49,450 bases of DNA from Bdellovibrionota bacterium FG-1 (GTDB lineage Bacteria > Bdellovibrionota > UBA1018), in NCBI GenBank assembly GCA_051382295.1, contig JBBCAW010000001.1, forward strand, positions 1-49,450, read 5' to 3'. Below, one piece after another: positions 1 through 49,450 of the stretch; position 1 is the first letter of the stretch; each line of letters begins with the position of its first letter. The translations under genes and the position numbers were made by a program. Under the pieces are notes generated by a model. The model was not told the DNA's origin and made no database searches. It saw nothing but the letters and a program-made list of their open reading frames with translations.

Positions 1-2
1 TG

Positions 3-347
3 AGAGGGCGGCTCTTTGAGCAATGGATCATCAATAATGCAAGGGCGCGCACGGACTATGATGAAAGAGATATCCAGTATTACGCCTGGAGAAATCTATC
101 CAACACGATTGAAGTGGATCTTTTTGCTGTCCGTGGAAAAACCCCTCTTTTTGGAGCTGAAATCAAAAGCTTTAGCCAACCCACCACCGAACACCTTGAC
201 GGGCTCAGAGTGCTCCGTGAGCAATATCCAAAACTTCCTCTGTATCTCGTTTGCACGGCAGAGCATCCTTATTGGGCAAGTGACGTGGAACAGGTCTTGG
301 TCGTTCCTTGGCAAAGCTTTTTGCTTGAGGAACTTCCGAAATATTAG
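3..347 (+). CDS. 3' end of an AAA-family ATPase with DUF4143-like C-terminal domain (truncated by the window edge)
   Basis: Frame 3 is open from the window start: RGRLFEQWII...YYAWRNLSNTIEVDLFAVRGKTPLFGAEIKS. This fits the G-LFE / Y-WR / EVD / EIKS pattern of AAA_14-DUF4143 proteins. Confidence 0.7.
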   Translation, partial: RGRLFEQWIINNARARTDYDERDIQYYAWRNLSNTIEVDLFAVRGKTPLFGAEIKSFSQPTTEHLDGLRVLREQYPKLPLYLVCTAEHPYWASDVEQVLVVPWQSFLLEELPKY

Positions 348-354
348 GGCCTAA

Positions 355-648
355 TCATTCATCCGACGTCGTCCAGATAAATTGAACTTCGGGCATCACC
401 TGGATTTGAAAAAAGCCTGAAACTCCAAAACCCAAATAAGGGTTGATATCTAAGTAAAAAGCATCAAATTCCCAACCGTTGCTGCCCACCGCATTTTCAA
501 GCGCACAAGTTTGCGCTGCCGCAGGAACAACCAAGAGTTCTTGCCTCATCCATTGCGATAAAGCTGGAATAGGAGCGGCATTTGCGGTGGCACAAACCAA
601 CCCAACCAGGGGCAGCCAGTATGGGGCCTTAGCGAGATGCTTTTGCAT
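355..648 (-). CDS. Small exported hypothetical protein with one helix + beta-hairpin module
   Basis: 97 aa. Signal-peptide-like N-terminus ending ANA-A. C-terminus is WEFDAFYLDINPYLGFGVSGFFQIQVMPEVQFIW. Overlaps the upstream gene by 20 bp. Confidence 0.65.
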   Translation of the reverse strand: MQKHLAKAPYWLPLVGLVCATANAAPIPALSQWMRQELLVVPAAAQTCALENAVGSNGWEFDAFYLDINPYLGFGVSGFFQIQVMPEVQFIWTTSDE

Positions 649-1993
649 AGATCAACTCCAGTTCACCGACGTTACCAATCGTCACAATCCCGAAAATACC
701 ATTCAAGGACATGTCAAATTCATTAGAAACTTCATGAAGCTCCCAACGTCCTGTTCCGCCTCGCGGAGTATGTCTTACAAAAAACGTTGATATTCGTTGC
801 GCTCGTCTTAAACCCGCACGCAGGGCTGATCGTCGAATCTTAACGATCCTTCGAAAAGGTTCAAGAGCTCGCAAGGGGTGAAACACAATACCCGCTTCTT
901 TGATTTCTGGCCGTAATTCTAGAGCGGCATCGGTGATTAGATCGACGGTTTCCTCTTGATCTATTTTGTCTGCATCTGTCGTCGAGTCCGCTCCCGTAAA
1001 TCCCAGAGTCTCGTGCGAGTCAGGGACCTTTTCAAAAAGTAAACTGCCCTTCATATGAGTAGAGGCTTGAGCAAATCCAAAATCTCCACCGGTGGTGATC
1101 CCCACCGCCGTGCGAATGGCATTCAGAGTGAAGCCGTTGAGTTCCATCCCATAGGCATCGTTTTCAAGGACATCGAGATCCCGAGAAAGAGCGGTCACAA
1201 AACCTTGGAGTCTTTCGCTCATTCGGTCCTGAGGGGGGGAGAGGGGGGCTGAACCCATTCGAGATCCCAGAAATTCAGATGAGGGTTTCTCCGACTTTTT
1301 CCAGTCAAAACGAAAAGTCACAGTGGCCCCCACCTGGACCCACGGAAGGGGCCTCCCGCTAGCGTCAAACTGAAGCTCAAGTCGAAAACTATTAGCTCGC
1401 CATTGCGAGTGGCGAAGAGAAAGCGAATCCAAGGAGCGTGCTAAAATCTGAAAATTCCGTGCAGATTCAGTCAAGTGCGTCCGCAAGCTGGGTTCATCCC
1501 GAATGATCCCCGTCGCTAAAGCCGCGCGAATCGCAGGTTCGATCTGTTGCGATAAAATCCCTGGTTCGCTGGGAGGCGCTGCTGGGTTTGAATCCCGATT
1601 TCGCCAAACCACCTGACCCGCCGCTGTCCCAGCCCCGACCAAAACTCCGATGATCCCGCTGAGGGTGACGCCAAAATCAGCGATGTAGCCACTGAGGTGC
1701 CACGGTTGCGCACAGTGAATAGTGTCGCGAAAAAAGTCGACTGGCTCTGAACGCAAACCCTCAAGGACCTCTTGATGAGTATCGACGATTTGCCCAAAGG
1801 AAGAGCCCAGCCGACTTTCGGTTTCCCTGGATAATGGACTCAGCTCAGGAGACTGTCGATCCGTAGTGGTCAACCAGTCTGATGGAAATCCCGTGGAGGG
1901 AGCTATCGGTCGGCATCCGCCGGCTCCCAGCCCCAGGATTAATAAAAGGACTGATAAAACGCAAAAACTAAAACCACGAATAAAATGATTCAT
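629..1993 (-). CDS. Putative lipoprotein with four repeated helix + beta-hairpin modules
   Basis: 454 aa. Hydrophobic N-terminus ending LGAGGC (lipobox-like Cys). Four segments have alternating hydrophobic residues around a central Gly turn. Confidence 0.7.
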   Translation of the reverse strand: MNHFIRGFSFCVLSVLLLILGLGAGGCRPIAPSTGFPSDWLTTTDRQSPELSPLSRETESRLGSSFGQIVDTHQEVLEGLRSEPVDFFRDTIHCAQPWHLSGYIADFGVTLSGIIGVLVGAGTAAGQVVWRNRDSNPAAPPSEPGILSQQIEPAIRAALATGIIRDEPSLRTHLTESARNFQILARSLDSLSLRHSQWRANSFRLELQFDASGRPLPWVQVGATVTFRFDWKKSEKPSSEFLGSRMGSAPLSPPQDRMSERLQGFVTALSRDLDVLENDAYGMELNGFTLNAIRTAVGITTGGDFGFAQASTHMKGSLLFEKVPDSHETLGFTGADSTTDADKIDQEETVDLITDAALELRPEIKEAGIVFHPLRALEPFRRIVKIRRSALRAGLRRAQRISTFFVRHTPRGGTGRWELHEVSNEFDMSLNGIFGIVTIGNVGELELIYAKASR

Positions 1994-2002
1994 AAGACGG
2001 TC

Positions 2003-2395
2003 TCATTGAAACGGAAAGGTTGGAATCCGAGCGCGAGAGTAAAGCAGCCGGATTCGGGGTTTGCCCGAAATCGAAAAAATCGGCCCCAGGCCCACCTGTG
2101 TGTTGATGGCAAAACCGACGACCACGGTATTGAGCCGAAGGGGTCCATCCGGATTTCTGGTGCAGGCCAACTCCGGAAACACCGACTCATGCACGGATTG
2201 CACCGCCACTTCCATTTGATCGCGATAAGAACCGGGTGAAATTGAGCGAAAGCCGTTTTGCCCGCTGTCACCTAGTCCAATCAGGGCCACAGGGGATAAC
2301 CCTCTTGAAAACGCTGAATGAGCTGTCAACGCGCCAGTTAAGGCGATTGATCCCAAAACCACAGCGAGGCCCGCCCGCCGAATTGTCTTTTTCAT
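2003..2395 (-). CDS. Exported hypothetical protein with one helix + beta-hairpin module
   Basis: 130 aa. Classic signal peptide MKKTIRRAGLAVVLGSIALTGALTAHSA. 9-bp gap to the next gene. Confidence 0.7.
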   Translation of the reverse strand: MKKTIRRAGLAVVLGSIALTGALTAHSAFSRGLSPVALIGLGDSGQNGFRSISPGSYRDQMEVAVQSVHESVFPELACTRNPDGPLRLNTVVVGFAINTQVGLGPIFSISGKPRIRLLYSRARIPTFPFQ

Positions 2396-2528
2396 TTAGT
2401 TTGCCTTACAATTAAAATGCGGGATGTTCAAATGAAAGGTAAGCCATTGCGCCATAATTAGAGGCTGTCCGCTGTCGTTCCTGGGATGGGCTACAGCCCG
2501 AATCACGTGGTCAACTGAATTTTAAGCG

Positions 2529-2732
2529 TTACCGATACCGGGCCGAATTATAGCTCGTGCAGGCGCTATGTCCGGCGAACAAGGACGGGCAACCGAAGTC
2601 CTGTTGCGCGTTCGTAATCGCCACCCGCCGGATCTCCGTGATCCCGCGCCAAACCCAGTCCCCATGACCTGATGCGGTAGCGAGAACGATGACCGTAACG
2701 ATAACTCCCATGGCTTCAGAAAATGACGGCAT
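2529..2732 (-). CDS. Small hypothetical membrane protein with a two-Cys C-terminus
   Basis: 67 aa with an N-terminal hydrophobic helix, starting 3 bp after the recombinase-domain ORF. A second copy of its 3' end at 4778-4843 differs mostly at synonymous sites, which supports coding status. Confidence 0.6.
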   Translation of the reverse strand: MPSFSEAMGVIVTVIVLATASGHGDWVWRGITEIRRVAITNAQQDFGCPSLFAGHSACTSYNSARYR

Positions 2733-2735
2733 AAT

Positions 2736-3242
2736 TCAGTCCCTCTTTTCGTTATTGCTTTGAGTCAAATAAACGCCCATGAGCCTGGCGTTGCACTCCA
2801 AAATTTGGCTGATGGACTTGGCGTGCCAACGTCCGCCGTTTTTGGTTTGAACATTTTCGGCACTGAAGGCCCGCGCAATCGCATGAAGCGACAACTTCGA
2901 GCGCCTGCCCTCGACCATCCTGGCGATTAGCTTTTGCTCGGCGACGTGTGGAACGAGCCGACCCTTCTCTCGCTTCCAGCCGAAGGGCGTCTGTCCCGTC
3001 ATGTCGAGCGCCCGCCGCGTCGACTGCACTTTGACCTTGGCGCGCTTGAGTGTCTCGCGCACGAGATCCCGCGAAACCCCGAGGCGAGCGGAAATTTGCT
3101 TCAAAGAAAGGCGTTCCTGCACATAGAGCGCAGGGATTTGGACTTCAAAATCTAGCTCTCGACAAAGGGAATGGTTAAACGTATCAACGAGGTACGTCCC
3201 AGGTGAGCGATTTTTTGTCTGTTCTGTGGATTGGGACCCCAT
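2736..3242 (-). CDS. HTH + serine-recombinase DNA-binding (Recombinase) domain protein lacking the catalytic resolvase domain
   Basis: TPFGWKREKGRLVPHVAEQKLIARM...SLHAIARAF...TKNGGRWHAKSISQIL matches the recombinase-domain pattern. It is preceded by an HTH (LSLKQISARLGVSRDLVRETL). No Y-x-R-x-S catalytic motif. Confidence 0.7.
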   Translation of the reverse strand: MGSQSTEQTKNRSPGTYLVDTFNHSLCRELDFEVQIPALYVQERLSLKQISARLGVSRDLVRETLKRAKVKVQSTRRALDMTGQTPFGWKREKGRLVPHVAEQKLIARMVEGRRSKLSLHAIARAFSAENVQTKNGGRWHAKSISQILECNARLMGVYLTQSNNEKRD

Positions 3243-3569
3243 ACTTACTTAAATTTCAAATACTTACAAATACAACCCTCGTCTAAATAAGACGAGGGAG
3301 ACGACCGATACATTGTTTAACCACAATGGAATCGAAGGGCTCTCCTCGAGTCCATCACCGAAAGGAATCCTCGCATGGGCTGTTACATTCGCGTCTTGCG
3401 ACCACAGAATAAACCGCTTTGAAAAGCGGCTCCTACGCGACCTCACTGAAGAGCTAACAAATATTGAGGTCAAGGATGCTCGGTGGCGCGAGGTCATCGA
3501 GCGCTGGGCGCGCCACCAAGAGCTGTAAGGGCAGGCTCTCGTGTAACAGAAGGATATCATTGCTTTCTT

Positions 3570-3635
3570 TTTCGTGTCGTTTCGAATGTTTCGTTTATTT
3601 CGTATGTTGCGTTTAATGGATTGTGCCGATACAAT
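3570..3635 (+). promoter_or_regulatory. Sigma-70 promoter with overlapping 9-bp-period direct repeats (putative operator of the HTH-PIN operon)
   Basis: TTGCGT(3607-3612)-N17-TACAAT(3630-3635). TTTCG/TTGCG units start at 3570, 3580, 3589, 3598 and 3607. Confidence 0.6.
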
Positions 3636-3663
3636 GGTAAACAGAAGCACCTGAGGAGAAATT

Positions 3664-4125
3664 ATGGCACTTCCAAAAATGAAGCAGAAAATGCCCCGCG
3701 CCAGGTCAGCTCCCCGTCCAGCAAAGAGGAGCATTAAGGTGCTCAATTATTTAGAGTTAAAAAAGCTCATAGCCCGGACAGGAAAGCGCGTTTCCATTTT
3801 CTTAGGTAATGACGAAATTCAAATGCTAAAAAGTGAGCAAAAACTTTTTATCGAAGCCGTCTTGGAAACGATTGATCTCAAGGAAGCACAGAAGAGTGGC
3901 TCTGTCCTATCGACCCAAGAAGTTGCCGATCTTCTCAATGTTTCGCGTCCATTTGTCGTCAAGCTGATCGAAAAGCATCAGCTTAAATCTTTCAACGTCG
4001 GTTCTCATCGCAGAGTTCTAGAGGTAGACGCCCTCGCTTTTCGGCAGAAAATGAGAAATGAAAAGAATGACGCACTTGATGCTCTTGCAAAAGAGACCGA
4101 AAGCCTGGGTCTCGAATTCAAATGA
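3664..4125 (+). CDS. Excisionase-family (HTH_17) DNA-binding protein, putative antitoxin
   Basis: LSTQEVADLLNVSRPFVVKLIEK...VGSHRRV motif. RBS GAGGAG upstream. ATGA overlap with the PIN gene. Confidence 0.85.
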   Translation: MALPKMKQKMPRARSAPRPAKRSIKVLNYLELKKLIARTGKRVSIFLGNDEIQMLKSEQKLFIEAVLETIDLKEAQKSGSVLSTQEVADLLNVSRPFVVKLIEKHQLKSFNVGSHRRVLEVDALAFRQKMRNEKNDALDALAKETESLGLEFK

Positions 4126-4682
4126 GTCGAATGATCGCGTTTTTAGACGCATGTGTCCTCTATCCTTTTTCATTGAGAGATGTGCTGATTCAGTTCTCGG
4201 TTGAGGGGATGTTTCAGGCCAAATGGTCTGCCAAAGTTCAAGCCGAGGTGATCAAGAACGTTGAAGGGAACAATCCAGCCATCTCCGGAAGACTCGTACG
4301 CACGTTTGGGTTGATGGAGCGCGCAGTACCAGACTTCCGGTCGGAACCAACCCAGAACACTGTTGGCCTTGTCTCGCAGTCTTCCACCGATCCAAAGGAT
4401 GTCGAGATTTTGGCCGCCGCGATCGACGGCGCATGTACCCATCTGGTTACGTCGAATCTCAAGGACTTTGATATTGCCTACGGATCAGCTCGTGGCGTCG
4501 CGGTGATGCACCCCGACGAGTTTTTAGAAAAGCTGATTGAGGAACATTTAGAAAGCGCGCGAGCTGGATTTGAGACTATTGTGGCCAGGTGCAAGAACCC
4601 GCCCCGCGCGAAAGCGGATTATTGCGAAGCTTTTAAGAAAAACCGGTTACCAAAGACAGCATCGAAGCTGGAGTATCTTTGA
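4122..4682 (+). CDS. PIN-domain protein (VapC-like putative ribonuclease toxin)
   Basis: Acidic PIN motifs AFLDACVLYP, LRD, DPKDVEILAAAI, LVTSNLKDF and HPDEFL. Confidence 0.85.
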   Translation: MSRMIAFLDACVLYPFSLRDVLIQFSVEGMFQAKWSAKVQAEVIKNVEGNNPAISGRLVRTFGLMERAVPDFRSEPTQNTVGLVSQSSTDPKDVEILAAAIDGACTHLVTSNLKDFDIAYGSARGVAVMHPDEFLEKLIEEHLESARAGFETIVARCKNPPRAKADYCEAFKKNRLPKTASKLEYL

Positions 4683-4777
4683 GCGGTCCGGAAGAAGCTG
4701 GCGAAGCCACCGCGCCCCGGCAGCAGTAGAAAACCGAGGAAATGATGCAGTAGTCATGTGTCGCATCAAGTGCTGAG

Positions 4778-4843
4778 TCATCGATACCGGGCGGAATTGT
4801 AGCTTGAGCAGGCGCTGCGCCCGGCGAACAAGGACGGGCAGCC
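4778..4843 (-). pseudogene. 3' fragment of a paralog of the 67-aa gene at 2529-2732, cut off by an IS remnant
   Basis: Encodes GCPSLFAGRSACSSYNSARYR-stop. 56/66 nt identical to 2529-2594. Confidence 0.7.
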
Positions 4844-5353
4844 TGTCCTGCTTCAAATTCAAAATCAGGCAGCAACCGAGATTGAAAAGCGTGTTGTCCA
4901 AATACTCCCTGCGCACCGTACCGATAAGTCGCTCAACAAAGGGATCGTCATCCGTACTCAAATGCCGCGGTAAACCGTTTTGTAGCCGAATAGCTACAAA
5001 CATTCGGCAGACATCTTCACCAGTTTCTCGATGCCGATTTTGGACAGCCACGACGGACCTGGGCCCAAAGGCGTGAAGTAATGCTTACGAAGAATTCTTC
5101 TGACCAGCTGCTCACCAACGCTCTGTGAAGCCGAAGTAAAGTTGAATGGGCGACGACAACGGAGAGTTTCGGCAGTCGCGAGTCGATCCAAGAGCGTGAG
5201 TCTTGGCGCTCTCGAATTTTTTCTTCGGACGAGCAAGAGCTGCTGTCTGAGCAAAAGGGTCTCGGCGACCAACAGACTCTTGCCACCAGGCCTAGAGATT
5301 TTTGCCGTCAGCACAAAAACGTCCAAAATCAGTCGCAACACTTCTTCGAACAT
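4844..5353 (-). mobile_element. Internally deleted IS481-like (integrase core) transposase pseudogene
   Basis: Fragments in different frames: AETLLLRQQLLLVRRKNSRAPRLTLLDRL, STLLRLHRALV, VRRILRKHY..GPSW, VCRMF..PRHLSTDDDP, FVERLIGTVRREYLD and RFSISVAA-stop. The end begins TGTCCTGCTTCAAATTC. Confidence 0.75.
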
Positions 5354-5473
5354 TTCTCATTTTTGGTGCCTCTTATTAAAGCCAGCAGTTGCAATATATT
5401 ACATCGGTTTTATGATATTTCACATACCTGCAAAATACATTTGATATCTGCAATAACGTGCTATACTAGGGAC

Positions 5474-6568
5474 ATGGATCTAGCCAGAAAGCTCAACCAG
5501 ACCGCAGCCCTCGTACAGGATTTTTTTCAGGGACTCCATTCGGGCGGCTGGGCAGGCGCTGAACTTTACGAGCCGCCGAACCTGCCGGTTTGGATGAGGG
5601 GGGCTGCTCGATACGGCCGCTTCAGATGTGGGTCCGCCCAAGGCGACCTGCAAGTGACGCTGATCGTCCCCGAAAAAGGACTTCCCTTTGAGCACGTCGC
5701 CAACCTCTATCGAGTCTTCACGAGGATGGGATCGGGACCGGCCCTGATCCTGGCCGACGATCTGCCGCCTAAGGCCCGAGGCGTTCTCGTCCGCATGGGC
5801 ATCCCTCATGTGGTGAGCGACGGCTCGATCTATGCGCCACAGCTCGGACTAGCCTATGGAAAAATCAGGGAGCCGCCTGCCGAACGAGTGACCGCTCAGA
5901 CGCTTTCGTCCGTCGGCCTCAAGCTCACGGCGGCCTATCTTCTCAATCCAAAACTTTTTGAAGGCCCTCCTGCACTTTCTGAACTTCAGGAGCGCCTTGA
6001 AAAGCAAGGACCGTACTCCGTTTCGGTTGCGACCCTGTCGCGCGCCTTTCAACAGCTTCAAGAACTAGAACTCGTCGAGGTTAAAGGCCAGGGACCAAAT
6101 AAGCGCATGCACTTCCTGGAAGGTCCGCAAACCTGGGTACAACTCCTCCGTGTTCCCGTGGAAACCATCGTCCGTCGAGTGGAAACCCGCTATCTACCTC
6201 ACGACGACAGCATGTACGTTCTTTCGGGCGATTCCGCTCTCGGAAAACTTTCCGACCTGACGGACCCCACCTCTCCGACGGTTGCCATGTCGGTATCCTC
6301 CTACCGCAAATGGAAAGAAAACGCCGGCGACACTTGGGGGAAAAGGGATCAGCCCGTGACCGATTGGGGCGCGCCTCCCTGCATAATTGAACTCTGGAAA
6401 GAAGATCCGCATTTCTTGCAGGAGAAGGGCTGTATCAACGCCGTCGAGCTAGTGCTATCACTTCGTTGGCACCACGACGAGCGAGTGCAAATAGCTCTCG
6501 ACCAGATTCTTGAACACCACGGACTCGACCCAGCGTCGCTCGAAGCAGGAAGGACATCGCATGACTAA
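5474..6568 (+). CDS. Winged-HTH protein, putative AbiEi-like antitoxin/regulator
   Basis: Central HTH (SVSVATLSRAFQQLQELELV), YVLSGDSALGKLSDL, and C-terminal IELW...INAVELVLSL...DERVQIAL. Start moved to ATG 5474, behind the extended -10 TGcTATACT. Confidence 0.65.
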   Translation: MDLARKLNQTAALVQDFFQGLHSGGWAGAELYEPPNLPVWMRGAARYGRFRCGSAQGDLQVTLIVPEKGLPFEHVANLYRVFTRMGSGPALILADDLPPKARGVLVRMGIPHVVSDGSIYAPQLGLAYGKIREPPAERVTAQTLSSVGLKLTAAYLLNPKLFEGPPALSELQERLEKQGPYSVSVATLSRAFQQLQELELVEVKGQGPNKRMHFLEGPQTWVQLLRVPVETIVRRVETRYLPHDDSMYVLSGDSALGKLSDLTDPTSPTVAMSVSSYRKWKENAGDTWGKRDQPVTDWGAPPCIIELWKEDPHFLQEKGCINAVELVLSLRWHHDERVQIALDQILEHHGLDPASLEAGRTSHD

Positions 6569-7322
6569 ACTGCAATCCCATCAGGTAACGGAGTTCGGTG
6601 CCTACTTCAAGAATCACCTCAAGGACTACTCCATCATCGGCGGAGCCGCGACCCTCATCCACCTCGACGAGCGGGCGGCCGGAACGCACACGAAAGCCAC
6701 CAAGGATCTTGACATCGCCGTACTTGATCTGAGCGCCGATGGAAAGACCTCGACGTTTCTTACGCGCTTCACTCGATACGTCGATGAAATGCAGTATGAT
6801 GTTTTCACCGGCAAGACCGAGAAGGCCCACGCGTATCGCTTTATGAATCCAAAGGCTGGTATCGCTCCCCACAAGATCGAGATCGCGACCCGTTTGATGG
6901 AAGGGTTGAAGCTCAAAGGAGAGGCTCAACGGCTAACGGAATTCGACATTTCAGCAATCGTCTGCGATCCCGTCTACATCGAGCACCTGAAATCGCATTC
7001 GGAGGCAAAGGTGCTCTCCGGCACTGGAGGCGCTCCGGTTAATGTCGCCCGCGCCAGCTCCATCATATTGATGAAGGCCCTGGCCTATGTAAATCTCATC
7101 GCAAACGATGCGATGAAACACCACGCCGCCCGTCACGCGGCGGACATCATGCGCCTGTCCGCAGTGCTCAATGAGTCCGACAGAATCGAGGTTCAGGCTG
7201 ACCTCTACGCCGCCTTTGAAAGGCTCGTTAGCATGAGCAGCACGGCCTTTCCCGTTGATCGGGTCAAGGAGATTCGAGGTAAGAAAGTCCCGCCCGATCA
7301 GGTGATTTCCGAGCTGAAGTAG
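6561..7322 (+). CDS. DNA-pol-beta-superfamily nucleotidyltransferase (AbiEii-like putative toxin)
   Basis: YSIIGGAA...KATKDLDIAV (GG plus DxD) and ILMKALAY...HAADIMRL. Start at 6561 overlaps the upstream gene by 8 bp. Confidence 0.7.
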   Translation: MTKLQSHQVTEFGAYFKNHLKDYSIIGGAATLIHLDERAAGTHTKATKDLDIAVLDLSADGKTSTFLTRFTRYVDEMQYDVFTGKTEKAHAYRFMNPKAGIAPHKIEIATRLMEGLKLKGEAQRLTEFDISAIVCDPVYIEHLKSHSEAKVLSGTGGAPVNVARASSIILMKALAYVNLIANDAMKHHAARHAADIMRLSAVLNESDRIEVQADLYAAFERLVSMSSTAFPVDRVKEIRGKKVPPDQVISELK

Positions 7323-7387
7323 TTCATCCACCTAAAACGTTAAGGTTTGCAGAAAGACTTATCCACTTTCGGAACAAACCTGGGATC

Positions 7388-7525
7388 CTTCAAATTCAAA
7401 ACCAGGCAGCAACCGGGATTGAAAAGCGGGCACCGCAGTAGGATTTCCAGGCGTAATTCTTGAGATCGATCTGGCCGATCGCGCCTTTTCTACCCATCCC
7501 GAGCGGAATCTTGCCGCAAGTCGCC
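7388..7525 (-). mobile_element. 3'-terminal remnant of the same IS481-like element
   Basis: Encodes GKIPLGMGRKGAIGQIDLKNYAWKSYCGARFSIPVAA. About 40 bp are nearly identical to 4851-4891. Confidence 0.7.
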
Positions 7526-7630
7526 GGTCATTGGGGTATGAATTGGGCGGGGAGATCAACTTTGGATAATCTCAATTAGCCCTGGATCCGGGCCAAAATC
7601 CTCACTGCAATCAAAAAAGGTTTGAGCCGC

Positions 7631-8284
7631 CTAAACTCCGCCAAAGCCCGACGATACAATAGCCCGCGCGCGCTCATAGATCGCGGTGGCCCAGGCGTCG
7701 GTTTGCCTGAGCCCTTCGGGACCCAGATAATCGTAGTGCAGGCCGTCCCCGCCGGAGGCTGGATAATGGGTCAATGCACGGGAGTCCGTAAACGCGCATT
7801 CGGGCGTGCTTGCGCCACGCAGGACGCCGTAAAGCTCGTTCATGGCCGGACCGGTACGCGTGCGCGAGTCTGGCGGCCCGACCCAAAGACACTGGCTGCC
7901 GGCCCTCGCGGTCATCTCGGCCAGGCGTTTGACGACCGAAGCACTGTAGTCCATGGGCGCCGAGTAAAGATTGGCTCCCAGCGCGATGATCGTTAGTTGC
8001 GGATGGTACCTCTCCAGGAGGTCCGCAAAAACCGGGGTCGCGCCTTTTTCGGTATCGATCAGGCGTCCGTCGGGCAGGTGTTCAAAAACGGCATGACCGG
8101 GAGCGTCCCCCAAAAGCCAGCTTTCAGGGTTTGAGCCCCAGCTCGCAAAAGTGGCGACCGAAGCCTCAGGTCGGGTGCGAAGCAGGCCGTCGAGCTTGCG
8201 ACCAAAGCTCTGGTAAGTGTGCGAGTCGCCGATCAATAGGATCGCGACAAACAGGCTGCCTGGAGGGCAGTGGGCCTTCTTCAT
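7631..8284 (-). CDS. SGNH/GDSL-family hydrolase
   Basis: Block I LLIGDSH, block III ALGAN and block V DGLHY. Likely start is MKKAH at 8284. Confidence 0.8.
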   Translation of the reverse strand: MKKAHCPPGSLFVAILLIGDSHTYQSFGRKLDGLLRTRPEASVATFASWGSNPESWLLGDAPGHAVFEHLPDGRLIDTEKGATPVFADLLERYHPQLTIIALGANLYSAPMDYSASVVKRLAEMTARAGSQCLWVGPPDSRTRTGPAMNELYGVLRGASTPECAFTDSRALTHYPASGGDGLHYDYLGPEGLRQTDAWATAIYERARAIVSSGFGGV

Positions 8285-8427
8285 GGTTCTTTTTCTCTCA
8301 GAGAAACGACGATTTGACAAACTGAAAGGATTTTGTTCAAGCTTTAGGACTACCCCATCCAACACGAATTCTTGACCGTTCGGCGCCATCGCAGGCGGCG
8401 GGCACTTTTCGTACTGGCCCTATTGTC

Positions 8428-8634
8428 TTAGGAAGTCTTCTTTGCCTTCAGGATCGCCCGCACCAGCTCGTCCGAATTCACGGGTTTGGAAATATGTTCC
8501 TGAAAGCCCGCAGCCAAAGCCTTCTGCCGTGTCTCTGAATCTGCATATGCGGTCAACGCCACAGCGGGTGTATTTCCGCCCTTTTTGTGACTTAGTTTCC
8601 TAATCTTTTGAATTAGGCTGTAGCCATCCTCATC
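8428..8634 (-). pseudogene. C-terminal half of a response-regulator receiver domain (fragment)
   Basis: DEDGYSLIQKIRKL...TPAVALTAYADSETRQKALAAGFQEHISKPVNSDELVRAI-stop. No start codon and no N-terminal half. Absent from the ORF track. Confidence 0.8.
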
Positions 8635-9116
8635 TTTGAAGTATCACAGGCAGTTAACGTGAAATCTGAGCCGCCGATGCCGCCGCCACGGTGGATGACC
8701 TCACGGGCATCGACTCTTCGGGCTTCTGGGCTAATCCGCGAGCAACAACCTGCGGACCTGCTTGAGACTCAAACAAAGAGACCTCGTGCTGAAGTGTTCC
8801 ATTCGCGAGCAAACACCTATGCGCCTCGACCGCTTTCGCTGCTTCTTGCGGAGATTCAAAAATCGAGTCAAGCTCAAGTTCGGACTGAGATTCAAGGCAT
8901 CGAACAAAAACTTCGCTTCAAGCTGCGATTAACAGCCAAAACAAGCGCTCGTCTTCGGCGGGTCATTCTTAAAAAACGCTGAGAGCGTGCTTTTTGAGTT
9001 AGGACGTTCAAACTATCTTTTTTGATCTCAGTGGGGGTTTTACCCACGGAGCCAGGAGTTGATCAAACTCAGTGTCGAGATCAAGACCAAGAACCCCCGG
9101 TACGGTGATCTTATTA

Positions 9117-9983
9117 TTATTTCTTCCATGCACCGTTGATGCGGATGGTCTTGGTACTCGTAGTATAGCTGCCATCCGGCGTCTCCATGTCTATTTTGGC
9201 CCAGTTGGAGTGCTCATAAACGCGCACTATCTGAAGGCCCGGTTTCAACCAGTCGTTTATGCTCTGCATGTAGCCCTTTCCGTCGGGCCCTTCAATTCTC
9301 TGAATCACACTTTCCTGGCAGACTTGCTTCAGCGCTGCCACATCCTTAGCGTGCATCGCCCGCATATACTCAGCAACAACCTTGCCCGGCTCGCTGTTCG
9401 CCGCTGCCGCTCCCTGGGCCGTAGGCTTGGGTTCGGGCTGAATTGGGGCGCTGAAAGTCGCAGTTAACCCATCCATCGATATCTTTCCGGCCACCGTTTT
9501 GTTGTTGAAAGTCTTTTTCTCAAACCTGAAAGATTCCTCGTTGAGAGACCTTGACATCATTTGGTACAGCATCGTGCCCCCTGAAGGTTCCCCCTTCTCG
9601 GTGAGAGATAGGTCAAGAGCTTGGAGCTTGCCCGTTTGCACCAGCATGGTCACACCAACTTCATCCTCCATGGCCTCGTCAGAGATAGGCTGATCGCTGA
9701 GGACGATCCGAATCTCGCGTTTCTTCTTGTTGAATGGAATATTGCGAGTCGCCTCATCGATTGGATCTATCCTTTTCTGGGCGCGGACATAGCTTAGTTT
9801 GATGGTTTTGACTTTATCCTCGCCTTGCTCGAATGTTGCTTTGGGATTGAGGGTGAAGGTTCCAGTCGCGGTCCCAGCTGTCTGCATAGTTTTTTCCCCT
9901 TTTTTTTCTGCGCCTCGCGCTAAGTTCAAACAAAAAGCCATTATAAATATCATTGTAAATCTCATTACTCTTTTCATTTCCAT
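9117..9983 (-). CDS. Exported hypothetical protein, C-terminal NTF2-like (DUF4878-like) domain
   Basis: 288 aa with signal peptide and RBS AAGGAG. C-terminus PGKVVAEYMRAMHAKDVAALK...IRINGAWKK. Confidence 0.65.
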   Translation of the reverse strand: MEMKRVMRFTMIFIMAFCLNLARGAEKKGEKTMQTAGTATGTFTLNPKATFEQGEDKVKTIKLSYVRAQKRIDPIDEATRNIPFNKKKREIRIVLSDQPISDEAMEDEVGVTMLVQTGKLQALDLSLTEKGEPSGGTMLYQMMSRSLNEESFRFEKKTFNNKTVAGKISMDGLTATFSAPIQPEPKPTAQGAAAANSEPGKVVAEYMRAMHAKDVAALKQVCQESVIQRIEGPDGKGYMQSINDWLKPGLQIVRVYEHSNWAKIDMETPDGSYTTSTKTIRINGAWKK

Positions 9984-10045
9984 TTTATTTCTCCTTTTAA
10001 TTTGATCGACTCCTTGTCACGCATCTTTAGGGGAGGGTCACCCCT

Positions 10046-11278
10046 CTACTGTGGCGTCAAGCTGAACGAGTCAAGAACCTCGCCCTCGGGGGATTTGGCC
10101 GCGCATTCGAGGTGATTGCCAGAAACCGAGACGTTCACATAATGATGCTTCGGAACGACGACCGTCACATGTGGCCACAATTTGTGGCGCTTGGTATCGA
10201 CGTCGCCGCCGCCACCTCCCGTGATCACATAAGCGACGCCGTTGAGAATTCCGCGCTCGTAAACGTGCGCGTGCCCGTTGAACACCAGCGTAATGTGGTA
10301 CTTCTCGAATAGCGGGACTAGGTGTTCCCGCAAGAGCGGTTCGCCGTCGTAATACTCGTCATCCCAGCTCGTCGTGAAAGGCGGCTCGTGGAAGAAAATA
10401 AAACGAAAGGTCGCTTGGCGGGATAGCGGGGACTCAAGGTCCTGAATCAGCCAGCGGTATTGTTCGCCGCTGGGAGGGAGGTCAAATTTACCGTAATCGC
10501 GGTTCTCATTCGTGTCGAGCACGATGAAGTGACTATTGCCATAATTAAATGAATAGTACATCCGGTTGCCGGAGGGATTCCGGAACAAGGCTCGATATTC
10601 CCGTCGCCCGGGGCTGCTCGGAGAAAAATTCCAGTGAACGCCTTGTGCGAAGCCATAGTCATGATTTCCAGCGGCAAGGAAGACCGGGACGTTCGCCAGG
10701 AAGTGCGCTCCTGGCTGAAAGAACTCAGTCGCCCACTGGGAGCGGTTGAACCCATTGTCGCTGAAATCTCCAACGCCGACCCCGAAATCCGGCTGCGTCG
10801 CTAACATGGCTTCAGAGACCTGCGTGAAGATCGAAGGGTTATGCTGGTTGTCGCCCCAAACGACGAAATGGAAAGGGGTCTGATCGGACGTAGGCGCCGT
10901 CACAAAGTTGCCTTCCTGGTAGAGTCCGAGGCCTTGGGGTTTGACCACGCGATAGGCGTAATGTGTGCCGGGTTTCAGGTGCTCCAAGCGGAACTCGTGG
11001 CGGGTGACCTTGTCCGACAGCCATCGCGGCGCAGCGAAGACGTATTTTCCGCCAATGAGCTCGCCGATCTGAATGCCCGAGTTCTCGGCCTTGCTGGTTT
11101 CCCATAGGAGGGTGAGATGGTCTTTGCTGATATCCTGGAGGTAGGCGGAACGCACCAACTTTGCCCTGGCGTCCCCCTGCACACGGGCGGCGAACAGTAC
11201 GAGAGTTGTCGCGGAAAAGACAAAAAGTGAGACGCCGGCGATAACCCATTTCGCGCGTCGATGGCCGTATTGCATCAC
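10046..11278 (-). CDS. Purple acid phosphatase-family metallophosphoesterase with N-terminal FN3-like domain
   Basis: Motifs WGDNQ, GDFSDNG, AAGNHD, FHEPP and GHAHVYER, plus LKPGTHYAYRV. N-terminal membrane or signal segment. Confidence 0.9.
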   Translation of the reverse strand: MMQYGHRRAKWVIAGVSLFVFSATTLVLFAARVQGDARAKLVRSAYLQDISKDHLTLLWETSKAENSGIQIGELIGGKYVFAAPRWLSDKVTRHEFRLEHLKPGTHYAYRVVKPQGLGLYQEGNFVTAPTSDQTPFHFVVWGDNQHNPSIFTQVSEAMLATQPDFGVGVGDFSDNGFNRSQWATEFFQPGAHFLANVPVFLAAGNHDYGFAQGVHWNFSPSSPGRREYRALFRNPSGNRMYYSFNYGNSHFIVLDTNENRDYGKFDLPPSGEQYRWLIQDLESPLSRQATFRFIFFHEPPFTTSWDDEYYDGEPLLREHLVPLFEKYHITLVFNGHAHVYERGILNGVAYVITGGGGGDVDTKRHKLWPHVTVVVPKHHYVNVSVSGNHLECAAKSPEGEVLDSFSLTPQ

Positions 11279-11534
11279 TTGCTCCCTCCCGTGCCCTTCC
11301 TTGAAGGTAACACGGAAAGGGGGGTGGGGTATTAGGATTTCATCCCAAGTTGAAACTAGGGATTAGCTTTCGAAGATCGATCGATTGCAAGAGGATAAAG
11401 TTGTTATTGACGCAACTAGTTAAAAGTACTATGAGTACAACTCTGAATGCCGAATCGATTCAATCCAAGAAAGACCGCGCAGCCATTGATGTGAGCTGTC
11501 ACTAAACCCACAGCTCAAATGACTTCGTTGTGTC

Positions 11535-11647
11535 GGATCGGCTCGTCTTCGCTGTCACTCGTGGCGCTTTGACTGGTGAAGATGTCTGCCGAATGTTTGC
11601 GGCTATTCAGCAGCAAAACGGGGTACCGCGGCATTTGAGTACTGACC
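11535..11647 (+). mobile_element. Internal remnant of the IS481-like transposase, inverted relative to the other two
   Basis: Encodes LVFAVTRGALTGEDVCRMFAAIQQQNGVPRHLSTD, matching TGEDVCRMFVAIRLQNGLPRHLSTD at ~4950-5025. Confidence 0.75.
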
Positions 11648-11872
11648 CTGAAGCGAGTTTAGGCGGTTCAAACCACCTTTTTTGATTTCAGTGGGGTGAC
11701 AGACCCGTTCACAGTCATTCCGCCGACTTGCGCCGCGTTTTTTCCTATTGTAGGAAACATGCCTGCGTCATGCAAGCACGAAAACCGCTTGAGGTGCAGT
11801 TGATTTGCGATCACTCGCGAAACGTCAAGAAATGTCCGGCAATGCTGCTGTGATCGCGCACGGATCATGGGT

Positions 11873-12687
11873 TCACTCCACCAGTTCCTTGGCGAGCTTG
11901 GTCAGAAGCGCCATGAGTTGGTCCCAGCAATCCTTGAACGCTGGCGCTTTCCCGGCCACGTCAACGCTGCCCCATGCCGCCGTGAGTACACCGCGATCTA
12001 TGCGGCCCACGGCTTCAACGAGATTTTTTGGAAGTCTGGTATTCCGCTTTTGACAGACGACGCGCACCGCGCGGGCGATGTCAGCGCTGCTCTTGCACCT
12101 CGGAAAAATTTCCACCAGGTCATAGACATCTTTGGCGCGCGAGTTGGCTGACCCACGGGCCAGCAGCGTTTGAAGCTTCTCGGCGAAAATAAACTCAAGC
12201 GGGTAGACTCGCCACGAAAGCGGCGCCGCCCCCAGCACGGTCGGCATTCGTGCGAATGACCTTTTGGCTTGGGCCGGGACCTCATCGCCAATGCCGATGT
12301 CAATGTGGAGCCGGGAAAGCTTCTCGATTTTTGCTTTTTCCGGCGGCTCCTTTCCGATATGAAAACCACAGTTGGCCCGTAGTCCTCCGTATTCACCTTG
12401 ATTCGGCACGGGTTCCACGCGGGTATCTACAAACCACAGCTCGTCATGAAGATTGTGCTCAAGAGCGTTTTTGATCAGCTCCATCGATTTTTTCTGGTCG
12501 ATGTCAAACGCAAGGGCATCAAGGTCGCGCGTAAAGCGCGCACTCTGGGCTCGGCTTCAAGCCGCGCTATGACCCGTTCAATCGCTACAATGACCCGAAT
12601 CTGGCTGAATTTTAGGCGTGATTTCGGTTCGGCGGCGAGGCGCTTGATTTGCTCCACGAGACCGATAGGATCGTTCTTCGGTTTCAT
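11873..12687 (-). pseudogene. AbiEii/AbiGii-family nucleotidyltransferase toxin, frameshifted
   Basis: N-terminus (IVAIERVIARLE) is in one frame. ARFTRDLDAL...IDIGIGD...YPLEFIFAEKLQTL...NSRAKDVYDL is in another. The KGG segment expected between them is missing. Confidence 0.8.
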
Positions 12688-12688
12688 A

Positions 12689-13264
12689 TCAAGCCAGTGC
12701 CTCAATGTAGGGACGAATCTTATCGGCGGCGCTCAACTGGTTCGCCATGTCCAAGACCTTGGAAAGCGTGGTTTTTTTCTGCGCAATGGCGGTGCGGATG
12801 GCTTCCACCGCGACGTTGGTGCCAATTCGTTTCCGCTCAATCAAGCATTCGGCAAGGGTTCGCTCCACGGAGGTGATCGAATAGCCTTTCTCCCGAACAA
12901 CGCCGACATTGAACCGGGGCTCTCGTTTCCGGAACAGCCGCACGCCCGTGAACCGCGTATGCTTTTCCACTGGCACGAGGAGCCATACCGCACGCGGGAT
13001 GATGTCAGTTAGGCCATAGAATGCCAGGGCCGACAAAAGGCACACGGCTGAATCCCCACCCAAGCGAAGCGTCGCTATGCGAAACTGCTCCTCGTCGTTG
13101 ATATCCTCCGCCGGAACGCGGTAGACACCACGGCTCATACGTTCAAGGCCGCCCGTTTTAAGCTGGCGTTGAATCTCATTCCACGAAACATCAAGCTGCT
13201 TGGCCTCTGCCCAGGTGAAAAGGCGAGTCCGGAGCTTTTGCGGAAATACGGGCCTTTTTGCCAT
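12689..13264 (-). CDS. Type IV toxin-antitoxin AbiEi-family antitoxin
   Basis: LERMSRGVYR, VCLLSALAFYGLTDIIP and ITSVERTLAECL motifs. Directly upstream of AbiEii. Start taken as MAKRP at 13264. Confidence 0.85.
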   Translation of the reverse strand: MAKRPVFPQKLRTRLFTWAEAKQLDVSWNEIQRQLKTGGLERMSRGVYRVPAEDINDEEQFRIATLRLGGDSAVCLLSALAFYGLTDIIPRAVWLLVPVEKHTRFTGVRLFRKREPRFNVGVVREKGYSITSVERTLAECLIERKRIGTNVAVEAIRTAIAQKKTTLSKVLDMANQLSAADKIRPYIEALA

Positions 13265-13266
13265 AA

Positions 13267-13306
13267 ATACAATGTGACACGGAATCGATAACGTGTCACA
13301 TTGTAT
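13267..13306. promoter_or_regulatory. Perfect 15-bp inverted repeat, putative AbiEi operator
   Basis: ATACAATGTGACACG-N10-CGTGTCACATTGTAT immediately upstream of the abiEi start. AbiEi proteins autorepress through promoter inverted repeats. Confidence 0.75.
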
Positions 13307-13448
13307 GTTATCTCCAACATCAAACACTGTCGTTTCAGTTATTTGCAGATTCCGACCGCCCATGGGAACCTCCAGATTGTGAAGGGTGAACAGGGAGCCT
13401 GGAGCGGTAACCGCCTCTACTCTCGCCGTACCCCATAGTCGCCTTATC

Positions 13449-14396
13449 TCACTTACACACCGAGTGCTTCGGCAGCGCGCGCGCGAAAATGCATTGGAGA
13501 TAGCCTTTGGGATCCGGGTGCCTTTCATCGGGGTCCGCGTTGCAATCCCAGGCCCAATGGGCAGGTCTTTTTCTCCAAGCTGAAAAGATGATGTCGGCAA
13601 AAGCTTCGGTGCCCTGGTACGAGGCACAAATAGGTTTGTTTTTCGCCCGTTCGGCCGTTTGGTGGTCTTTCAGGGCTTGAAGGACGCATTCGCGGGTTTG
13701 CACGCCTACCGTGTTGTCAAAATCGGCAATACTGGTTCCTGAAAAGGGACAGGCAGAAACAAGAGCCATCATGGGAAGGGCGCCATTTCTCGACGTCTGG
13801 CAGGCGTGGCCAAGCTCATGAAGGAAGATCCGCTCGATGCATTCCCGGTTTTCGCAGGATAAAAGAACTTCCTCGGAAACATACACTGCATGATCGTTAT
13901 AGGCGAAATGAGAAGTGAGATTCCCATATCCGAGACCCTGCAGGATTTTTAGCTGAGTTTTGGAAAAATAATCACGGCAGGATTTATCTGGGCCACAACA
14001 CATGGCTTGCATGTCCGGGGCCGAAATCATTTGATCAAAGGAGACTTTGGCGGTGCGAAAGGCGCGTTTCCAAGTAGGGCTTTGATGTTGGTTTTCGGCT
14101 TGCCATTCGACAGCATTGGGCGACCAGCAAATGTTTGACTTGCATAGCCTGCTTGTTTTCCGGCAAAAAGACTCTATTTCAAAAGGCGCACCGCAGTCGA
14201 TCTTCCGGACCTTCGAATAAGGGAGGAGGTCGGGATCGTTGCCGCTCCGGGGGCTGGACGCATTGGGTGACAAGCGCAAATGAAGGACCTTGTCCAGGTA
14301 TTCGTCGATAAGGATCGGGACTCCGGCTTCCTCGGCTCGGGTGGCCGCCGAAAGGAACAGGAGTAAAAATAGGGCTAAAAGCGCGAATTTTTTCAT
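13449..14396 (-). CDS. Exported Cys-rich zinc metallopeptidase (gluzincin-like)
   Basis: Signal peptide, IFLHELGH followed by EAFAD, and many Cys. ATGA overlap with the mlaD stop. Confidence 0.7.
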   Translation of the reverse strand: MKKFALLALFLLLFLSAATRAEEAGVPILIDEYLDKVLHLRLSPNASSPRSGNDPDLLPYSKVRKIDCGAPFEIESFCRKTSRLCKSNICWSPNAVEWQAENQHQSPTWKRAFRTAKVSFDQMISAPDMQAMCCGPDKSCRDYFSKTQLKILQGLGYGNLTSHFAYNDHAVYVSEEVLLSCENRECIERIFLHELGHACQTSRNGALPMMALVSACPFSGTSIADFDNTVGVQTRECVLQALKDHQTAERAKNKPICASYQGTEAFADIIFSAWRKRPAHWAWDCNADPDERHPDPKGYLQCIFARALPKHSVCK

Positions 14397-15226
14397 TTCT
14401 TCTTTTTCTTTTCTGCCGCTTCCGCATCCGCCTCGGCTTGGTCATTCTTCCGAATCGTTTGCCGGACGAGGTTGCGTACGACGCGATTGCGGTTGGCACC
14501 ACCCATCAGCGATTTCATGTCATCGTAAAGGCTAGGATCATTGACGAGTGAGCCCAAAGTTCCCGTGCCGTTATTCACTTTTTCCAAAATCCGATTCAGG
14601 TTTTTAGAAACCGTTTTGAGCTGAAGATCCGTTACTTCTTGATTGAGCTTGGTCGAAGTATCCGCCAGATTTTTAGCAGTCGTTGCCATTCCTTGAAAAA
14701 AGATTTCGCTTCGTCGACCCGACTCAAAGGTCTTAATCATTCGATCCATGCCGCTGGCGAGGCTTTGGAGGGTGGCCATGAGCTGGTCGCTTTTGGAAAT
14801 AAACTGGGTGAGACTCTCACCGATGCGAGTCGGGAGTTCAGAGTCGGGTTTGATTTCAGGTTGGTCGTCAGCACCGCGGGATACCATGAGATACTTGTCG
14901 CCCAAGACCCCTTGAGTTTGAATTTCGACCACCGAGTCGCCCCGAATCCAATCTGCCTGGGCGCGGGCAATTTGAAAGGTCGCGCGAATATCCCGATGTT
15001 CCGGATCAAAGTCGAGTTTTTCGACCGTTCCGACCTGAACGCCTCCAATCACCACTTTCGCGCCCTGAATCAGGCCCTCCACTGAGGGAAAGCGCGCGGA
15101 GTAGTGATTTTTTCGGATCAGCAGGCCCTCTGTATTGCCCAATACCAGGATGGAAAGCATGATCAGGGCAAGCCCGAGGGTCACGAAAAACCCTACTTTA
15201 AGTTCAATTTCTATGCCTTTTCGCAT
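14393..15226 (-). CDS. mlaD: MCE/MlaD-family lipid ABC transporter substrate-binding protein
   Basis: ELKVGFFV TM segment, GLIQGAKVVIGGVQVGTV, IQTQGVLGDKYL, and a helical tail with GTLGSLVNDPSLY. Start taken at 15226. Confidence 0.9.
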   Translation of the reverse strand: MRKGIEIELKVGFFVTLGLALIMLSILVLGNTEGLLIRKNHYSARFPSVEGLIQGAKVVIGGVQVGTVEKLDFDPEHRDIRATFQIARAQADWIRGDSVVEIQTQGVLGDKYLMVSRGADDQPEIKPDSELPTRIGESLTQFISKSDQLMATLQSLASGMDRMIKTFESGRRSEIFFQGMATTAKNLADTSTKLNQEVTDLQLKTVSKNLNRILEKVNNGTGTLGSLVNDPSLYDDMKSLMGGANRNRVVRNLVRQTIRKNDQAEADAEAAEKKKKK

Positions 15227-15254
15227 GGGGCTGGTTTCCTTTTTCTGCATCAGC

Positions 15255-16004
15255 TTAGGTCGGGTGTGCCGCCGTGCCGCTGATAAAAGAGAGCACGATG
15301 GGGTCCTTGGATTTTTGGATGTTTTCGATGCTATCGATGACCTGAATTTTTCCATCGGCCAGGATCGCGATCCGGTCTGAAATTTCCAGGGCACTGGGGA
15401 TGTCGTGAGTGACAAAAATTCCGGTTAAACCGTGGGCTTTGAGTTTTTTGATATTATCCAGCAGCCGCTTGGTATTGACCGGATCCAAGCCTGCAGTCGG
15501 TTCGTCAAAAAGGACCACTGCGGGCTCCAGAATGATCGCCCGAGCGAGGCCCGCGCGTTTTTGCATGCCTCCGGACAACTCGGCCGGCAGCAAAAGGTTG
15601 CTTCCGGGCATGTCGATCAGCGTGAGCATTTGTTCCACTCGTTCATGGATTTTGCTCGCCGAAAGTTTCGTGTGTTCTTGAAGGGGGTAGGCCAGATTTT
15701 CTTCGACGGTCAGCGAGTCAAAAAGGGCGCCATTTTGAAAAACATAGGCGATTTTGTTGCGAACAGGAATGAGCTGGCGCTCGGTCAGGCGGATGATGTT
15801 CTGGCCTTCAAAAATAATCTGTCCCTGATCCGGCTTCTCGAGGCCGATGATCGACCGGAGGATGACGCTTTTACCGGTACCGGAGCCGCCAAAAAGCCCC
15901 AAAATTTCCCCTTTACGGAGCGCAAACGAGACACCCCGGTGCACGATTTTTTCACCGAAGGCTTTGTGGATGTCTTTGACTTCGAGGACGATCGATTCGG
16001 TCAT
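15255..16004 (-). CDS. mlaF: MlaF-type ABC transporter ATPase
   Basis: GGSGTGKS, FQNGALFDSLTV, LSGGMQKR, DEPTAGLDP and VTHD. Confidence 0.92.
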   Translation of the reverse strand: MTESIVLEVKDIHKAFGEKIVHRGVSFALRKGEILGLFGGSGTGKSVILRSIIGLEKPDQGQIIFEGQNIIRLTERQLIPVRNKIAYVFQNGALFDSLTVEENLAYPLQEHTKLSASKIHERVEQMLTLIDMPGSNLLLPAELSGGMQKRAGLARAIILEPAVVLFDEPTAGLDPVNTKRLLDNIKKLKAHGLTGIFVTHDIPSALEISDRIAILADGKIQVIDSIENIQKSKDPIVLSFISGTAAHPT

Positions 16005-16016
16005 GGTGAAAGGGTC

Positions 16017-16841
16017 TCAGTATTTCGGGAACACGGTTAAAATAAAAAATTTAGTTAAAAAGAAGTCACTGATCATGATGAAGATGCTCGAAGTGACGAC
16101 CACCCAGGTGGTGGTTTCGCCGACGCCTCGAGTGCCTCCTTCGGTATTGAGGCCTTTCCAGCAGGCGACCAGAGAGATAAAGAAGGCAAAAACAATCGTT
16201 TTTGCCATACCGGTGTAAAAGTCATACATGCGCAGGGTTTCGATCACTTTGGACGTAAAATACTCGGCATTGATTGAAAGTTCCTTGGCGCAAATGACCA
16301 TCGCGCCAAACAATCCGATGTAGTCGGCAAAAAGCGTAAGAATCGGAAGCGCAATCATGCTAGCAAGAAGCCGGGGGATGACAATGCGCTTAATCGGGCT
16401 TGTGCCGAGGGCGCGGATCGCATCGATCTGTTGCGTGACCTTCATCGAGGCCACTTCGGAGGCGATGCCAGAGCCGATTCGTCCGGCCACCAAAAGACTG
16501 GTAAAAACAGGGCCCATTTCTCGGAGAATCGTTAAGGCGACAATTTTTGGAACGTACAGTTTTCCGCCAAATTTAGCCAAGCCATAGCCAAATTGAAGGG
16601 CCATGACTGAGCCGGTGGCTAGCGCGGTGACGACCACGAGAAGAAAAGACTTAATGCCAATCTGATAAAGCTGATCGAGCACCAGCCGGAAATAAAAGGG
16701 GCTCTGAAAAAGCTCCACCAAGGTTTGTCCGCAAAGCTGCCCAAAGCTTCCGGTAAAACGCAAAAAATGAACCACTTTGCGACCGGTTCGATACACATAA
16801 AAGGTGGCCGCCGGAGCAGCCGTTGGGCTCGAGGAAGACAT
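16017..16841 (-). CDS. mlaE: MlaE-family ABC transporter permease
   Basis: LREMGPVFTSLLVAGRIGSGIASEVASMKVTQQIDA and GGTRGVGETTT. Confidence 0.92.
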   Translation of the reverse strand: MSSSSPTAAPAATFYVYRTGRKVVHFLRFTGSFGQLCGQTLVELFQSPFYFRLVLDQLYQIGIKSFLLVVVTALATGSVMALQFGYGLAKFGGKLYVPKIVALTILREMGPVFTSLLVAGRIGSGIASEVASMKVTQQIDAIRALGTSPIKRIVIPRLLASMIALPILTLFADYIGLFGAMVICAKELSINAEYFTSKVIETLRMYDFYTGMAKTIVFAFFISLVACWKGLNTEGGTRGVGETTTWVVVTSSIFIMISDFFLTKFFILTVFPKY

Positions 16842-16857
16842 CTCTTAAAAGTACCGC

Positions 16858-17475
16858 TTATTTGAGCCGGAGAGAAGCGACGAAATGATCGAAATCCGAT
16901 TCCGTCTCGGTAAAATATTCCGGGGGGCTCATATACAGCAAGTCATAGACGCAGGCCTTGCGTCGCAAAACGACGCAGCTGACCTTAATGGGTTTGCTGT
17001 TCATTTTGCCTTCCAGGGTCGTTTTCAAGGCGGGCGTCGCCTGGACCGTCAAATTTTGCTCGTTTCGTTCCGAAATATCCGAAATCCCCAGGAGTAGCTC
17101 ATGGGTGAGCTCTTGGAGGCTTTTGTCCTGGGTTTCGACGGTGGGGCGACAGGCTGAGTTGAGGGCTATAATAGAGGGGGCATGCTTGGCCTGAAAGGCG
17201 ACGTCTGAGACCTCCGTTGAAGTGTTTTCGTGATCGCGGTGTTCGGCATCCGCCTGGGCCGGATCCAGCCGGTCCCAGATCGGTGGTTTTTCCTTGGCCA
17301 AATCAATGACGCCGTATTGGTCCGATTTTTCGTCTACGGGCCTGACATTACCAATTAACAGGCCGCATCCCGAAAGAATGGGGGCTGCGGCCATCCCAAG
17401 CAAAGCCAACTTGATGCTAAAAACCAGGTTTGAACTCATCTTTATATTTATCTGTAAACTTGTCATTGAGTACAC
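16858..17475 (-). CDS. Putative lipoprotein heading the mla operon
   Basis: Lipobox ILSGC. 16 bp upstream of mlaE. True start may be an internal Met. Confidence 0.7.
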   Translation of the reverse strand: MYSMTSLQINIKMSSNLVFSIKLALLGMAAAPILSGCGLLIGNVRPVDEKSDQYGVIDLAKEKPPIWDRLDPAQADAEHRDHENTSTEVSDVAFQAKHAPSIIALNSACRPTVETQDKSLQELTHELLLGISDISERNEQNLTVQATPALKTTLEGKMNSKPIKVSCVVLRRKACVYDLLYMSPPEYFTETESDFDHFVASLRLK

Positions 17476-17713
17476 GATAAACCGTCAAGGCCTCGGCGTA
17501 AACCGTCGTGTTTTCTGACGGAGGGTCAAAAAAGCCTCTCTTTCAGACGGGCTCCCCAAACTCAGGGAGAGAAAAAGAGTGAATTCACACGGGGGACCGC
17601 TCAAGATACCCGGGTTCAAATTACCCAGTGCGATCCAAAGCTTCCTATCTCTTTTTAGCCTGTCGGCAACTCATTCCGATGGCTTGAGGTCATTTTTTGC
17701 ACCGAGGCAGAAA

Positions 17714-17730
17714 TTGGCACTCGGCTTGCT
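17714..17730 (+). promoter_or_regulatory. Sigma-54 (-24/-12) promoter of the flagellar cluster
   Basis: TTGGCAC-TCGGC-TTGCT matches the consensus TGGCAC-N5-TTGC. Confidence 0.8.
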
Positions 17731-17794
17731 CTACCCTCGGATAGCAAATGGCCTCATATGATGTGAGGTCCTGGTAAAGTTCATTGCGAGCTGG

Positions 17795-20683
17795 ATGCTC
17801 AGGGACATGACCAAAAGGTTTCGAAATACTTTCTTTCTTTCTGCCCGCCGGATGGCGTTTTTGACGCTAGCGGTTTCTCTGGGGGGGCACGCCTTTGCGG
17901 CGGAGACGGTTCGCCTTGAAACCTTTAAAACCCATAGTCGCCTCGATTTTCGCGTAGATGGAAACGTCCCGACGGAATGGAAGTCCACGCCCCAGGGGTT
18001 TGACCTTTTCTTAAAGGGTGCCGATCTCGCTGATCTGGGAATTCCCTTGGGCGAAGAAGGGAAATGGGCCAAAAAGCTGAAAACCCTGAACGACTCCCGT
18101 TTGACCAATATTGAAGTGGCAGAGGTGGAGGGGGGGGTTAAGGTCCGAGGGCGGTGGAAGTATCCGACTGGACCTCAAGCGCCCGCCCAGCCGCAAATGG
18201 AGTCTTTTGACTACCGTGACAAAGAATCATCCGATTTGGTTATTGATTTTTGGGTAAAAGACGGCCCTACGCTCGCCCAGCTGGATGCTCGGAGGGAGGC
18301 GGAACGCCAGCTCGAAGCGACTCGTAAACGCGAAGAAATGGAGCGCGCGCGCGCGGTCAGGCGGGCGGCACGCGCGAAAGTCAGAGCCCAGGAAGAAGAT
18401 CCTTTCCTGTTCTGTCGCACGCCGCTCAATGAAGATGGTGACGTGTTTTTGCAGTTTCAACCGTTTCATGAAAAGGTCGATTTTTCGCGTTGGATATCTT
18501 CCCGCGCTCCAGATACCAATTTTGCTTACTATGACCCCAAGGGAAAAAGCCAAGAGGCTCAGTATGTGCGCCTGGCGCTCCGGCTTTATCGGCAGAACAA
18601 TTTCGGACTGGTCAATCGGACGCTCGATTTTTTTGAAAAAGATTTCCCGAATTCTTCGTTCCGTTCAGAAATGAGATTTTTGCGTTCCAATGCGCTCTTT
18701 AAGCTGGGAATGGTCGATCAAGCCGTTCGCGAACTTAAGGAGATTTTGCATGAGCCCAAAGGGTCTTCGGTGACGCTGCAGTCGGCGATGTTTATTGCCG
18801 GTCGTGAACTCGACGTGAACAATTACCTGGGCGCGCTTGAGACCTTTATGTGGCTTTCGTCCCATCACGCTGAAAGCCGAATCGCGTGGGTATTTCATTT
18901 GGGGGCGGCTGAGTGCGCGCGAGCCCTGAAACAAACGGATCGTGCCGTTAAAGAATATGAGTGGGTGGCCGAGCACGCTCCGGATGCTGCCTCTCGCGCC
19001 GAGGGCGGGCTTCGTGCGGGCGACCTTTTTATGGAACGCTTTCAATACGATCAGGGCTTGGCGACCTATGCGCAGGGTTTGCGTCACTTCAAGGCCGAAG
19101 CCGAAACTTTTCCGGCTGTTTTCATTAATCGCGCCGAGGCTCTTTATGGGCTGGGGCAGCTCGATCGTGCTTCGGAGGCATTTAGGGATTTTCTAACCCG
19201 TTTTCCGGCCCATCCGGCAGGCTGGCGGGCAACTTACCGATTGGCAGAGACTGAGGGTCGAAAAGTTGGAGCTACTCGTGACTCCATGGCCGCACGGAAG
19301 TGGTATTTTGATACGGTCAACCATTATCCGTTCAGTCCGGGCGCAACCATCGCACGCTTACAATTGATGACTTGTGGTGATCACGGGGGGTTTTCCCCAG
19401 ATTCCGCTCGCAAGTTTTTGAGCGAAGAAGCCGAAAATTTTAACTCTTCGGCTGAAATTGTCATGGATCGTTATAAAGATTTTAGAGCTTTGGCGCACGT
19501 TCGGACGTTGATGACCCTAGGGTTGGACGATGAGGCGGTTGCTACCGCAATTGATGAATTGCAGCGAATTCCGCGTCCTGAAGCGCGACGATGGCTGGGT
19601 AGTCTTCTGGCTCAAAATTTTAGGAAAACGATTTTAGCCCTCCTCCAAGATGAAAAAAAAATTGAGGCCCTGACCTTCTACCAGGATAACGAAGGCTCGG
19701 TCCCTAGGACCGAAATTCGCGTCGATCCGGATTATTTGTTGAAGCTTTCCCAGGCGGCTTCTGACCTTGGATTGGGTAAAGTAGCCCAGGATTTGAATAA
19801 CGATTACGAAAAAACGCATAAAATGTTGGTTGGCAAAAATCGCATTTTGGCGTCGGCGACCAAACCCGAACTCGAGGATTTGGAAGATCATCTTCAAGCC
19901 TCCGAGCGCGGCTATGCCGAAGCCAAGGCGATTTGGATTGAAAGTGGTCTTGCTAATCGGGTCTTTTCATCCAAAACAATGAAAATCGAAGAGGTGGAGA
20001 CGAAGATTAGAAGGCTCTTGGGGCAAGTGGCTCCCGAATCAGAGTATTCGGATGAGCGTGAAATTATTTTGGGCTTGCTGGATGAACGTGCTGGACACTA
20101 TCAGTCCGCGCTTCAGCACGCTGCCCAGGCTCAGGTTTTGGGCGCAAAAAGTCCACGTGTCGAGGCGTGGGTGGCGGCGCTTGAATCCAAGGTGGGCGAT
20201 ATTAATGCGGCTTTGGAGGCTTTTCGTACGCTTGAAGCGCGGCTGGGTGAGGAAGGGTACCAAAAAAAGGGTATCTCGGAACTACTCGGGGTTGCGCCAT
20301 TGCCCAGTCGGGAAACGGTGATCCTTTCGCAGTGTGAGATCTTGGAAAAACAAGGCCGTTGGGGCGAGGCTGCAGCCGAGTATTCTCATGCGGTAGAAAA
20401 GGGCTTAGGGGGTGCACAGGCAAAGTATGGTTACGCCCGGGCGCTCCTCAGGATGGGGGATGTTGAAAACCGAACCAAGGCGTTGAGTGCGCTAGAGCTG
20501 CTCACTCAAGAAGAGAAGACGGCTAAGGGGGCTCCGCCCGCTCTGGTGCAGCCACAAGACGGAGAGGGTAAGCCTCGACCGCCTGGTCACGAAAAAGAAC
20601 GAGAAAAGTTTTGGAGAAGATTGGCAAGTGAAACGCTAGCCAACGAAAAGACCAAAGACAATGCCAAGGAGGGCATTAGGTAA
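17795..20683 (+). CDS. Large exported tetratricopeptide-repeat protein
   Basis: 962 aa. Signal-peptide-like segment ending HAFA. Multiple TPR-like helices (e.g. RAEALYGLGQLDRASEAFRDFLTRFP). Confidence 0.8.
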   Translation: MLRDMTKRFRNTFFLSARRMAFLTLAVSLGGHAFAAETVRLETFKTHSRLDFRVDGNVPTEWKSTPQGFDLFLKGADLADLGIPLGEEGKWAKKLKTLNDSRLTNIEVAEVEGGVKVRGRWKYPTGPQAPAQPQMESFDYRDKESSDLVIDFWVKDGPTLAQLDARREAERQLEATRKREEMERARAVRRAARAKVRAQEEDPFLFCRTPLNEDGDVFLQFQPFHEKVDFSRWISSRAPDTNFAYYDPKGKSQEAQYVRLALRLYRQNNFGLVNRTLDFFEKDFPNSSFRSEMRFLRSNALFKLGMVDQAVRELKEILHEPKGSSVTLQSAMFIAGRELDVNNYLGALETFMWLSSHHAESRIAWVFHLGAAECARALKQTDRAVKEYEWVAEHAPDAASRAEGGLRAGDLFMERFQYDQGLATYAQGLRHFKAEAETFPAVFINRAEALYGLGQLDRASEAFRDFLTRFPAHPAGWRATYRLAETEGRKVGATRDSMAARKWYFDTVNHYPFSPGATIARLQLMTCGDHGGFSPDSARKFLSEEAENFNSSAEIVMDRYKDFRALAHVRTLMTLGLDDEAVATAIDELQRIPRPEARRWLGSLLAQNFRKTILALLQDEKKIEALTFYQDNEGSVPRTEIRVDPDYLLKLSQAASDLGLGKVAQDLNNDYEKTHKMLVGKNRILASATKPELEDLEDHLQASERGYAEAKAIWIESGLANRVFSSKTMKIEEVETKIRRLLGQVAPESEYSDEREIILGLLDERAGHYQSALQHAAQAQVLGAKSPRVEAWVAALESKVGDINAALEAFRTLEARLGEEGYQKKGISELLGVAPLPSRETVILSQCEILEKQGRWGEAAAEYSHAVEKGLGGAQAKYGYARALLRMGDVENRTKALSALELLTQEEKTAKGAPPALVQPQDGEGKPRPPGHEKEREKFWRRLASETLANEKTKDNAKEGIR

Positions 20684-21651
20684 TGACAACCGAAATCATC
20701 ACTAATGATCGCAGGATGCATGAACTGATTCAACTTGCCAAGACCGTGGCCAGCAGTAAGGCCACAGTCTTGATTCAGGGAGAAAGTGGTACCGGCAAAG
20801 AGCTGATGGCTAGCTTGATCCACGAGAACTCCACTAGGACCTCGCGGCCTTTCGTCGCGATTAATTGTGCGGCGATTCCGGAAAATCTCTTGGAAAGCGA
20901 GCTGTTTGGCTACGAACGTGGCGCTTTTACTGGCGCAGTTTCAAGCAAGGCTGGAAAATTTGAGTTCGCCAATGGGGGTACTTTACTTCTGGACGAAATT
21001 TCAGAAATGGATATCCGACTTCAGGCCAAACTTCTGCGAGTCATTCAAGAATGCGAAGTCGATCGAATCGGTGGCCGTAAGCCTGTTCCCGTCGATGTTC
21101 GCATCATCGCGACGACCAATCGCAATCTTGCCGAGTGTGTGAAAGAAGGTAGCTTTCGGGAAGACCTCTTTTATCGACTCAATGTCGTCAATCTGACTTT
21201 GCCGCCGCTTCGCGAGCGCATCGGCGATGTGCGGATTGTGTCCCATCATTTTATGGGGATCTACGCGGCTAAGAGCGAAAAAGTCCTCACAGGCTTCAGC
21301 CCGGAGGCGATGGGTCTTCTGGAATCTCATCCTTGGCCAGGAAATTTGCGGGAACTGGAAAATGTGGTGGAACGTGCGGTCCTGACCACCCAGGACGGTC
21401 TGATTGCTGGAAATGATATCGCGATCCAACGGCGCGAAAGTGCCGCCTCCCTTCAAGGTGCGGATGACGATATGGGTGATTACAGTTGGATGCCGGGACA
21501 AACCCTTAACGATATCGAGCGCAACGTTATTCTGGAAGCGCTCAAATACCATCACGGCAATCGTACGCATACCGCGAAGGCGCTGGGAATCTCGATCCGA
21601 ACTTTGCGCAACAAATTGGCCGATTATCGTTTATTGGGCATCAACGCCTAA
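20683..21651 (+). CDS. Sigma-54-dependent transcriptional activator (AAA+ and Fis HTH, no receiver domain), likely flagellar regulator
   Basis: GESGTGKE, ESELFGYERGAFTGA, LLLDEISE, FREDLFYRLNV, WPGNLREL and C-terminal HTH GNRTHTAKALGIS. Confidence 0.92.
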   Translation: MTTEIITNDRRMHELIQLAKTVASSKATVLIQGESGTGKELMASLIHENSTRTSRPFVAINCAAIPENLLESELFGYERGAFTGAVSSKAGKFEFANGGTLLLDEISEMDIRLQAKLLRVIQECEVDRIGGRKPVPVDVRIIATTNRNLAECVKEGSFREDLFYRLNVVNLTLPPLRERIGDVRIVSHHFMGIYAAKSEKVLTGFSPEAMGLLESHPWPGNLRELENVVERAVLTTQDGLIAGNDIAIQRRESAASLQGADDDMGDYSWMPGQTLNDIERNVILEALKYHHGNRTHTAKALGISIRTLRNKLADYRLLGINA

Positions 21652-21844
21652 ATTGCCACGTGGAAGTTTCTGCCGGCTTTGGGTTTTCCGAGGGAAAATC
21701 CTGCCGGCACGAAACCGCCCGGGGACTGCGTCCCAAAGGAACTCATGCGAAGGAACCCGTCCGTGAAGGATTCAAGTCGAGTGAATCAAAGGAGATTGCC
21801 CCGTCGGCTCGGGCGCGGCGCCTGGGTGACGCTTATCGGCAATA

Positions 21845-21861
21845 CCGGCACAAGACTTGAA
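21845..21861 (+). promoter_or_regulatory. Probable sigma-54 promoter upstream of flgB (variant -12)
   Basis: CCGGCAC-AAGAC-TTGAA has correct -24/-12 spacing, with GA in place of GC. Confidence 0.55.
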
Positions 21862-21886
21862 CACAATAACGGGAAAGGAGGGGGGA

Positions 21887-22306
21887 ATGGCCATTGATCG
21901 TGTTTTTGACTCAACCCTGGGGGCCCTGAATACTTCGATGAATCTGAGACTGATGAACCAAAATCTCATCAGCTCGAATATCGCTAATGCCGATACCCCG
22001 GGCTATAAAGCCAAGACCATGGAGTTTGAGGGGGCGTTACGTGACGCCCTAGGGGTAGGGGGAACCCTCGCTCCGACTGAAACGAGCCCCAAGCATCTCG
22101 TCCATCGAGATACGGATTCGACCGAGCCGGCGATTTATGACGACTCCAATGGTATTGAGTCGCTCGACGGAAATACCGTGGATCGTTCTGCTGAAATGGC
22201 CAAAATGGCCGAAAATCAACTTCTTTATGACGCTTCGGCGGAGATGATTAAACGCAAACTCGGCATGATCCGGTACGCGATTACTGAAGGCGGAGGGAAT
22301 AGGTAA
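21887..22306 (+). CDS. flgB: Flagellar basal-body rod protein FlgB
   Basis: ISSNIANADTPGYKA and DGNTVD. Start placed after RBS AAGGAGG. Confidence 0.95.
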   Translation: MAIDRVFDSTLGALNTSMNLRLMNQNLISSNIANADTPGYKAKTMEFEGALRDALGVGGTLAPTETSPKHLVHRDTDSTEPAIYDDSNGIESLDGNTVDRSAEMAKMAENQLLYDASAEMIKRKLGMIRYAITEGGGNR

Positions 22307-22749
22307 TGGATTTTTTCTCGTCAATGCGCGTGAGCGCGACCGGTCTGGATGCGCAAACCAAGCGCATGAATACGATTTCGAGCAATATCGCCAATGCCGA
22401 AACCACGCGGGTCAACGGCCCTGGCAGCGGCCCCTACAAGAAGAGAGATCCCTTGGTGGCCGCCGAAACCGATCGCGAAAATTTTGGCGAGATCCTGCAA
22501 AACGAACTCGACGAAAATGTGCAAGGCGTGCGCGTTCAGGAAATCGTCGAGGATCAGCGGCCGCCTCGCATGGTGTACAACCCCTCGCACCCCGATGCCA
22601 ACGGTGAGGGCTATGTTGCCATGCCCAATGTCAATACAGTTGAAGAAATGGCGAATATGATCAGCGCGCAACGCTCGTATGAGGCCAATGTCACCGCCAT
22701 GAACGCCGCTAAGCAGATGGCCCAAAAGGGCTTGGAGATCGGACGATGA
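22306..22749 (+). CDS. flgC: Flagellar basal-body rod protein FlgC
   Basis: SNIANAETTR, YNPSHPDANGEGYVAMPNVN and SAQRSYEANV. Confidence 0.97.
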   Translation: MDFFSSMRVSATGLDAQTKRMNTISSNIANAETTRVNGPGSGPYKKRDPLVAAETDRENFGEILQNELDENVQGVRVQEIVEDQRPPRMVYNPSHPDANGEGYVAMPNVNTVEEMANMISAQRSYEANVTAMNAAKQMAQKGLEIGR

Positions 22750-22787
22750 GCCCAATTGAGCAGTTATTCATTCGGAGGAGTAGATAA

Positions 22788-23147
22788 ATGTCTAATCTCA
22801 GCATAGAAAACCTGAGCCGTATCGTCCAGACCGGCGATATTGAAGGAATGATGTCGGGCGGCCGGGTAGCGCAAGAAATGCAAAAACAGGGGATGGCCGC
22901 GCCGGCCGCTCCCGGCCCTGCGGGAGCGAACAGCTTTTCGGATCTGCTCCGAACCTCCGTCGATCAGGTTAATGAGCAGCAGCAGCAAGCAGATCATGCG
23001 ATCAAAGAATTGGTTGCCGGACGCTCGAAAAATATTCATGAAACGATGTTGACGATTGAACGCGCCGACATGTCTTTGAAGCTCATGACTCAGGTACGAA
23101 ATAAAATTCTCGATGCCTATAAAGAAGTCATGAGAATGCAAGTTTAG
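22788..23147 (+). CDS. fliE: Flagellar hook-basal body protein FliE
   Basis: C-terminal QVRNKILDAYKEVMRMQV. Confidence 0.95.
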   Translation: MSNLSIENLSRIVQTGDIEGMMSGGRVAQEMQKQGMAAPAAPGPAGANSFSDLLRTSVDQVNEQQQQADHAIKELVAGRSKNIHETMLTIERADMSLKLMTQVRNKILDAYKEVMRMQV

Positions 23148-23172
23148 CGGATAGAAAGGGCTAGTTAGAACC

Positions 23173-24849
23173 ATGGGTGAATTTGCGCAGAAAGTTCTTG
23201 AACAGGTCATCGGCTTTTTTAAAGGGCTGACCCCCGGAAAAAAGGCAGCTCTCGCCGGAACCTCGGTCGTGATTGTCGTGGGGGTGATTGCCCTATTTAT
23301 TTGGGCCGCTAATACGACCTATGCACCGTTGATGACCAATCTCAATCCCGAGGATGCGGCCAACATCATCCATATTTTACGGGACAAACATATTCCGTTT
23401 AAAGTCGATCCGAGCGGCAAGAATATTACCGTGCCGCCAGAAGACATGGACCAGCTTCGTCTCGAATTAGCCTCAATCGGATTACCGCAGACGAGCATTG
23501 TAGGTTATGAGGTGTTTGATAAGACCACCTTAGGAACCACAAGTTTTGTGCAAAAGGTGAATCAAAAGCGTGCCTTAGAAGGCGAACTGACTCGTACGAT
23601 CTCCTCCATTAAAGGAGTCAAGCGTGCACGGGTGCACCTGGCGACCCCGCAAAAGAGCACGTTTGTGGAAGATCAAAGAAAACCCACGGCCTCCGTGGCT
23701 ATCGAATTGGAACCCGGGGTTGTCTTGAATGACAAGCAAATCTACGGCATCGGTAATCTCATCGCAAAAGGTGTGGAGGGGATGGATGTCGCTGACGTTG
23801 TGATCGTCGATGGCAACGGTAAAGTGCTATCGAAAAACGCAAGCGATCCCTTGGCGCAGGCGACGGCTACGCAGCTTGAGTTTCAGCAAAGAGTCGAAAG
23901 TGAATTTGAAAAACGGATTGAAAGCATGCTTTCGAGAATTGTGGGCGATGGTCGCGTCGTAGCCAAAGTGAACGCGGAACTCGACTTTGCGCAGGTGAAC
24001 GAGACCCAAACGACTTATGACCAAGAGGGCTCGGCCGTGAGATCCGTGGAAAAACGCGCCGAAGACATGAAAGGGGTGCGTCCGGGGCCTGGTGGCTTGG
24101 CCGGCGCGGCCTCAAATACGCCAGGACAACCTCCGGCTGCGAATGGGGAAGTTCGGAACGAAACCAACAAAAACAATGAGGTGACCAATTATGAGGTCCC
24201 TCAAACGATTCGTCGCACGACCAAGCAATCCGGGAGCGTAAAGAAACTTTCAGTCTCGGTTGTCGTGGATGGAAAGACGGTTAAAACGACGGGGAAAGAT
24301 GGAATCGTCCAGACCAAGATCGAAGCTTGGCCCGTTGAAGAGTTAAAGAAGTTCGAAGAAATCGCTGCTGGCGCTGTCGGGCTTGATAAGAAACGCGGCG
24401 ATATGCTCGAGATTAAGAACATGGAATTTACGCATGAAGATTTCGACGAAGCCACCCGTCTGGTGGTCGAAAAAGAGCGTCGTACCTATGTTCAAAACGT
24501 CGTGGTCTATGGCGTGATCGGTCTGTTGATTGGTTTGTTCTTTATGTTCGTGGTGCGTCCGTTCATCAAGTGGATCACCGAAAATACCATCGACAGCGTC
24601 GATACCTTCCTGCCGCAGACGATCGAAGAACTGGAACGTTTGCAGAAGAACGCGACGTTGCCTGGTCTCGAGGAGGCGGTCCCGGTGCTGCCGGACCGGA
24701 TCGACCCAGAAAAGGTCGAGGGCGAAATGATCAAAGAAAAGATTGTGACTTTGGTCGACGCCAGCCCGCACAAAGCGGCACTGATCCTCAAGGATTGGCT
24801 GCACGCCAAGGAAAAATCAGCGAAGGAAGAGGGCGGAAAGTCCGCGTAA
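23173..24849 (+). CDS. fliF: Flagellar MS-ring protein FliF
   Basis: GYEVFD, RALEGELTRTI, ARVHLA and PTASV. Two TM segments. Confidence 0.97.
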   Translation: MGEFAQKVLEQVIGFFKGLTPGKKAALAGTSVVIVVGVIALFIWAANTTYAPLMTNLNPEDAANIIHILRDKHIPFKVDPSGKNITVPPEDMDQLRLELASIGLPQTSIVGYEVFDKTTLGTTSFVQKVNQKRALEGELTRTISSIKGVKRARVHLATPQKSTFVEDQRKPTASVAIELEPGVVLNDKQIYGIGNLIAKGVEGMDVADVVIVDGNGKVLSKNASDPLAQATATQLEFQQRVESEFEKRIESMLSRIVGDGRVVAKVNAELDFAQVNETQTTYDQEGSAVRSVEKRAEDMKGVRPGPGGLAGAASNTPGQPPAANGEVRNETNKNNEVTNYEVPQTIRRTTKQSGSVKKLSVSVVVDGKTVKTTGKDGIVQTKIEAWPVEELKKFEEIAAGAVGLDKKRGDMLEIKNMEFTHEDFDEATRLVVEKERRTYVQNVVVYGVIGLLIGLFFMFVVRPFIKWITENTIDSVDTFLPQTIEELERLQKNATLPGLEEAVPVLPDRIDPEKVEGEMIKEKIVTLVDASPHKAALILKDWLHAKEKSAKEEGGKSA

Positions 24850-24879
24850 GTCAGCTAAATCTAGGGAGAAGGCAACACC

Positions 24880-25893
24880 ATGGGGTTCGAAACCTACGAA
24901 GACATGACGGGGTTGGAAAAATCAGCGCTTCTTTTGAATGTGCTGGGTAACCAGGTTACTTCGCAAATTTTTAAGAAGATGAAAGATAACGACGTGAAAC
25001 GTCTCGTGAACGCGATGGGTAATGTGACCAAGGTACCGATTCCAGTCGTTAAGCAGGTCCTTGAGTCCTTTTATACCGAGATCGCTGAAGAGGATACTTT
25101 GATCTTTGGCCATGCCGCGGGCCGGGATTTCGTGCTTTCCACCTTGGGCGAAGAGCGCGCCAAAACGGTCCTCGGTCAGCTTTCCGTCCTCGAGGGGTCC
25201 AGAACGCTCGAGGCGCTCGAGCTGGTCGATCCTCGTACCTTGGCCAACTTCCTGGTCAACGAACATCCTCAAACTGTTGCTTTGATTTTGGCCCATTTGG
25301 AGCCAAACAAAAAATGCGAGGTTCTCAAACGTCTTCCGGAGGCGATTCAAACCGAAGTCGTGCTTCGTATCGCCAATTTGGACTTTATCTCGCCCAATCT
25401 TATTGCTCAGGTCGACGAGGTGCTCAAACAAGAATTGGCAACGTTGGGTTCAATCGACACTCAACAATTGGGCGGCGTCCCTCCGATTGCCGAAATGCTC
25501 AATGTTATCGACAAAACCAGCGAGCAAAATATCATGGCCCGGGTCGAGGAAAAGGATCCTCAACTTGCCGAAGAAATCCGCAAACTCATGTTCGTGTTCG
25601 AGGATATTACCTTTATCGACGACCGTGGGATGCAATCGCTGCTCAAAGAGGTCGACAACGGCAAGCTCGTGGTTGCCCTCAAGACCGCTCCAGAGGAAAT
25701 TCGGAACAAGATCTTCCGCAATATTTCAAAACGCGCGGCCGATCTGTTGCGTGAGGATCTCGAATCCCAGGGGCCGGTGCGCCTGTCCGACGTCGAAACC
25801 GCGCAGCAGGAAATTGTCAATGTGGCCAAGCGGCTTGAGGCCGAAGGCAAAATCATCATCAGCCGTGGTGGCGAAGGCGATGCCTTGGTTTAA
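24880..25893 (+). CDS. fliG: Flagellar motor switch protein FliG
   Basis: EHPQTVALILAHL, MFVFED and GPVRLSDVE. Confidence 0.97.
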   Translation: MGFETYEDMTGLEKSALLLNVLGNQVTSQIFKKMKDNDVKRLVNAMGNVTKVPIPVVKQVLESFYTEIAEEDTLIFGHAAGRDFVLSTLGEERAKTVLGQLSVLEGSRTLEALELVDPRTLANFLVNEHPQTVALILAHLEPNKKCEVLKRLPEAIQTEVVLRIANLDFISPNLIAQVDEVLKQELATLGSIDTQQLGGVPPIAEMLNVIDKTSEQNIMARVEEKDPQLAEEIRKLMFVFEDITFIDDRGMQSLLKEVDNGKLVVALKTAPEEIRNKIFRNISKRAADLLREDLESQGPVRLSDVETAQQEIVNVAKRLEAEGKIIISRGGEGDALV

Positions 25894-25931
25894 CTCCAAG
25901 CCTAGCCTCCTCCGCGTAGCTTGAGGTCTAA

Positions 25932-26789
25932 ATGTCGAAAATGGGTAAAGAACCTTTTCAAAGGATGAAGATCACTGAAGAGCCTGGTAAGTCGCCTCGC
26001 GATATTCGGGTGGTCAAAATGGCCGAAACCGAAAGAACCGTCGCTCAGAGTTTTGAGATGAATCAACTTTATCGGTCGACCGACGGTAATTATGGGGCTA
26101 TTAAGGCAAAGTTTGGGCCTTTGGCCGTTACGGACGTTGAGCGGGGTGATCGGACGCAGCGGGATCGGCGTTTTGCTATTAATCCGTTAACGAAGAAGCC
26201 TCTTTCGATCGAAGCGGAAGAGTTGCGCGTGCTTGAGGAAATGGTAAGCGCTCGTGTAGCCATACTTGCCGAAGAAGGTAGGGCTCGGGGATATGGCGAT
26301 GGCTTCACGGATGGACTTGAGGTCGGGCGCCAAGAGGCGATCAAGAATTTTAGGGAAGAGGCCGGGGAACGACGCGAGAAATTCGAAGCTTTGTTGAATG
26401 GCTTTGAAACGGCAAAAGTGGAGATCTTCAAGGCTAATGAACGGTTTTTGATGGACCTTCTATTTCGCATGGCCAAAATGGTGACTCTTAAAGAGATTCG
26501 GACCGACCGGACTTTTATCGCCAGGCTTTGTAAAGAACTCATTGAAAAGATTGGTCTTCGCGAAAACGTCCGCATACGGATTCATCCTGACGATGCCATC
26601 ACGGCGGAAATGCTTAAGCCTGAGTTGGAGCAGGCGATCGGCGAGTTGAAAAATCTCACGGTGGAAAAGTCGGAGGCGGTGCAAAGCGGGGGTTGCATCG
26701 TTGAAACCGAGTGGGCCACGATTGACGCGAGTCTTGAAATTCAATTTCAGGGGATTCGCGAAGCGCTCATGGGAGCGCCCGAGGCATGA
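25932..26789 (+). CDS. fliH: Flagellar assembly protein FliH
   Basis: GxxxG repeats (GRARGYGDGFTDGLEVG), IRIHPDD and GGCIVET. Lies between fliG and fliI. Confidence 0.9.
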   Translation: MSKMGKEPFQRMKITEEPGKSPRDIRVVKMAETERTVAQSFEMNQLYRSTDGNYGAIKAKFGPLAVTDVERGDRTQRDRRFAINPLTKKPLSIEAEELRVLEEMVSARVAILAEEGRARGYGDGFTDGLEVGRQEAIKNFREEAGERREKFEALLNGFETAKVEIFKANERFLMDLLFRMAKMVTLKEIRTDRTFIARLCKELIEKIGLRENVRIRIHPDDAITAEMLKPELEQAIGELKNLTVEKSEAVQSGGCIVETEWATIDASLEIQFQGIREALMGAPEA

Positions 26790-28186
26790 GTGGTCCATTA
26801 CTGAATCACGGCATTCATAGTGATCATGTGAACCGCGCACTTCTTTACCGTACGGTCGGGCGTATTATTCAATCGGTAGGTCTGGTCTATGAGGCGCATC
26901 TTCCCGGAGCGGCGGTCGGGAGTCTTTGTCGAATTTTGACCACGGACGATCCTTATTCTGACCGTGGCGTGGATGCCGAAGTAATCGGGTTTCGAGATCG
27001 TCGGGTGATGTTGATGACCTTCGATGAGCCTGAGGGGGTCAACAATGGCAGCTGGGTGGTTTTGCGCAAGCAAGCCTCAACCGTGCCGGTAGGGCAGGCT
27101 CTTTTAGGTCGAGTGTTGGATGGCCTCGGAAACCCGATTGATGGAAAAGGCGCTTTGAATTTTGGGTCAGAACAAGGTCAAGAACGAAGTCTTTATCAAA
27201 AACCATCGCATCCGTTGGAACGGGAGATGATCACGGAACCCCTGGATTTAGGGGTGCGCGCGATCAATGGAATGCTCACCATCGGCAAGGGCCAGCGCAT
27301 GGGCATTATGGCCGGCTCAGGAGTAGGTAAGTCAGTCTTGCTCGGCATGATGGCCCGGCATACCACGGCCGATGTGAACGTGATCGCGTTGATTGGTGAG
27401 CGTGGTCGTGAGGTGCGCGAGTTTATTGAGCGCGATCTGGGGCCTGAAGGCATGGCTCGAAGCGTGGTGGTCGTATCGACTTCTGATAAGTCACCGCTTC
27501 AGCGTATGCGGGGAGCTTTTTTGGCCACGACCATTGCCGAGTATTTTAGGGATCAGGCTAAGGACGTTTTGTTGATGATGGATTCGGTCACGCGGTTTTG
27601 TATGGCGCAAAGAGAGATTGGACTCTCAATGGGCGAGCCCCCGGCGTCCAAGGGTTACACCCCGAGTGTCTTTGCTCTCTTGCCTCGGTTATTAGAGCGC
27701 TCGGGGATGGCGCCTAAGAATGGCAGTATCACCGGCATTTATACGGTTTTGGCTGACGGCGACGATATGGATGATCCGATCGTGGATAGTGCCCGCTCTA
27801 TCTTGGACGGCCATATTGTGCTCTCACGTCGCCTGGCTGCGCACAATCAGTTTCCGGCGATCGACGTCACGCAGAGCGCGAGCCGCGTGATGCGATCCGT
27901 GATTGATGACGCCCATTCTGGGTGGGCTGGAAAAATTCGGGAGTGGATGGCGACCTATGCGCAAGCCGAAGAGTTGATCAATATTGGTGCGTATGCCAGG
28001 GGCAGTAGCCCCAAGATCGACCAAGCGGTCCATGTTCATGATAAAATTATGGACTTTTTACGGCAGGGAATCGACGAACCCGCGACCATGGCGGACACTC
28101 TCGTCGCGATGAACGGGATCTGCCGGTCTGGCGAAGGGTTTTTGGCTGCGTTACAGCAGGCCACCCTTCAGGCGCAGCGCCGCTAA
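26786..28186 (+). CDS. fliI: Flagellar export ATPase FliI
   Basis: AGSGVGKS, LIGERGREVREF, MDSVTRF and GSITGIYTVL. Confidence 0.97.
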   Translation: MSGPLLNHGIHSDHVNRALLYRTVGRIIQSVGLVYEAHLPGAAVGSLCRILTTDDPYSDRGVDAEVIGFRDRRVMLMTFDEPEGVNNGSWVVLRKQASTVPVGQALLGRVLDGLGNPIDGKGALNFGSEQGQERSLYQKPSHPLEREMITEPLDLGVRAINGMLTIGKGQRMGIMAGSGVGKSVLLGMMARHTTADVNVIALIGERGREVREFIERDLGPEGMARSVVVVSTSDKSPLQRMRGAFLATTIAEYFRDQAKDVLLMMDSVTRFCMAQREIGLSMGEPPASKGYTPSVFALLPRLLERSGMAPKNGSITGIYTVLADGDDMDDPIVDSARSILDGHIVLSRRLAAHNQFPAIDVTQSASRVMRSVIDDAHSGWAGKIREWMATYAQAEELINIGAYARGSSPKIDQAVHVHDKIMDFLRQGIDEPATMADTLVAMNGICRSGEGFLAALQQATLQAQRR

Positions 28187-28277
28187 TGTGGATTTATATA
28201 ATTAAATAATAAAAAACAATTGACGCAGCCTGTCTGTTTGTGGGAATAGTGGTCCCGCTTACAAGGGGGTAGGTGCG

Positions 28278-29072
28278 ATGGAGAGTTCAAAGGGTTTTTT
28301 GGTTACAAGCATTGTGGCCCTGATGGCGATTGGGCCCATGGGTTCAACGGCGCAAGCCGAATTAGAGGGGATTTCGCCTCATGTCTGTGATCGCGGGCCT
28401 GGCGATTTTCAGAAGCTCGCTTTTGATCGCTCGATGCGGATGGCTGAATCCAATCGGGGTGGGATGTTTCAAGGGGGAGTCTGTTGGTGGCATTCAAGGC
28501 TCCAGCGCGCCGCGATCTATCTGACTGAGTTTCGACCTGATTTGCCTAAGCCTACCGCGCAGCAAGCCGCTAGGCTACTTAAGTCGCTGAGCGCGATGAA
28601 GTGGATTGTCGTCATTCCCGGTTATTTTGATTTTCAATCGTTTACGGCTGATTTTTATGATCTGGTGCAAGCACGGCTTGAGGCTTGGCAGCGCGAGGAT
28701 GGCATTCTTAAATTTCGTTGGATCAGTGGCTTAACCGGGCACACTCAGGTGGCTCCAAGTTCTTTGCAATATATCATGGAGCGCATTCACGATATGGTCG
28801 CGGTCCAGCATCGTATCGTATTTGAGAAACTTCAAATTCCCGGAATTGCGGCGCACGCTTGGCTTTTGATCGGTTCGGAGCAGACCCCTGAAGGGTACAC
28901 CATTCAGGTGATTGACAGCAATGACCCACACTCCACCCAAGAGATTCGATATCAATTTGGGGATCGGAGTCTCTCTTTGGCCGGTTCGGGCACGCCTTTG
29001 GTTCCTTATTTAATGTACGAGGGTGATTTAGTGCGTATTTTCACTACCCTCAGTCGGCAGTGTGGACGGTAG
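28278..29072 (+). CDS. Exported hypothetical protein, possible papain-like Cys-His-Asp peptidase
   Basis: Signal peptide ending AQA. Candidate catalytic motifs in order: GVCWWH, AAHAWLL, VIDSN. Confidence 0.6.
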   Translation: MESSKGFLVTSIVALMAIGPMGSTAQAELEGISPHVCDRGPGDFQKLAFDRSMRMAESNRGGMFQGGVCWWHSRLQRAAIYLTEFRPDLPKPTAQQAARLLKSLSAMKWIVVIPGYFDFQSFTADFYDLVQARLEAWQREDGILKFRWISGLTGHTQVAPSSLQYIMERIHDMVAVQHRIVFEKLQIPGIAAHAWLLIGSEQTPEGYTIQVIDSNDPHSTQEIRYQFGDRSLSLAGSGTPLVPYLMYEGDLVRIFTTLSRQCGR

Positions 29073-29165
29073 TCCGGTAGTTTCTGCCCAACTCAGTCGC
29101 CCTTAACGCGGCAAAACATTCAGTCTGGCGGTTTCGCTGATCATTGCTGACAATGGTTAGTAGGA

Positions 29166-29624
29166 ATGGCTAAATTTCACTTTCGTCTGGCAACTGTATT
29201 AGAGGTTCGTAAGCGGCGTGAGCAGGACACTCTCATCGCCTTAGGGGCCGCGCAACGCGCTTATCAACAATCGATTGCCGATAAAATTTCTATCGAAAAA
29301 GAGCTCGAATTAGCCCTGATTCGTCGCGAAAAACTCGGTACTGATGCGGTTCCGGCACTTTTGTTTCGTGTCGAGCAGGACTTTATTACGGGCACTAAAC
29401 AGCGAATTATTCGGGCTGAACAAGGGATCATTCGCGCTAACCGGGGGGTCGAAAAGGCTCTTCGCGTGTATATTTTTGCCCGCAAGCAGACCCGCATGAT
29501 TGAGGTTCTTGAAGAAAAAGATCGGCGTGAGTATCGGCTCCGTCAGGCTAGAAAAGAGCAAAAGGAAATGGAAGAACTCATCGTAATGCGAGCCAGGTTA
29601 ACGGCAAGGGAGGCCGTCAAATGA
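29166..29624 (+). CDS. fliJ: Flagellar export protein FliJ
   Basis: KFHFRLATVLEVRKRRE start, coiled coil, and EQKEMEE end. Confidence 0.88.
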   Translation: MAKFHFRLATVLEVRKRREQDTLIALGAAQRAYQQSIADKISIEKELELALIRREKLGTDAVPALLFRVEQDFITGTKQRIIRAEQGIIRANRGVEKALRVYIFARKQTRMIEVLEEKDRREYRLRQARKEQKEMEELIVMRARLTAREAVK

Positions 29625-30427
29625 GAATCGATCGCTGGAAGGCTCTTTGGTCGGTGGCCGTGCTTGCGATTTTTGGCGGGGCCGTCGTATCGGTTTTTGC
29701 GGGAGACGAAACAGCGACGCCCAAAGGTAGTCCCTCGCCATTAGTGACCGAAGCGGCAGCTGATGGTAACAATGATGATAGCGATGAATCGTCTATTCAT
29801 AAGACTTCGGATGGATGTTTAGCCGATGCCGCTACCTTGGAGGATTTGCGGCGTCAAAAGAGAGAGCTCGAGGCGCGCACTAGGGATCTTTCGTCGAGAG
29901 AATCGGAGTTAAGAGCCCGCGAGACGGCTTTGGCCGATGAAATGAAAAAACTGGTTGAGGCTCGTGACGAGTTCTCCAAGATGGATGGAGATCGAAAAAA
30001 AGAGAATGAAGGTAAAGTAGCCAAACTGGTCGAGACGATTGAAAGCATGAATCCGAAAGCAGCCTCTGCTTTGGTTTCTGCTATCGATGAGGGGTTAGCC
30101 GTTCAGGCGATGAGCCGGCTTTCTACCCCCAAGCTTGCAAAAATGATGAATGTCATGGATCCCCAACGATCCACTAAACTCTCTGAACTTTTGGCCGGAG
30201 TGACCCGGGCCAAACGAGTAAAATCCACGTCGAATGATGGCGTGGCAGCGGTCACAGCTGAGCGTGCGCTCAGTCCACGGAAGGGAGGTGATGAAGATGA
30301 TGGAAAAAGTCATGAACAGGCAAGTAACAAGTCAAATGGCGTTGGCGGGGATGCACTCTCCGCGCACCGACAGCCCGCAGGATCAACAGAGTCTGGGGCA
30401 GCCAGCGAAAAAGGGACCGCTAAATAG
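29621..30427 (+). CDS. MotE/YlxF-like flagellar protein (TM, coiled coil, MgtE-N-like domain)
   Basis: KLVETIESMNPKAASAL...AKMMNVMDP. Lies between fliJ and fliK. Confidence 0.8.
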   Translation: MRIDRWKALWSVAVLAIFGGAVVSVFAGDETATPKGSPSPLVTEAAADGNNDDSDESSIHKTSDGCLADAATLEDLRRQKRELEARTRDLSSRESELRARETALADEMKKLVEARDEFSKMDGDRKKENEGKVAKLVETIESMNPKAASALVSAIDEGLAVQAMSRLSTPKLAKMMNVMDPQRSTKLSELLAGVTRAKRVKSTSNDGVAAVTAERALSPRKGGDEDDGKSHEQASNKSNGVGGDALSAHRQPAGSTESGAASEKGTAK

Positions 30428-32030
30428 TGATGATGCGGCCTTTGATGCGCAGCTGACTCAGGCGGGTTTGTTAGCACAGCAGCAGTTGGCGGGTACAGTG
30501 CCAGCTCCGATTCCTAGTCGGGGTGAATTTGTCATGCCCCAAACGCTTGACCCGAAATCGAACTTAAAATCGAATTCGGAATTAGGCGCTCAGGGGGATA
30601 CGCAAGTGAGTCTGGCACCTGTACCAATGGCACCTGTACTAATGGCACAGGTGCCAATGAATGTTCAGGGTGAGAGAGGCGAGGTGTCTCATCTCTTGAG
30701 CCGAACTGAACAGTCGCCACTGACCTTGAAGACCGCCGCCAGTTCGAATACTGTGTCCGCTTTAACTGGACTCAAGCCTTGGAGCAAAGAATGGGTGTTT
30801 GGAAATGAGCTCGGCAATTTTGTCGAAGATTCAAAAACTCTAAATGCATCGGAGCTTCAGGCCGTTCGCAGCGATAAGGCCCCGCCAGCGCAGGGCATGT
30901 TGCCTACGACGAAGAGAGGTGAGGAGGACTCGGCGCTTTCATTGGTGCTTGAGCTGCTTTCGGGCAGTCAAGCCGGTGAACGCGTCGGACTGCCTTTGAA
31001 TCAGGGAAATCCAGAAGCTGGAACCAATGATTTAAGGGGAGTTGCGGCACTGCTTCAAGGGCCATCGGTCGGGCAACCGGTAGTAGGTGGTCAAGGGGGT
31101 GTGATTCCGTTGAATAAAGGCCAACAACCTAGCGCGAGAGATCGCATGAGGTTGAATTCGGCTCTTTCTTCGGGGGGCGACTTCTTGAGTACCTTAAATG
31201 CGGCTCGTTCTGCAGTGGTACCGTCTCTGGGAGGCGGGGCCAAAGCGGATGATTTTCTCTCAGGACAACAGGGAGAAGAAAAGCCGAATTTGCGGGTGAT
31301 CGAGGGTGGTATGAAGGCTAGGTCAAAGTCTCCATTTGGCGAGACAGGCGAGACCTTGGAACAACGGTCTGCCATGGATCGCCTGATGGAGAGCCATGGC
31401 TTAGTAACCGCAGGCGTAGCAGCAGAGCAAGGGCGTGGAGCGATGGGCCCCATGCCGACTGAGGTGACCGGGCACGTGATCAAAGGAGCAAACGCCGAGG
31501 ATCGTTTTTCCTCGGAGTCTTTGTTTGGAATCACCAACAGCATTCGTAATTTTACCGCTCAAGGGGGTGGTGAAATGCGAATTCATCTGAAACCCGAAAA
31601 TCTCGGAGAGCTGCATGTGCGTGTGATGACGGACGGACATAATGTCGGCCTTCACATTCAGGCCTCTGACGAACGATCCAAGCGCATCCTTGAAGAAAGC
31701 ATTAGCCACCTTAAGGAAACGCTAGCGACTCAAAATCTCAGTCTGGGCGCGGTCGATTTGACCGTGGCGCAGGCGGGGGCGGGGAGCTCGATGGGTGACC
31801 AACGCCAGGGATCTGGCGAGCAGCACTCTGCGGGGCAGTTTGGGCAAGGCATGCAGGATCTGATGGGCCAGCAGAACAGGGGAGGAAATTTCGGCGGACA
31901 AACCAATCGTGATGGTTGGAGTGGTACCGAAAATGACATCTCGCGTCCGTTGGGTCGTCCAGCAGCAGCGGCTGCTGCGGCTCGATCGTCTGCCGCTTTG
32001 GCTGCGCATCGCCTCGATGTGCAAGCCTAA
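30297..32030 (+). CDS. fliK: Flagellar hook-length control protein FliK
   Basis: Low-complexity N-terminus, C-terminal MRIHLKPENLGELHVRV...LKETLATQNL, and terminal LDVQA. Start placed 7 nt after GGAGGT. Confidence 0.9.
   Translation: MMEKVMNRQVTSQMALAGMHSPRTDSPQDQQSLGQPAKKGPLNSDDAAFDAQLTQAGLLAQQQLAGTVPAPIPSRGEFVMPQTLDPKSNLKSNSELGAQGDTQVSLAPVPMAPVLMAQVPMNVQGERGEVSHLLSRTEQSPLTLKTAASSNTVSALTGLKPWSKEWVFGNELGNFVEDSKTLNASELQAVRSDKAPPAQGMLPTTKRGEEDSALSLVLELLSGSQAGERVGLPLNQGNPEAGTNDLRGVAALLQGPSVGQPVVGGQGGVIPLNKGQQPSARDRMRLNSALSSGGDFLSTLNAARSAVVPSLGGGAKADDFLSGQQGEEKPNLRVIEGGMKARSKSPFGETGETLEQRSAMDRLMESHGLVTAGVAAEQGRGAMGPMPTEVTGHVIKGANAEDRFSSESLFGITNSIRNFTAQGGGEMRIHLKPENLGELHVRVMTDGHNVGLHIQASDERSKRILEESISHLKETLATQNLSLGAVDLTVAQAGAGSSMGDQRQGSGEQHSAGQFGQGMQDLMGQQNRGGNFGGQTNRDGWSGTENDISRPLGRPAAAAAAARSSAALAAHRLDVQA
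30613..30660 (+). repeat. Three imperfect 15-bp tandem repeats inside fliK
   Basis: TGGCACCTGTACCAA TGGCACCTGTACTAA TGGCACAGGTGCCAA, encoding APVPM APVLM AQVPM. Confidence 0.8.
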
Positions 32031-32147
32031 GTTGAGATCAATATTTTGCTGGGCGGTGGAATCGCTGATTCCCCGCCCGGGCAAAAAAAGCCGGTTGTTT
32101 CGAACGTAGAATATGAAATAATTTCTGTGTAGGAGCGGTGAATTCGA

Positions 32148-33245
32148 ATGTCTTTAGGCACGGCCCAAAATGCAGTAGCGGCGATGACTCAGTCCGTGAG
32201 TAGTGCCGGCACGAATGCCGGGGTGACCAACGGCGCGCCGGCTCGTGAAAAAGACCGTACCGAAGCGGAAACGGCCCCCCAGTTCGGTGAGATTATCCAA
32301 AATATCCAAGCTAAGTACGGTGCCAAGCCGGAAAAGCAGCGGGAGATCAAAAAGACCCTCGGTAAGGACGATTTTTTACGGATCATGATCACGCAGATGA
32401 AAAATCAAGATCCAACCAATCCGTTTAAAGCGGATCAAATGGCCTCCCAAATGGCCCAATTTTCGACCGTTGAGCAGCTGAAAAATATGAGCGATTCAAT
32501 GGCCAAACTCACCACCGCCAACCAGCCCCTCGAGCGCTTGGCGATGACTAATATGATTGGTAAGACGCTGACCGTAGATCGTGGAAGGTTTCCGCATACC
32601 GAAGGACAGAACGAACAGTTGGGGTTTGGCTTGCCTAAGGATGCCACGCAGGTCAGTATTTCGCTCATCAACGATCAGGGCGAAACCATTTTACAAAAAG
32701 ATCTTGGAAAGATGAAGGCGGGCGAGGGGAGCTTTACCTGGGATGGAAAACGTTCCAATACGCTGGCGGCCAAGACCGGAACCTATATGATTCGGGTGGA
32801 CGCGCAGGATGAAAATGGCCAAAAACTGGAAACTAATTCGCAGACCACCGCGCGCGTGATTGGCATCAGCTTTGAGGGGGCTGAGCCTGTTTTCTTGGTG
32901 GGAGATAATAAACACCAAGAAAAAGTGACCATGAAAAATATTGTCCGAATCGATGGCGAGTCGCCAGGTGGCAACGGCCCAGCCTTGGGAGCTTCTCCTT
33001 CTGGGGCCCCGGTCAACGTCGCACCGCCAGCGAAGAGTTCACCGGCTTTCTTCTCGTTTCAAAAAGGTGTGGGCTCAAGCAATTTGGACCCTTCTTCGGT
33101 GCCGCCAGAGATGCAGAAGGCTTTGGCCCAGTATCATGCGCAGGGCGTTCCTGCGAATCCGGCCCAGTTAGGGCCAAAATCGGGACCGCCTCGAGCGCAG
33201 CCCGTCGAGGAGAAAGGTTTTCCGAATGGTTTACATGACAATTGA
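32148..33245 (+). CDS. flgD: Flagellar hook-cap/assembly protein FlgD
   Basis: LGKDDFLRIMITQMKNQDPTNP, QMAQFSTVEQL and FTWDG. Confidence 0.95.
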   Translation: MSLGTAQNAVAAMTQSVSSAGTNAGVTNGAPAREKDRTEAETAPQFGEIIQNIQAKYGAKPEKQREIKKTLGKDDFLRIMITQMKNQDPTNPFKADQMASQMAQFSTVEQLKNMSDSMAKLTTANQPLERLAMTNMIGKTLTVDRGRFPHTEGQNEQLGFGLPKDATQVSISLINDQGETILQKDLGKMKAGEGSFTWDGKRSNTLAAKTGTYMIRVDAQDENGQKLETNSQTTARVIGISFEGAEPVFLVGDNKHQEKVTMKNIVRIDGESPGGNGPALGASPSGAPVNVAPPAKSSPAFFSFQKGVGSSNLDPSSVPPEMQKALAQYHAQGVPANPAQLGPKSGPPRAQPVEEKGFPNGLHDN

Positions 33246-33278
33246 AACCAGGCAAAATGTGAAAGGAGGTGATGACAA

Positions 33279-33731
33279 ATGAGTAATGGAACGTTTCTCT
33301 ATCCCAATGTGACTTCGTTGCCAGCTCAGAGCGGAGTTTCTCCCTCTGAACGGCAAGCGAAGAAACAAGAGGGAGCGAAAGGCGAGTTCGATCAAGTTTT
33401 CGAACAGGCCATTGACAAGGCAGGCAAGACCGCGGGTCCGGCTGAGTCGAGTGCATCGAGTCTGGAGCAAATCAAGGCTCCACTCAAGTTCTCGGCGCAT
33501 GCTTCGCAACGATTGCGTGACCGCAAGATCAATCTTGATGCAGCTACCCTGACTAAGGTCAGTGAGGCTGTAGATAAGGCCGGCGCTAAAGGAATCGATG
33601 ATACCTTGGTGCTGACCAAGGATGCGGCCTTGATCGTCAACGTCAAGAACCGCACCGTGATTACGGCGATGGACCGAGCCCAAATGGCGGGCAATGTGTT
33701 TACGAACATCGATGGCGCAGTGATTATATAA
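33279..33731 (+). CDS. TIGR02530-like flagellar operon protein
   Basis: LKFSAHASQRLRDR...AVDKAGAKG...LIVNVKNRTVITAMD...NVFTNIDGAVII. Lies between flgD and flgE. Confidence 0.9.
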   Translation: MSNGTFLYPNVTSLPAQSGVSPSERQAKKQEGAKGEFDQVFEQAIDKAGKTAGPAESSASSLEQIKAPLKFSAHASQRLRDRKINLDAATLTKVSEAVDKAGAKGIDDTLVLTKDAALIVNVKNRTVITAMDRAQMAGNVFTNIDGAVII

Positions 33732-33775
33732 ACCAGTCTGGAGCGATGTTGTCGCCCAGGCCGGAGTACTGACTT

Positions 33776-33862
33776 CTAGGCTGGACCTCATAGAGGAAGC
33801 CTAGCCGACCCCGATTGATTGACGGGTCGGATTTCCTTAAAACCCAAGCGCAGGAGGCGCTT
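33776..33862 (+). promoter_or_regulatory. Structured flgE leader (three hairpins, the last enclosing the Shine-Dalgarno)
   Basis: CTAGGCT-GGA-CCTC-ATA-GAGG-A-AGCCTAG, CCGACCC-N12-GGGTCGG, and AAGCGC-AGGAG-GCGCTT. Confidence 0.6.
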
Positions 33863-33867
33863 CCGCT

Positions 33868-35151
33868 ATGAGTATTCTATCCTCAATGTATACTGGTATT
33901 ACGGGCCTGCAGGGGCAAGGTGAAGCGTTGTCGATTTACGGCGACAATATTGCCAATGCCCAAACCAACGGTTTCAAAACCAGCCGTCCTGAGTTTCAGG
34001 ATGTGGTGGCTAAATCTCTCAAAGGCGTTTTGGGAGGAAATCAAATCGGTCGGGGTACGCGTTTGGCTGGGGTTAACCCGATTTTTGCGCAGGGATCAGT
34101 GGTTCAGACCGATTCGGCGACTGACTTGGCGTTGACTGGCGATGGATTCTTCGTCGTGAACGGTGCCGATGGCCAGAGTTTTACGCGTAACGGTTCCTTT
34201 CACTTCGACAAAGAAGGTAAGCTGATTAACTCGGATAACTATCGCGTGCAGGGGTTTCAATCGGACGAAAATGGAAAAGTGACCTCTAAATTGGGAGATA
34301 TTTCGGTCGATCGAACCGTGGTCGATGCGAAAAAGACGACCGAGGTTAAATTGTTCGCCAACCTCGACTTGCGTGCGGATAAGAGTTTGGAATTCGATCC
34401 TCAGCATCCCGAGCAAACCGCGCATTTCGCGACCGGTGTCACGATTTACGATACGGCAGGCACTGCGCATGTGATTACGGTCTACTTTAATAAGACCGAT
34501 GATGGTGTTTGGACGTGGCGCGGGATGGCCAAGGGTGATGAAATCCAGGGCGGCAGCAAAGACGCGATGGTCGAACAGGCTCGTGGTCGATTGATTTTCG
34601 ATAGTGATGGTCACCTGAAAGAGCAAGTCATTGATAAGTCGAGCTTCCAATTTAATAAGGGTGCGTTGTCTGACCAGATCATCAAGTTCAACTTTGGGGA
34701 CGATAAAAAGAGCGGCGGAACTGGCTTATCAGTCACGCAGTATGGAACGAATTCAGAGGCCTTTAAGACGTTGCAAGACGGTTTTACGGCGGGCACTCTA
34801 TCCGGCCTGACTTTCAATGACGATGGCAATCTGACCGCAGTGTACAGTAATGGTCAGAATATCAACTTGGCCCAAATCGCGGTGGGTAAGTTTGAAAATC
34901 CGGAAGGGCTTTTCAAAATGGGTCAGAATCGTTATCGCGAGTCGCGTCTTTCAGGGCAGGCGACGATCGGCGCACCTCAATCCGGTGGTCGTGGGCGCAT
35001 TGCCTCGAAGTCACTGGAGTCGTCGACGACCGATATCGCCAACGAGTTCATCAATCTGATGACCTCGCAACGAAACTTCCAGGCCAACTCCAAGGTCATC
35101 TCGACCGCCGATGAAATGATGCAAGAGGTCTTAAGCTTGAAACGCACTTAA
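33868..35151 (+). CDS. flgE: Flagellar hook protein FlgE
   Basis: GDNIANAQTNGFK, DLALTGDGFF, FTRNGSF and LESSTTDIANEFINLMTSQRNFQANSKVI. Confidence 0.97.
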   Translation: MSILSSMYTGITGLQGQGEALSIYGDNIANAQTNGFKTSRPEFQDVVAKSLKGVLGGNQIGRGTRLAGVNPIFAQGSVVQTDSATDLALTGDGFFVVNGADGQSFTRNGSFHFDKEGKLINSDNYRVQGFQSDENGKVTSKLGDISVDRTVVDAKKTTEVKLFANLDLRADKSLEFDPQHPEQTAHFATGVTIYDTAGTAHVITVYFNKTDDGVWTWRGMAKGDEIQGGSKDAMVEQARGRLIFDSDGHLKEQVIDKSSFQFNKGALSDQIIKFNFGDDKKSGGTGLSVTQYGTNSEAFKTLQDGFTAGTLSGLTFNDDGNLTAVYSNGQNINLAQIAVGKFENPEGLFKMGQNRYRESRLSGQATIGAPQSGGRGRIASKSLESSTTDIANEFINLMTSQRNFQANSKVISTADEMMQEVLSLKRT

Positions 35152-35171
35152 TTTTGAGTTCCGTCCGAGTT

Positions 35172-35208
35172 AGCCCGCGCGCTCTATTGAGGGGGGCGCG
35201 GGCGTTTT
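35172..35208 (+). terminator. Probable rho-independent terminator after flgE
   Basis: GCCCGCGC...GCGCGGGC stem followed by GTTTT. Confidence 0.55.
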
Positions 35209-35388
35209 GACGGACCCAATTTCCCGGTTTGATTATTGTTGGGTTTTTCCTGCCAGCATTTTGGCGGTCAAAAACAAAACCCTAAATTCAATGAAATAGA
35301 GATCAAAAGAAGCTGATTTGGCTAGGCAACCTCTTGCCTATTAGGTGTTCCGCGTTGCAAAATAGTGAAGCGAGGAGACCTACGCCGA

Positions 35389-35973
35389 ATGGCTGAAGAA
35401 GAAGATAAAAGCGAAAGTACCGAGTCCGCTGCGGCCCCTTCCGGGGGCGGCGGGAGCAAGCTGGTTCTTGTTCTCACCGGATTGAATATTGTCGCGACTC
35501 TGGGAATGATCGGAATCCTATTTCTCTCCTTGCAGAAGGAAAGAAAAACCACCTCGATCGAAGATATTGCCGTCAAAGGCGCTGACCATGGTGACGGAAA
35601 AAAAGAGGGTGACGCCCACGGTGGTGGTCATGACAAAAAGGAAGAAAAGAAACAGGTTGAGTTTGGAAAAATGGTCACGCTCGACCAATTCACCGTAAAT
35701 CTCTCTACCCCAGGGAGCACAAACCCTAAGTTTGTTCGAGTCAATGTGTCGCTCGAACTCCCCCATCCCGAGGCTGAGAGCGAAGTCGTCGCCAAGATGC
35801 CGCAAGTTCGCAATGTGATTATTGACCTGTTTAATAGTAAACGGCCTACGGATCTGGCAACGGCTGAGGGGCGCGACTATCTCAAAGAAGAAATTCGAAA
35901 TGCCATTAACAGTTTTTTAGTAACCGGAAGGGTTAAAGGGGTGTTTTTCACAAACTTTGCGTTGGCGCAGTAA
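35389..35973 (+). CDS. fliL: Flagellar basal body protein FliL
   Basis: Single TM, FTVNL, and PQVRNVII...LKEEI...VFFTNF. Start placed after RBS GAGGAG. Confidence 0.92.
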   Translation: MAEEEDKSESTESAAAPSGGGGSKLVLVLTGLNIVATLGMIGILFLSLQKERKTTSIEDIAVKGADHGDGKKEGDAHGGGHDKKEEKKQVEFGKMVTLDQFTVNLSTPGSTNPKFVRVNVSLELPHPEAESEVVAKMPQVRNVIIDLFNSKRPTDLATAEGRDYLKEEIRNAINSFLVTGRVKGVFFTNFALAQ

Positions 35974-36044
35974 CTGACTTGTTGTATCGCTGGCGCAGGA
36001 AGCGCCATCAGGATGGAATGTAAAATGGTTAGGATGACCGAAAT

Positions 36045-37097
36045 ATGAATCAGGTTCTTACCCAGTCCGAAGTCGATGCTCTTCTGAATGCCGTATCCGA
36101 CGGGGCAGTGGACGTGGCCGCGGCCGGGTCGGCCTCAGGTGCGTCTGCTGGCGGCGGCGGCAACGCAGGTGGTGGCGGTGATTGGAATGCCGGCGGCGGA
36201 GCTGAGCCGAACGATCCCGAGGTTGCCCCTTATGATCTCACCAATCAAGACCGGGTTATTCGCGGAAGAATGCCGACGCTTGATATTATCTATGAGCGTT
36301 TTATCCGACTTTACCGGATGTCATTGTCCAATGCGCTTCGAAAGATTGCGACGATTTCGATTATTTCTACCGATTTACTGAAGTTCGGTGAATTCGTTAA
36401 TACGCTGCCTATTCCGAGTTGCATGTGTATCATGCGCTTTGAAAGCTTACGCGGTCCCGCGCTACTCGTGTTTGAAAGTAAGCTGGCCTACGCGCTTGTG
36501 GATAGTTTTTTTGGCGGCACTGACCGGCCCTATACTAAGATTGAGGGTAAGGAATTCACGCGCATCGAGCTTTCGATTATGCGCAAGGTCATGGACCTTG
36601 CGATCAAGGATCTCGAGGACGCCTGGGCTCCGGTTCACAAAACTGATATTTCATTTGGTCGCACCGAAGTGAATCCGCAGTTTGTAGGCGTAGTACCGCC
36701 GTCAGACGTGATCATCTCGACTACTTTTGAAGTCGAACTCGAAAATGCCAGCGGCACGATTGCATTAGTCATCCCTTACTCGACGATTGAGCCCATCAAA
36801 CACAAGCTCAATGCTTCGTTTCAGACTGAAACCGATCGAGTGGATACTGAGTGGACCAATAAGATGGAGGAGCATCTTCGGCAGGCTCCTGCCAATGTTC
36901 GAGTCAATCTCGGGGCCGCTGCGATTACGGTGGGAGACTTAGTTAATCTCAATATCGGTGATATTATTCCCTTATCGCAGGATGTGGATGGCGAGCTCGA
37001 TATTTTGGTTGAAGGCGTTCCTAAATTTAAATGTTTTTTTGGGATTTCTCGGGGCAATCGAGCCGTTCAAGTGACCCGACTTTTGGATGATGAGTAA
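36045..37097 (+). CDS. fliM: Flagellar motor switch protein FliM
   Basis: N-terminal VLTQSEVDALL CheY-binding peptide, and EVNPQF. Confidence 0.97.
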   Translation: MNQVLTQSEVDALLNAVSDGAVDVAAAGSASGASAGGGGNAGGGGDWNAGGGAEPNDPEVAPYDLTNQDRVIRGRMPTLDIIYERFIRLYRMSLSNALRKIATISIISTDLLKFGEFVNTLPIPSCMCIMRFESLRGPALLVFESKLAYALVDSFFGGTDRPYTKIEGKEFTRIELSIMRKVMDLAIKDLEDAWAPVHKTDISFGRTEVNPQFVGVVPPSDVIISTTFEVELENASGTIALVIPYSTIEPIKHKLNASFQTETDRVDTEWTNKMEEHLRQAPANVRVNLGAAAITVGDLVNLNIGDIIPLSQDVDGELDILVEGVPKFKCFFGISRGNRAVQVTRLLDDE

Positions 37098-37123
37098 TAG
37101 GTGAGCAATAAGGAGAGAGTGGT

Positions 37124-37513
37124 ATGAACATGAGCGAATCAGCCGGTGCACTGGGCGACATCAACTTAGGGGATCTAGGAGGGGGAGGGGGCGGTCTGGG
37201 TGATCCAGGAGGTGCTCCCGCAGGAGCTGCGGCTCAGAAGAGCGGGCCTGCCGTTCAGTCGTTGGACTTTATTTTGGATATTCCGCTCAAAGTGACAGTA
37301 GAACTGGGGCGTTCACGGATGGCGATTCGTGAAATATTGCAGCTCGCCCAGGGTTCAGTCGTAGAACTTTCTAAATTTGCCGGTGAACCCTTGGAGGTAC
37401 TCGTAAACGAAAAACTCATCGCAAGAGGCGAGGTGGTCGTCGTTAATGAGAAGTTCGGAGTTCGGCTGACGGATATTCTTTCACCTGTTGAACGAATTGA
37501 GCAGTTGAAATAG
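37124..37513 (+). CDS. fliN: Flagellar motor switch protein FliN
   Basis: ILDIPLKVTVELGR...GEVVVVNEKFGVRLTDI. Confidence 0.97.
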   Translation: MNMSESAGALGDINLGDLGGGGGGLGDPGGAPAGAAAQKSGPAVQSLDFILDIPLKVTVELGRSRMAIREILQLAQGSVVELSKFAGEPLEVLVNEKLIARGEVVVVNEKFGVRLTDILSPVERIEQLK

Positions 37514-37555
37514 TACGTAGTTGGCCCCTAACACGCGTAGACAGGAGGTCGTAGC

Positions 37556-38722
37556 GTGCGAGATCAAAGGCTTAGAAAAGAAATATTAGCGGCGTTGGTT
37601 TTCGGAATGTGGGTGGCGAGTTCCACCGCTTTCGCGGTGACTTCGCTCAAACAGGTTCAGGTCAGTAACGGCTCTCAGATTAGTCTGCTTTTTGATGGGA
37701 AGGTGCAAAAAAGTCAGATTAAGACCGAGTATCTGAATGATATCGTGCAACTCTCGATTTCTGACGTTGCCGTGTATCCTGCGAAAATTTCGTCGGTCAA
37801 TGGCGCTAGTTTGACTAAGATTTTTGCCTATCAGTATGCCCCTAAGCTCGTGCGGTGCCGTTTTACCGTGAAGGGCAAGGCTGAGAGTTACAAGCACAAG
37901 CTGGTTTTAAAAACTAACGGCAACGGAAAAATGCTTTCGGTTTTCCTCGAGGGTGAAAATGATATCGCTGAAAAAGATCCAAAGGGTCCGGATCCGGAAG
38001 AAAAGGCTCTCTTAGCGAGAGTGCTCGCCGCCGAGTCGGCGCCTGTGCCGCAAGCTCCCCAGATTTCTATTCCCTCGGCCAGTAAACATGAATCCCATGA
38101 TTCCGTTACCGTGAGTGCGGCAGCTCCAGTTCTTAAGCAGGCGGAGACGGTGGTCCCTTCCGTTCATTTGACCGGTACGCCGGCCGGCAGGTTGACTAGC
38201 GGAAAGCCGCTTCCGAGTCCCATAAAGGCGTTGTCGAAAACGGCGACCGTTTTGGGCGTTTTTGGGTTGCTAGCCCTTGTTTTACGTCGCGTCTTGCAGA
38301 AACGTGCGGGTGGGCAGATTGTCTCCGCAGTAGGACGGTTTGCGAAAAAAAATCTCGGCCGTCAAGCGAAAATGATCGAAGTTCTTTCAACGCACTATTT
38401 GGGTCCAAAAAAGAGCATTGCCGTGGTGAGAGTAGCTGGGCGAATGCTGGTCATTGGAGTCACTCCGGATGCCATCAATCTCATTACTCAGCTTTCCGGC
38501 GAGGAGTTTGATCCCTCGGCAAGTGCCGAGGACGTAGATTTAGGGAGCTTTTTGGGGAAGGCACCTCCTCGGGAGCCAGTGTTTGCGTCGATGCTTCAAA
38601 AAGAGGCAGTTAAGCCTGCAGTTACTCCTTCCTCGCGAGTTATTCCAGGCGCTTCTCAAGAAAGTCTTTCGAGTGTACGCGCGCAGATTCGCAGTCGTTT
38701 GGAGGGGTTAAAACAATTATGA
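37556..38722 (+). CDS. fliO: FliO-family protein with N-terminal exported domain
   Basis: TM segment followed by IEVLSTHYLGPKKSIAVVRVAGRMLVIGVT. Lies between fliN and fliP. GTG start. Confidence 0.85.
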   Translation: MRDQRLRKEILAALVFGMWVASSTAFAVTSLKQVQVSNGSQISLLFDGKVQKSQIKTEYLNDIVQLSISDVAVYPAKISSVNGASLTKIFAYQYAPKLVRCRFTVKGKAESYKHKLVLKTNGNGKMLSVFLEGENDIAEKDPKGPDPEEKALLARVLAAESAPVPQAPQISIPSASKHESHDSVTVSAAAPVLKQAETVVPSVHLTGTPAGRLTSGKPLPSPIKALSKTATVLGVFGLLALVLRRVLQKRAGGQIVSAVGRFAKKNLGRQAKMIEVLSTHYLGPKKSIAVVRVAGRMLVIGVTPDAINLITQLSGEEFDPSASAEDVDLGSFLGKAPPREPVFASMLQKEAVKPAVTPSSRVIPGASQESLSSVRAQIRSRLEGLKQL

Positions 38723-39522
38723 ACCACGTACGGCCAAAAATTTGCTTTATCCTGGGTGCGTTTCTTGGCCTGCTGGCCTGGGCCACGTGCGCCTATGCTG
38801 AGGGCAAGGGTATTGCGAGTTTTGTGCCCGGCACTTCCGGAGTTTCTTTGCCTTCTCTGAGTCTTTCTTTTGGGAGTGGGCAACAAAAACCTCAGGACGT
38901 GGTTTCTGTCATCCGGATTATCATGATGCTCACGGTGCTTTCGGTCGCGCCGGCGATTTTGATCATGATGACGTCTTTTACCCGCATCGTGGTAGTCCTC
39001 AGCTTTATTCGGCAAGCACTCGGAACCCAGCAGATGCCGCCGAATCAGGTGATTGTTGGTTTGGCTTTATTTTTGTCGTTTTTTGTCATGGCCCCGACCT
39101 TTAGGGCCATTTCGAGCAATTCGATTGAGCCCTATTTGAACGAAAAGATCGATCAAAAGATGGCCTATGAAAAAGCTGAGGCGCCGCTTCGTGAGTTCAT
39201 GTTCAATCAAACGCGGGAAAAGGATCTAGAACTGTTTTTGGCACTTTCTAAAGAAGTCAAACCGAAGAATCGCGCCGATGTTCCTACCTATGTGTTGGTA
39301 CCGTCTTTTGTGATTAGCGAACTCAAGACGGCGTTTCAAATTGGGTTTATGCTGTATTTGCCATTTTTGGTGCTCGATATGGTCGTGGCCAGCGTCCTCA
39401 TGGCGATGGGGATGATGATGTTGCCGCCTGCGGTTATTTCGCTGCCGTTCAAACTTTTGCTTTTCGTTTTGATTGATGGCTGGGAGCTCGTGGTGGGAAG
39501 TCTTGTCAAAAGTTTTGGTTAA
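38719..39522 (+). CDS. fliP: Flagellar export pore protein FliP
   Basis: MMTSFTRI, QQMPPNQV, SELKTAFQIGF and MGMMMLPP. Confidence 0.97.
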   Translation: MNHVRPKICFILGAFLGLLAWATCAYAEGKGIASFVPGTSGVSLPSLSLSFGSGQQKPQDVVSVIRIIMMLTVLSVAPAILIMMTSFTRIVVVLSFIRQALGTQQMPPNQVIVGLALFLSFFVMAPTFRAISSNSIEPYLNEKIDQKMAYEKAEAPLREFMFNQTREKDLELFLALSKEVKPKNRADVPTYVLVPSFVISELKTAFQIGFMLYLPFLVLDMVVASVLMAMGMMMLPPAVISLPFKLLLFVLIDGWELVVGSLVKSFG

Positions 39523-39531
39523 GGGGGTTTT

Positions 39532-39801
39532 ATGACGGAAGAAATGGTAATGGGCATAGCCGCCGAAGCGATCAAGACGACGATCTATCTTGCTGGTCCT
39601 CTTTTGCTCGCGGCGATGGGAATTGGGATTATCGTGAGCGTGCTTCAGGCCGTTACCCAAATCAATGAATCGACTCTGACCTTCATTCCAAAAATGGTTG
39701 CCGTGATTCTTGTTTTAGTGGTGATGGCTCCTTGGATGCTTGAGATTTTGCAGAATTATGCAACCCAGGTATTGGGAAGTGCGGGAGAAATGGTTCGATA
39801 G
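39532..39801 (+). CDS. fliQ: Flagellar export protein FliQ
   Basis: QAVTQINESTLTFIPK. Confidence 0.97.
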   Translation: MTEEMVMGIAAEAIKTTIYLAGPLLLAAMGIGIIVSVLQAVTQINESTLTFIPKMVAVILVLVVMAPWMLEILQNYATQVLGSAGEMVR

Positions 39802-40620
39802 ATGAATTTATTTAACTTATCTCAAATCACTCAAGAGGAAATTCTGACCTTTTTTGCGGTCTTAATGAGATATAGTGTCCTGATTGCCGTACTGCCGTTT
39901 ACCGGGGATCGGGTTGTGCCAGTGCCAGTGAAGGTCCTTTTGGCTCTTGCCACTTCCTTGGCGTTATTTCCCGCCTTGGTGTCGGGCGGGACAGTCAGGC
40001 CTGGAGATGCCGCCGTTTGGGGGGCCACCACGGGAGGTATTGCCGGAACGATTGCTTGTGAAGTGCTGTTCGGTTTGGTGATGGGATATACTGCACGAAT
40101 CCTTTTTGAGTCCATTTCGTTTGGCGCCAACTTAGTCGGTAATTTCATGGGTTTCTCGGCAGCGAGTACTTACGATCCTCATCAAGAGTCTCAGAGTCAG
40201 GTGGTTGCGCAGCTTCAAATGGCAGTTGCGATGCTCATATTTTTATCGGTGGATGGGCATCACCTCATGCTTCAGGCCTCGTTAGACAGTTACCGGGTCG
40301 TCGGCCTTGGGAAGGCGACTATTACTGGCCTCACGGGACAAAAGTTGATTGAGTTTTCAGCTCAGACCCTGCGTTTTGGTATTCAGTTGGCCGCACCAGT
40401 AGCGGTTTCGATTTTTGCTGTAAACGTTACTTTTGGCGTCATAGCCAAGGCCATGCCGCAACTGAATGTTTTGATTCTTTCTTTTGCGGTTACCGCGCTG
40501 GTGGGCCTGACGGTGATGTTGATGAGCGTGCCTGAGTTTCAGAGTGCCGCCAGTGGCATCTTGGGAAGAGTCGGCGACTGGATTGAAGAGTTGGGTCAAA
40601 CTATGCGGGGGGTTCGGTAA
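39802..40620 (+). CDS. fliR: Flagellar export protein FliR
   Basis: Multi-TM protein with FLSVDGHH and KAMPQLNV. Confidence 0.95.
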   Translation: MNLFNLSQITQEEILTFFAVLMRYSVLIAVLPFTGDRVVPVPVKVLLALATSLALFPALVSGGTVRPGDAAVWGATTGGIAGTIACEVLFGLVMGYTARILFESISFGANLVGNFMGFSAASTYDPHQESQSQVVAQLQMAVAMLIFLSVDGHHLMLQASLDSYRVVGLGKATITGLTGQKLIEFSAQTLRFGIQLAAPVAVSIFAVNVTFGVIAKAMPQLNVLILSFAVTALVGLTVMLMSVPEFQSAASGILGRVGDWIEELGQTMRGVR

Positions 40621-40623
40621 GTC

Positions 40624-41715
40624 ATGGCCGAAGACCAGAAAGAAGACCGCTCTAGAGATGATTTATCCGAAGATGCCTCCCCCTATCGCCTGGAGGAAAT
40701 GCGGCGCAAGGGACAGGTTTCTCAAAGCCGTGAGCTTACCGGCCTGATTGCCCTGATGGCGGCTGCCGCCGTGACCTATGTCATGAGCCCAAAAATGGGC
40801 GCGGATCTTGCGGAATTCATGCGTGAAACGTTTCGCACGGATCTTTCAGCGCGTCTTGATTTGGGTGGGGCCCACGTTTTGGGCGGGGTTTTCAGCAAGG
40901 CTCTGCGACTCACCGCGATCTTGGCTTTTCCCATTTGCCTCGCCGGCTTTATTTTTGGGATTATTGGCAGTCTTGCCCAGGTGGGGTCGATCTTTTCGAC
41001 TGATCCGATCACGCCGGATCTCAGCAAGATTGACCCTTTTTCTGGCCTCAAAAGGCTGGTTTCGCGCCGCACGGCGATTGACGGTCTTCGCCTGATTTTT
41101 AAAATGATCACGGTGTTGCTGGTGGCCTATTCCCTCGTCAAAACCGAAATTGTCAATGCTCCTTTGCAAATGGCGGCTGATCCTGTGAATCTTTTTAATT
41201 CATACGGACACGCGGCCAAAGTGATTTTTTTGAGTCTCATGGGGGTGTTGACTGTCTTTGCGATTATTGACTGGTTTTTGACTAAACGCGAATACGACAC
41301 CAGTCTCCGTTTAACCAAACAGGAAGCCAAGCAAGAGCATAAGGAGCGCGAAGGGGATCCCCAAATCAAGGCCCGCATTCGTGCGGTTCAGCGTGAAATG
41401 GCCCGTCGTCGGATGATGCAAGCGGTGAAAAAGGCGGACGTGATTATTACGAATCCGACGCACATTGCAATTGCGTTGGTTTATGAGCGAAACTCGATGG
41501 CTGCGCCCAAAGTGGTCGCCAAAGGGGCTGATTTTCTCGCTCAGAAGATCAAAAAAATTGCCGCCGATGCGGGGATACCTATGGTTGAAAATGTCCCATT
41601 GGCCCGGACTTTATACAAGACCGTCAAGGTGAATCAGTTTGTGCCGCGGGCACTTTATCAGGCGGTCGCCGAAGTGTTGGCTTATGTTTATCGGCTGAAA
41701 AATAGGGGACTCTAA
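40624..41715 (+). CDS. flhB: Flagellar export switch protein FlhB
   Basis: EGDPQIK, autocleavage motif NPTH, and APKVVAKG. Confidence 0.97.
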   Translation: MAEDQKEDRSRDDLSEDASPYRLEEMRRKGQVSQSRELTGLIALMAAAAVTYVMSPKMGADLAEFMRETFRTDLSARLDLGGAHVLGGVFSKALRLTAILAFPICLAGFIFGIIGSLAQVGSIFSTDPITPDLSKIDPFSGLKRLVSRRTAIDGLRLIFKMITVLLVAYSLVKTEIVNAPLQMAADPVNLFNSYGHAAKVIFLSLMGVLTVFAIIDWFLTKREYDTSLRLTKQEAKQEHKEREGDPQIKARIRAVQREMARRRMMQAVKKADVIITNPTHIAIALVYERNSMAAPKVVAKGADFLAQKIKKIAADAGIPMVENVPLARTLYKTVKVNQFVPRALYQAVAEVLAYVYRLKNRGL

Positions 41716-41718
41716 CGG

Positions 41719-43806
41719 ATGAAGAATTTTTTGGAAAAGATCTCGAAAAATTCCGATCTGTTGATGGCCCTAGGGCTCGTACTGATCCTGGCGGTCATGG
41801 TTATTCCGATGCCGCCATTTTTCATCGATATCATGCTTTCGATGAGTATCGCAGGATCCATGGTCATCATGTTGACGTCCGTTTATGCCACACGGGCGCT
41901 GGATTTCAGTATTTTTCCATCCATGCTCTTGATCATGACCCTGTTTCGGCTGTCCTTGAATGTGGCTACTACGCGGGTCATTTTGCTTCATGGCGCTGAA
42001 AGCGGGACCGCCGCGGCTGGCGACGTGATTCAATCGTTCGGTAACTTCGTGGTCGGCGGAAATTACGCCGTCGGCATAGTCGTCTTTGTTATTTTGGTGA
42101 TTATTAATTTTATGGTCATCACGAAGGGTGCCGGCCGCGTGGCTGAAGTGGCGGCGCGATTCACCTTGGACGCCATGCCCGGTAAACAGATGGCGATCGA
42201 TGCTGACTTGAACGCCGGCACTATTAATGAGGAGCAGGCGCGTACACGCCGCTCTGAGATCACGCGCGAGGCTGACTTTTACGGAGCCATGGACGGTGCG
42301 TCTAAATTCGTTCGCGGAGATGCCATTGCCGGCATCATGATTGTGTTCGTCAACTTGATTGGCGGAATCGTGATCGGCACTCTGCAAAAAAACATGGACA
42401 TTGCGCAGGCCGCCCAAGTCTTTACCTTATTGACGATTGGGGATGGTCTGGTTTCCCAAATTCCCGCTCTGATTATTTCGACCGCCGCTGGTATTATTGT
42501 GACTCGTACTTCGAGCGGCACCAATTTTAGCGCGGAGGTGAGCAAGCAGCTCCTCCAAAAACCCAAAGCCATCGGGGCCGCAGCCGGGTTAATGGGGTTC
42601 ATGGCTATCATTCCAGGGCTGCCAAAAATGCCCTTTATCTTGATTGCCCTGGTGTTGGGAATGATTGCTCGCACGTTGACACAAAAGGAGCGCAAGGCGG
42701 CTGCGATTCTCAGTAAGATCGAACAAACTGAAAAACTCAAACCTGTGCCCGAGAAACTCGAAAACCTCCTCCCTGTAGATCTGCTTGAACTTGAGGTTGG
42801 GTATGGTTTGATCAATATCGTGGATGCCGAACAAAACGGCGATTTGCTCGAGCGAATTTCAAATATCCGCAAACAGTTCGCCCTGGATTTGGGCATCATT
42901 GTGCCGCCGCTTCGGATTCGCGACAATCTGGAACTCAAGCCTGGAGATTACCAGGTATTACTCAAAGGGGTCGTGATCGGCGAAGGGCAGCTCATGGTTG
43001 GCCATTTGCTTGCCATGGACCCCGGCAATGTCAGCGAGCCCGCCGCCGGAGTTCCCACCAAGGAGCCCGCTTTTGGATTAGATGCAATTTGGATCAGCCA
43101 ACGCCAAAAAGACGAAGCCACCTATGCGGGATACACCGTGGTCGATCTTTCAACGGTCATTGCCACCCACTTGACTGAGCTGATACGGAGTCACGCCAGT
43201 GAGTTGATTGGTCGTCAGGAGCTTCAAACGCTCTTGGATGGCTTCAAGCAAAATTCCCCTAAGGTGGTGGAAGATCTTCTGGCGCCGCAGACCGGCCTTT
43301 CAACCGGCACGATCCTCAAAGTAGTCAAAAATCTACTCAAAGAGGGCGTGTCCGTGAGGGATCTTCGTACGATTCTCGAAGGTTTGGCTGATATGGCGCC
43401 TCACCAAAAAGATCCCCTCTTTTTAACCGAACATGTACGACAGTCTTTGGCGCGGACGATCACCAAAAAATTAGTTTCGTCCGATGGTCAGCTCAATCTG
43501 ATTACGCTGGATCGCCAGATCGAAGAGACGATCGCGGGTGGCATTATTCAGACGGACCAGGGTCAACAACTCTCGCTGGATCCCGAGTTTGTGCGGTCCT
43601 TCGTCGCGCAACTCAACACTCAGGCGCTGGAGCTTTCTGCGGCGGCAAGCCACGCGGTGGTTTTGTGTTCTCCGCTGATTCGTTCGCAGCTCAAGCAATT
43701 GCTGGATCGCTTTATTCCCAATATCATTGTGCTTTCGCATAATGAGATTACTCCTAACGTTAACGTGAAGTCCTTTGGAACCGTGAGGTTATCACATGCA
43801 AGTTAA
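41719..43806 (+). CDS. flhA: Flagellar export gate protein FlhA
   Basis: RVAEVAARFTLDAMPGKQMAIDADL and FYGAMDGASKFVRGDA. Confidence 0.98.
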   Translation: MKNFLEKISKNSDLLMALGLVLILAVMVIPMPPFFIDIMLSMSIAGSMVIMLTSVYATRALDFSIFPSMLLIMTLFRLSLNVATTRVILLHGAESGTAAAGDVIQSFGNFVVGGNYAVGIVVFVILVIINFMVITKGAGRVAEVAARFTLDAMPGKQMAIDADLNAGTINEEQARTRRSEITREADFYGAMDGASKFVRGDAIAGIMIVFVNLIGGIVIGTLQKNMDIAQAAQVFTLLTIGDGLVSQIPALIISTAAGIIVTRTSSGTNFSAEVSKQLLQKPKAIGAAAGLMGFMAIIPGLPKMPFILIALVLGMIARTLTQKERKAAAILSKIEQTEKLKPVPEKLENLLPVDLLELEVGYGLINIVDAEQNGDLLERISNIRKQFALDLGIIVPPLRIRDNLELKPGDYQVLLKGVVIGEGQLMVGHLLAMDPGNVSEPAAGVPTKEPAFGLDAIWISQRQKDEATYAGYTVVDLSTVIATHLTELIRSHASELIGRQELQTLLDGFKQNSPKVVEDLLAPQTGLSTGTILKVVKNLLKEGVSVRDLRTILEGLADMAPHQKDPLFLTEHVRQSLARTITKKLVSSDGQLNLITLDRQIEETIAGGIIQTDQGQQLSLDPEFVRSFVAQLNTQALELSAAASHAVVLCSPLIRSQLKQLLDRFIPNIIVLSHNEITPNVNVKSFGTVRLSHAS

Positions 43807-45304
43807 GAAATTTGAGGCACCCACCATTCAAGAAGCCCTTGAAGTCATTAAACGGGAACTCGGGCCCGAGGCGATTATCTTGCAGACCCGAAAAATGAAA
43901 AAAGGTTTTGGGCTGATGTCAAAGGAATCTGTCGAGGTGACGGCAGCGGTCTCTGAACGTTCGATTCAAAAAAAGACTTTCACGGAGGCGCGCGTGCGGG
44001 ATTCGGACCGCGATGCCATTAAAAAGATGCCAGCAAACCGGCAGGGCGATCTTTACGATAGGTATTCTGAAAAGAAACCTCCGAGCAGAGTGGCACCCCG
44101 CGCGAGCCATGAAGAGCTCACGGTTGATCGCCGGGCGGAGGCCACCCGTGACCAGATTGAGATTCGTCCCAAACGGCTGACGGCCACTCGCTATGCGGAC
44201 ATCAGTGATGGTCCTTCGGCACCCGCTCAGGCGGCGGCGGCGGCACGAGTTCAGGCTACAGTGCGAGAGCGAGGGGTTGCGGCCAACGCCTATCAGGCTG
44301 AAACCCTAGAAGCCATAGCCCAGGGAAGGGTTTCGCGGGATGCGGCTGGAGCCGTGATGGGGCAACCCGGTGCCGGCCGGAGCGTTGAAGAAGAAGTGCG
44401 TTACCTCAAGCGGATGATTGAGGAAATGAAGACAACGCAGGAAAGTTCCGAGGGATTGCCGAGTTCCGCTTTTGCGGGCTCCGGGGCGGGGGCCGGTATT
44501 TCGTCACCTGCTTTGCATGACGCTTTTGAACAGCTCGTGTTAAATGGGATGGATCGGCGCTACGCTTTAGGCTTGATCAAGAAATCTGTTTTTGAAATTG
44601 GCGAAGCACGTGGCCAAAACCCAGAGTATGTACTGGAGCAACTTGCGGTCGAGGTGATGCAAAGCACAGAAATTTTGTCACCGCTCGGCGATCTGAAGCC
44701 GGAGTCTCGGGGTGAGTTAGGGCCTATGATTTTGGCGTTAGTAGGACCCACGGGCGTGGGCAAGACCACGACCGTGGCTAAGCTGGCGAGCGAGGCACTG
44801 CTCAAGCGAAATCTTAAAGTGGGCTTGATCAACTTGGATAGCTATAAGGTCGCGGCTTTCGACCAGCTCGGAACCTATGCCAAAATTCTGAACGTGCCTT
44901 TTAGGTCCGCTGAAAACGCCGAGGAGCTGCGGGCCGCGGTGCGAGATTTTGCGGGCATGGATCTGATCTTGATTGATACTGCGGGACGTTCTCAGCGCGA
45001 TCCTGAAGCGCTCAAACAGACTCAGACGCTATTACAGACGTTGCCAGAGATGAGAACTCAGTTGGTTTTGTCTGTAACCACTCGAGACCATGAGCTTTAT
45101 GATCAGGCTAATCGTTTTTCAGTATTTAAACCCCAAGGGTTAATTTTTTCAAAGCTAGATGAGGCGACTCTTTTTGGAGCGATATACAATGTGTCGCAAA
45201 AGGCAAAATTACCGTTGCTCTATTTCACGACCGGCCAGCGGGTTCCTGAAGACATCGAAAACGCGACACGGGAGCGGGTGGCGGCCTTGATCATGGATCT
45301 TTGA
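43796..45304 (+). CDS. flhF: Flagellar SRP-family GTPase FlhF
   Basis: IKRELGPEAIIL, GPTGVGKTTT, DTAGRS, SKLDE and TGQRVPEDI. Confidence 0.95.
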   Translation: MQVKKFEAPTIQEALEVIKRELGPEAIILQTRKMKKGFGLMSKESVEVTAAVSERSIQKKTFTEARVRDSDRDAIKKMPANRQGDLYDRYSEKKPPSRVAPRASHEELTVDRRAEATRDQIEIRPKRLTATRYADISDGPSAPAQAAAAARVQATVRERGVAANAYQAETLEAIAQGRVSRDAAGAVMGQPGAGRSVEEEVRYLKRMIEEMKTTQESSEGLPSSAFAGSGAGAGISSPALHDAFEQLVLNGMDRRYALGLIKKSVFEIGEARGQNPEYVLEQLAVEVMQSTEILSPLGDLKPESRGELGPMILALVGPTGVGKTTTVAKLASEALLKRNLKVGLINLDSYKVAAFDQLGTYAKILNVPFRSAENAEELRAAVRDFAGMDLILIDTAGRSQRDPEALKQTQTLLQTLPEMRTQLVLSVTTRDHELYDQANRFSVFKPQGLIFSKLDEATLFGAIYNVSQKAKLPLLYFTTGQRVPEDIENATRERVAALIMDL

Positions 45305-45450
45305 CGTCAATTTTGTGACAGAAAAACCGATGGGGTTGTACAAAAAAAGAATGAACGGGTCGTGAGGAAAATCTAAAATCTGTTAAACTAAAAAGAGGAC
45401 ACTTTCGATTGACGAGAGTGTTTCGAAAACCGTTTTGGCGAGGTGGAGAC

Positions 45451-46494
45451 ATGAGGTTGAATCCCGGAATTCAAAAGTATCGCGAGAACTCCAAGGCAGC
45501 GAAGGAGTCGAAGACATCTCCCGGTACGATAGCGAAGAGTTCAAAACCCTTGCCCGGTAAAGTGAAAAAGGCGGAAAAGGGCGAAAAAAATAAAACGGGC
45601 ACTGAGGCCGACGATCCAGTGCTTCAGGCTGCGGTCGAAGAAGCCGCCGCTGCGGAGGCCGCCAAACTAGAAGAAGAGGCCCTTCAGCTCGAGATCGCTG
45701 CGGAGTTGGTGGCCGAAGCCGCGCAGACGGATAAGTTGGTCAAGGCAGATTTTTCGCCGGTCAATAGCACGCGCGAAAGACTGGTCAACGAGTATGCCCC
45801 GCTGATCAAATACATTGCGCAAAAAATCGCAGCGCGCTTGCCGGCGAATATTGAGTTGGACGATCTGATTAGTTCCGGCGTGATTGGCTTAATGGACGCG
45901 ATTGAAAAGTACGACTCCAGCCGGGATAATAAATTTAAAACCTACGCTGAGTTTCGGATTCGCGGCGCAATTTTGGACGAACTCCGCGCCCAAGATTGGG
46001 TGCCTCGCTCGGTGCGTGAAAAGGCCAAGGTTTTGGAACGATGCTACTCTAAAATCGAGCAAGTGAAAGGGCGGCATGCCACCGACGAGGAAGTCTGCGA
46101 AGAGCTTAAGATCTCGCAAGAAGAGTATCACGACCTACTCAACCAGGTGCGAAGCGTTTCGCTGCTTTCGTACGATGATTTGTCGAGTTTCTCGAAGGCG
46201 GACAAAAGATCCTTACATGGTTATAGCGAGGCGAGTCCCAAGTCGCCCACGCCTTTTAGCGAGGTGAATGTCGCCTCGGTCAAAAAGGTGATTTCACAGG
46301 CTATTCATGATTTGCCGGAAAAGCAGCGACTCGTACTTTCGCTTTATTATTATGAGGATTTAAATCTCAAAGAGATTGGCCGAGTTTTAGATGTCACGGA
46401 GTCGCGCGTCAGCCAACTCCATACCCAGGCGATTTTGAAGCTCAAGGCTAAGCTCCGCAATCATTGGGATGAGTTTGTGACTTTGTTCGGCTAA
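45451..46494 (+). CDS. fliA: Flagellar sigma-28 factor FliA/WhiG family with long N-terminal extension
   Basis: DDLISSGVIGLMDAIEKYD, FKTYAEFRIRGAILDELR and EIGRVLDVTESRVSQLH. Confidence 0.93.
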   Translation: MRLNPGIQKYRENSKAAKESKTSPGTIAKSSKPLPGKVKKAEKGEKNKTGTEADDPVLQAAVEEAAAAEAAKLEEEALQLEIAAELVAEAAQTDKLVKADFSPVNSTRERLVNEYAPLIKYIAQKIAARLPANIELDDLISSGVIGLMDAIEKYDSSRDNKFKTYAEFRIRGAILDELRAQDWVPRSVREKAKVLERCYSKIEQVKGRHATDEEVCEELKISQEEYHDLLNQVRSVSLLSYDDLSSFSKADKRSLHGYSEASPKSPTPFSEVNVASVKKVISQAIHDLPEKQRLVLSLYYYEDLNLKEIGRVLDVTESRVSQLHTQAILKLKAKLRNHWDEFVTLFG

Positions 46495-46509
46495 ATAACA
46501 TCCTTCATG

Positions 46510-46962
46510 CTAAGCCGCGCGAGAAGGGGTGAGCGTGATTTGGGCGATTTGAGCGCAGAATTGTTTTATTTGCTCTTGGTCGGCTGGCGAGTCGTAGATG
46601 AAAAGCAAGCCCACCCGAAAAACGTGAGGCCGATCCGAGATGATTTTGGTCTCGGCCGCTAGGTTTTGGCAGTACGCCACTTTGCCTTGAATCATAATGG
46701 GGGCCGGGTCATTGAGAATGAGGCTGACCTTTACACTGGCGGGGATTTCGTGTTCGGCCATGACTTCTACGCCTTTGGATGAAATATCGTTGAGCAAAAG
46801 TCGCACGGAGACCGGGTCATTGGCCGCCGGCTGCGATCCGTCTGATCCCGCGGATTCTGCTGGGATTTCATAGGTCAGGGCGCCCTGGATTCGGCTGATA
46901 TGGATGGGGCGATTTCTACCTCTGCGGCCTCCTGATTTTGATGAGTTTTGGCCTTGCCACAT
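46510..46962 (-). CDS. PilZ-domain protein
   Basis: RxxxR (RGRNR) and DxSxxG (DISSKG) motifs, plus IQGKVAYC and FRVGLLF. Confidence 0.7.
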   Translation of the reverse strand: MWQGQNSSKSGGRRGRNRPIHISRIQGALTYEIPAESAGSDGSQPAANDPVSVRLLLNDISSKGVEVMAEHEIPASVKVSLILNDPAPIMIQGKVAYCQNLAAETKIISDRPHVFRVGLLFIYDSPADQEQIKQFCAQIAQITLTPSRAA

Positions 46963-47083
46963 AATGAATTTCCCCTTGGAAACAGTATGACATGGTGGGT
47001 CGGGTTAATCTAGAGAGAAAAAGTCAACTAATATGCGATTGAAAATATCGCTTAGAATCCAATGGTTATGAAATATTCTCGCG

Positions 47084-47692
47084 CTAGGGCATACCCCAGA
47101 TCACGCCATCTTTACTGGTGGTGCAAACACGGTAGCCACGAGCCAAGAGCTTTTTCATCGGAATGCCGGCCGCCTCAAATAGATTTTTGATGAGATAGCG
47201 GCCCATACCTTCGAAATCGCGCCCAAATTGAACGATCCGAGAGAAGGCCAGGTGATCCCAAAAGCCGCGTCCGGTTTTGTTGCGGGCTAATGCGGCGCCC
47301 TTTTTGGCACCCGTGACGATGATCGCGATGCCGCCGGCAAGCTCGCGCAAGAAGCGTTTCCAGACGGCCCGTGACGGCACTCGGATGAGCAAATGGATGT
47401 GATTACCGACGTTGGCATAGCGATAAAGGCGCACGCCCCAGCGTTTGGCCAATTTGCGGGCAAATTCTTCAAGTAGATTGCAATGCCTGGGATGAAGCAT
47501 CGAGAACTCCCCGCGCGCCTGTGAGGAGCGCAGGACAACATGAAGAGCTTGCTTGGGGTCGATGGGGCGTACCGTCTTCCGTTTACCCAAGGAGTGCTCG
47601 CCGCCATGGGAAATGGAGGCGGTCTTCGAATTGAACCCGGGTAGGTAAGATTCTTTTTTTAGTCTCACTCTCCCAAAATAACATCGGGGCAA
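47084..47692 (-). CDS. IS200/REP-associated (RAYT-like) HUH tyrosine transposase
   Basis: LHVVLRS, YANVGNHIHLLI (HUH), FWDHLAFSRIV and RYLIKN (catalytic Tyr candidate). Start uncertain. Confidence 0.8.
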   Translation of the reverse strand: MPRCYFGRVRLKKESYLPGFNSKTASISHGGEHSLGKRKTVRPIDPKQALHVVLRSSQARGEFSMLHPRHCNLLEEFARKLAKRWGVRLYRYANVGNHIHLLIRVPSRAVWKRFLRELAGGIAIIVTGAKKGAALARNKTGRGFWDHLAFSRIVQFGRDFEGMGRYLIKNLFEAAGIPMKKLLARGYRVCTTSKDGVIWGMP

Positions 47693-47880
47693 TGGGTTGT
47701 AAAGTGAATATGAGCATTAAAATACGAACGTTCTGATGTTCGAGGGGTAGATCGGGGTGCCTGCTTGCCCAGGATCCTGGGACAATTCAAGGAGAAAAGG
47801 GCCGCCGTGCGCGAGGTAGCCATACCTCCGAGAGCAAGGACCGGCTCTCGACCGCCGATAACTTTATGCAATGAAATCCA

Positions 47881-47969
47881 TGATTACAGCTTGTAATCAG
47901 AATTATTACTAGGCTGTTGACTTAAACCCATCAAGCATTTATAAACCCTTCATGTAACGCATTGCGTTA
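47881..47969 (+). promoter_or_regulatory. Sigma-70 promoter flanked by two palindromes
   Basis: TTGACT(47917-47922)-N17-TATAAA(47940-47945). Palindromes TGATTACA-GCT-TGTAATCA (47881-47899) and TAACGCA-T-TGCGTTA (47955-47969). Confidence 0.65.
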
Positions 47970-47998
47970 ATAAACTTATAACTGTGTGAGAGAATTTT

Positions 47999-48529
47999 AT
48001 GAACTTGAAACAATTGATCTTTTTCCCGTTTTTGACACTTCAACTTGGCCTAGCCGCCCTTCCCGCCCACGCAGAGGACAAGCCTACCGATCCTACGGCT
48101 GGAATTTCCGAGCTTGCCAAGAAATCGGTGGATGCTTTGGGCTCAGTCGACCTTGGTAAATTGACGAAGTCGGATCGCACTGCTTTTATGGAGGCGTTAG
48201 GCAATCTCTCGAAAATCGAGGATCGCGCTAATATTCAATACTCGTACTTTTCTGACCCTTATTATCAATACTATTGCGACGGGAGAGGAACTATTGATAG
48301 CGACCAGAAGTCAACAAATCAACGATTGGCCCAAGAATCGGCCTTAAATAGCTGCCGCATAGCGGGAGCTACGGACTGTGTGTTGGTATCCACCGGCCCG
48401 ACAACTAACGAAAGCTACAGAGAAGACCATTCCGAAGATGCTATCGTATTAAAGAACTGGCACTGCTTCCACTCTGCAACCGCGATCCAATCTACCGCCA
48501 CCGCACGCGGCATCATGCCTAAAAAGTGA
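47999..48529 (+). CDS. Exported Cys-containing hypothetical protein
   Basis: Signal peptide ending AHA-E, and AQESALNSCRIAGATDC. GTGA overlap with the next gene. Confidence 0.7.
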   Translation: MNLKQLIFFPFLTLQLGLAALPAHAEDKPTDPTAGISELAKKSVDALGSVDLGKLTKSDRTAFMEALGNLSKIEDRANIQYSYFSDPYYQYYCDGRGTIDSDQKSTNQRLAQESALNSCRIAGATDCVLVSTGPTTNESYREDHSEDAIVLKNWHCFHSATAIQSTATARGIMPKK

Positions 48530-49371
48530 TTGAGAGTTCCAAGGTGCAAACCGCGAGAGTTCCTTCTGACTATTTGCGTGAGGCCTATCTCAAGCGCCGA
48601 GCCAACAACCCCGCCTACTCGGCGAGGGCGTTTGCCCGGCATTTGGGCGTGAGCCAGCCGTATTTGAGTCTGCTCATGGCGGACAAACGCAAACTTGCCC
48701 TCGATACGGCGCTTAAGCTCAGCATCGGTCTGCAGTTCAGCGATGAGGAACGCGAGGGTTTTCTCGTATCCGTATCTCTGTACTCACAAGGCGATACGAA
48801 GAGTCGCGCGTTTTTGCAATCTCGACTCGGGACGGCTGAAAAATCGGAGAGCGTTCAGCAGCTCGAGTTGCAGGTCGAGCGCTTCAAAGCTCTCGGTCAA
48901 TGGTATCACGTTGCGATCTTGGACCTTTCCACGACGGATGGGTTTGACCCGTCACATAAGAGTATCGCGCGTAGGCTAGGGATCACGGAGCTCGAGGTGC
49001 GCGACGCGATTGAGCGACTCTTGCGGCTCCGCTTGCTCGAAGCCACAAAGGGTACTTACCGAAAGACGCTCAAGCACTTCGTGATTCCGACGGAACGCTC
49101 TGAAGAATGTATTCGCTCACTCCATCGGCAGATGATCCAAAAAGGACTCGATCAGTTGGAACTGCACTCAGAGCGCGACTTTAAACGTCGCGAAGTCACA
49201 GGTATCACCTTTGCCATTGATCCGGGCAAAGTGTCCGAGGCGCGAGCCCGAATCGCGCAGTTTAAAAAAGAAATGGCCGCGTTTCTAACGGAGTCCGATT
49301 GCAGCGAAGTCTATCAGATGAATGTTCAATTTTTTCCGCTCACCACCCCCGCAGAGGAGCAGTCGTCATGA
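48526..49371 (+). CDS. TIGR02147/DUF4423-like HTH protein
   Basis: RRANNPAYSARAFARHLGVSQPYLS, QWYHVAILDL, IARRLGI and EVYQMNVQFFPLT. Confidence 0.85.
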   Translation: MIESSKVQTARVPSDYLREAYLKRRANNPAYSARAFARHLGVSQPYLSLLMADKRKLALDTALKLSIGLQFSDEEREGFLVSVSLYSQGDTKSRAFLQSRLGTAEKSESVQQLELQVERFKALGQWYHVAILDLSTTDGFDPSHKSIARRLGITELEVRDAIERLLRLRLLEATKGTYRKTLKHFVIPTERSEECIRSLHRQMIQKGLDQLELHSERDFKRREVTGITFAIDPGKVSEARARIAQFKKEMAAFLTESDCSEVYQMNVQFFPLTTPAEEQSS

Positions 49372-49450
49372 AACAATTCTTTTTGATGCTGATTTTAGCT
49401 ACCCAAAGTATCGCTTGGGCGGGTGGTGGTTCCAGCGATGGGGGCGGGGG
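49368..49450 (+). CDS. N-terminus of an exported protein (truncated by the window edge)
   Basis: MKQFFLMLILATQSIAWAGGGSSDGGG is a signal peptide followed by a Gly-rich start. ATGA overlap and RBS GAGGAG. Confidence 0.65.
   Translation, partial: MKQFFLMLILATQSIAWAGGGSSDGGG

Follow-up and report, generated by a model that had tools for sequence, protein, structure and literature searches.

A putatively exported set of three proteins built from six Pepco-like hairpin modules in Bdellovibrionota, a candidate heteromeric barrel

Three tightly packed genes of Bdellovibrionota bacterium FG-1 encode proteins that repeat a unit of one helix and one β-hairpin. What do these proteins build together, and in which membrane, if any, does it work? 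The window analysed here is the whole 49,450-nt stretch that holds them (assembly GCA_051382295.1, contig JBBCAW010000001.1, positions 1 to 49,450). The genes lie on the minus strand and are transcribed in the order A, B, C. The ORF coordinates agree with the packing that a first-pass annotation had described, with a gap of 9 bp between A and B and an overlap of 20 bp between B and C. All six repeat motifs quoted in that annotation are present in the translations: one in A, four in B (B1 to B4) and one in C. The parts of the operon are as follows.

2003..2395, minus strand: gene A (130 aa), with a likely signal peptide, an A-specific N-terminal hairpin, an amphipathic helix, one Pepco-type β-hairpin and a short Pro-containing tail
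2240..2290, minus strand: residues 36–52 of A, a conserved segment with a GLD motif; in the complex model it docks on the first hairpin of B, at the tip; a possible lid
2039..2140, minus strand: hairpin of module A, residues 86–119; strand 1 is predicted to pair with strand 2 of C, and strand 2 with strand 1 of B1
629..1993, minus strand: gene B (454 aa), with a likely lipoprotein signal (Cys27), a conserved LPxxW motif and four helix and hairpin modules
1874..1993, minus strand: residues 1–40 of B, a hydrophobic leader with Cys27 (Cys in 56% of 140 rows); P37 and W40 are 92–93% conserved
1604..1702, minus strand: hairpin of module B1, residues 98–130; its tip is irregular in both models without A and is contacted by A in the complex model
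1301..1402, minus strand: hairpin of module B2, residues 198–231, with conserved charges on the polar face
1034..1132, minus strand: hairpin of module B3, residues 288–320, with a Gly-rich polar face
647..745, minus strand: hairpin of module B4, residues 417–449, preceded by a conserved basic amphipathic helix (388–409); fused to C in some relatives
355..648, minus strand: gene C (97 aa), with a likely signal peptide, a helix that is shortened or lost in some relatives, and one hairpin
373..474, minus strand: hairpin of module C, residues 59–92; strand 2 (88–91) is predicted to run antiparallel to strand 1 of A (90–93)

None of the three window proteins matches a family in Pfam or NCBIfam, and no paralogues were found in their own genome. 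Single-sequence BLASTP finds no similarity among A, B and C, the repeat being visible at profile level only. At that level it is clear. By hhalign all 15 module pairs align with E-values from 1.2e-4 to 5e-10, all better than the reversed-profile control, with the caveat that three reversed controls reached 3e-5 to 2e-4. The pattern first described as about 35 residues long corresponds to a hairpin of 33–34 residues in all six modules. The hydrophobic pattern of each hairpin correlates with the mean of the other five at r = 0.68–0.91, whereas none of 1134 other placements exceeds 0.59; the anchors of this comparison were picked by eye. The reversed controls and the register correlation reject a chance pattern. 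Each hairpin starts with an aromatic residue at its base, which is Trp or Phe in all six. Large hydrophobic residues alternate on one face, the waist is rich in Gly, Ala and Ser on both faces, the tip is hydrophobic, and a second aromatic residue closes strand 2. The opposite faces are module-specific. That of B2 carries five conserved charges (Arg at 204 in 69% of rows, Asp or Glu at 206 in 72%, Arg at 226 in 50% and at 228 in 75%, Asp or Glu at 230 in 83%), those of A and B3 are Gly-rich, and those of C and B4 are mixed. The AlphaFold2 model of B (pLDDT 85.5, pTM 0.85) contains four units, each made of a helix and a long hairpin.

The nearest known relative of this unit is Pepco. According to the main text of a preprint (PMC12642450), SsPepco from Streptomyces subrutilus is a single unit of 117 aa that adjoins a serine or cysteine protease. 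Its barrels are heat-stable 9–11-mers, and models of them show a charged lumen, a hydrophobic outside and amphipathic helices at the base; the study did not reach a high-resolution structure. Its charged, Pro-rich C-terminal tail is inhibitory. Once cut at Ile97, the protein kills by acting on membranes, and this action requires the amphipathic helix (PMC12642450, main text). The same anatomy, an amphipathic helix followed by a β-hairpin with one hydrophobic and one charged strand face, is present in the AlphaFold2 model of B and in the column profiles. The Pepco profile PF24393 matches 24 of 30 B rows at E ≤1 (best 1.3e-14), and no other family appears in more than four rows. Among 33 B relatives, 19 match at E 0.01 and 15 score above the Pfam cut-off (27 bits), summed over repeats. 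The B of the window itself gives no match to this profile. When modules are cut singly from the two best-scoring B homologues, a favourable choice, seven of eight match PF24393 with 12–25 bits, all below 27, and these matches converge on one region of the profile, about positions 39–110. In a blind search of 201 genomes, PF24393 gives four matches, none above the cut-off, and three of the four lie inside B genes. Two OprB porins and two Trypco2 proteins used as controls give no score. These controls and the blind matches reject a generic β-barrel artefact of the Pepco model. On its profile matches, B is taken to be a remote Pepco homologue. PF24393 matches none of 32 A homologues and none of 18 C homologues, and A and C are tied to Pepco only through their likeness to the modules of B, as judged from sequence.

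The relation to Trypco is more distant. Trypco1 (PF19493) matches four of the 30 B rows with a best E-value of 2.3e-5, one of them just above the cut-off. The six modules compared by hhalign with a Trypco2 profile of 103 sequences, rich in cyanobacteria, give E-values of 0.03–0.3, no better than controls, and the Trypco2 profile (PF19631) finds nothing at E 0.001 in 201 genomes of the phylum. Strand 1 does share the hydrophobic register of Trypco2 over its first 14 positions, at the base (r = 0.94, next best 0.66), but Trypco2 hairpins are about 13 residues longer. The kinship to Pepco and Trypco proposed earlier therefore stands for B and Pepco, while neither a direct Pepco match for A and C nor a profile-level link to Trypco2 was obtained. 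One Trypco2 example adjoins genes that we take, from a motif, to encode CHAT-like peptidases. No PF24393 or Trypco1 protein occurs in four cyanobacterial plasmids. In the ESM Atlas, 13% of the members of the top cluster for module B3 of homologue P0004 carry Pepco (score 0.77), which is a lead only; the whole protein gives no usable match there. Within the portions consulted, PMC7159879 names Trypco1 and Trypco2 as trypsin neighbours, and 10.1101/2023.09.22.558884 also mentions both. In a literature search whose coverage leaves out most subscription papers, exported or multi-copy Pepco is not described. The main text of the Pepco preprint does not mention signal peptides, lipoproteins, tandem copies, the periplasm, the outer membrane or Bdellovibrio. 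Its supplement text, as distinct from the homologue tables, which could list B-like proteins, mentions neither Pepco nor Bdellovibrio nor Bacteriovora (PMC12642450).

The three genes form a conserved set. Relatives of B number 334 clusters at 50% identity with E ≤0.001 (HMMER, 1.84 billion representatives), and the family is unannotated. Full HMMER and genome searches were needed to find them; a word-indexed homologue search with B returned only B itself, and pattern scans of a species-genome collection returned 0 and 1 locus. In the phylum Bdellovibrionota, a profile search finds B in 35 of 401 genomes at 44 loci, with up to three per genome. With the window proteins as sole queries (E ≤0.013), A is found upstream at 18 and C downstream at 15 of the first 19 loci. 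With profile queries, 43 of the 44 loci have A ahead of B, one of these being weak (E 0.0045), and the sole locus without A has a broken B; the A and C profiles were partly built from the same loci on which they were scored. All 40 full A matches of the main profile search are directly upstream of a B match. Of the 38 loci with DNA read, 35 have C downstream of B or as part of a B–C fusion; at the other three, the contig ends (L043), C goes undetected (L084) or the locus is the broken one (L085). The three-gene order claimed for the window is thus a property of the family. B and C are fused at six of the 38 loci and in two of 149 representatives, and they fall in at least three separate places of a tree built quickly from 30 B proteins. 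Four of them have only about 20 residues between the two hairpins. No A–B fusion is present among the loci read, and a search for longer proteins with A inside found none, which is weak evidence. The tree mostly follows host families, with seven label changes compared with a minimum of six and a shuffled mean of 14. From the tree, inheritance appears mostly vertical.

Each protein had been assigned a signal peptide or lipobox. N-terminal hydrophobic segments are indeed near-universal, occurring in 134 of 140 homologues of B, in all 32 of A and in all 26 of C, again unlike Trypco2, where one of 103 proteins has such a leader; the criterion is a 9-residue Kyte–Doolittle mean of at least 2.0, a heuristic and not SignalP. 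The lipobox is less general. Only about half of the B rows have Cys in the Cys27 column, and a lipobox-like pattern is found in 53 of 140 B homologues, suggesting that lipidation of B is common, not universal. At the other end, B stops 3–6 residues past its last strand in most rows. The tails of A and C are variable, absent in many members and Pro-containing in many others. A C-terminal Phe is found in 53 of 140 B homologues, as F-Y-N-x-x-F, with a hydrophobic residue at position −3 in 15%; A and C have no terminal Phe. The β-signal of BAM substrates is a last strand that ends in Phe with alternating hydrophobic residues. The context of the terminal Phe in B departs from this pattern, and a BAM β-signal was rejected.

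The three chains are predicted to assemble. The complex was predicted from B30–454, C25–97 and A33–130 at 1:1:1, scored on A, and its geometry is read from the contact list, not from coordinates. The ipSAE is 0.83, compared with 0.09 for the best of three controls. The mark used for this score is reached by 116 of 157 solved complexes and by 2 of 215 mismatched pairs, counts that are only rough for three chains with their own alignments. Separate runs have at least 82% of contacts in common, and partner pLDDT is at least 74. The top contacts are antiparallel. Residues 115–119 in strand 2 of A pair with residues 100–106 in strand 1 of B1, and A90–93 pairs with C88–91. This predicted head-to-tail pairing of C, A and B1 is the geometry that a barrel of hairpins requires, and it bears out the suggestion that the three proteins co-assemble. 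A is also predicted to contact B153, B221 and B439–440, and these contacts would fit a strongly curved or closed sheet; those with B221 and B439–440 are compatible with a closed model of 12 strands. The tip of the B1 hairpin is irregular in the model of B and in that of a natural B–C fusion (pLDDT 73.4, with a weak C part), both of which lack A. In the predicted complex, residues 37 and 39 of A contact B116 and B117 at this tip. No entry of the PDB matches significantly by sequence, and fold searches with B and with the natural B–C fusion, as models without chain A, give no Foldseek match at E 0.001. The best fold matches (Z 5.8 and 4.7) are mostly helical hairpins. B2–B3 resembles secretins weakly (PilQ with Z 5.1 and an rmsd of 7.6 over 100 residues, pIV with Z 4.1), which means only a long hairpin sheet. 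Since no solved look-alike is found by sequence or fold, the complex score is unlikely to be the memory of a solved complex. We are confident that the three chains form a hetero-complex and consider it probable that the complex is a closed barrel. The strand pairing together with the B–C fusions suggests a ring in the order A-B1-B2-B3-B4-C. The fusions place B4 directly before C, suggesting that B4 pairs with C and that the ring closes. It would have 12 strands with one set of chains or 24 with two, the latter being nearer to the 18–22 of Pepco.

Whether such a ring enters a membrane is a separate question. It could instead be a soluble or membrane-tethered α/β ring in the periplasm or at the surface, which does not cross the membrane and whose helices cover the hydrophobic strand faces, leaving a charged lumen to bind a ligand or act as a scaffold. 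Each hairpin comes with a single helix of about 20 residues, which is the proportion needed to cover a sheet. In the predicted complex, the helices of B1 and C contact A along their length and the N-terminus of A, with residues 37 and 39, reaches the level of the hairpin tip, so that some of the hydrophobic face may lie under helices, as it would in a soluble ring. The small residues in the hairpin middles on both faces point the same way, as does the fold search, in which no solved membrane barrel matched above Z 5.1. However, the helix is cut to a linker of about 20 residues in the four short fusions, and a stand-alone C (L083) has no helix at all, and in both cases the hydrophobic strand face is kept. 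The Trp or Phe found at every hairpin base also argues against a soluble ring, and so does the killing mechanism of Pepco, which has the same anatomy (PMC12642450, main text). On balance the soluble ring is unlikely, and we lean towards the complex being a membrane pore.

Given its Pepco ancestry, the operon could also still serve defence, as an envelope barrel that is assembled beforehand and that a periplasmic protease encoded elsewhere would open under attack by phage or predator, killing the cell. Many homologues of A and C have a Pro-containing tail past the last strand, which recalls the inhibitory tail of Pepco (PMC12642450, main text). The operon also abuts a toxin-antitoxin and recombinase island, which borders it in this window only. 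On the other hand, tails are missing in many members, and the mostly host-following tree and the lack of a match in phage, plasmid and viral collections (one query each) do not suggest a defence gene. The neighbourhood was examined through 116 flanking ORFs from 20 loci, up to three per side by a greedy ORF rule, 38 of them without a Pfam family. Trypsin, caspase/CHAT, S8 and STAND families are absent among these ORFs, and no trypsin-like or caspase-like protease is among the window neighbours, so the absence of an adjacent partner protease reported for the window extends, at the level of these families, to all 20 loci. M16, rhomboid, M14 and C92 peptidases occur once each. PADLOC matches three of 55 proteins (nine from the window and 46 of the 116 neighbours), all different. 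We regard a defence effector as very unlikely. The same 116 ORFs contain no conserved fourth gene or immunity candidate, and no transport or TonB/secretion gene as a conserved neighbour. A conserved link to OprB or iron transport was rejected; it is seen in two close relatives only.

The operon lacks three features that define a Pepco module, namely the protease neighbour, the single cytoplasmic unit and the cleavable tail, and for this reason it is not filed as a Pepco protease-effector module. Pepco, as far as the preprint's main text goes, is one unit beside a protease, forms homo-oligomers and is switched on by a cut (PMC12642450), whereas the operon spreads six different units over three chains with hydrophobic leaders, and has neither a partner protease family beside it nor a conserved tail. 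It adds an N-terminal hairpin in A, the LPxxW motif in B, a second helix before B2 and an insert between B3 and B4. Likeness remains in the unit itself and in the predicted head-to-tail antiparallel pairing between units. We marginally favour the view that a cytoplasmic, protease-triggered suicide pore was converted into an exported, protease-free barrel of six positions, licensed by the meeting of three chains, which predatory Bdellovibrionota would use either to open the membranes of prey or rivals or as a self-assembling, asymmetric outer-membrane channel of a new class.

For the second of these uses, we tentatively propose a heteromeric barrel of A, B and C that forms a channel in the outer membrane of the producer itself. 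A, B and C would likely be exported to the periplasm, where they would assemble head-to-tail as A-B1-B2-B3-B4-C and back to A into a Pepco-type barrel of 12 or 24 strands. B1 to B4 would follow in sequence order, B4 would pair with C, and the ring would close. The hydrophobic face would meet lipid, and the lipid anchor of B, where present, would tether the ring to the outer membrane, in which it would form a water-filled channel. No single chain could close the ring, and co-assembly after export would replace the proteolytic switch of Pepco. The six differently conserved lumen faces would favour selective passage over indiscriminate lysis. Two features of the B sequence count against a channel: its terminal Phe lies outside the β-signal pattern, and about half of the rows lack the lipobox Cys.

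The first use corresponds to a multi-component pore-forming weapon, with chains exported separately and a lytic Pepco-type barrel that closes only in the membrane of prey or a competitor. Multi-component pore toxins encoded as operons exist, and Bdellovibrionota is a phylum with many predators. Descent from the Pepco pore-forming toxin, the flagellated host in such a phylum, the patchy presence, and the occurrence of up to three operons in one genome are all in keeping with a weapon. The lack of A–B fusions also fits a weapon in which A is kept apart as a key. However, the chains would meet in the periplasm of the producer, yet no conserved immunity gene flanks the operon, and the lipoprotein signals of B favour retention. 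The operon was not found in 366 of the 401 genomes searched and so does not belong to the core equipment for predation. Nor is it evident why a lytic pore would need six modules that are each specific to their position. We judge the weapon improbable. Four points place the channel in the producer's own outer membrane above it, and first: all chains would come together in the producer periplasm with no immunity gene to accompany them, many B proteins are likely lipoproteins, the genes descend mostly vertically, and a lumen with six position-specific faces would be well suited to selective passage.

CsgG and secretins are multi-chain outer-membrane barrels built from lipoproteins. By analogy with them, each chain of the operon would give hairpins to a shared barrel and the main subunit would carry the lipid anchor; they differ in being homo-oligomers and in a fold unrelated to the operon modules. 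TMcins, in the portion of PMC12328743 consulted, are also exported small units that oligomerise into stable pores, β-barrels by the title, but each is a single peptide that contains a transmembrane helix, and they act against Gram-positive bacteria. If the proposed channel or a related pore is true, an immune pore-forming fold has moved out of the cytoplasm and been rebuilt as an ordered hetero-oligomer, and its six hairpins in fixed order would give an asymmetric lumen that is impossible for the homo-oligomeric Pepco. Pepco would then extend beyond protease-gated defence, and the 334 unannotated clusters would receive a family name. The operon would be a candidate for a new envelope channel or membrane-opening tool in predatory bacteria, and the small three-chain barrel a useful model of membrane-barrel assembly without a β-signal.

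A few observations concern expression and the host. A promoter and terminator scan around the operon stays near chance level. A sequencing-run search lists no RNA run with the operon among its matches, and one DNA run with a small share. Also in the window are a complete flagellar cluster and one TIGR02147 gene. Expansion of TIGR02147 is typical of Fibrobacter and Bdellovibrio, and in combination with flagella it would indicate a host in Bdellovibrionota; a search for literature on this expansion found none. The FG-1 genome has 32 TIGR02147 matches, and the genome of a relative (L076) has eight.

The sequence F-Y-N-x-x-F forms the C-terminal end of 53 of the 140 B proteins in alignment A1, and Asn occupies position −4 in 52 of these 53. 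The active form of the Pepco toxin likewise ends on a precise hydrophobic residue, according to PMC12642450, and we therefore speculate that this terminus of B may act as a built-in 'cleaved' end.

Genes adjoining the operon at other loci of B homologues are listed below.

L059:6758–7909 and L061:6744–7880, minus strand: OprB porin gene directly upstream, FeoA/FeoB genes directly downstream
L066:3475–4632, plus strand, and L069:6750–7895, minus strand: 380-aa gene without annotation, directly upstream of A
L073:2955–4640, plus strand: C92 papain-like amidase gene, directly upstream of A and on the same strand as A

At L059 and L061, two close relatives, OprB, FeoA/FeoB and the operon share one strand; among the 116 flanking ORFs at 20 loci, this flanking occurs nowhere else. 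The two 380-aa genes are 61% identical to each other and their operons are related. In the same survey, the amidase gene lies beside A at L073 alone.

Reduced members are also observed. The C-like gene at L083:1504–1749 (minus strand) retains only the leader and hairpin, the helix being gone. At L085 (G091:C108, ~19867–20372), B is split into frame-shifted pieces, and neither A nor C was found adjoining it.

In the window, a mobile-looking island (3–347, plus strand; 2736–7322; 11873–13627) adjoins the A-B-C operon, and two further features lie beyond it.

Island: terminal part of a DUF4143 ATPase, matching PDC-S01 in PADLOC
Island: short recombinase/HTH gene
Island: excisionase-type HTH and PIN pair
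Island: two ORFs without annotation (401 and 270 aa)
Island: AbiEii gene and AbiEi-like gene
21857–46494, plus strand: flgB to fliA flagellar gene cluster
48526–49371: TIGR02147 match, one among 32 in the genome
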